Shown: one piece after another, positions 1 to 64,000 of the stretch
Numbering within the stretch: position 1 is the first letter of the stretch
How the letters are laid out: each line of letters opens with the position of its first letter
NCBI RefSeq assembly: GCF_026571515.1
Contig: NW_026852998.1
Coordinates: forward strand, 434,001 to 498,000
Direction of reading: 5' to 3'
DNA from: Ruditapes philippinarum
Lineage: Eukaryota
Length of the DNA: 64,000 bases
Notes under the pieces: generated by a model
Told to the model about the DNA's origin: nothing
Databases searched by the model: none
What the model saw: the letters and a program-made list of their open reading frames with translations, nothing else
Translations under genes and position numbers: made by a program

Positions 1-12749: not shown

Positions 12750-12763
12750 TGACGTCACGTGAC
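12750..12763. promoter_or_regulatory. Overlapping CRE (TGACGTCA) and CLEAR/E-box (GTCACGTGAC) in the likely USP6NL promoter
   Basis: TGACGTCACGTGAC at 12750-12763. It lies about 290 bp upstream of a GTAAGT donor at 13052 (putative non-coding exon 1), in CpG-retaining sequence. Confidence 0.55.
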
Positions 12764-13555
12764 TTTTCCAGCTAAGAAGTTGACCTACTACTTTTGACAA
12801 GGTATTTAACGTTTCAACCACGCCTCTTTCTTTTAATTTTTTTAATGTTCTTGTAAATCGATTGCTTATAAATCGATTGACAAGTTTACTTAAGTCAGTA
12901 ATTGTCAAATCTTACTCTGACCTCAATATTTCTGCTGTTTACATTCATAATTATTTTGTCACTTCGCTGATTTCATTTTCAGTTGACATTTTTGTCATGT
13001 TTTTTTTTCCTACGGTGAAGGGAACGATATTTAGATCTCATTATTTGACGCGTAAGTATGAATGGTTTTATAAAATTGAAATGATTATTGTTCTGAACAT
13101 CTTGTTTTCATTTATGTCAATGATGTGTTGTGGAATCCGGTGTTGTGTGATTAATCATTCCGCATGGAAAAAGTCTAATAATGTTATAAAAGTAACAAGT
13201 GTTTCTTTACAGAACAAACAAAATTTAAATTTATGTGTTTGAAATTATATTTTGTGAAACATGAAAATTGTATTGCGAAAGCTTTGACTTTTGTTGCCGA
13301 CTTCATATAACATAACTTGTCATCTATTCCAATCTCAACCTCCACCCCAAATCACAAAATATTGCCTAGCATAATGACAGCATGATTAGATTTTCATGGT
13401 GCCAGTGAAACAGCAGTGGTTTTCATCTGCCATTTTTGTTTCTGTTTACATGAAACAGTGACAATGGAGTGATGCACTGATTAGATAATATTATCTCAGG
13501 TCCTCTCTTTTGACAGTTCCTTGACATACTGAGCTAAAAACATGAAATACAAATT

Positions 13556-14338
13556 CAGGCCTCGACAAATCCATTTGCCCACTCGCATTTGCGAGTGAAA
13601 GTTTGCATCCGGCGAGAGAGAAAATTGATCAAACTCACCCACCAGGGCGAGTCAGATTCTCCTGAGCCAATGTTTCTCTAAACATTTATAAATGAAGTAA
13701 TTCTTTATGAGAACCAAACTGCAATAATAACTGTAATACTGTCAAACGAATCCGGAAATTGACTGTATGACTTAGAGGGTGTTCGGTAGACTCTGAAACT
13801 CAAGGGTCAATGATCCGTCACACAAAATTTTTAAGGATCAAACCTATATTGTTTTGTGAATGCGAAATTTTTGCGTTGGCACTTGTTGATTGACAAACAG
13901 TTAAGTTTCCATGCGTCCATCAGAAATTATCAGGAGAGCTGATTTTATGACGGGTCAAATGAGTGCATTTCAGAATTTTCACAGGTCAAACGAACATCCT
14001 GACAAAATGTAAAACTTTTCCGAACACGTAAGGTGAATCAATTCGACGACAGCAGCAAACGACAATGTTTTATACAGACATGTTTGGTAATGTCTTATAC
14101 TGAGACATAAGGTCGATATTTTAGCCGAGTGCCTTAGAATTTGAATGAAATAAGTTTTCTGGCCGCTATGTCGAAGATCATAAATTAAAAAAATGAAAAG
14201 TATTGTAAACAATATGTATTTGTATGTATAGAAGATTATTCCTATATAGACAGTAAGTAGTAAATTTGAACAAATTTTGTCTGTCAAAATACTGGTCAAG
14301 TTCATTTTATGAAGGGCAAGTAAATTTGTATGGTCACG
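13556..14338. mobile_element. Degenerate TIR element (hAT-like CAGG terminus)
   Basis: Left end CAGGCCTCGACAAATCCATTTGCCC. The degraded right end is GGGCAAGTAAATTTGTATGGTCACG. CpG-richer than its flanks. Confidence 0.4.
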
Positions 14339-15079
14339 CCCCACATTAATCGATCAATGCCTGACATAACTGGATATAGGGGGTAATCATGACCTTTGGC
14401 AATATGTTTGTTAAGAATCTACATGTATTTTAAAAAGTTTAATGATAACTATACCAAAGCCATGCAAAAGTCTTGAATCATAAAATTTGAACTTCTTGCA
14501 AAGATAATGTGAGGGAAAGAAAATGAAAAATTATGCAAAATTATTGAGTTAAAGGCGCAATTAAAATAATTATCCTTCAGAAACTGATTGAGCAATTGAT
14601 CTGGAATTTTGCAAACAAGTTATTGGTCCAAGCTTGCATCTTATAGTACACAAATCTCGAAGAAAAAAAAATTTACTGTCATGCTAAAAACCCTCAGAGT
14701 ATAAAGCTTAGAACTGACTTCACCATAAAAAATGTTGGGCTTTATGATTGTAATAGGATGAGACATACTTGCTATATATTGTATATTGCAGTTTGTTTCC
14801 TTTTTAGTCAAACAAAAGATCTTTGAATGTTAATTTTGAATAATGGTTGATATATTAAAGATAAGCACAACAGGTTGATCACTCTCATGAACGGCAGTGC
14901 ACCTTGAAGCTGTTGTAACAAAAGTTTGTTTGTAATGGAGAGTAAGCTTGATAACATCTATAATCTTGAAAAAATTGAATTACTTTACTAAAAAATAGAT
15001 TGTTTGTGATAAAATAGTAATTTATATTTTAGAATGAAGAAACATTAGTGCCAGAAAAATGTAAAAGATTTTGTGACAC

Positions 15080-18000
15080 ATGGACATGGGTAAGTGTTGT
15101 TTAAATTTAATACTTTAATGATTATCAGTATTGATATTTTTAGATAAACTGTAATTAGACATAATGTGATAACAGTATTGTAATCTGATATATAATGAAT
15201 TTTAAAATGAGAGAGGTTTATTCAAATAAGATTTTTTATCATACTTGATCAATGAATGGCATGCAAGCCAATCAAGGAAATGTGCTTCAAATGTGGGACA
15301 TGATATTGATAGTTTAAAGTCACGTTATTCCTCATTTAAAAAGAATATTTTTTCCCTTTCTTTAAAACGTCAAACATGACTTTAAAACGTTTAAATAATG
15401 GTATTAGAGCCAGTTTGTAACTTTGTGAAATATATAACAATCATTTGAAGCCACTTAATGCTTGACATGTGAGAATATTAAAATTACCTGTGTGGTTTAT
15501 TTAACCACTCCACTTTTCAAAATTGAAATTTGTTCATACACATGGACATATATGCACGATTGATTGATATGCGTAACAAATGGGAAGGTGTTTTACAAAA
15601 TATAAACTGCAGAAAAATCTCATAGTCCATTCTATTTAATCTAGGTCTAATTATGTAAACTGTGAAAACATTCCTGATTTTCTCCTGCCTTACACAACCT
15701 TCCTTAGACAAGTGCAGAAAGTGCCAAAAATTTCAATTTTTTCCATATGATGTCAAAGATTTTGAAGAATTTTCTATTTAGCAACATTGTTAACACAGTT
15801 TTTCCCCAAATTTACCTTCAGTTTTATGTTGTGATCTCTGTTTTCTAAATTTGGTAGACAGAGACCAATGCCCCAAAAAAATTGTATGAAAATCACTAGT
15901 ATTATAAAAATGTACATAATGTATCATTCACATATTGTGACAATTTCATCAGTATCAGGAAATTTAATAAATATTATATGTATGTGGTAATTTGATCATG
16001 AAATCAGTACATAAATTAATACTATGTATGTTGTTTTTTTTTTCTTTATAAAAATTCATACTGTGTAAAATGGTACAACATAAAGTACAACATTTAACAT
16101 CAAAGAGGAAAAGGTTAACATCTCAGTAGGAGTTATCTACATCTTATTTAAGAACTGAATATTACCTTATTTATTACAATTTTTACAGATAATTAAAGAG
16201 GGAGTGGGGGTTTAAACAGATGTGAAAATCAAACTTGTGGAAAATGTTCTCTATTAGATTTTAAGAAAAGTAATGTGATTCATGATTCATGTGATGAGTT
16301 GTTGATACATTTAACTGGTTTTGCAGTATTTATAACCATATTTGTGACTAACACAGGAAGGACTATTCTTGCATATTTTTGACTATTTGGTACTTTACAT
16401 GGATTGTAAGTGCCATTTGCAATGTGGTACTGTGAATTACTTTGTTTGTTCCCTTCAAAATAATTAACTTTTAAATATATTTTCAAAATCTTCATGATAA
16501 TTAGTGTGAATCTTGAGACATGCTGCTGTCAGCAACTTTGTACTTTAGTTTCCATGGGAAGTACTTTAGTTTCCCTGGAAAGTACTTTATTTCCATGGGA
16601 AGTACTTTAGTTTCCATGGGAAGTACTTTAGTTTCCCTGGGAAGTACTTTATTTCCATGGGAAGTACTTTAGTTTCCATGGGAAGTACTTTAGTTTCCAT
16701 GGGAAGTACTTTAGTTTCCATGGGAAGTGTATCCAAGCCAAGTTTGATTCCAAACATGTTTCCTCTTTTGATCATACTTGTTAGTCTGGTTAAGCTTGAA
16801 TAAATATTGGCGATTAAAAAATCTGTGAAACAAGTACGAAGTAGCAATGATATGTATGTATTTGGAAGAGTAATAATATTGTGATAATATTACAGATGCC
16901 CTGAGCCTGGACGAATATGAGGAGTTACAGAGGGCAGCCTTGGAACGTCAGGAGATTGTTGCCAAATATGATAAGGTATGTTATTTATACATTAATTTGA
17001 ATGTCATAGAAATTTGACAAGATGATATACAGCAGTTTGTATGTTACAGAATTTATACACAGTTATATACAACATTACAAGTAAAGCAAATAGGATGCAC
17101 TGTTTAATTTTATAACCGTTTTATGTTATTTCAACTCCGTTTATTACCTTTACCTTAAGAATTGAACAGTGGTTTAACAAGTTTAAGCATGTGAAGTGAA
17201 ATAACATAAACCATAGTGTAAATAGTTTACTGTGTGACAATGATACATAGATATTAATTGCTTGTTCAAACTGTAGCAGGTATTCACTGAAAACTTTATA
17301 CATGTCTTTTGGATCATAAATGCAAATCTTTATGCAAGATCCATAGCTCTTGCATGGATTTTGAATAAATTATTCCCTTAAATTTTTTCTTACATAGTCC
17401 TGGTTAAATTGCTGTTGTTAATCTTTTAACAAGTATGCAGCTATGGTAGTTTTCAATTAACATGTAGTTAATTATAATTAATTCTATTGCTCTGTGTGCT
17501 AAAATAAAAAAATTAATAATTTTACAATGTTTAGGGACGTGAAGAGGGGGCTCAAATTGACCCCTGGGAAGACCCAACTTTTGAGGTGTACCAGGTTACA
17601 GACAGATATGGATTTATTCAGTAAGTGGACTCCACTTTCTTTATTTTATACTTATTTTATATACCAATGGAAAAAATGAAATTCTATACCAGATAAAAAA
17701 TGAAATAATATACCGGTTCAAAAATGAGATTTTATTTCATTCCCTTAATTCTGTGTCATAATAAATCTTGCTTTAAAGCAGCCCAACCCTCAGAAGAGTA
17801 AAAGATGAAACATTATAGTGAAACATTAAAGAGTTTTCTTAAAAGTTAACAGTAATCTAGAGGAGTACTGCTGTAAGTGTTTAGTTGATGTAAAATAATT
17901 AAAACTACCGGGTAGTATACTAAGATCAAGAATCATGAAAACTTTAAACATTTATGTGACACAGACATGAACTAAACCACTGACTACCTGATGTAGAATA

Positions 18001-21000
18001 GGTGGTTACATATAAACTAGAGAGGTCAAAGGTTAAATATAAATATTTCCTCTCTTATGACTATCTGAACTGTTTACATCCTTATATATTTCCTGATTAA
18101 CTGTTTCAAATGTTGATATGCTTAGTTTCAGTTAGAAATGAAACATGATAAGTTATTAATACATTATAAGATTATTTGATAAAAAAAATCATGTTATACA
18201 ATTTATTGAATAATTCCATACTGACCTTTTTCCCAGGCTTAACTTCTATGTAGAACTTTATAGGAATTTTTTTTATAAAACATAGAAGTTAATTATACTA
18301 TGATATTAATTCTCTGTACATGACACATGTACTACAGTTCTGTTATACTTCCTAAAATGTTCTGGTTATGTCTGATGGGATAATTGTATGTCATTTGAAT
18401 TGAACAGTTTGATAGTTTAGTTTAAGTTGGTCAGCAATGACACTAGTATAGACCTAGATTAGTCTTATGTATCCTGCAGTTTGAATAGACTATACTGTCA
18501 AGTGTTGTGTGACATATATTTGAATGTTTAACTGTTACAAGTGGCTATTCCGCAGTCATGATGTATTGATGAATAAAGGTGTAACATGTAAATAAGGAGG
18601 TTAATCCCAAAAAATTTAACATAAAATGTATAAAACATCAGTCAATATAGCAAGGGTAAAAGTTTTCAGGAATTTTCCTGAAGTTCAGGATTCTCAGTCT
18701 CCTGAAAGCCTTCTATTTAAAATTATAGAAAAACTGCTAAATTCAGGATTTTCAGGATTTTTAAAATTTCCAACTTTTACCCATGCACTAGCACTTAACA
18801 TCATTTGTATACTATACAAGGAAACTTTCATTTGAAAAGTAATATTTTATGACTGTGTATGCATGTTTTTCAGTGTATTATAATAATATAATTTCAGTAA
18901 CAAAGCCCTACCTCATATGACAGATGCTGCCGAAGTCAAGGTTTGTGCTTTGAAAGTTCCACCTTTCTACAATTTCACAAAACATTATAATAATTAAATA
19001 AACTAGGGGATCTTTGTGGCAAGGTGGTTAGAGTCACAGATGAAAAAATCACTTGCCCCAGACAACTGTTGGTTCGAATCCCTATTGGGTCTATGGAATT
19101 TTTTCATGTGGGATAATTTATTCAGCTACCTAATGGTAGGTCAGTGGTTCTGCTCAGGTACCTGCTTGTGCTTGAAAATTCCCAGAGGGGGACCCGCGGT
19201 CTTCTTAAAGTATAACTGGAAATTAGCCTTATTTACAGTCTTTGTTACTTTCCAACAAAAAAGGAGAGAAATTTAACCAATTCCATCAGTACAGAGTCAA
19301 GCTAGACTTACATTTCAACAAGGCTCTTTATGGTTGACTGCTATAATTTTAGCATTTTTGTGTCGCCTCTACGGAGTAGTGGCGACATATAGGGATCACT
19401 TCTCCATTGTCTGTCTGTCCGTCCGTCACAAAACTTGTCCGGACTACTCCTCATAAACTACTAGTGCAATTTCATCCAAACTTTACAGGAATGATCAGTA
19501 CCAAGTCTAGTTGTGCATATTGTCAGCATTTTCCGGTTCAATGATTTTTGTCAGAGTTATGGCCCTTTAATAATTTTTATTTTTAAAGTTTGTCCGGACT
19601 ACTTCTCTTATACCACTAATGCAATTTCAATGAAACTTTACAGGATTGATCTGTAGCTCAAGTCCTTGCGCATATTGCACGGGTTTTCCGGTTGAATGAT
19701 TTTTGGCAGAGTTATGGCCCTTTGATAAAAAGGTGTTTTTTTCTGTATGTTGCCAGATACACAAAAGCTTGTTCGGACTACTCCTCATAAACTTCTTGTG
19801 CAATTTCATTCAAACTTTACAGGAATGATCAGTACCAAGTGTAGTTGTGCACTGTCCGTCTGTCTGTCCGTGTGTCACAAAACTTGTCCCAACATGAAAT
19901 TGGCCATCATGAGGCGACACATGTGATCACTGATCGCTCTTGTTATAATGAGATCACTCTTTTTCAAATCAGGATAGGTCAATTATCAACTTAAACTGAT
20001 AATGATGCTTAGTAGTAACTTTCACAAAGAACTTAAGCTGGAATCTAGAAACAATTTTGATTACAGAACAGAATTTTATTTACAGACTAATACATATGTA
20101 CATCGTCTTGTTAACAAAATTTTGATTACCCGTATAATACAGAGTGATAATACAATGTGCTGTAGACATACAAAAAAAATCTTGATCTTTGTAAAAAAAT
20201 CTTTTCAGACAAAACAGGTAGAATTAGAAAGAACAACAAAATGGGTGAAAATGATGAAAAATTGGAAGAAATATTATCCAGGGGAGAAGGTTTGTTTGTT
20301 TTTGATTTATGTTTTTTCAATGTATCTATTACTTCTTTTCTCTTTTAAATTGTAGGCAAATAGTTGCTTTAATTTTAGCTCGACTCCTACTCGCCCCGGC
20401 GTCAGCGTCCAGATTTCAGATTAAAGTTTTGGTGCAGTAAAATATTTTTCACTATAACTTTTTCATTTCTTAAGGTATCAACTTCAAACTTCAAATATAT
20501 ATTCCTTATCATCAACCACATCTTATGTGATAAGGTTCTTAACTCTAGCATCAATATTTTCAGATTGATCTCCCCTTGAACTTAGAATTGTCCATATAAT
20601 TATTATTTTTTACTGTTCTTCTTTATTTCTTAAGGGATCAACTTCATACTTTAAATATATGTTCCTTATTATCAACCACATCTTATTTGACATGGTTCAT
20701 AACTCTAGCACAAATATTTTAAGATTTATCTCCCCTTGAACTAAGAATTTTCCTTTAAAAATATTATTTTTTTACTGTTACTTCCTTATTTCTTAAGGGA
20801 TCACATTCATACTTCAAACATATGTTCCTTATCATCAAACACATCTTATGTGACAAGGTTCATAACTTTAGCACCAATTTTTTCAGATTTATTTCCCCTT
20901 GAACATAGAATTTTCCTTAAAAAATATAAAAAATTTTCTTTTACTTCTTTATTTCTTGAGGGATCAACTTCATACTTCAAATATATGTTCCTTATCATTA

Positions 21001-24000
21001 ACCACATATTACGTAACTCTAGCACCAATATTGCAAGAATTATCTCCCCATTAACTTACAGTTTTTTGGCTTGAATAATGTTATATTTTACTATAACTTA
21101 TTTAGTTTTAAAGGTATCTACCTCAAGGTTCAAATACATATTCCTTATCATCAATCAGATCTTCTGTGACAAGGTTCTTAACTCTTAAAGCATTATTTTC
21201 AGATTTATCTCCCTTTGAACTTAGAATTTTCTTTCAGAAATATAATAACTTCTTTACTTTTAACGGTATCTACTTCAAACTTCAAATATATATTTCTTAT
21301 CATTACACAAATGTTGTGTGACAAGGTCCTTAACTCTAGTGTGACTATAACCAGGATTTTTCCCCTTGAAATTGGAATTTATCTTCATAAGAAGAAATAT
21401 ATTTGTATCATAATTGATTTTTATTTCATAGTTTTCTCTTCCTTACTTAGTCGAGATTCACTGTCTCCTGTGACAGCTCTTGTTTATTTTTATACATAAT
21501 AGATATTTGAGAGATTTTTTGAAAGATAATTGGTCTTGACTATTCATTATACATTTTATGATATATATTTCAACTAGTTTTTCTTTGGTCTGTTTGATAG
21601 ACTGGTCATTGATATTTTATTGAGACCAAAGAATTTATATCTTTAATGGGAAAAAAGTAGTTAGGTGGCAGTGGTAGGATATTATAAGGTATTTGAAGAT
21701 TTTTGGTTTAACATACATATTAAAATTTTGGTGTTTTAAAGCCATATGATTTATGTGTTGCTAAAAAAAGAATAGTTTATGAAGGGCATTTACTTTACCT
21801 GATAAATGTTTTAGATATACATATTCTTTGTTGTTATTTCAGTTAACAAGAAGAATATATAAAGGTATACCGGACAAATTGAGAGGTGACATATGGTGTA
21901 AACTACTGGGTGTTAGCTTTGTCAAAGCAGAACAAGATGGTGTCTATTCTGTATGTATACTCGTTATAAAAAAAGATATAATCAGAGTTAAAAAAGAAGT
22001 TGTAAAAATTGTTGGTAAAAATAGTTGAAATCAGTAATGAAACTAAATATGAAATTAGATAAAATACTTGTGTATTATGAGAAGTACTACATATGGGCAG
22101 GGCAAGATTAGTCTTTTGACCATTGAATGAAGTGATCAGAGCCTTTGGCATACTGTTTTGTTTTCTAAGACAGTTTGGTTAGTTTTGATATCATAATGAT
22201 ATATGCAATCCTGAAATGTAATATAATGTTTACTAAATACAATGTTATTATCTGAAGATTAGGTAGGTTAACTTATTATTATGGTAAAAATCGAAATTAT
22301 ATGATATGTGCTAGTATCGAACATACAAGATGATTTTAGGCTGTATATGGCCCACTGAAGATTTCTAACACTATATTTAAGGCTCTTCAGCTTTCACAGT
22401 TTATCTTAGTGTTCTAAATACATCAAGTTTTTCTTCAACACTTCTTGTGTTTAGAGTTTCTCATTGTAAAACTATTGGGGTTTTTTTCACATGCTCGTAC
22501 TATAAATAATATCCATAGAATTGTTGCTACTTTTTCTCTTAAGTTGGTTAACTTCGTGTCTGTTGAGTATATTTCATTGCTTTAATTAAATATATATAGT
22601 GCATAATGAAACATGTTTAAAATTGTGAATACTATTAAAAATAAAGGTATATCATGATTTAGTGTCATCTACATTGTAGATAGTCACTACTACATGTAAG
22701 ACCTAGTTTAAAGTTAAACACACAAAGTTTTCTATATAATTTACACTAGTTTTTCACCAACTTTTCCTACCATAATGCTAGAGATGTGGAATACCTGTAC
22801 ATTTGTATTATTAGTAAATGAAAGAAAAAACTTTTTCAAGGTTGTAATATTATAGTTTGTTTTTCTGTTAATGGAGGTTTGTGGTTTTAATTAATGCATC
22901 AACATTTCAAGAATTGAAGTCTTAATTAAGAATTTTTCTCAGATATTTCAGATTTAATTGACATATAATTCATTTTCAGTTCTGTCTTTTTTTTTTTTTT
23001 TTTTAGGGAAATTGAATATGCTAAGTTTTTAATTAAGCAGTTACATAAATATGAAAACAGAAGCTTCAAATTTTAGATCTAGAAAACTTGAGTTTCTGTA
23101 ATATAATAATTTACCTGAGATAAGTTGAAATTTTAAATTTGTGTACTTGAGTTGACTGCTGTTAAGTTATTAAAATTAAATACCATTGTTACTAATTGAA
23201 GGGATTTCAATGTCTAAATGTTAAAATCAAACAATCAATTATTGGTTAATTTGGTCTGCTCAGTGTGCTAGAATGTAGAGGCTTGTACAGCTCTAAACTA
23301 TTGATATTTATAAGCAGTCGGTCATAATTTCTAGCATTATTACGGAAAATTGGTGGTTCTATTTGGGAGCCCTTTCATGACTAAAATAATGCATGAAAGT
23401 GCACCTTGGTCTTCCTCAACCAGTAAAGCTGGAAAGTCTCTATATGACCTATTCTGTGTTGATGCAGTGTTAAACCCAACAAATTTTTTTTTATTATCCA
23501 GTGAGTTAATTTATACCTGTGTATTGTATGTTACAGCGTATGAGGAGTAGGGCTCGTTCAATATCTCCACATATCCGCCAGATTGACCTGGATGTTAATA
23601 GGACGTACAGAAATCATATCATGTTTCGTGAACGATACGGTGTCAAGTATGTACATGTTATAGTTTTAATATTATATTACCATACAGTGTTAAATTCTAT
23701 ACTGCTGTAGTTTACTACTGTAACATTAAGAAATTTATATAGAATCTGTGCAATGGGAACAGTTAATACAAGAATTTATTGTCTTTGTTGGATGTTTGTA
23801 CAATTTAACTTTATTGATTATATAGCGTTAATTTTATGCTAGCCAGTTCTAGTGTCTGTGTTATTAGATTTATAGTCCAAGGGTTGCTGGTTAGATCCTT
23901 AGGTGAGGCATTATTTCTCCATAACAATTGTTCATGGACATCAAGTTTATTGTTTATTTGTTTCTCACAGCTGATTCATAAGTCATGTATAGTAGTTGGT

Positions 24001-27000
24001 TTTATTGCTAAGGAATCAGCAATTACCAGTTAGTAATCCAAACAAGTCAGTTTGGTGGACCAGCTGCTGAGATATGACTAAAAATATATTATATTGATGT
24101 AAAAAATATACATACAATGACATTGTTATATAATGGTGGCACTTGTCATAGAGCTCGTACACCTTAGCCACTGAGCTATTGCTTTTCTTGTATAAAAACA
24201 GAGTTGATGTGTAATCAAAACATTTGAAATTACCACTGAGAACATGATACGTAAAAAAAAAACTCGAAAAAAACATTTTTTGTGACTAAAGAAAATAAAT
24301 GAATAAATTATAAGATGTATACTACATGTATTAAGAATTGTGTATATTGATAGCTGTACAGAAGTAGTAACAATTTGTTTCGTATCTTTTCTAGATAGTA
24401 CATAGTAAGTTAAGACAGACGTATGTTTTGTATTTCAGGCAACAAGCATTATTTCATGTTCTGGCAGCATATTCTATGTATAATACAGAGGTGGGGTACT
24501 GCCAGGGGATGAGTGAAATAGCAGCACTACTTCTCATGTACCTTAATGAAGAGGTGCGTTCTTTATTTAATCTGTAACATACTGTAAAAAAAAATCTGAA
24601 GAAGCTGATGTGAAACAATTTATCAAATATTAAAGACAAAACATGTTTTTTTGGTATATTTACATTAAAAAGTAATTGTCAATGTCAGGTGATGAATGAT
24701 TATAATGTAACATATTTACTATATTTTATATTTACAGGATGCATTTTGGGCATTATCACAGTTATTTACAGATAAAAAACATGGCATGCATGGTATGTTA
24801 TACATTATGTAAAGTTTGTGATACTCACTCTTACTACACTAAATATCTTATATGGACTTGTCCATCTTTCATTCTGGACAAAACCATTTATAATTTTAAG
24901 GGAAAATTTCACAAGCAAACAGTGCAGATCATGATCAGATAGCACTAGGGTACCTGCTAATCTTGGTCTGCACTGGTATCAGTATAGAATCTGCCACCGC
25001 TAGCAGGTTTTGAGTTGATATCTCTATGCTCATGTATATAACAAATATACAAAATATTACAGTATAGTTAGAAAATAAAGCATTGTAAAATAAGAAAAAT
25101 GATATGGATATTGAAGATAATGAGATAAAAAATATACTTTATAAAGATAATTTAATGATAAAAAAAATCTGTACAAAATTAAAAAATAGAATAGTTATTG
25201 CGTACTTTGTGTTATGACCTGCATTAGTAAGAGCAATGTGACCATTGACTGTAGGTATAAATATTACATTTCTGTGTTTCAGGTTTATTTATACCAAAAT
25301 TTCCAAAGTTATTAAGATTCCAGGAACATCATGATAATGTGTTAAAGAAATTTTACCCGAAAGTTCGCAGACATCTGGTATGTGTAATTGTCATCATTTA
25401 TTCTTTGTTTTATTATTTTCCTTGCTTATTATTTGAGTTATATTTTTCAGTTTGATCTTTGTTAAATAAATTCAATGTCATTAGGTGTTTGTGAAAACAA
25501 AACAAGCAATATCTGATGATTTTCTCACTTGTTTCTCACTGTTATAAAAAGTTACTTTTATTATATAACTTAATGAAACTTTATAATTGAATTTGAATTG
25601 CATATGAAGTAAACAAAGAGAGTATTGTAGTTTGTGTATAACTAGTATTACTAGTTTCACTGAACTATTTGAATGCATGTGGCAATAATGAAAGGGATAT
25701 AAAATAGCCAGATTATTATAATTATTACTATGAAATGATACATATTCATATTCAAGGAGCAATTTTTGTTTCGAACATTTCAGGAGAAGGAAGGAATAGA
25801 TTCAGGTCTCTACACAATAAAATATTTCCTCCAGTGTTTCCTTGATAGGGTAAGGACTAAATTGTGTTGTTTTATTAGTTGATTACATGCTCGAAAAAAA
25901 TACATATAATTTATTTAGATAGATATATGATTTGTGATCAGTTGTAAACAGATTTAAATTGAAACACAATAGCAGTTGTACATCCACCTATAAGGCTATA
26001 TTGGCTTTGTCGTCTGTTTCTGTCAGTGGATGGACAGATTTAACACTGGACATAACATCTTGTTAAATACTTCTAATCCCCTTATGGTTACCATGTCAAA
26101 AATTCCCAATTTTAATAGCATTTGTTGCTAAGGAAAAAAAACCAACAGAAATTTGCATTATCAATTTATGTTTTTCATTGCCTTTATTTCCATTTTATCT
26201 TAAAAGTAATGTTTTCTATGTTTTTCAGCTTCCATTTACATTGACATTAAGAGTATGGGATATATTTATGTTGGAAGGGGAGAGAATACTCACTGGCATG
26301 AGTTATACCATTGTTAAACTTCATAGACGTAAGTGATCTTACAAAATAGTTCTCTTAGGAGAGCAATTTTTAAGATTTTTTCTATTTTCCTGGGAACAAT
26401 TAAAATATAATTTTAGGGTAATTTTTTTACTCTTTTCACAAGAATGCACACAATATATAATTTAAAGAATTCTTTTATAAATGTTGATCTAAAACATACA
26501 TGCACTTATTTAGAAAGAAGTATATTTTTGTACTATTTATGCACCTGCCATGTTATTTGTTGTCAAATGTTTCTAATGTACCACAAGTAATTATTGAAAG
26601 CAAAGAAATTAAAATTTCAGTATGAGGAAAGTTTAAAACAACTTAGTATTACCCAATCAAACACAATAAAAATTGTTGCAAGATATTAAAAGTTAAGCAG
26701 TTTTAAAATACATATTACAAAAAAAAGCTCAGCTTTTACTTCTGAGAGCAAGAACATAATTACCATCTAGTTTCAGGTAAATCTTTCAACAACAAAAATT
26801 GTCAATATTTGATAAATATTTTGAACATTATTTTGGCTTTTTGTTATCAACAGGAAAGATAAGGAAGCTAAGAATGGACAACTTGCTGCCATTTTTCCAG
26901 TCAGAATTAGAGGCTGATTTTAAATATGATGATGATACTGTTATAGACCAACTACAAGTATCGCTAGAGGAGTTGAGGAAAGCCAAGATGGATGTCCCAC

Positions 27001-28349
27001 CTAAACCCACAGCCAATGAACTTCCTACCTTACCTTTTGGTTTAGAAATACAGCCAAGTGTTCATGAAATAATATCTAAACGAGGTGCTGATGAAACATT
27101 TGATGAACATTTTAGGAAAAATATAAAAGGTGGAAAAGCAGCGTATTATAGAAAGCGTGGATTACACGGAACCACTCCAGAGATGGGTGGTAGAGGTGGA
27201 TCAGATACGCGATCTATACAGTCTAGTAGAATGTCTGAGTACTCAGCCGGAGATTTATCTTCGTACTACGATACAGCCGCAAATTCTAGACTGTCTATCG
27301 CAGATTTAGGCTCAAAATCACCTAGAAGTTCTCGTACATCATTTGCTGATGGTTCCGATTTAGAAAGTCCACGACTACCTGGTTCGCGTCACACTCCGAC
27401 GCCGCTTGACGAGGATGACATGGAAATTGAACATGAATTGACCAATATTCCATTTAAGGAGAAAGTACATGTGAATGGTACAGATACTTTAACAAGAGAA
27501 TCAACTCTTGAGAATATGCCAAATGAAGTGTTTGATGTTAAACCACCTTCTCAGGCATCTGATTATGATAATATGAATGGTGAAAATATGAATGGAAATG
27601 CCGATTATGATAACTTGGAAAATGAGCCAGTAGAATTAAATGTTGAACATATACAGTCTATCCCTGTGCAATATGAGATACCAGTAAAACATCTGTCATC
27701 GCAACCACGTCGTGTCCCAATACCTGATATCCCTATAAGATATGACAATACTGTGCAAGTACCTGTTAAACATGAAAGTTCAGTAGAAACTGCGCACATT
27801 AACCATTCACCTACCATTGTTGTGAAACCTCATACGCAGGTACATTCTATACCAATCAGTAAATCTGATGGTTTTATAATAGACGGAAAACTTCCTCCGA
27901 CAGAAGATGTCTGGATTGAACGGAAAGAAAATCAGATAGTTGTTAATAAAGAGACAATGGACGTATCCTCTAGTGTTCAGAATGGTGTCAGTGCTCAGTC
28001 ATTCACATCTTCAGTTAAGAAACGATCTTCAGAACGCCCACCTTCCAACAAGTCTAGTCATAATCCCGCAAGTCCACGTCATCCCACAGAATTCAGGCAC
28101 AGTCCACAGAGGGGAAATAGCAAAAGTAATCCAAATACTCCTACATATTCGGAACATGGCAGTCAGCCATTCCCGTCACCAAAGTTTGTTTCCCAGCTTC
28201 AGATACGAAGGCAGCCAGGTATAAGTACAGAACAACAAAATGGATACAGTATGCAGATAGATTACACCGAGCAACAGATGCAAACACCTCAACGATCAAG
28301 ATCATCACAGTCAAATGTTAAAAGGGAGATAAATGTGCATCACCTTTAA
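15080..28349 (+). CDS. USP6NL: USP6 N-terminal-like protein (RN-tre), TBC-domain Rab GTPase-activating protein, 13 coding exons, about 814 aa
   Basis: Exons 15080-15089, 16896-16975, 17535-17620, 18898-18940, 20209-20289, 21843-21950, 23537-23646, 24439-24553, 24738-24792, 25283-25377, 25784-25849, 26229-26328 and 26854-28349. All introns are GT-AG and phase-compatible (2445 nt). Motifs: [40 protein letters not shown]-finger [14 protein letters not shown]-finger [28 protein letters not shown], followed by a long Ser/Pro-rich tail. Confidence 0.95.
16541..16727. repeat. 21-bp minisatellite (GTACTTTAGTTTCCATGGGAA), about 9 copies
   Basis: Direct tandem repeats in a USP6NL intron. Confidence 0.9.
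18650..18786. mobile_element. Short MITE
   Basis: TIRs GCAAGGGTAAAAGTT and AACTTTTACCCATGC, with internal TTCAGGA/TCCTGAA repeats. Confidence 0.6.
19006..19240 (+). mobile_element. tRNA-derived SINE (Meta-domain-like) with Pol III boxes
   Basis: A box TGGCAAGGTGG (19017) and B box GGTTCGAATCC (19071), then TCATGTG..CAGCT..GGTCAGTGGTTCT..CAGGT, shared with the other copies. Confidence 0.7.
19355..19943 (-). mobile_element. HINE/pearl-type non-autonomous Helentron-like element
   Basis: T-run plus terminal hairpin TGTCGCCTCTACGGAGTAGTGGCGACA, (GTCT/GTCC)n microsatellite, about 3 core repeats, subterminal inverted repeat GAGGCGACAC, and a CTCTTGTT end. Confidence 0.75.
20372..21484 (-). mobile_element. 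HINE/pearl-type element with about 6 tandem core repeats of about 160 bp
   Basis: Starts TTTTAGCTCGACT, has GGCGTC repeats, six units beginning GG(T/G)ATCAACTTCA.ACTTCAAATA, subterminal AGTCGAG, hairpin CTGTCTCCTGTGACAG, and a CTCTTGTT end. Confidence 0.8.
23341..23482 (+). mobile_element. Meta-domain-like SINE, diverged 3' part
   Basis: TACGGAA..GGTGGTTCTA..GGTCTTCCTCAACCAGTAAAGCTGGAAAGTC..TAAACCCAACAAA. Confidence 0.6.
24825..25017. mobile_element. Diverged MITE-like repeat sharing the GATC.TGATCAGA module with the palindromic family
   Basis: TGGACTTGTCCATCTTTCA..AACAGTGCAGATCATGATCAGA..GGTCTGCACTGGT. An inverted fragment (TGAAAGATGGACAAGTCCA) lies at about 40232. Confidence 0.5.
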
Positions 28350-31300
28350 GTACAGATAAATTCCCCTTATTTTTGTTAGACATAACTCTTATTTGCTAGA
28401 AATAGTTTAAGAAAAAATTGCATTTATAATGCATTATATCCGATAGTATATTTTACTCTTAGTATATTTTACTATATACAGTATGTTAAGACTTATAAGT
28501 AAAATGTTGTCACAAAAATTCACACATCAACAGTTAACTGCTAGTTTAATTTTAAACATTTATTTAAGTTTTGTGTAGTTATAAAATTACTGTATTACAT
28601 CTCCCAACATGTTAGACTGTATTTCATTTATATTTCATCCTGGTTACTGTTAGCTATATAATTTTTTAATGTCATGGTAACTAAGACCACAATGTAATTT
28701 GCAATAGGAAATTTGAATCATTTAGATGATTAAGTTGACAAATTTTAACTCAATTTAGTTGACAAATTTAACTTGATTTAGTTAACAAATTTAAACATTA
28801 CAAATATTTTTTTTGCAAAGAATTACTACTGGAATTTGTTTTTTAGGAGAACATGATTACTACTAATGTACATTAGGAAATAAAAACATGATAAACTAAT
28901 CAAATACTAAATTATGCTTATGATTTGTATTACTCTGTCTCATTTTGTATTTTCGGCATTGGACAAATATGATAGGTGGATAAGATTTATATTTGGACTT
29001 CTAACATTGTAGCTATGTTAGGTCTATAATCAAACTACAGCTTTTGTTGTTGCCTATAAAAGAGTATTTGAGATATTATGTGATGTGTTTTAAGTTTAGT
29101 AAGAATGTAATGTGGATGTTGGCTTCTAATCTGATGGTTTAAGTGCTATGCTTTATAATAAAAAGTAAAAACAAGACGAAGTGCTGCCATAACTTGCCAG
29201 AGTGATAAAATCTCTATTACAGATATGAATATATCACATTATGTTATGTTTGAGGTTATACAGTTATATACTTCTGTTGAGGTCAATAAATAGTTTAACT
29301 GACCTGATAGCAGATAATGACCAAGGACATAATTTCAATGTAAAGTTGAAAGATAGTTCACAAAGTCAACATCATTAATGTTATGATTTATTATTTCTGC
29401 TGTGTAACATTTTACAGTTTTTTTCATGACATCACAGTCCAATAAGAATTTTGTTAATTATTATTTTGTGGCAAAAACAAAATTTAATAAATCAAAATCC
29501 ACATGTATAATAGTAAGTGAAATTACATTTAATGCTTGAATACTTTTGCTGCATGTTGAAATATGTTGCTATGCTCAGTTACAGCTGATTTTGAACTTAA
29601 ATAATAATAATGTCTTAATAGTTACAAAATGACAAAATATTTTTGAAGTATGTAAATATATTTTTGGTATTTAAGAATTATAGAGCTGTATTCCACAGTT
29701 TAAGTATTACACATGACTATGTCAGCCAAATAAAAAAATTTAATGTACAATTTACACATATTATTGTAAAATAGCTATTTTTCTGGGGAAAATGTAGTAA
29801 ATAAGATATCATCATTAAGTTAGATATTTGGAAAATTTATTTTATGCAGTATTAAGTAATAAAGGGGTGTTATCTGATAATCATTGAGGATATTGGTACT
29901 TGATTCAAGTGACATTGTTAAATGACAACTTTGTCATTGTTTTTACTGAATAGTTGTTTTGAAAGTCAACATCCTGATTGATTGTTGATAAGTTAATACA
30001 TCTTATATCAATCTCTAGTGGTTTATCCTACTTTTTTTAAATCTTTATTTGTTTTTTGAGGATTTTTTTTTTGTTCTCTTGTATAGGTTTAGTTGTCATA
30101 TTGAGTTTAAGATTACAGTATAAATTGTTACAACCTATAAACATGTACATCTATTCATAAATTATTGTTTAGCAGAGGCAGTTTTATTCATTTGTAATTC
30201 AAATAATTTTAACAATCAGTTATATAAGTAAAAAAAAAATGAGGTTTAAGAAATTGAAGAAATACTCTTAATTGAATAGAAAATTAGGAACAGAACAGAA
30301 CAAATATTTTATTTGACTTAAGCATTACAAGCTCATGGTTTTTAAATAATGAAAAGAAAAAAAGTTAAGTAATGAAAAGAAAAAACATACATATTCTTGG
30401 TATTAGTTATAAATGATATAAGGTAATGCCGGGAAAGTTACAGTGATGGTTAAGGTGGATTGTGAGGTGTAATAATAAAGTACTGTTGTTATACAATATT
30501 GTTATATCATGTTATAAAAAAGATGTTAAATATATTTTATCTTATTATATGTTGTGCAATATAACTCTAGGCTCATGTAACAGAAATATTTATCTTATAG
30601 TGAAGTACTTGTACATAAATAACGATAGATATTGAAGAAGAAAGTAGGTAAATCTGCCATGTAAAATATTAATTGTCATATTTTTACTGACTTAATATTA
30701 TAAGAACTATTTTTCAAATCACTGTAGCATTGGTTAAGACTTGATAACAGATTGACTGCTTAGCTGATTGAATTAAAATGATTTTTTTCCCACTGAATTT
30801 ATTCCATTTTTCATCCCAAAAATCAAAAACATTTTATCATTTAGTTAATTGTATACAAAATTTGACCTGTATGTTAATAAGATACAAGTAGTAGAATGAT
30901 GATTTTGACAGTTTCATTCTGTAAAAAGCAGCTGTATTATTATTGCTCGCGAAAGAAGTTTTATTCAAAGAATATGGAAAATATTTCATCATAAACTTTG
31001 TGTTCAAACTTTACAAAATGCATTTGGAAAAAAAAATGGCAATTGTACAATGTCATTTTTTTTAAGCATACATTATCAAAATCAACAAAATATCATGATT
31101 TTTTTTATATATATAGTTAAACAGTTGTATTTTTAGAAATAAAATGGATATTTTTTCATTTTATAGTAAAAATGCTTAAAGAATTGTAAATCTTATTTGA
31201 AGAAATGTAAATATTTCTTTGTTTTGTGCCAATTTGCTGTCCCTGCACACTCCCCTAATGCATAGACATATAAGTATGTGATGTATTGTACTAATTTACA

Positions 31301-31865
31301 TTGTTGTAGTTAGAAGATATAGCTGCATGCTTGTAACCATAGCGATAAGATGACGAAGAACATATGCTGTGATAATTTGTTTTCCTAGAATATTTCTTAG
31401 GTGCGCTCAATGTTGTATCGTGTTTTTTACTTATCAATGAAAACAATGTTTAAATTCCCATTCTTGCTGTTTATTTTTGTTCCCTCATATATGAAAAGTA
31501 GGGTATATGTTATTTGATTTGAAAGTTTAAAAGTTAAAAAATGCTCAGCTTTTGTTGACTTTAAAATTATTAACTCGCACTACATATCCCTGGAAGATGA
31601 TAAAATACAATGTTGTAGATAATCTTTATTATTGAACAATATTAGTTATGCGTTAAAATTTAGACTGATTTTAAAATTTGACAAATGATACAAATTTGAC
31701 ATAAAAAAATTTAATATAATTTAAAGTAATATTTGATATGCAATACTTAACCAGAAAATTCAGATTGTTAAAAAGAAATACTTTCAAGCTAATAAAAACC
31801 CTGCAACGAAGTGCAAAAGGAGTATTATATTGTTTGCTTTAGATACTGCTTCTTGTTTTTATATT

Positions 31866-32102
31866 TGAGCCGTGTCATGACAAAACCAACATAATGGGTT
31901 TGCGACCAGCATGGATCCAGACCAGCCTGCGCAACCGCGCAGTCTGATGAGGATCCATGCTGTTCGCTTACAAACTCTATTACAAGTAGAGAAAGTGATA
32001 GCGAACAGCATGGATACTGATCAGACTGCGCGGATGCGCAGGCTGGTCTGGATCCATACTGGTAGCAAACCCATTATGTTGGTTTTGTCATGACGCGGCT
32101 CA
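31866..32102. mobile_element. Palindromic MITE (about 100-bp arms, about 30-bp loop), full copy
   Basis: TGAGCCGTGTCATGACAAAACCAAC...GTTGGTTTTGTCATGACGCGGCTCA. Same family as 45474, 58632, 61148 and 4152. Confidence 0.92.
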
Positions 32103-34534
32103 TTTTATCAACTATCTGTAATTGTTATGACTCTCAAATGTTAACCTGATATTGTAAGCTTGATGTTCATAATTCTTCTATTTTTTCCCCCATTAATAAT
32201 GTTTTCATCTGTAAATTTTGTAATATCGTAAAGTTACGTGTGGGAATCACATAATTTGTATATGTTAGAAACATTGGAATATGAGAAAAGCTGTATATAA
32301 TTTTGTTGTTTTTTTACGGAGAAATAAATAAAGATCTGGTCAATCTGTGACTGACCTGAATTAAGATTGTTTGAATCTGTTAGAAAAAGGGAGTACTTGC
32401 TGTTTTGTATAATTGGTGTTTAACGAGGGCACAGTTAGAAGCTGTTAAGCCTCTTAAATTATTCAATGAATATCAATTACAACCATTTATCACCAGAACC
32501 ATATGATTTTGACTATATAACTTGGTTATGTATAAATAGTGTTTTAAAGAATTTAGCCGTTAACTAATAATATCATTTATATAATATCATTGTTTTTGTA
32601 AACTTAGACAACAGAGATGAGATATCTCATGCAAGTGTTTGATATACATGTATATTATTTCCCTTTAACAAATCTTGCTTTGTGTAAGTTTCTCTGTTTA
32701 GAAACTTTGAGAGGTTTGCTTACTGACTTGTTTCATGAACTGGTGACATAAATATATTGTTTTTATTAAGTTGATTAGAGATGAACCAAAGATTATGAAA
32801 ACAGATAAAGGCCTATATGAACTATTATAGCTGGATAAAATAGTTGTTATGATGATAATAGCATTAAATAATTTATAAAGAACAGATTAGTTACATTCAT
32901 TGTTAGATAGTAAAAAATCAGCAAATATTGTCATTTTCTGTTAACTGCAAGGATACAAATTTTTGCCTATACATACTTTGTTTTACTGTATGTATGGGAC
33001 ATATCACATGCACTAATTAAACCCAATTGAATAAAAATCTGTATTTTATGAATGTATCATTGTGACGTGGTATCTTGTAACTAATGTAATGTGTTCACTT
33101 TATGGTTGACAACATAGAACAAGGATACATATAGTAAGTGGGTTGTTATAAGACTTTCTTGATTTATTACTTGTATTTAGCTCTCTCTTTGATTTTAATA
33201 CAACAGATCCAACTTGGCTGTTCCAGGTCCTGTGTAATTATGGTGAAACAAAATCATCAAGTCTATCTAACAATAAACCTAGTATATAAGTACAATCAGA
33301 AGTTACAAGTTTCTTGTATACATATTAGATGTAGGAAATGACAAACTTACGGGAATTTATACTTACTTATGATGAATGGTATAACTAATAAAAATCGTGA
33401 TTTAAAGCTAAAGGTGTCAAAATCTCCTCTGTTTTTATTGTGCTGTAAATGGCAACAATCTTATCTGTTGATACTATGTCGCGATGAAAACATAACAGTA
33501 CAGATAGATATAGAAATGTTCAAAGTAAGAGAATTCAAAGATAAAGTGCCATATGTATATATGCTAAATTGTTAAAAGTAGAAGGAAATGATATTTAATA
33601 TTAGAAAAGGAAGATATTTAAGGAAGATATTTTAAACATTTTGGATTAGAGGAGACAGAGATTTCCTGATATTAGAAGACATGATATATGTTTGAATATT
33701 ATAAGAAAATAATAGTGTTTTGATTTAATGTACAATATATATATGCTTAAATGATGAGATTTTGTAGTTTAGAATTTTCATTAAATGTTGTCAAGTGTGT
33801 TGATGTGACATCTTAATTGTTTATTCCCTGTACATCCTTCACCACAGTGCAAAAAGTGCCCAAGTGCCATAATTTAAAGGAGAACTTGTACACTTTTGGC
33901 TACAGTGAAGATTATATTTGTTTTTTTGTTACAAATGTTATTTTATTTTTATACTCTTCCAAACATGTTGCTTGTAGGAATTTGTTTATTTAGGGCCCAA
34001 ATTGTTTTTGTGTTATTGTTTTAAAGTTTGTTTTTATGTAGGAAATTATTTTAAATACACATTAATGTTCAGTATATTCCATCTAGTAGAATAAGGAAAT
34101 TTTGACAAAATGCTTGTCTGATCTATCGTTTAACCTTTACCTTGCTAATTATGTGTCCTTCTTGAAATTTGAAAATGTTTGTTGTTATTTTGGTGGATTT
34201 CAGCATCAAAATATTATAATCAGGCAGTCATTAGAAGTAGAAAATTTGGTCATAATGTCTAGAATAAACATCAGTTTGATGTTGTTTACTATTACGGCAG
34301 TCCATAAATGATTGAAGAATGAAAACAACAAAAATATAGAGAAAGTTATTTCTCCCATTTTCTTACAGTACTATTATTCATGTATTTTACTAGCTAATTT
34401 GATTTCTAACATAAGAAAACCAAAAAGAATTCTTAGCTTGTTTTACTCAATTAAAAGTTTAATAGGTACACAGATGTACTTTCAATTTTATGTGACTAAT
34501 TTTAGATTTACTTTTCAAGGAATGAGGAGTGTTA

Positions 34535-34783
34535 CTTTACTCACCCTGGCATTGGCGTCCCTAAGTTTTTGTGTGCAAAACTATTAAAGGGAATGGGTGA
34601 AACTTCATACACTTATTTGAGAACATTTTAGGAGTTCACTGTCCAAGACCCATAACTCAAACACGTATTTTGACAGAATTATGGCTCTTTTTGAGTTTTT
34701 ACAATTCTACATTATCCAGGCTCTTGTTTTACTATCAAGCATTGAGAATTGTTGAGCACCCCTCCCTACTGACAGCTCTTGTT
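34535..34783 (-). mobile_element. Degenerate HINE-type element related to 36913-37830
   Basis: TACTCACCCTGGCATTGGCGTCC..TAAGTTTTTG..GAAACTTCA..CCCATAACTC..ATTATGGC..GACAGCTCTTGTT. Confidence 0.55.
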
Positions 34784-36912
34784 TTAGAGAATATATCACA
34801 TTTTGTTCTTTATTTACATAGATGGAATACATTGAGCTGATTTACTACATGTGTTCAATAGATTTGTTATTTTTATTTTTTACTCAGAACTATAAAGATA
34901 AGCTCAACTTCTGTGTGAAGTATACATTTATTTCTATCTAAAACTGATAGAAATTCACATCTATTTCTGTCTACCACTGATGGAAACACATAAATTATGT
35001 ACTGTTGGAAATATACAGTCATGTATTTCTGTCTACAACATCCTAGATTCATTCAGACAATATAATATTATGGTCCAAGGTTAAAACATTACCTTTTTAA
35101 TTACCGTCTAACAGGTTCTTTAGTTTACATATATCATTCATCATAAGTATTTCTTCTTTTTCTCAATCTCTATTGTATCACTAACATTTTGGATCTCAAA
35201 AAATTATATATACACAGGTGATGGGGGAGTGTTGAAGTTTGAATTTATTTTAATTAAGGGTTTGAAATAAACAAGGTTAATTATTGACTCAGGAATTTAT
35301 AAGAAAGCCCTAGTCAGACAACTGTGTATAGTCTCCTTTTTATGTCATCTTTAACAAAATTAAAAAAATAATTTGAGAGGGAATTTTATATGTCTGTGTG
35401 TTTAACAAAAGTAATATCACATGAATTAACACCAATATTTAAATATTTTACAAATGTTTAAAAATTCTTCTATATTATATTCTTCTCTTCTTTTCTTAAT
35501 GTTTCTTCTTTCTTCAAATTTTGAAGAAAAAAACGTCCATTTACGTTGTATTATTTTCCATTCATCTTGTTTTTCCATCATTATGAAAATATAAAGATAT
35601 ATCTTGATAGTGAAATATTTTATATATCACAACTGGTTATTCCAGATCTTTTTATTCAGTTTATCGTTCATTCTCTTACAAACTACCATGATGCAGTAAA
35701 AGGTAATATAATGGACACTATTAATTTATATAGCATAAAGATATTGTATCGGTTCTTTCAAGTTACTGACCAAAGCTATGGATGATTTTGACACAAAGTA
35801 AAATGTTTATATAATTTATTCATGAATGAATAAATGTAATTTACATTTCTACAGACTTTGATAGCTTATAGAAAGAACCATCGTCATTTCTGTTCAATAT
35901 AATTTTGTTTTCTCCTTGATATTTTGTTGTAGAACTTTTTGTTTTCTATGCAACATTTCATTTGTGCACATAGAATTATAAATTAAATTATCAGTCTTAT
36001 ACACATGCTTGTTGTTGTTTCTTTTATTACATTATGTGTTGATTGACACGTGAACATAAGACAGAAGACTTGCAGCAAAAATATGTTCAAATAGTTAAAT
36101 TTTACACACAATAACTTACTTTATCCCATGTGACTTTTCGCAGTGTCCTCCCCTTGTTAAAGAGTCAGTTTAGGTAACTACCCATGATTCTTGGAATAGT
36201 AAAATGTTTAACAACATTTGCATTTTACAGTTGTGTACCTTGATTTGCTATGATGAATTTGCAGTTTAAACATATTTTATTCCTTTCAATTTTTACAAGA
36301 TTTACAATACAAATATATAGAAAAAATACATTTTGAAAGAAAAAGGGTTGGACCACAAGTTCAAATAACAGTAATTCTGTCCGTCCCTAATACGACTATA
36401 AAAAAGATATTGATTGAATAAATTATTACAAAACAGAAGAGTACACATGTTTAATGGATGAAAAAAAGCAGTTGAATTTGTTGTGATGTATACCGTCTGC
36501 AATTGAAAAAAGAAATGTTCAGCATCTTCAAAAGCATAACCGCATTCACAAGATGCATTTTCTGTTAAATGATTTCTAAGTAAATCAGCATTTAAATGGC
36601 TAACGAATTTGAGCGTTTAAAACCGAGTGTAGATGATCCCCGACACAGAAAAAATAGGAACTGTTGCGGGTTTGTATTCTCATCTATGATGAGTGGACAA
36701 AATGCATTCACATGGTATTACTACGGTTACGTTAGAGTTGCGACCCTGTATTCGTCTGGAGAGACGCTTAGTCCGCTTTGAAACTTGTATCATAATTGGT
36801 TATGTAAATGTATCGCAACAATTGTGTATTAAATGTATATACTTCAAAACACGTTTTTATAGTTTCTCCCTTTTTACATAGGCAAGAATGAAAATTTTAA
36901 CTAGTAAATTGA

Positions 36913-37830
36913 TTTTTAGCTCGACTATTCGCAGAATAATCGAGCTAATGCAGTCACCCATTTGTCGGCGTCGGCGTCCCTGTGGTTAAGTTTTTGTTTG
37001 TAAGCTGGTATCTCCATAACTACTGAAGGGAATGGATTGAAACTTCACACACTTGTTCTCTGTGATTATCTAAGATGATTGGCACAAGTCCCATAACTCT
37101 GATTTGCCTTTTTACATAATTATGCCCCTTTTTAGACTTAGAAATTCCTGGTTAAGTTTTTGCGTGTAAGCTGGTATCTTCATAACTACTGAAGGGAATG
37201 GATTGAAACTTCACACACTTGTTCTCTGTGATTATCTTAGATGATTGGCACAAGTCCCATAACTCTGATTTGTTTTTTTTACATAATTATGCCCCTTTTT
37301 CAACTTAGAAATTCTTGGTTAAGTTTTTGCGTGTAAGCTGGTATCTCCATAACTACTGAAGGGAATGGATTGACACTTCACAAACTTGTTCTCTGTGATT
37401 ATCTAAGATGATTGGCACAAGTCACATAACTCTGATTTGCTTTTTTGCATAATTATGCCCCTTTTTGACTTAGAAATTCTTGGTTAAGTTTTTGTGTGTA
37501 AGCTGGTATCTTCATAACTACTGAAGGGAATGGATTGAAACTTCACACTCTTGTTGTCTGTGATTATCTAAGATGATTGGCACAAGTCCCATAACTACGA
37601 TTTACTTTTTTCGCATAATTATGCCCCTTTTTTTATTCATAAATTCTTGGTTAAGTTTTTGTGTGTAAGCTTGTATCTCCATAACTACTGAAGGGAATGT
37701 ATTGAAAGGGTTCGTACCTTTTCGGACAGTTTAATGTATTCATATAGGTTAGCATTATTATACTCAATGAAACACCCTTGTGACAAATTTTCGAATAGTC
37801 AAGCGTTACTGTCCTCCGACAGTTCTTGTT
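36913..37830 (-). mobile_element. HINE/pearl-type element with about 4.3 tandem core repeats of about 166 bp
   Basis: Terminal hairpin TAGCTCGACTATTCGCAGAATAATCGAGCTA, (GGCGTC)n, units at about 36984, 37150, 37317, 37482 and 37649, subterminal CGAATAGTCAAGC, hairpin CTGTCCTCCGACAG, and a TCTTGTT end. Confidence 0.85.
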
Positions 37831-38610
37831 TTATTAACTTTGCATGATCAAAGAGAACTGAGATAGATAATAATCGTGACACAAAATTGTATCAATTGTT
37901 ATTCTAATTAATCGTGTAAAGTTAAAAATCTGTCAACTGATTTCAATTGTCTTTCTTTGTCAACATGTATGTGAGAAACTTTAGGGAATAACTTTTATAA
38001 ACTATATAGAAACGACTCTACTTGAGTGAAATTTAGCATGCTTAAGTAATACCAACTGGGGAAACCCAACCGTGTATCCTTATCAACCAGTGCATTTTTC
38101 GTCAACGGTACAGAAAAAAGACATGAGAGTTGTTTATTAAAACTTAAAATCAATCTTCTATCAGTGGTGTTCACTGGCTGTTTAAACAGGAATTGACCGC
38201 GCAGATAAGAACATAGGAAAAGCCATGCACAGCATGGTAGAAGCATTGATTTTGTTACATATACATTGTTTTAATATATACCAAAAATAACGAACGTGCC
38301 ATTTAAATATTTCCCTTTTTGTGGTACTATAAAATGATAAAATATTTGACGTAAGTAAAGGTAAAAGTTTAAAATCTTCTGTGCACCGTAACGATCAGAT
38401 ATTCTTATTCTGTTAGTGCAATTAATCTAAGTTCATTTCTGCTAATTAAACACAAGGTAAACTTGAGTGCACTTCAGGTACGAAGTCATTTAACATAATA
38501 TATACACCTGAAATATACACCTGCACACCCAGCATTTTGCCCCAATTTTGACATGACCACAACTGACATTTTGAATTTTATTTGGGCAATGGTACGAATC
38601 ACCTGTAGTC

Positions 38611-38727
38611 AACCTGCACCAAGCTCTGCACCAATTATCTCAAAATCGCATTAGACGCCTGACTGGCAGTATGAGGAGAAGGGTTGAGGCTATCATCCGG
38701 GCACGTGGCGGTTACACGCATTATTAA
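38611..38727 (+). pseudogene. C-terminal remnant of a Tc1-like transposase (internally deleted element of roughly 38275-39885)
   Basis: Translates to NLHQALHQLSQNRIRRLTGSMRRRVEAIIRARGGYTHY*, matching the Tc1 C-terminal SMxRRxxAVIxAxGGxTxY motif. The outer ends are only weakly supported. Confidence 0.75.
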
Positions 38728-38795
38728 AATTTGGCTATATAATGTTATTTTAGGTTACGTAATCGTCAACATTTACCAAAAATATCCGCCGGTAA

Positions 38796-39643
38796 AACCC
38801 CAGTCACACTTGAGCTTACGATTACTTGCGACCACCGGCGACATGTAAAACCGACGATCATCGGCGAATGTCTGCGACCAAAACCTCTTTGCACAGATAA
38901 ATTTACTTCCGCGATTATCGTACGACCAGTCATTGCCAATTGTGCGAGAACGTACGATGGTCTCAAGATTGCCCGGGATTACTTACAACTACCTTGTTGT
39001 ACTACCATCTACCTAAAGACTATCAGTGACTAGTGGCAATTTGGAAAGACTGTCGTAAGATTGTTGCACGACAGTTTTGCGATTAACAAAAACCTTAAAA
39101 AGACTGATGAATTGGAGGTATAAATAATGACATTACAGGGAAACATTTACTTTAATCACAGTAGCGAGATAGTAATCAACCCAGAATGGTTATGGCCGAC
39201 GCACCAATAAGACTGCAGTGATAGAGCTGCAAATGCAATTGCAACAACTAGTTGTCATTTGTAATCGTGGGTGATCGTAAGACAGGTCGCTACTAGTCGC
39301 ACGGTGATCTTACGACTATGGAAAGACAACCTGCGACTAAGTGACAAGGACATCGGCGGCGACCAGTTGAAGATTATTAGAGACTTTCGAACGACGATCG
39401 TGCAACAGTCTAAGACCTTATGAGATCACTTGCGACCTTTTGATTTCAGAGAGGTTTTTGTGCAAGCTCAATAACCTCCCTGCGACTGAAATTGGTCGTG
39501 GGACCATAATAAGATAATCTGCGACTGTCGAAGATCACCGGTGACGACCGTCGTAAGACTTTTTTAAGATTGTCCGCGACTAGAGGTCACTGGTGATCGT
39601 CAACTGGTCTTTAGTGGTCGTAAGCTCTAATGTGAATGGGGCT
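38796..39643. mobile_element. PIF/Harbinger-like non-autonomous element inserted just downstream of the Tc1 coding remnant
   Basis: TIRs AACCCCAGTCACACTTGAGCTTACGA versus the reverse complement of the right end, AGCCCCATTCACATTAGAGCTTACGA. TAA/TTA flanks and many internal CGAC/GTCG motifs. Confidence 0.7.
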
Positions 39644-40616
39644 TTAAATGTTTTGTAAACGCTCCAACGCCATACTTATAAACACATTTTGGTAAAAAAC
39701 ACACATTTGCTTATGCTTCAATAATTTGGTTGAGAATAAACTAAACTCATAAATTTACTGTTTTATGATTACTAAATTGGTGTTCACGAGTTCTTAGCTC
39801 AATTAAGTCATCATCTTATGACAGTGCTTTCAATCACAACCAATTTTAAATTTCCGGTGTGTGCTTCAATTATTTCCAGATATATATAATGTGGAAAACT
39901 AAAAACTTCGTCCTTTTCCCACAATGATTATGTTACGGAGAGAATTTCCAAAATATATAAAATTATAATCAGTTATACTTCTGACACGCTGATATGGCTA
40001 TTTGTTTCTATCAGGTTACGCCTGATATTCTAAGTCATGTTGCCATGGCACTGAACCAAAAAATAAATGCACTTTTTATCACTTTGGAGGGTATGAAGTC
40101 TTTCTTCACCAGTGAAGCTAGAAAGTCGCAATATGAAAACCCAGTCGCCTGATCACGGTCTGCATTGTTAGCTATTCAATCAGAACATGTTTTGAAAATT
40201 TCAGTTAAGACGACGAGTGGTTTGTATAGATTGAAAGATGGACAAGTCCATTTAATATGTTGTCTGGCGGAATTTGTTTCCCCAGATAAAACAATAAGTT
40301 CAACTTTTAATATGTCTCTGTTATTCTAGTCATGTTTAAATGTACTATAGTATACTTTGTTTACGGCTTAAATAAAAGCCCTTTTACAACACAAACTTAT
40401 CTTGAGTTGTTTATTGTTTTACAAGCTACGCAAACTCCTGAATCTATGTAACCGAACCACCTGCCACCAATAAATGGTGCAAGATTTTACAGGCGTCTTT
40501 ATAACACACATTGAATATTAATTTCTTTAATAACTATGATAAGAAAGCTTGTAAATGTTTCAACATTTTATTGCACTTAAACTTCTAGGTTTTTTATAAT
40601 TTACTTTAAAATATCG

Positions 40617-43600
40617 TTAAAATTGTGTAAAAGTATAAGATCTAGATTTAATGTCATTAACTAAAGGAGGTAATGACAGTTTAGTATTTCCTTTTGTAAA
40701 AGGAACACTATTTTCAGTCATTGATTTACTATTGTCCATGGCAACTTTTGTCTTCTGAAGACTCTTAAACGAGTCCTCAGTAGAAGTGTCTGAAAATAAT
40801 TTTGGCACGTGCGTATAACCTCTCTGTAAACCTTTTATTGTTCTAGTTGGTACTGACTGAATATCTCTCGGCGGATCCGCATGAATCACATGGCTACGGG
40901 GACTGTAGTTTTGTGTAACGGATTTTCTGATTGGTTGCTGCGTTTCTGGTGGGCGTGGTGTTGTAATACTCGTGAAAGATCGCATGAGCTGAAGCTTTCT
41001 TTCGCTGAGAGTTGAGTTATATTCAGGAATACTGAAGTTCATTCCCAGACTATTTACTTGGTACAAAGCTGTAATAAAAATATCAATAAATGAGAAAGTA
41101 ACATATGTACACCACTGACTTGATTGCACGAATAATTGTTTAGACTGACCATTACTAGTAGTGCAAGCACAACAAATTATGAATAAAACACATTTTAAAG
41201 ACAGAAACAATTTTAAATAATGCATGTCCTGTTAAATATATTCAATAAACGAACTGTTAAACAACATTGAAAAAATCCATATTTTATGGCTGTAAATTTT
41301 ACGAGGATTTAAGCCGAATGTTGAAGATTTAAAAATATCTCTTTAAATTAACTTACATTTCTTGATCTCTGTATGCAATCTATTTTTACACATATCATCT
41401 TTCTTCAATATCCATCCTTTTAGTCCTTTGAGAACAAGTTTTTGGCCTCCACTGTCTTCCGTAACTATTAATGCATTGTCTTTTGCCTTACACTGTAAGT
41501 GTATTTCTTTCTTTGGTTCATCTTTATCTCTCTTTATTCTCTTTTCTGGACTAAGGTCTTGTTCTGAGCGTTCTTTGAATTTACTTATGTATGTTTCTCT
41601 CGTGGAATTCGGTGGATCAGGGCGATCGTTCGTTGTCGACTTGGATTGCATAAGTGTTGTTCGTTCACGGCGCCATACTTTTGGAGCAACGCTAGCTGGT
41701 TTACATATATTTATATGATCTCTGGTAGTATCTGGATTTCGTTGATTTCTGCTCATTCTGGCTCGTTTACCAGAACGTTGAAACTTGTCGTAAAATTCAT
41801 GTGGGTATACAATTTCTAATAGAAGTCTGTTGGCCTCAACAGACGCATACTTAGCCGTTGCTTCGGTGATTTCACAGACCATACACTTATCTGAACCATT
41901 CTTAAAGTCTTCAGTTCCATTGTGTGCTTGATTCATAGATAAATCTCGACCAGCAAGAATATGTTCACATTTAATATTTGGAAGTTTTGTCGTCACGTCT
42001 TCATGCACGTGGAGATCATTACCCATTTCATTACTATTATTGGAACATTTTTCCAAGTTTGATACATGTCGTTTACGCTCTTGTTTATCTTCTCGATCTA
42101 ATTCTAATTTAGGAATTGAAACTTCATCTTCATTCTCACTCTTCATTATATTATTACTTTGACTACTACTACTGTTTCTTTCACTTGTACAGGATCTTTT
42201 ACCGTTCTCCAATATTCCCGCATCATAGCTTGATTGTCTGCTTTTTGTGCTTAAACTCATTTTATCTTCTATATATTTTGGAAAAAGTTCCATTTCTGAT
42301 TTACTTTCTATGTTATTTGAAAGAAACATTTCGATGGTTCCATTGCCACTGCTTGAGTACTTAATTCCGGATGTTTCTGGTTTATTTCCTTTGTATAAAT
42401 TATCGTCACTTAGTTCCTTGAATTTATTCGAGTTGCGTTCGGAATTTCTTCTCTCCGTGACTTCTTTTATATTTGCTAATGAAGATTCATATGCACTAGA
42501 TTTACGTTTCTGTTTAACTTGAGACACGATTACTTTTTCACCTGTAAATCAAGTAAAGTAACTATTAACTAAATTTTTCACTTGTAAAATTACAGCTATA
42601 TAATAGGAGAAAGAGATCAAATGATAACCTTGACAATGACTGTGTTGTTAGATTATAATCAATATTATTTCTCAAATATTTACATGATATTAAGTCAATA
42701 TATATTTTAGCTTCATTATAATATTTACAATTAACGCTCGGCGTGTAAATTGACTGAAACTAATATTTATACGAAAGTTCAAAAAGTCTATGCGTCACTT
42801 AAATCTTTCATGAACGTAAAAAGGCCGGTGTATTTTCTTTTAGCCAAACCATGTGAAATATCGAAAACTAAATACATAACGAAGTTTCGGTTGAAAAATC
42901 AAATGACTTGATTAAACATTGATTTAATCAAATGTTTAAATCTTTTAAAATACAGTAGACATTTCACGTTATAAAGGTATATATAAGTAAATACGCGGAC
43001 ATGTTTAAAGGTGATGTTAAACCCTTATAATTAATGGGTTTTTTTGTATGTCCCTTATAATTAATGCATTTTAATTTTTGAAGGAAATATTTTATTGTGT
43101 TACAAACGGTATCATTAGATTGTATAGGTCTATTTTAATATATTATGGACTTATGGACAAGAAGAAATATGTTTGTTTTTTTCCTTTCTTTAAAAAAAAT
43201 AATCATACGTACTTTAAATGTTACATATAGCCTTAAATACTACACTTTTAAGAGAACATGATAAATTGTAATATAGTACGTTTATCCGTACGTAATAACA
43301 ACAAAAGATGTTGTTAAACTATAGTAAGAAAATCATGCATTTTGATCGCGTTTAAAAAGATACCAAACTTATGTATCCAAATAATGAAATATTTCGAGTT
43401 GTTAAATTTACAAAAACCTCAACAGCGAATCGTTTTTCTATATATTTTAATTGGTTTTCATTTAATATAATATAATATTATCAAATCCATAAATAAAGTA
43501 CATAAAACGTAAACTCAAGTAGTTCATATCGGTATCATCAGACAGAATTCTTCACAAATTAAATGAGTTTCAACGAATTGTTCAGTCTTAAATTATCGGA

Positions 43601-45897
43601 AATATTCTTCAAATTAATTTGAATAATACACAAAGATAGTAGTTAATGTTCATCTTTAATTAGAGCAGTGAATAAATATTAGAATGACAAACATATAATG
43701 ATAATTCTCAAAGCTATCTAGGAGGACACAATCTATTTAGGAAAAATATATCTTGTTAAGGCATCATTTTCACATATACATAATAAAAAGTACCATGGAA
43801 ATTGTCAAAACTTTAAACATATTTGCTGGAATATAAACTTGGAAATGTTTGCGGGTTAAAAATGGAATATACAGATTTTACACTAAAATTTTGATCGTTG
43901 GTAAAATTTGAAAAAATATGCTTTAACGTAACTGAGCATAACATCGACTTAAAATAGAAAATATGCCAAGCTATTGTTTAATTTGACGTATGACGCTTAT
44001 TTGAACTGTTTGTACCGCCCTCAATTCCAGTCTTCCCACAATTAACAATTCCGTTGTCTTTATGTCTTTAAAGGAAACTTGGTCTTTATTAAAGTGGTAC
44101 TCGAACCCATGAGGCAGGTATATCTTAACCACGTGACCACCCTCTCCACATTTCACCACATGACCATCCATCCCTCTCCATATTTAACCAAGTGACCACC
44201 CACCTCAATATTTAACCACATGACCACCCCTCTAAACATTTAGCCACGTAAACACCCCTCTCAACATTTAGCCACGTGATCACCCCTCTCAACATTTAGC
44301 CACGTGATCACCCCTCTCGAAATCAATGCTACATACCTTCTATCGGACAATCCAGTGATTGGCCGAGGTCTCCGTTCTGTAGGTACATGTGCCTGTTCAG
44401 TGAAAACTGAACCTGTCATATATATATAGACCATCAATCACATTATATCAAATATCTCTGAAGCAAGCTATTTATAAACATATAGTCTTAAAGCTGCACA
44501 TTGTAAACAGATTAAAATCGTTGAGACAGAGTTAATTACACGTACATGTGTACAGTAAAACAGATTAAGCGCAAATGTAGTTATTAAACTAATGTAGAAT
44601 AAAAATCAATTTACTGTTTTATGTATTATGTATTATTAGATTATATCTTTTATAGTTATGGCTCAGCTGCAATCTAACTTAAAAGAAGATATTATCTAAA
44701 GATACGTCGAATTGATAATACAAAAAAGCATTTAAACATCGTTTAAATATTACATGTATGGAAACATAGAACATCTGCTTGTACAAATAATAAACATGAA
44801 TTACTTTTAGTGATATATCCTGATTTATCCAAAGTCATTTTCATTTTTACATGGAATTTTATCCTTCAAATATATTTTAATACTAAACCAACATTATGTG
44901 GCAGTGATAAATCGCCTTCTTTTCAATGCATGTAACAATATTTAATATAACCCCCACACATAAAATTAATTGAAAAATTGACGGATTTTATGAAAACTAT
45001 CCGCTATTGTAATGTTTGATAAATGACACTACATTTATTGATGTAGGGTCCGGACAAAACATTTTAAATCTCATGGAATGCTATTACAATAAGTAGAAAT
45101 CAATGAAAGCTTCTTATTTCACGTATAGTTTGTATTCCATTAGGTTTATTTTATTTATATCTACAATAGAGCAAACACAATTATTCCTAATTTTTGTAAA
45201 CAGTTTATTGTATATTATCGTTTCTCTTATCTTCATACACGACCACCTTTGACTTTAGATTAAATAGTCATATAAAATAAAGTTCAAAATGTCCCTTAAA
45301 ATATTTTATAGTTAACTTTGGAACATTGTTTTAAGTATTTCAAACTTAGATAATCTAATCTTGTTGTGTGATAACAGTTTATGTAAATAATGAATTACAG
45401 ATTTATTTATTCGATCTGTATAGAGATGCAGTCAACGTTACGGCTGCACAATCATGTAAAACATAATGATAATTGAGCCGCGCCATGACAAAATCAACAT
45501 TATGCGTTTGCGACCAGCATGGATCCAGACCAGCCTGCGCATCCGCGCAGTCTGATCAGGATCCATGCTGTTCGCTTACAAACCCTATAACAAGTAGAGA
45601 AACTGATAGCGAACAGCATGGATCCTGATCAGACTGCGCGGATGCGCAGGCTGGTCTGGATCCATGCTGGTCGCAAACCCATTATGTTGGTTTTGTCATG
45701 GCGCGGCTCATATGTGTTCATGCTTACGCAAATAAGCATAGCATACATGTTATCAAAGAAAAAAATCGTTTATCTACCATAATGTCTATATATCATGTCT
45801 ATATAGATTTGATTGCATTACTAGATCTAATTATAAAAAGAATTGTAATAATTTATACCACAATGTTTGGTATAGAATTTACCTTATCATATGTCAT
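40617..45897 (-). CDS. Uncharacterised, largely low-complexity (Ser/Lys/Glu/Arg-rich) protein, 4 coding exons, about 575 aa
   Basis: Exons 45897-45883 (tentative), 44412-44337, 42541-41357 and 41068-40617, with GT-AG junctions in compatible phases (1728 nt). The 394-aa and 202-aa ORFs join in frame (KK-S-LYQVNSL). Minus-strand AATAAA at 40567-40572. No domain recognised. Confidence 0.7.
44126..44318. repeat. About 28-bp minisatellite (ACATTTAGCCACGTGATCACCCCTCTCA), 7 copies
   Basis: Direct tandem repeats, each with a CACGTG/CACATG-like core. Confidence 0.85.
45474..45710. mobile_element. Palindromic MITE, full and near-perfect (young) copy
   Basis: 237 bp. The arms of about 103 bp are almost perfectly complementary around the loop TACAAACCCTATAACAAGTAGAGAAACTGAT. 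Confidence 0.95.
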
Positions 45898-46034
45898 ACC
45901 GTCCTCCAAAGTTGGACTTTCTTGTCCTTGATTGAAGATTTTACATTATTTTGTCAATTATAACCATTAAAATAACATTAAAATGTCAATCACAAACGGA
46001 AACAGAACTGTACACACTATGGTTACGACGTAAT

Positions 46035-46050
46035 TGACGTCACGGCGTCA
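46035..46050. promoter_or_regulatory. CRE palindrome plus half-site upstream of the orphan gene
   Basis: TGACGTCA at 46035-46042 and CGTCA at 46046-46050, about 140 bp 5' of the tentative first exon, in CpG-retaining sequence. Confidence 0.4.
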
Positions 46051-47130
46051 GAATTATGTGTAATGTTCACGGTATACGTCGCTTTATCATAGAGCGATAA
46101 TAATCCATTACACCTATCTCAGCATGTACATGAGGTTAATTTCCTTTTCAAACCTTCCTATATAAATGAAATTTAAATATATGTTTTCTCCATTGATATT
46201 ACGACACGCGCCTTTCTCTCACTTGAATCGTTCTATTTTGATTCCATTATAACGCTTTCAATATGAAAACTGATCAATTTAAATTTCTTCATTTACTTCT
46301 GTATATCCGTTAATAAAGTTAAACTTCGATTTTCAACATTTTATTTTAACGACACTATTATATTGTCACATTTTATTTTTCAATTAATAAACTTGTCAAA
46401 TATTTTTTTCTCTTTGCTTTTTCAATGTTATTAAATATTCAGATCTGTTATAAACCTGCAAAATTGACTTGTATTGTTTACTCAAGTTCGCTTTACTTAT
46501 CGAATGAAACGTTTTTGTGGTATTAAGTGTCTATTTGAACATTTGATATAGCGTCCGTGGTAAAGTTACATACAGTCCTTCAAATGGAAATAAATCTTTT
46601 AAGACGGCTTCGTGACAGCACAATATTTCTTAACGGATTATTTTTGTTGAAATAATATAATAACGAAACAAGACTATTTCATTCATTCCATTCAATTTAG
46701 AAATGAAAGAGTATTATTTATTCGATTATGAAATAAAACATAACTTCTTTTAAATCATATCCCTTTATATAGCTGTTAAATAGCTAAGTAAGCTATCATA
46801 TGTATATATAGTGTTAGGCAGTGTTATTGGTACCGGCCAAACGTATCACTTGGCAACAAGGACAGGGTCCGAGGCTACATGTGAAAATAAGTTCTTTTAG
46901 CTCAAACTCAGTTCTCATGTATTTGACTGGTCAAAATCTGGCACAAAATGTGTACTGACCAATTAAAATCCTGTCATTTGAGAGATTTTAATGATCTCCG
47001 AGAGCTATATTTGTTGAGAACAAAGAATAAAGCATTCGTCAACAACATGAATCGATTTTAAAAGACATGTTTCGCCTGGCACGAAGTTGGTTGAAATAAA
47101 CAACATCGTCACAAAGAAAATGTTAACTTT

Positions 47131-47204
47131 CATCATCATCATCATCATCAGCATCACTATCATCATCGTCAACATAATCATCATCAACAACATCATTTCC
47201 ATCA
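47131..47204. repeat. (CAT)n microsatellite
   Basis: Imperfect trinucleotide run. Confidence 0.85.
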
Positions 47205-48291
47205 TGGTGATTTTTCATATTTCTCAACCTCGTTCAGTTAATCTTACATTTTAAAAGATATAGATAAGAAAAACGTTTTTTATCACCATGATTAGAACAA
47301 GTTTTACTAGCTTGTTTATAGCCCATTCAATTCAATTCATTCAATTATTAATTAATCAAAACAGATTTTGCGTACTATAACTAATCCATTAAATGATAAT
47401 TTGAACATTTTAATTCAGGACCCTCGCACTCTTTGTGTTCCTGTGTGAGAAAGAAAAGTGAACTAAAATAAAAGTTATATAATGTATTTGAAACGTTTCG
47501 TGTCAAAGGTTACTATCAACGTTCTAATAAAGGATATAAATAATCTGTCCACCACTTAAAACGCATTAGAATGGAGTTTTTCTTTAATCCCTTTTTAGCT
47601 ATGATTATTATTTCATAATCATATTAGATTGTTTTCGACTTCTTGCAACAGTCAAATACGTCTAAAAACGAATACATTATAATTGATCATAATTCAACCA
47701 AAGGATATCGTCCTAGATTTTATGCTGTCCAAAGCATACAAACATCTGTAATAAATCCTTCTAAGATCTGAAATAAAGTAGGGCAAAAAAGCAACAACCA
47801 AAAAAGAAAAAAGGAAATAAACAAGAGCACTGCAAAGGCGCGGTTTATATGCATGTAAATAACCGAATGAAAATTTGTTTCAGAAATCAAAACTAATCTT
47901 TCAATTAGGGAAGTAACCAATTAAGGAAACGTGTCCAAAAGTGGTTTATATGACTTATCCTTATGATACTTAAATATTTACGGACCCACAGGTCGGGCCA
48001 TTTTATATAAATGTACTAGTTTACATAAAGCAAGTGAGTCCTAGGGTACAAAATGTTTGACCTCAGGTTTACGATAAATATAAATTTAGGTTTGGCGGTC
48101 AAATACGCGAGTTAACGCGATGTCATGCGAACTTTGTTGTTTTGCCTTACCAATGTGCTTGTGTACTGATGACAATTTATATTCTTGTATGTTTGTCTTT
48201 CCTTACAAAAAGAAAACAATTAACAGACTAATTAAAACACAGACTGGGCTGTCAGGCCATATTTTATATTTGCTAGCCCAAGCCAGGATTA

Positions 48292-48440
48292 AAGGGGAGC
48301 GCGGTGGCCTTTAGATAAAGATGTCTGCCTCTCAACCTAGGTTTCGTAGGTTTAAGCACTTATAGGTTCACGACTATGATTCAAGATACCAGTACTTGCG
48401 AGCTCCAGGAAGCGAACTCTAGAATGTTTACAATAAGCTT
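48292..48440 (+). mobile_element. tRNA-related SINE (second family), diverged
   Basis: GGGAGCGCGGTGGCC head, degenerate B box, then GATACCAGTACT..CCAGGAAGCGAACTC, shared with 2090-2205. Confidence 0.5.
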
Positions 48441-49635
48441 AACGCTTTATCATAAAAGTGTTAAACAAAGCCAAATTTTACAAGTCCTCTGCCTGCTAAT
48501 ATTAACTTCAAGGAGTGTTTACCTGTTCTTGGTTTCACATCAAGTATGTTGTATACCTTTTCTACCAAATGCTGATTTTTATTATTTTTTTTTTTGGTGG
48601 CGGAGGTGGATATTGAACAAACATAGGGTGTTGACGTGGTGGGGACCGTTAATCAAAGCTGAAACAGATGATAAAACAAATGTAAGACTAACAATCTTTT
48701 ACCAAAGATGAATTAAAAATATTATCACACATTGATCTTAAGTCAAAGAAAATTCCAAATGCTTTTATCAAAATTCTTAGAACAGGACAAGTGCTCATAC
48801 ATGTTAATCTGACAATCAGAAATATTACATATTCTGTAGCGGTATTCAAACCCAACAACTTAATGCAGGACAGTTTATATTGTTTGATTTATTATTAACT
48901 TTACTGTTATTCACATATTTGTAAAAGTTTGCAGTTTCCAAGAAAATTAGGGCACCCTAACAGATGTTACCCTTCATTTGAGACAGCTGTAAATGCATCT
49001 GCGTATATATTGTATAAATCCAATTTCAGATCAATATTTACAATATAAAACTTTGCAACAGCTTAAAATTAAACTTTGCAACAGCTTAAAATTAAAGTCT
49101 GCAAGAAAAACGTGTAAATTAAAAAAGCTCATTTTCTTGGGACCAAGTCATGTGTATATCTTATATAATCATATAGTTATTTGTAAATGGATGAACATTT
49201 CATTATACTCTATTTAAAACAGTTCAATCTCAAGACATCATGTTCGAAAAATGGTAATTAGTTCCTTTAAAAATATTAAAGAATTAGCCAATTCAATGTT
49301 TTACTGCAAATTATAATTATCAAAATATCATGTACATATTTACAAGATCTTGTTTATTGTGATGGTCTCAAATATCAATATGGGTCCTATAAATAAAAAC
49401 TTGATATCTGAGAGACACGGATGACGCCGCTATATATATTAGGACATCAAATAATATAAAGGGTTGTTATGTCCAAGTACATTATATAAAGACTATCCAT
49501 AAAGTTATATAAATTAATTGCCAATGCAAAAAAAATCTGGACAGCAATGGCAACAGAAAGTGACAACATGACTGTGGCAATAGCTCGCATTTATTTTCTG
49601 TGAAAATGTCAAGCTAAAAATGATGTGCATAATCT

Positions 49636-51669
49636 CCATACTGCCATCTATCTATTTTTCCATACTGCCATCTATCCATATTTCCATACTGCCATCTATC
49701 TATTTTTCCATACTGCCATCTATCCATATTCCCATACTGCCATCTATCCATATTCCCATACTGCCATCTATCCATATTTCCATACTGCCATCTATCCATA
49801 TTTCCATACTGCCATCTATCCATATTCCCATACTGCCATCTATCCATATTCCCATACTGCCATCTATCCATATTCCCATACTGCCATCTATCCATATTCC
49901 CATACTGCCATCTATCCATATTCCCATACTGCCATCTATCCATATTCCCATACTGCCATCTATCCATATTTCCATACTGCCATCTATCCATATTTCTATA
50001 TATACTGCCATCTATCCATATTCCATACTGCCATCTATCCATATTCCCATACTGCCATCTATCCATATTTCCATACTGCCATCTATCCATATTTCTATAC
50101 TGCCATCTATCCATATTCCCATACTGCCATCTATCCATATTCCATACTGCCATCTATCCATATTCCCATACTGCCATCTATCCATATTTCCATACTGCCA
50201 TCTATCCATATTTCTATACTGCCATCTATCCATATTCCCATACTGCCATCTATCCATATTCCCATACTGCCATCTATCCATATTCCCATACTGCCATCTA
50301 TCCATATTCCATACTGCCATCTATCCATATTTCCATACTGCCATCTATCCATATTTATACTGCCATCTATATTTCCATACTGTCATCTATCCATATTCCC
50401 ATACTGCCATCTATCCATATTCCCATACTGTCATCTATCCATATTCGCATACTGTCATCTATCCATATTCCCATACTGCCATCTATCCATATTTCCATAC
50501 TGTCATCTATCCATATTCCCATACTGTCATCTATCCATATTCCCATACTGCCATCTATCCATATTTCTATACTGCCATCTATCCATATTCCCATACTGTC
50601 ATCTATCCATATTCCCATACTGCCATCTATCCATATTCCCATACTGTCATCTATCCATATTCCCATACTGCCATCTATCCATATTTCTATACTGTCATCT
50701 ATCCATATTCCCATACTGCCATCTATCCATATTCCCATACTGCCATCTATCCATATTTCTATACTGCCATCTATCCATATTTCTATACTGCCATCTATCC
50801 ATATTTCTATACTGCCATCTATCCATATTCCCATACTGTCATCTATCCATATTCCATACTGCCATCTATCCATATTCCCATACTGCCATCTATCCATATT
50901 CCCATACTGCCATCTATCCATATTCCCATACTGCCATCTATCCATATTCCCATACTGCCATCTATCCATATTCCCATACTGCCATCTATCCATATTCCCA
51001 TACTGCCATCTATCCATATTTCCATACTGCCATCTATCCATATTTCTATACTGCCATCTATCCATATTTCTATACTGCCATCTATCCATATTCCCATACT
51101 GCCATCTATCCATATTTCCATACTGTCATCTATCCATATTCCCATACTGCCATCTATCAATATTCCCATACTGCCATCTATCCATATTTCCATACTGCCA
51201 TCTATCCATATTTCCATACTGCCATCTATCCATATTTCTATACTGCCATCTATCCATATTTCTATACTGCCATCTATCCATATTCCCATACTGCCATCTA
51301 TCCATATTTCCATACTGCCATCTATCCATATTTCCATACTGCCATCTATCCATATTCCCATACTGCCATCTATCCATATTCCCATACTGCCATCTATCCA
51401 TATTCCCATACTGTCATCTATCCATATTCCCATACTGCCATCTATCCATATTCCCATACTGCCATCTATCCATATTCCCATACTGCCATCTATCCATATT
51501 CCCATACTGCCATCTATCCATATTTCCATACTGCCATCTATCCATATTCCCATACTGCCATCTATCCATATTTCCAAACTGCCATCTATCCATATTCCCA
51601 TACTGCCATCTATCCATATTTCTATACTGCCATCTATCCATATTTCCATACTGCCATCTATCCATATTT
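49636..51669. repeat. 24-bp minisatellite (CCATACTGCCATCTATCCATATTY), about 85 copies
   Basis: Highly homogeneous tandem array. It explains the (ILPSIHIP)n, (HTAIYPYS)n and (MDRWQYGN)n ORFs. Confidence 0.97.
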
Positions 51670-52155
51670 CAAGTTTCATAGTACATGTACTTTTTAGTTA
51701 TCACGGAACACGTATTTGCGGACAGAAATACTAACTTACTGACAAACGGGCGGACGTGCCAACATTTGAGGCTTATGTGCTTTTTCTTCGATTCTTATGT
51801 GTCACTTTTCCCCATAAACCAGTAAAAATTACCACATAAATCGACTGTTTTATGGGATTTCCACCTTTTTATTTAACTACAATTACGGAAGGAATGAAGC
51901 TCATAGTCCATTGTAATTATTAGATCAAGGAACATTGAAATATTTCACACCAATGTACTGTTAAACCTTTTGCACAGGTTACTTTACCCATGCAAGGGGA
52001 TGGGGTGTGAAATACTTACCAGGTTTATAGTGTGTACATGTACAAACATATAGTCCTAGATTTTTCCAAACTATCACAATGATTTCTGCATGATTCACAA
52101 TTGCTTATTATCACAGTGAAATGCCAAATCTGAAAGTCTATACAATATGAATGTG

Positions 52156-52666
52156 TACGAGGGGTGTCCAAATTGTAATGCAATTCGATGCGTTTTGCGA
52201 GTAGGTATTTAAATAGCGCAAACCTGATTATCGCATTCCTTCAAACACGGATTTATATTACAATGTAATATAAATCCGTGCTTCAAAGTACTACTTTTGA
52301 ACCAATTTTCAAATGCATTTTGATAGTCATTTTGTCCAAAAATGTAATTTTTCCAGCTTTAGAAAGTTACGTAGAATGACAGAATTGTGGCATGAAGCAT
52401 TGTCGTGCAACAGCCGAATACCATACAGACCTGCCGCTGGCCTTCGTTTGTTGAAAGTTTTTCCTCAGTCTTGCCATTGACAGATTGCCCTTTTGATACA
52501 GCTTTTTGCACAGGGGGCCCACACAGTGTTTGGATGGTATATACTGCTTGATGGTGCCAGAAATATTACATATATCATTATCAGCATTTATAGCAGTTTT
52601 TGCTCAGCTTTTAAAGCAAACCCGTATTTCAGCACTTTTAACTGAGCATTGGACAGCCATTACATA
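52156..52666 (-). mobile_element. Mariner transposon remnant (internally deleted)
   Basis: End TACGAGGGGTGTCCAA, with a degraded opposite end TTGGACAGCC. The minus strand at about 52432-52348 encodes GLYGIRLLHDNASCHNSVILRNFLKLEK (HDNA catalytic motif). C-terminal YFEGMR* is restored when the 52246-52287 insertion is removed. Confidence 0.75.
52246..52280. mobile_element. 35-bp perfect hairpin with a 7-bp TSD; probable P/Galileo-superfamily excision footprint
   Basis: CACGGATTTATATTACA-A-TGTAATATAAATCCGTG, flanked by CTTCAAA at 52239-52245 and 52281-52287. Confidence 0.7.
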
Positions 52667-52974
52667 AACATGAATCATCAAATCTTTTCATAAACATGGG
52701 TCAGTAAATGTTTTTATAAACACAGGTCATTAAATATTTACATGGGTAATAAAATGTAAGCTACAACAAATCTAGACTGACAATTTATTGGCAATCAAAG
52801 AATAAACAAATAATATTGTTTTTTTTCTTCATGAATTACACATTATCTACACTGGAAGAATTTCTACAATGATCAGCATTTGTTAATTATGAACATCACT
52901 TCCTCTCTTGAACTCAAATTTTGATCATAAATAATGAATGATAACCATCATTTAAATATACATACATTTTTATA

Positions 52975-53135
52975 TCACTACATATATTACATCATTATTT
53001 TCATTACATCACATACATCATTATTTTCATTACATCACATATATTACATCATTATTTTCATTACATTACATTTATTACATCATTATTTTCATTACATTAC
53101 ATCACATATACATGTATTACATAATCACATTACAT
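52975..53135. repeat. Compound TTACA/CATCATTATTTT simple repeat
   Basis: Repeated ACATCATTATTTTCATTACAT units. Confidence 0.75.
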
Positions 53136-53360
53136 ATTTATGGTAAATTAATTATATAATGTATAAATACTTTGGAAGGTGACTATTGAATTAGATATTT
53201 AAATGATTATTAAACCTTTAACATAATGTTTAACAAAGCTGTTTTCAATGAAGTTTAACACATATTTAAATGATAGGACTATATGGGAGACATACATGAA
53301 TTGAAAACACCATAGTTACATAATTTTAGACATCCATTCTTTATTTAAGACACACAAAGT

Positions 53361-54578
53361 AACAAGCAATTATCATAGTATTGCAAGCAATCCATAAGTC
53401 CCCTACCGGTAAGAGCCCAAGCAACATTCTGAAGGGCCATTTGCCATTCACTTATGTTCCTATTTTAAGTAAATTTGTTGAAAAAGTTCTTTAAAAGTGA
53501 TCACAGGAAACAGTTTTTATGTACAGACAGACGGACTGAAGGACACTCTAAAGTTATTTTTTAAACATCCCTGTTATCAAAATATATCATTTTTAAAATC
53601 CTATCATGATTGAAGAAGTTGGAGTAAAAATTACCAATTTCTCAAAAAAAAATCTAAGTTCAAAAGGGGCATAATTCTGGAAATAGTCTTGCTAGAGTAC
53701 TGGACCATCACAAATGTTGAGTGATAATAAGAAACATTTATATGAAGTTTGAAGTAGATACATTCAGAAAAAAAAGTTATTAAAAAAAAAAAAAAAAACA
53801 ATGTTTTTTCATGAAAATTTTAAGTTCAAGGGAGGTAATTCTGATAAATTTTGTGCTAGAGTTGTAAACCTTGTCACATATGATGTGGTTGATTACAAGC
53901 AACTTATATTTAAAGTTTGAAGAAAATACCTTAAGTAATAAAGAACTTATAGTGAAAAAACTTAAAAACTAGAATCAGAAATCTTGAAATTCAGTCTATT
54001 TGTTGCCATAGCAACCAGAATTTTCAACATAGGAAGATAAGAAAAGGATGTGCATAATTTCCATACTGCCATATACCCATATGTCAAGTTTCATAAACAT
54101 ATTTTCAGTACTTTTAGTGTTATCACTGGATCCAGGTTATGTGTAAAATTTGCCATATTTTCAGTCTATTTGTTGCCATAGCAACCAGAATTTTCAACAT
54201 AGGAAGAAAAGAAAACGACGTGCATAATCTCCATACTGCCATCTATCCATATATCAAGTTTCATAAAAATATTTTCAGTACTTTTTGCGTTATTGCGGGA
54301 TCCAGGTTATGTGTAAAATTTGCCATATTTTCAGTCTATTTGTTGCCATAGCAACCAGAATTTTCAACATAGGAAGAAAAGAAAAAGACGTGCATAATCT
54401 CCATACTGCCATCTATCCATATATCAAGTTTCATTAAAATATTTTCAGTAGTTTTTGTGTTATCGCGGGATCCAGTTTTGTGGACGGACGGACTACGGAC
54501 GGACAGACGGACGGACGGACGGACAGACGGACGGAGGGTAAACCTAAAATCCCCTCCGGTAAACCGGTAGGGGACTAA
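53361..54578 (+). mobile_element. HINE/pearl-type element, composite, with three 170-bp core repeats
   Basis: AACAAG start and subterminal inverted repeats AGTCCCCTACCGGT (53397) / ACCGGTAGGGGACT (54563), with terminal hairpin TCCCCTCCGGTAAACCGGTAGGGGA. (GGAC/AGAC)n at 54481-54535. Units at 53991, 54161 and 54331. Confidence 0.8.
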
Positions 54579-56519
54579 TAACTACTTCTAATTCTGCTAG
54601 GTTTGTCAAAAGGAAGGAAAACTTACTTCTTACATCACATTTGGAATGGAAAAATATTTGAAAGAAATCAGTTGATAAAACAATTGAAGAAAAAATTTTG
54701 TGAACGTGTTTGTCAAAGAAAATTTTCACAGCTCTTTTTCTTAAAGACAATTTATTCCTCAGAAATTAATTAAAAAATTACTTCTTTAAAAAGGGCACAT
54801 GAGTTTTATAACATTTAAATAATGGTTTTAGAAATTGTTTGATGTTTTTCACATGAAGAATATATCGCTGAATGTTAAATTACTTGTCCTAAATTAGAAA
54901 AATATAAATAAAGAAGTATTTTGACTTCCATACAAAACACTAAATCCCCATATCTGTACAGACTCCCAAAAGAAGTAACAGCAGCAAAAGATATTTCCGG
55001 TAATTAGCAAACAAGTAATGTTTGGAAAAATGAAACAGGGCGCCCAAAATAAAAAGCTTTTGACAAATGAAAATAAAAGCATTTCTGGGGCATAATGGGC
55101 CTTTAAAGAAGCTGACAAAAATAGTTTTAACATATATAATGAAACAAAGCTCAATCCTAAAGAAATATTTCATCTAAAATTGAAAAATTTATAACTTTTT
55201 CAAATATCTTTACTGATTCAAATATTATTCTATTGACATAACAGCAACATATTTACATAGTACTATGAGCTTTAAACAAATGAGATGCGGTCAAATCTCC
55301 TAGTGAAAATATTTTAAGAAAACGCTGTTTGCTTTTAAAGGTGGTATGTAGTTTAAGAATTTTTACTAGATAAATACATGTACAATAGACTGTTAAACAA
55401 TCTAGAAAGAAATACAGGCTGACACCTTGGGATGTAGCTGTTTGATATACAATGATTTATGTTAACACATGTGTAACTGTATATGTAACAGATTGTCTAT
55501 GTAAAATGTACCTTCACCTGGTAAAAATAAATAAAATATTTAAACAATAATCTAGACAAAGCATGAAAACATAATAAATCTATGAATGTAAAATCAAACC
55601 AGTGAAGAAAACGATATATAAAATGCACTGTACACATAATAGCAGAAATAAATATGAACAAAATAATACTGAGAACAAACTGTCATTCTAACTACATTCA
55701 TATAAAAGCTCTTATACAGATTTCACATGCTTGTATAATTTTGTCTGAGAATTTATCATCAAAACAGTCCTGTCAATTTTGTTTTTATATCAATGAAACC
55801 TTTCTGTAAAGTCTCAATTTAAGACATAGGAAAGTGCCTTTCGTGATGAAAACTGGTTAGTCGATACATTTCATTATGCACTGTAATTTGTCAAAAACAA
55901 ATAATGATCAGACAGAAATAAAGAGTTTTTATTTAGTATGTCTTGTGCTAGATATAATCATAAGTTTTACATAAATTAATTTCTAGGAGTTTGGTTTCAA
56001 GTCACTATGGTGAAAAGGTCATATGCCACAATGACTTTTCCGGCTTTACTGATGGCGATGGTATCCATGGTAACCTTCTATCCATTTTTTTTAAGAACTA
56101 ACATGACTATGGATATACCTAGCTGAAAGCAAGATAAGTGACTCTTACACTTGCTGAAAGTATCTTTGAACAGCTTCTTTTTTTAAAAACTTTGCAACAC
56201 TTAACTAACATTCCCTGTGGTGAGTGTATATATGAATTTGCCTCGAATGAAAAAAAAAAGAAAGAAGAAAAGAAAAACTCACAAAAATACGTCAAAGCCT
56301 GCTAATATATACTTACACAAGACAGAATGTGACAGAAAATGTTTTGTGATAGTTAAATAAATAAAAAGAAACCCTAAAAGAACAGCAAAACTGAAAATGT
56401 TGCAAGCTGGGTTTGATTGCAGTGTAGGTTCAAGCTACCATCCATGCAAGTGTTTTGTTATATGAAAAATAAAAGTTATTATAAGTTATTATATTATCAT
56501 CATCATTATTATTATTATA

Positions 56520-58268
56520 AACAAGAGGGCCATGATGGCCCTGAAGTCGCTCACCTGTATATAGCCCTCCTCCCCCCCCCCCCGGCAGAGCCGATTTTAA
56601 CCCAAGGGCTTTTATTTGAACAAACTTGGTAGACACCCATAAGAAGATGTTTCATGCTAAACATCTAGGCTCTAGCTCATTGGGTTTCTTAAAAGAAGAT
56701 TTTTTAAGTTTTTACTATACACATATAGTTAATAAATGACACCCCTGGGGCGGGGCCAGTTTTGACTCCAGGGCTTTTATTTGAACAAACTTTGTAGACA
56801 CTTACTAGAAAATGTTTCATGCTTAATATCTAAACTCTAGCTATTTGGGTTTTTTCAAAGAAGATTTTTAAGTTTTTGCAATACACATATAAGGAAAATC
56901 AATGACCCCCAGGACGGGGCCAATTTTGACCCCAGGGCTCTTATTTGAACATACTTGGTAGACACCCATTAGAACATGTTTCATGCTAAATATCTTAGCT
57001 CTAGCTCTTTGAGTTCTTTAAAAGAAGATTTTTTAAGTTTTTACTATATGCATATAAGGAAAATCAATGACCCCCTGGGGCGGGGCCAATTTTGACCCCG
57101 GGGCTTTCATTTGAACAAACTTGGTAGACACTCATTAGAGGATGTTTCATGCTAAATATCTTAGCTCTAGCTCTTTGGGTTCTTTTAAAGAAGATTTTTT
57201 ATGTTTTTACTATATGCATATAGGGAAAATCAATGACCCCCTGGGGCGGGGCCAATTTTGACCCCGGGGCTTTTATTTGAACAAACTTGGTAGACACTCA
57301 CTAGAAGATGTTTCATGCAAAATATCTAAGCTCTAGCACATTGGGTTTCTTAAAGAAGATTTTTTAAGTTTTTACTATACACATATAGTTAATAAATGAC
57401 ACCCCTGGGGCGGGGCCAGTTTTGACCCCAGGGCTTTTATTTGAACAAACTTTGTAGACACTTATTAGAAGATGTTTCATGATTAATATTCAAACTCTAG
57501 CTATTTGGGTTTTTTCAAAGAAGATTTTTAAGTTTTTGCTATACACATATTAGGAAAATCAATGACCCCCGGGGAGGGGCCAATTTTGACCCCAGGGCTT
57601 TTATTTGAACAAACTTGGTAGACACCCATTAGAGCATGTTTCATGCTTAATATCTTAGCTCTAACTCTTTGAGTTCTTTAAAAGAAGATTTTTTAAGTTT
57701 TTACTATATGCATATAGGGAAAATCAATGACCCCCTGGGGCGGGGCCAATTTTGACCCCAGGGCTTTTATTTGAACAAACTTGGTAGACACTCATTAGAA
57801 GATGTTTCATGCTAAATATCTTAGCTCTAGCTCTTTGGGTTCTTTAAAAGAAGATTTTTTAAGTTTTTACTATATGCATATAGGGAAAATCAATGACCCC
57901 CTGGGGCGGGGTCAATTTTGACCCCAGGGCTTTTATTTGAACAAACTTGGTAGACACTCACTAGAAGATGTTTCATGCCAAATATCTAAGCTCTAGCTCT
58001 TACAGTTTTTTAAAAGAAGATATTTAAAGTTTTTTCTTTCGGTTGCCATGGCAACCAGAGTTCTGCATGGAATTAAATTCTTTGAACAATTTTTAAAGTT
58101 GACCACCAAAGGAACATTCCTGTGAAGTTTGGATGAAATTGGCTTAGTGGTTTATGAGGAGATGTCATTTAAAGTAAAAGTTTACGGACGGACGGACGCC
58201 GGACGGACGCCGGACGAAAAGCGATCACAAAAGCTCACCCTGTCACTTTGTGACAGGTGAGCTAAAAA
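56520..58268 (+). mobile_element. HINE/pearl-type element with about 9 tandem 165-bp core repeats
   Basis: ACAAGAGGGCCATGATGGCCCT hairpin and GCTCACCTG subterminal repeat, then a 165-bp array (about 56590-58030), (GGAC)n, and terminal GCTCACCCTGTCACTTTGTGACAGGTGAGCTAAAA. Confidence 0.9.
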
Positions 58269-58631
58269 AGAATTTAAATGTGACAATCATATTTTAAAAG
58301 AAAATTCTGCATTTTTCAAGTGTCTACAAGATTAGAGGCAACAAAAAATTCTCTTTACTTCCACAGATAAGCAATGAAGTCAGTTGATTACATATAAAAG
58401 ATATTAATAAGTTAAACAGAACATAGTGTTTTATCTACTTTGTGACATAACAAAATTTACAACATACTTTGGCACTGCATTCAGAGCAACAATTATATAC
58501 AGATTTTGAATGTTTGTGTATAAAAATATATCTAGCACTCAATAAGTATTTGAGACAAATGATTAAACTGTACCCATTAGCGTGAGACCATCTCCTCTTA
58601 TTTATCTGTATCAGCCATCCCACTGTTTATA

Positions 58632-58868
58632 TGAGCGGCATCACAACAAAACCAACATAGTGCGTTTGCGACCAGCATGGATCCAGACCAGCCTGCGCAT
58701 CCGCGCAGTCTGATCAGTATCAATGCTGTTCACTTACCAACTCTATTTCAAGTAGAGAAACTGATAGCTAACAGCATGAATCCTGATCAGACTGCACGGA
58801 TGCGCAGGCTGGTCTGGATCCATGCTGGTCGCCAACACACTATGTTGGTTTTGTCGTGACGCAGCTCA
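58632..58868. mobile_element. Palindromic MITE, full copy
   Basis: TGAGCGGCATCACAACAAAACCAAC...GTTGGTTTTGTCGTGACGCAGCTCA. Confidence 0.92.
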
Positions 58869-60075
58869 TATACTTTTCTTTTTTATAAACAATCCCTTCT
58901 GATTTATATACTCCCCATTAGAATAAGTATATACCTGGGAGAAAAGGACAAAACAAAGTCAGATGAGAAGAGCTAAAAAAACAAACAAAAAAAAACAACA
59001 AAAAAACTTAAATTTAAAAAACAACTTTTTAACACTATCTTATCTTTCTGTCATTTTAATTTTGAAAACTATTCCAACTGTTTAGATAATTGAGCAGCCA
59101 ACAGTTTCAATTTATTCTCAATTCCTGACAATATATGTTAAACATATTTACATATAGTGCTTCTAAATGCAGTAAAATATTGTCAAAATATGTATGAAAA
59201 TTTAAACCAACTTTCTTTAATTACATGCTTTATAATGTAACTAATGAATTCTAGCAATTAAGGAAAAATACAATGAAAAATATTTTTTCATATCTCACTG
59301 CAAAACAATCAAATATATAATCAATTTGCAAGATATAACAGATAAAAATATATTTCATGTGTACACATAACCTTTTCAGTGAAAAAGAAATTTCATTTCA
59401 TATTCACATTAAGTTAGCAAAAGTCTGAACTCATATTTATAAAACAGCAAACAATTAAAACTCTTTTTAACTAAAGAAAAACAGCAAAAAACATCATAAT
59501 TCATATGAAATACGCCCCCTCCCCCAAAAAACACATATGAATTAAAAAACACCAAAAATATGCCTGACATATCCATTTATTAGACATAAATTTATAGATA
59601 TTCTCTGAATGCAGTTTTTCAATAAAATTACCACATTGTCTATACCTCTTGAACTTTTGTCATTTGTGTTGTATGGAAAACCAATAAAATAGATGGTCCA
59701 GGTTATACTTTCTTTGGAATCTTTCAAATATTTCATTATATATTTTTTTCATAATGTAGGGGGGGGGGATAAAGAAAAGAGTCTGCTGATTTTTAAGTGA
59801 GTAACCAATACTGGGTTTCTTTCTTTCTGAGAAAAAAAATAACTGGGTTTCTTTCTTTCTTGAGAAAAAATTTCTGGTAAATCAAAACTGGTTATTTGAG
59901 CAGTCAAAAATGAAGGCAGATATAATAAAACCCTGTACTTCAACTTTCAGATATAATTGGAGAGGGTTTCACTTTACAAAAAACAATACTCTTTTTTCCC
60001 ATGACACATTCAAAGTATTGGTTACTCTCTTAATTGAATGTTCTCTTTATTTTAACTCATTTAAGATAATGAAAC

Positions 60076-60987
60076 AATAAGAGGGCCATGATGGCCCTGA
60101 AGTCGCTCACCTGTATATAGGCCCCCAGAGTGGGGCCAGTTTAAACCCAAGGGCTTTTATTTTAACAAACTTGGTAAACACCCATTACAAGATGTTTCAT
60201 GCTAAACATCTAAGGTCTAGCTCGTTGAGTTTTTAAAAAAAAAAGATTTTTTAAGTTATAACTATACACATATAGTTCAAAGCAATGACATCCCTAGGGC
60301 GGGGCCAGTTTTGCCCCCAGAACTTTTTTTTTTTAAACAAACTTTGAAGACACTCACTAGAAGATGTTTCATGCTTAATATCAAAACTCTAGCTATTTGG
60401 TTTTTTTCAAAGAAGATTTTTAAGATTTTGCTATACACATATAAGGAAAATCAATGTCCCCCTGGGCAGGGCCAATTTTGACCCCAGGGCTTTTATTTGA
60501 ACAAACTTGGTAGACACCCATTAGAAGATGTTTCGTTTCTAAATATCTTAGCTCTAGCTCTTTGGGTTTCTTAAAAGAAGATTTTTTAAGTTTTTTTACT
60601 ATATGCATATAGGAAATAACAATGACCCCGGGGCGAGGCCAATTGTGACCCCCATGGCTTTTATTTGAACAAACTTGATAGACACTTACTAGAAGATGTT
60701 TCATGCCAAATATCTAAGCTCTACCTCTTTGGATTTTTTAAAAGAAGATATTTTAAGTCTTTTCTATCGGTTGCCATGGCAACAGAATTCTGCATGGAAT
60801 AAAATTCTTTGAACAATTTTTAAAGGTGACCACCAAAGGAACATTCCTGTGAAGTTTGGATGAAATTGGCTCAGCGGTTTATGAGGAGATGTCATTTAAA
60901 GTAAAAGTTTACGGACGACGGACGGACGACGGATGAAAGCGATCACAAAAGCTCACCCTGTCACTTTGTGACAGTTGAGCTAAAAAA
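60076..60987 (+). mobile_element. Second copy of the 56520 HINE family, with 4 core repeats
   Basis: Same termini (AAGAGGGCCATGATGGCCCTGAAGTCGCTCACCTG ... GCTCACCCTGTCACTTTGTGACAGTTGAGCTAAAA) and the same 165-bp units. Confidence 0.9.
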
Positions 60988-61147
60988 TATTAAGAAAACA
61001 TAACCTGGATCATCTTATTAGTGTTCCACCACAGTTCACAAAATATTCACATGGCATCGGCACCATAAATACAGTGAACAGTTCCATTATAAAAAGTTCA
61101 TCAATATGATGAAATCTATTTAACAAATATCATACATCTTACATATA

Positions 61148-61545
61148 TGAGCTGCGTCACGACAAAACCAACATAGTGCGTTTGCGACCAGCATGGATCC
61201 AGACCAGCCTGCGCATCCGCGCAGTCTGATCAGGATCCATGCTGTTCGCTATCAGTTTCTCTACTTGTTATAGGGTTTGTAAGCGAACAGCATGGATCCT
61301 GATCAGACTGCGCGGATGCGCAGGCTGGTCTGGATCCATGCTGGTCGCAAACGCATTACGTTGATTTTGTCATGGCGCGGCTCAGTCTGATCAGGATCCA
61401 TGCTGTTCGCTTACCAACCCTTTTACAAGTAGAGAAACTAATAGCGAACAGCATGGATCCTGATCAGACTGCGCGGATGCGCAGGCTGGTCTGGATCCAT
61501 GCTGGTCTCAAACGCACTATGTTGGTTTTGTCGTGACGCGGCTCA
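61148..61545. mobile_element. Composite palindromic MITE with two loops in opposite orientation
   Basis: Arm, inverted loop and arm ending GGCTCA (61384), fused to GTCTGATCAGG, a forward loop and an arm ending at 61545. Confidence 0.9.
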
Positions 61546-62478
61546 TATATTCAAATCTTTAAAAATATGTATCTTATACAAGAATTGCCATTCTGTTTTA
61601 CTCACAATATAATCAAGAAAAGCTTAGTCATAAAATTAATCATGAACTCTTGCAGGGACTCCGTCTAAGTTTGCAATTCTTGTAAACAATTTTATTACAA
61701 CTTTGCTTAAATGCAATATACAATATATAAGAATGGAAACATTAAGCCAAAAAAACTGTATATAAAAAAAATATCTTCAGATGATCAAAATTTTAGTAAT
61801 TTGATGAAATTATATATGTTCAAATTGTATATTTAAGATATCTATGAATATCTAAACATTATATTTAACTACATGTGTATATTTTACATACGTATCTAAG
61901 ACAGTATGTACCATTTCAACATGTTCGAAGGTAGGGAAAATAAACAGCCAAACAATTAACAAGGAAATTCAAAATCATTGTTAAATGTTTAATGACAGAG
62001 CTATTTGACTATTGACACAAACTTACGTGTTTAAGTCTGGTACAATAGAAACTGGAAGGGCAATAAACATAATATGGATATATAATAACTATTATACTAT
62101 TAACCTAAACAAGAACACATCAAAGTTACTCTGAACTAAATAAAGCAACACTAATAATCCTTACGCTGTTTCCAGGCAACATATTTTGATTAGTTCTCCA
62201 AACAAACTTCTATGTATTAACCATGTTAAAGCTTTATCTGACCAAAACAAACCAATTGAAATTTGATGAAAAGATTCAGAATTATCTACAGATATATTAC
62301 AGTTTAATATGACCCTCTTTATGTTTTACACATCTTACAGATCAAACCTGTCTATAAAGCCTATAAAGTCTATACCATTCGTTAGAAAGCCATGTAAGGA
62401 ATCTTTGTTGACATAAGACCTTATTTTAAAATCAAAATGTGATACAAATCCTGAAATGGACAATAGAATGATGGCAAT

Positions 62479-62972
62479 GATGTTCACAGAATGAATGTCT
62501 ATGTTCACAAAAAATCTATGTTAACAAATGTTCTGTGTTCACAGATGATCTATGTCCACAAATAGTAAATGTTTGCAGATGACCTATGTTCATAGATAAT
62601 CTATTTTTATAAATAGTCTATGTTCACAAATGGTATATGTTCACAGATGATCTATGTTCACAGATGGTCCTTGTTCACAGATAATATATGTTCACAAATG
62701 GTATATGTTCACAGATGCTCTATGTTCACAATGGTTTATGTTCACATATGATCTATGTTCACAAATGGCTTATGATCACAGATGATCTATGTTCACATAG
62801 GATCTATGTTCACAGATGATCTCTGTTCATAAATAGTATATGTTCACAAATGGCTTATTATCGCAGATGATCTATGTTCACATAGGATCTATGTTCACAG
62901 ATGATCTCTGCTCATAAATAGTATATGTTCACAAATGGTTTATGGTCACAGAAAGATTATCTATGTTCACAG
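62479..62972. repeat. 17-bp minisatellite (ATGTTCACAGATGATCT), about 28 diverged copies
   Basis: TGTTCACA recurs with a 17-bp period. Confidence 0.9.
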
Positions 62973-64000
62973 TTGAACTTGACTTAATAAATATATATAT
63001 TTCCATGGATAATTCAGAATCTGATCATCTTAAAGCCCTGGTATCAAGTGACTAGAGCTACACATGAGCAATATAAAACCATGTACAATATGACAAGTTT
63101 TAACAGTAATACATAACTGATACATTTCTACTATCACAGCCACCACATCTTGACTGTTTCTACATATAAAGTCTTGCCCCAAGAAACATTATATCAGCCT
63201 TTTTTAGTCTATGTTTTTTTATGCAAAAACAAGGATATTGTATACATGTATTTCATAATACAAAAAAAATACAAAATCTAAAATGATATGCAGCAAAGAC
63301 ATTGTCTAAAAATTTAAAGTTGTGATAAAAATACATTACATGAAATGATTTCACAGGGATAACAAGTTCAAGATACTTTGTTACCTCAGCATTGATATAA
63401 ACAGCCCTATGCTTGTTACATGGAATCAGACAAGCTTGCATATCCATGTTGTCTGTACAGACTATAATTAACTAGTTGAATACTGAAATCTCTTTAACTA
63501 CTTATGCACTGTTTCAAGTTCAAAGAAGGGTAATTTAGTCTTTTTTTCATTTCAGCAATGTAGGTCAACCTACAACCTGCTGAGGTTGTTACTGAATATT
63601 TATTAACCTATGATTGTGGATTCACGGTGTATCAATGGACAACATAATTTGAATCATTCCATTCCTATTTTTAATGAATTTCAAAACATTTATTCTTATA
63701 ACAGTTAAACTGATTTATCTACACTGCCCAGGCTGTTACAAGTTTGAGACTGAGCTGATGTTTATATTTAAAATATTATCAAACATGTTTTTACATCCTA
63801 AGAAAACAATTTCATATGCTAACAAGACACAATATAGTTGTTTCAATATATGTTACTCAATGGACTGAAGTTTGTTTCCAGTGCATTAATTCTCAAAATA
63901 AAAATACCAATCATCATGTACAAACACAGATAAAACAAAACTTAGTGAAACCATTGAGAAAGTTGACTATCAAATAAACATTATACCATGATATTTTGTT

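What the first reader, a model, noticed from the sequence alone, without database searches (positions are those of the whole stretch)
52239..52287. 17+1+17 bp hairpin with a 7-bp TSD: likely P/Galileo-type excision footprint in a non-insect genome
Seen: a perfect 17-bp inverted repeat starting CAC, one central base, and flanking CTTCAAA duplications. Removing the insert and one duplication restores the host mariner C-terminus (TAC TTT GAA GGA ATG CGA TAA, YFEGMR*), which strongly supports an insertion. Known: Drosophila P transposase makes staggered cuts that leave 17-nt extensions of terminal sequence at the donor site, so end-joining leaves about 15-17 bp of each TIR between the TSDs. P-superfamily elements begin with CA, and Galileo makes 7-bp TSDs. 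Inference: a P-superfamily transposase with the same 17-nt cleavage geometry acted recently in this germline, since the arms have no mismatches.
Basis: partly seen in the sequence, partly recalled or inferred. Interest (0 to 1): 0.7.

Follow-up and report, generated by a model that had tools for sequence, protein, structure and literature searches.

The report
P-transposon scars reveal cutting landmark
This 35-base hairpin is one of over 1,400 similar remnants in this animal genome, likely scars left when a relative of the fruit-fly P jumping gene cut itself out; a sister family with one extra base in its tip leaves scars one base longer, so the enzyme likely places its inner cut by a sequence landmark rather than by counting 17 bases.

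Summary
Confirmed. The hairpin is the first 17 nt of both ends of a non-coding ~2-kb element (30-bp terminal repeats, 7-bp target duplications; about 200 copies), joined by one base inside an old mariner-type fragment. The genome holds 1,408 such two-ended remnants; only 2 clearly run past nt 18. Joins are 1-2-nt microhomologies or arm-like fillers, as at Drosophila P excision sites. A 9.9-kb sister element with the same inner repeat core and a 7-bp duplication encodes a frameshifted P transposase (PDB 6P5A, E 5e-15; all eight listed GTP-site residues kept). The 2-kb family's own master and a THAP domain were not found. New point: the sister family's left end has one extra base, and its scars keep 18 nt (68 of 73) while standard arms keep 17 (nt 18 matched in 278 of 1,063). 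The inner cut likely follows the landmark ACA|RGGAT, not a 17-base ruler. It is not Galileo, and activity is not shown to be current. This scan reported similar scars (18-20 nt) and the landmark idea in another genome; here there is a within-element control.

The parts
52239..52245 (+). Left copy of the 7-bp target-site duplication
   Evidence: Sequence; single copy in host paralogues
52246..52262 (+). Nt 1-17 of one terminal repeat of the 2-kb P-type element (likely the 3' overhang left on the donor flank)
   Evidence: Exact match to the first 17 nt of the 30-bp repeat
52263..52263 (+). One junction base (A); likely added during end joining, though it also equals nt 18 of one element end
   Evidence: A follows a full standard arm in 278 of 1,063 cases
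52264..52280 (-). Nt 1-17 of the other terminal repeat
   Evidence: Perfect reverse complement of 52246-52262
52281..52287 (+). Right copy of the 7-bp target-site duplication
   Evidence: Sequence
52156..52508 (-). Host: 3' fragment of an old Tc1/mariner-type element (end of the transposase frame and its terminus)
   Evidence: Paralogues 72-91% identical; translations show LLHDNA, PYSPD and YFE-type motifs (naming these motifs as mariner is from recall)
52509..52556 (+). 48-bp terminus of an unrelated high-copy repeat family matching the long terminal repeat of the P-like element in L109; it truncates the host
   Evidence: 98% over 48 bp to L109; very high depth and mixed flanks in reads

Best explanation
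The hairpin is likely the repaired donor site of a P-superfamily transposon: the enzyme likely cut flush at each end on one strand and 17 nt inside on the other, at a point likely set by the inner core of the terminal repeat, and end joining would then have fused the two leftover tails between the old 7-bp duplication. Shown: the arms equal nt 1-17 of a 30-bp terminal repeat; scars stop there genome-wide; a sister element with the same core encodes a P transposase; one extra base in the outer repeat moves the stop from 17 to 18. Inferred: the order insertion-then-excision at this site; the 3' polarity of the tails; the repair pathway (polymerase-theta-like or classical end joining); that the enzyme which moved the 2-kb family was a close relative of the C4936 transposase; that the landmark works through binding of the inner repeat half and re-pairing of the looped strand, as in the fly structure.
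For: Parent family: five of five full ~2-3 kb copies examined have 30-bp repeats, exact 7-bp duplications and no transposase frame; 395 ends genome-wide. Ceiling: 1,408 remnants, control 0; 19 have G after nt 17 and none continues as GGAT; 6 have purine+G after nt 17 and only 2 run on into the element. In the first 50 listed remnants (38 independent sites after merging copies carried by host repeats) 34 of 76 arms are exactly 17 nt, 28 sites have at least one full arm, 27 have an exact 7-bp duplication and 7 more one mismatch. Joins: 15 microhomology, 3 blunt, 8 short and 12 longer insertions; in 12 of 15 direct joins the last A of a full arm overlaps a T of the trimmed arm (3/8 expected, p 0.001). 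The same junction classes are reported for fly P excision (PMC2895639, passages). Transposase link: C4936:146,543-156,451 has an exact 7-bp duplication, a right end matching the repeat at 28 of 30 and the 2-kb family's end at 69% over 340 bp, Pfam PF21787, PF21788 and PF21789, best and only PDB hit 6P5A with K385, K400, V401, S409, F443, D444, N447, D528 and E531 aligned to identical residues (residue list from PMC7776569 section 8). A second copy (C5360) is collinear from the transposase to about 1 kb before the repeat. Eleven complete 1.8-6.5 kb deletion derivatives of this element have exact duplications, ten of 7 bp and one of 8. Landmark test: their left end has one extra base; 112 scars carry it (control 1); 68 of 73 arms reaching nt 17 keep nt 18, the next base matches nt 19 in only 13 of 68 and none continues further (counted by hand), whereas standard arms match nt 18 in 278 of 1,063.
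Against: No autonomous element with the exact ends of the 2-kb family was found (59 transposase-bearing neighbourhoods fetched; only 100 of 334 full repeats were listed). The one linked transposase is frameshifted and its left end is itself cut back to 17 nt. No THAP domain was detected. Other P-like families here with long repeats leave few scars (28 against a control of 12), so the scar type is not general to every P-like element in this genome. About 28 of the 68 18-nt scars are one identical sequence, which may partly be one event copied by a host repeat; their flanks could not be fetched. The internal repeat needed for strand re-pairing (nt 19-22 equal nt 4-7) is only borderline (p 0.046). 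No filled or empty allele of this locus was seen in 6 runs laid.
Confidence: 0.88

Rival explanations
1. The hairpins are a self-mobile mini-element (a 35-bp MITE) that inserts as such and makes its own 7-bp duplication.
For: Each has its own duplication; the exact 35-mer recurs at unrelated sites (9 loci among the first 100 of 278 rows); scars outnumber elements about five to one.
Against: Lengths run from 22 to 43 bp with many different junctions in a sample of 39; arms are asymmetric; the conserved inner core (nt 18-30), which the fly enzyme contacts (PMC7776569 section 8), is missing; repeated identical scars that could be checked shared flanks, that is, were copied inside a host repeat.
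Confidence: 0.04
2. The remnants are ordinary internal deletions from aborted gap repair or hairpin-driven slippage, without any special cut.
For: Such products exist: 30+15 and 41+13 remnants, one-sided 17- and 18-nt ends joined to internal DNA, and shorter alleles of this very scar in other individuals.
Against: Random deletion would not stop at nt 17 in more than 99.5% of 1,408 cases, nor shift to nt 18 exactly when the end gains one base.
Confidence: 0.03
3. The mechanism is as described, but the 2-kb family was moved by a different, non-P enzyme or by a host-domesticated P-derived nuclease that excises more than it integrates.
For: No master for the 2-kb family; no THAP; five or more scars per surviving element; zebrafish THAP9 excises but does not integrate (PMC10983969, abstract and passages).
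Against: Both ends of the 2-kb family are homologous to those of the P-encoding family (79% over 67 bp and 69% over 340 bp); about a third of sister-family scars pair the longer arm with the 2-kb-type arm (21 of 68 by hand); both families have young copies with fresh duplications, so integration worked.
Confidence: 0.05

Closest known systems
Drosophila melanogaster P element and its donor-site repair products (PMC7776569, passages and section 8; PMC2895639, passages; PDB 6P5A)
   Same: About 30-bp terminal repeat starting CA; remnants limited to 17 nt per end; microhomology, blunt and filler junctions; transposase with RNase H fold, GTP-binding insertion and the listed GTP-site residues.
   Different: 7-bp instead of 8-bp duplication; no THAP domain detected; a second, antisense gene in the autonomous-type element; scars are fixed by the thousand in a natural genome; one end type leaves 18 nt.
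Galileo and 1360/Hoppel (PMC3698922 and PMC2775673, passages)
   Same: P superfamily, 7-bp duplication.
   Different: Galileo has long, internally repetitive terminal repeats; here they are 30 bp. No sequence comparison with 1360 was made.
BuT5 MITE and its P master in the Drosophila repleta group (PMC3698922, passages)
   Same: Non-coding element of uniform size that resembles a P element only at its ends.
   Different: BuT5 has 3-bp repeats, 8-9-bp duplications and about 1 kb; the passages searched contain no 'footprint'.
Zebrafish Pdre / THAP9 (PMC10983969, abstract and passages)
   Same: P-like elements outside insects with deleted derivatives.
   Different: 13-bp repeats, 8-bp duplication; the passages read do not map the inner cut for that enzyme.

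Membership tests
P superfamily | [quoted passage not shown] | tested here: met
   C4936 element: PF21787 96 bits, PF21788 71 bits, PF21789 26 bits; only PDB hit 6P5A, E 4.6e-15. Met for the sister element, not for a master of the 2-kb family.
P superfamily | Catalytic acidic residues and GTP-site residues | tested here: met
   E531 and all eight GTP-site residues listed in PMC7776569 align to identical residues; the D303 motif is present (ITSDG against IVSDL) but one position off in the printed alignment; D230 lies outside the aligned stretch.
P superfamily | N-terminal THAP domain | tested here: inconclusive
   No Pfam hit in the N-terminal frame or in two paralogues' N-terminal frames; atlas hits under 0.9. 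The copy is broken and rearranged, and a short 5' exon could be missed.
P superfamily | Short terminal inverted repeats (about 30 bp) beginning CA | tested here: met
   30 bp with one variable position; 31 bp at the sister family's left end.
P superfamily | 7- or 8-bp target-site duplication | tested here: met
   7 bp exact in 27 of 38 scar sites, 5 of 5 2-kb-family copies, 10 of 11 sister copies.
P superfamily | Long staggered cut leaving about 17 nt of each end at the donor site | tested here: met
   Genomic proxy only: ceiling at nt 17 or 18.
P superfamily | 3' polarity of the tails and GTP dependence of cleavage | not testable with these tools
   Join registers fit 3' tails but need biochemistry.
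P superfamily | Looped strand can re-pair with the 5' part of the cut strand (built-in short repeat) | tested here: inconclusive
   Nt 19-22 equal nt 4-7; shuffle p 0.046. The structure paper with the exact register was not held.
P superfamily | An autonomous copy with the scar's exact ends | tested here: inconclusive
   Not found among the loci fetched; only a sister element.
Galileo | Long, internally repetitive terminal repeats | tested here: not met
   Repeat ends at nt 30.
Galileo | 7-bp duplication | tested here: met
Self-mobile MITE (the 35-bp unit itself) | Uniform length and sequence across independent sites | tested here: not met
   22-43 bp, many junctions.

The most novel reading that the evidence does not exclude
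P-superfamily transposases do not measure 17 bases: they nick just outside a conserved inner core of the terminal repeat and tolerate a loop of variable length, so one enzyme leaves 18 nt at one end and 17 nt at the other of the same element. This lineage does so without a recognisable THAP domain, and its scars form a fossil log of more than a thousand germline break repairs in a mollusc, including captured LINE copies.
Probability: 0.65. Interest if true: 0.65.

Novelty: new variant of a known kind. Interest (0 to 1): 0.55.

Why it matters
[quoted passage not shown] These scars show the same geometry in a distant animal and supply a natural one-base insertion experiment on how the inner cut is placed, which can be tested directly with the fly enzyme. 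They also give a count of past jumps (about five scars per surviving copy) and a large natural sample of germline end-joining products in a group without genetic tools. Three literature searches aimed at this and one on bivalve transposons (PMC10294476 has no 'P element', 'footprint' or 'excision' in its main text) showed no report of it; subscription journals, Repbase entries and supplements were not seen, and two key papers were not held.

Tried and rejected
Search for the 2-kb family's master: long repeat pairs and single ends (20 stretches) were 2-kb copies with later insertions; ends with other sub-terminal bases (read) were variants or fragments; 40 PF21787 neighbourhoods, further profile and PF21788 hits and the closest paralogues of the C4936 protein carried no matching repeat except C4936. 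No transposase remnant in the 2-kb interior (tblastn, best E 0.009). Metagenome scan for the repeat: 0. Atlas search of the antisense frame: no usable hit. Scars of the long-repeat P-like families: near chance, with a few candidates (two with exact 8-bp duplications), not pursued. An 18-nt tail at the A-type end of the 2-kb family was considered for the central A and judged unlikely (26% A after standard arms; the homologous sister end stops before AGG), but not excluded for single events. Raw reads of X23 covered the unique part of the locus at depth 1-2 only and say nothing on alleles. The Ghanim 2019 and Beall and Rio 1997 papers were not held.

Full report
Observation. The window shows a 7-bp duplication (52239-52245, 52281-52287) around two perfect 17-bp arms and one central A. 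It is the only hairpin of this quality in the window (z -7.6). It sits in the 3' end of an old Tc1/mariner-type fragment on the minus strand. Paralogues of that host are 72-91% identical and carry one copy of the 7-bp site and no hairpin, so the 42 bp are an addition. The window is G000:C1485; the genome has 1.41 Gb in 15,874 contigs. Earlier notes of this scan call it a clam or mollusc; I did not test that.

Parent family. The 17-mer has 2,043 exact matches (control 1). In 334 places it continues as a 30-bp terminal repeat; a 20-base pattern finds 395 ends, about 200 elements. Five full copies examined measure 1,959-2,886 bp, have exact 7-bp duplications and no transposase frame; six copies compared are 87-98% identical to one reference copy. 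Target sites favour T at position 2 and A at position 6 of the duplication (44 sites, symmetrised).

Scars. A 10+10-base pattern with 0-30 bases between finds 1,408 two-ended remnants (control 0). I fetched the first 50 listed loci. Twelve are extra copies of two scars carried by host repeats, leaving 38 sites (one more, L269, probably belongs to the same repeat). Lengths are 22-43 bp; with arms capped at 17, 34 of 76 arms are full, 28 sites have one or more full arms and 6 have two; 27 have an exact 7-bp duplication, 7 one mismatch, 4 more than one (two of these are exact 8-bp or near-8-bp cases). Genome-wide, 19 remnants have G after nt 17, and all read as the start of the other arm or a filler; 6 have purine+G, of which 2 truly extend (30 and 41 nt), 2 are ambiguous by one or two bases and 2 are filler. 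Scaled up, about 1,050 independent scars face about 200 elements, roughly five to one; this ignores haplotype duplicates in the assembly, which affect both.

Junctions. Of 38 sites, 15 are microhomology joins, 3 blunt, 8 have 1-3 added bases and 12 have four or more, mostly AT-rich and like the arms. Among 15 direct joins with a full arm, 12 overlap that arm's last A with a T of the trimmed partner (expected 3/8; p 0.001). This fits a 3' end priming on the other tail. Fly P excision leaves 17-nt non-complementary 3' overhangs and gives the same five junction classes (PMC2895639, passages; PMC7776569, passages).

Transposase. The 45 PF21787 hits are mostly a group of 6-10 kb elements with long repeats starting CAC or CAA and 7- or 8-bp duplications; none has this repeat. 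One locus does: C4936:146,543-156,451 is bounded by an exact 7-bp duplication, ends in the family repeat (28 of 30) and matches the 2-kb element's end at 69% over 340 bp. It holds a P transposase broken by a frame change, whose C-terminal part hits three P-specific Pfam models and only PDB 6P5A, with E531 and all eight listed GTP-site residues identical. A paralogue on C5360 is collinear at mostly 74-90% from the transposase to about 1 kb before the repeat, and pieces of a second, antisense gene found beside other P transposases bracket it, so the gene belongs to the bounded unit. Twelve further loci carry this right end at 94-99%; eleven are complete non-coding derivatives, mostly 3.3-3.5 kb, with exact duplications. 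Their two ends are homologous to those of the 2-kb family. No THAP domain was detected, and no intact master was found. The 2-kb family is thus tied to P through a sister family, not through its own master.

The landmark test. In ten of the eleven sister copies the left repeat has one extra base after nt 6, so the core (A/G)GGATCGGACACT starts at nt 19 on the left and nt 18 on the right. There are 112 scars with the longer arm. Of 73 such arms that reach nt 17, 68 keep nt 18; the next base matches nt 19 in 13 of 68 and none goes further (hand count). Standard arms match nt 18 in 278 of 1,063 cases (the denominator is inflated by repeat-borne copies, about a third after rough correction). In the 100 listed rows the partner arm stops at 17 except for two ambiguous rows, and 16 rows join the partner's last two bases to nt 14-15 of the longer arm (hand count). 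So within one element the two ends leave 18 and 17 nt, each stopping at ACA before the core. The simplest reading is that the nick is positioned from the inner half of the repeat, which the fly enzyme's helix-turn-helix contacts, while the outer part loops out and partly re-pairs (PMC7776569 section 8). The repeat here has nt 19-22 equal to nt 4-7, as such re-pairing would need, but this is borderline by itself (p 0.046). Caveat: about 28 of the 68 scars are one identical 30-mer, the analogue of the commonest join in the 2-kb family; their flanks could not be fetched. The other 40 show the same 18-nt arm in varied junctions.

This locus in other individuals. Contigs of X3, X6, X15 and X18 carry the scar or reach into its second arm (X18 may be the source of the window). 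X18 and X19 (one study) also have a contig that jumps from 52265 to 52277, bridged by 221 letters in X19; X15 has one lacking 23 bases, with only about 30 letters beyond the join. These may be later deletions of the hairpin, separate excisions or assembly effects. No empty or filled allele was seen; contigs cannot show absence.

Verdict. The feature is real and is best read as a P-type excision scar (0.88). The scar class is known from fly experiments; a natural genome-wide set with a built-in one-base control for the cut position was not found in the searches named above. Papers seen: PMC7776569 (passages, section 8), PMC2895639, PMC10983969, PMC3698922, PMC2775673, PMC10294476 (passages only); others as search listings only; no supplements.

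Noticed in passing
L032:101-2212 (G000:C35) and L035:101-675 (G000:C191): 3' fragments of two different LINE-like elements (one with a PF00078 frame, both with short tandem tails) lie between two full 17-nt arms inside one duplication, with arm-like filler at the joins: possibly retrotransposon copies captured at the excision break. Two cases among the pairs in the first 100 rows.
   Followed up: partly
window 52246-52287 in runs X15, X18, X19: Contigs with an 11-base and a 23-base shorter form of this scar; later deletion, independent excision or assembly effect.
   Followed up: partly
window 52509-52556: Terminus of a very high-copy repeat matching the long terminal repeat of the P-like element in L109; no two-ended scars of this terminus were found, unlike the family studied.
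   Followed up: partly
L095:473-8291, L097, L100; L109:7211-8821: Long-repeat P-like elements with a second gene: a PIF1-like helicase (PF05970, E 8.5e-28) in a 7.8-kb element with an 8-bp duplication, and a PHD finger in another.
   Followed up: no
L092:1128-2138 (-) and L092:9079-9468 (-): Two pieces of an unknown antisense gene (a C2H2-like finger and a 337-aa frame without family) that recur beside several P transposases of this clade.
   Followed up: partly
L020, L022, L023, L026, L030; L010, L016: Two single scars were multiplied because they lie inside other repeats that later spread (12 extra copies in 50 loci).
   Followed up: yes
L199, L214, L216, L363; C4936 left end: One-sided products: a 17- or 18-nt arm joined directly to internal element DNA, as aborted gap repair would give.
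   Followed up: partly
L239, L273, L274, L275, L278: Candidate scars of other CAC-ended families (14-18-nt arms; two with exact 8-bp duplications).
   Followed up: no
window 49,500-51,670: About 2 kb array of a 24-bp tandem repeat that gives long spurious open frames.
   Followed up: no
window 53,990-54,499: Three tandem copies of a 170-bp unit within a repeat with GGAC-type microsatellite.
   Followed up: no
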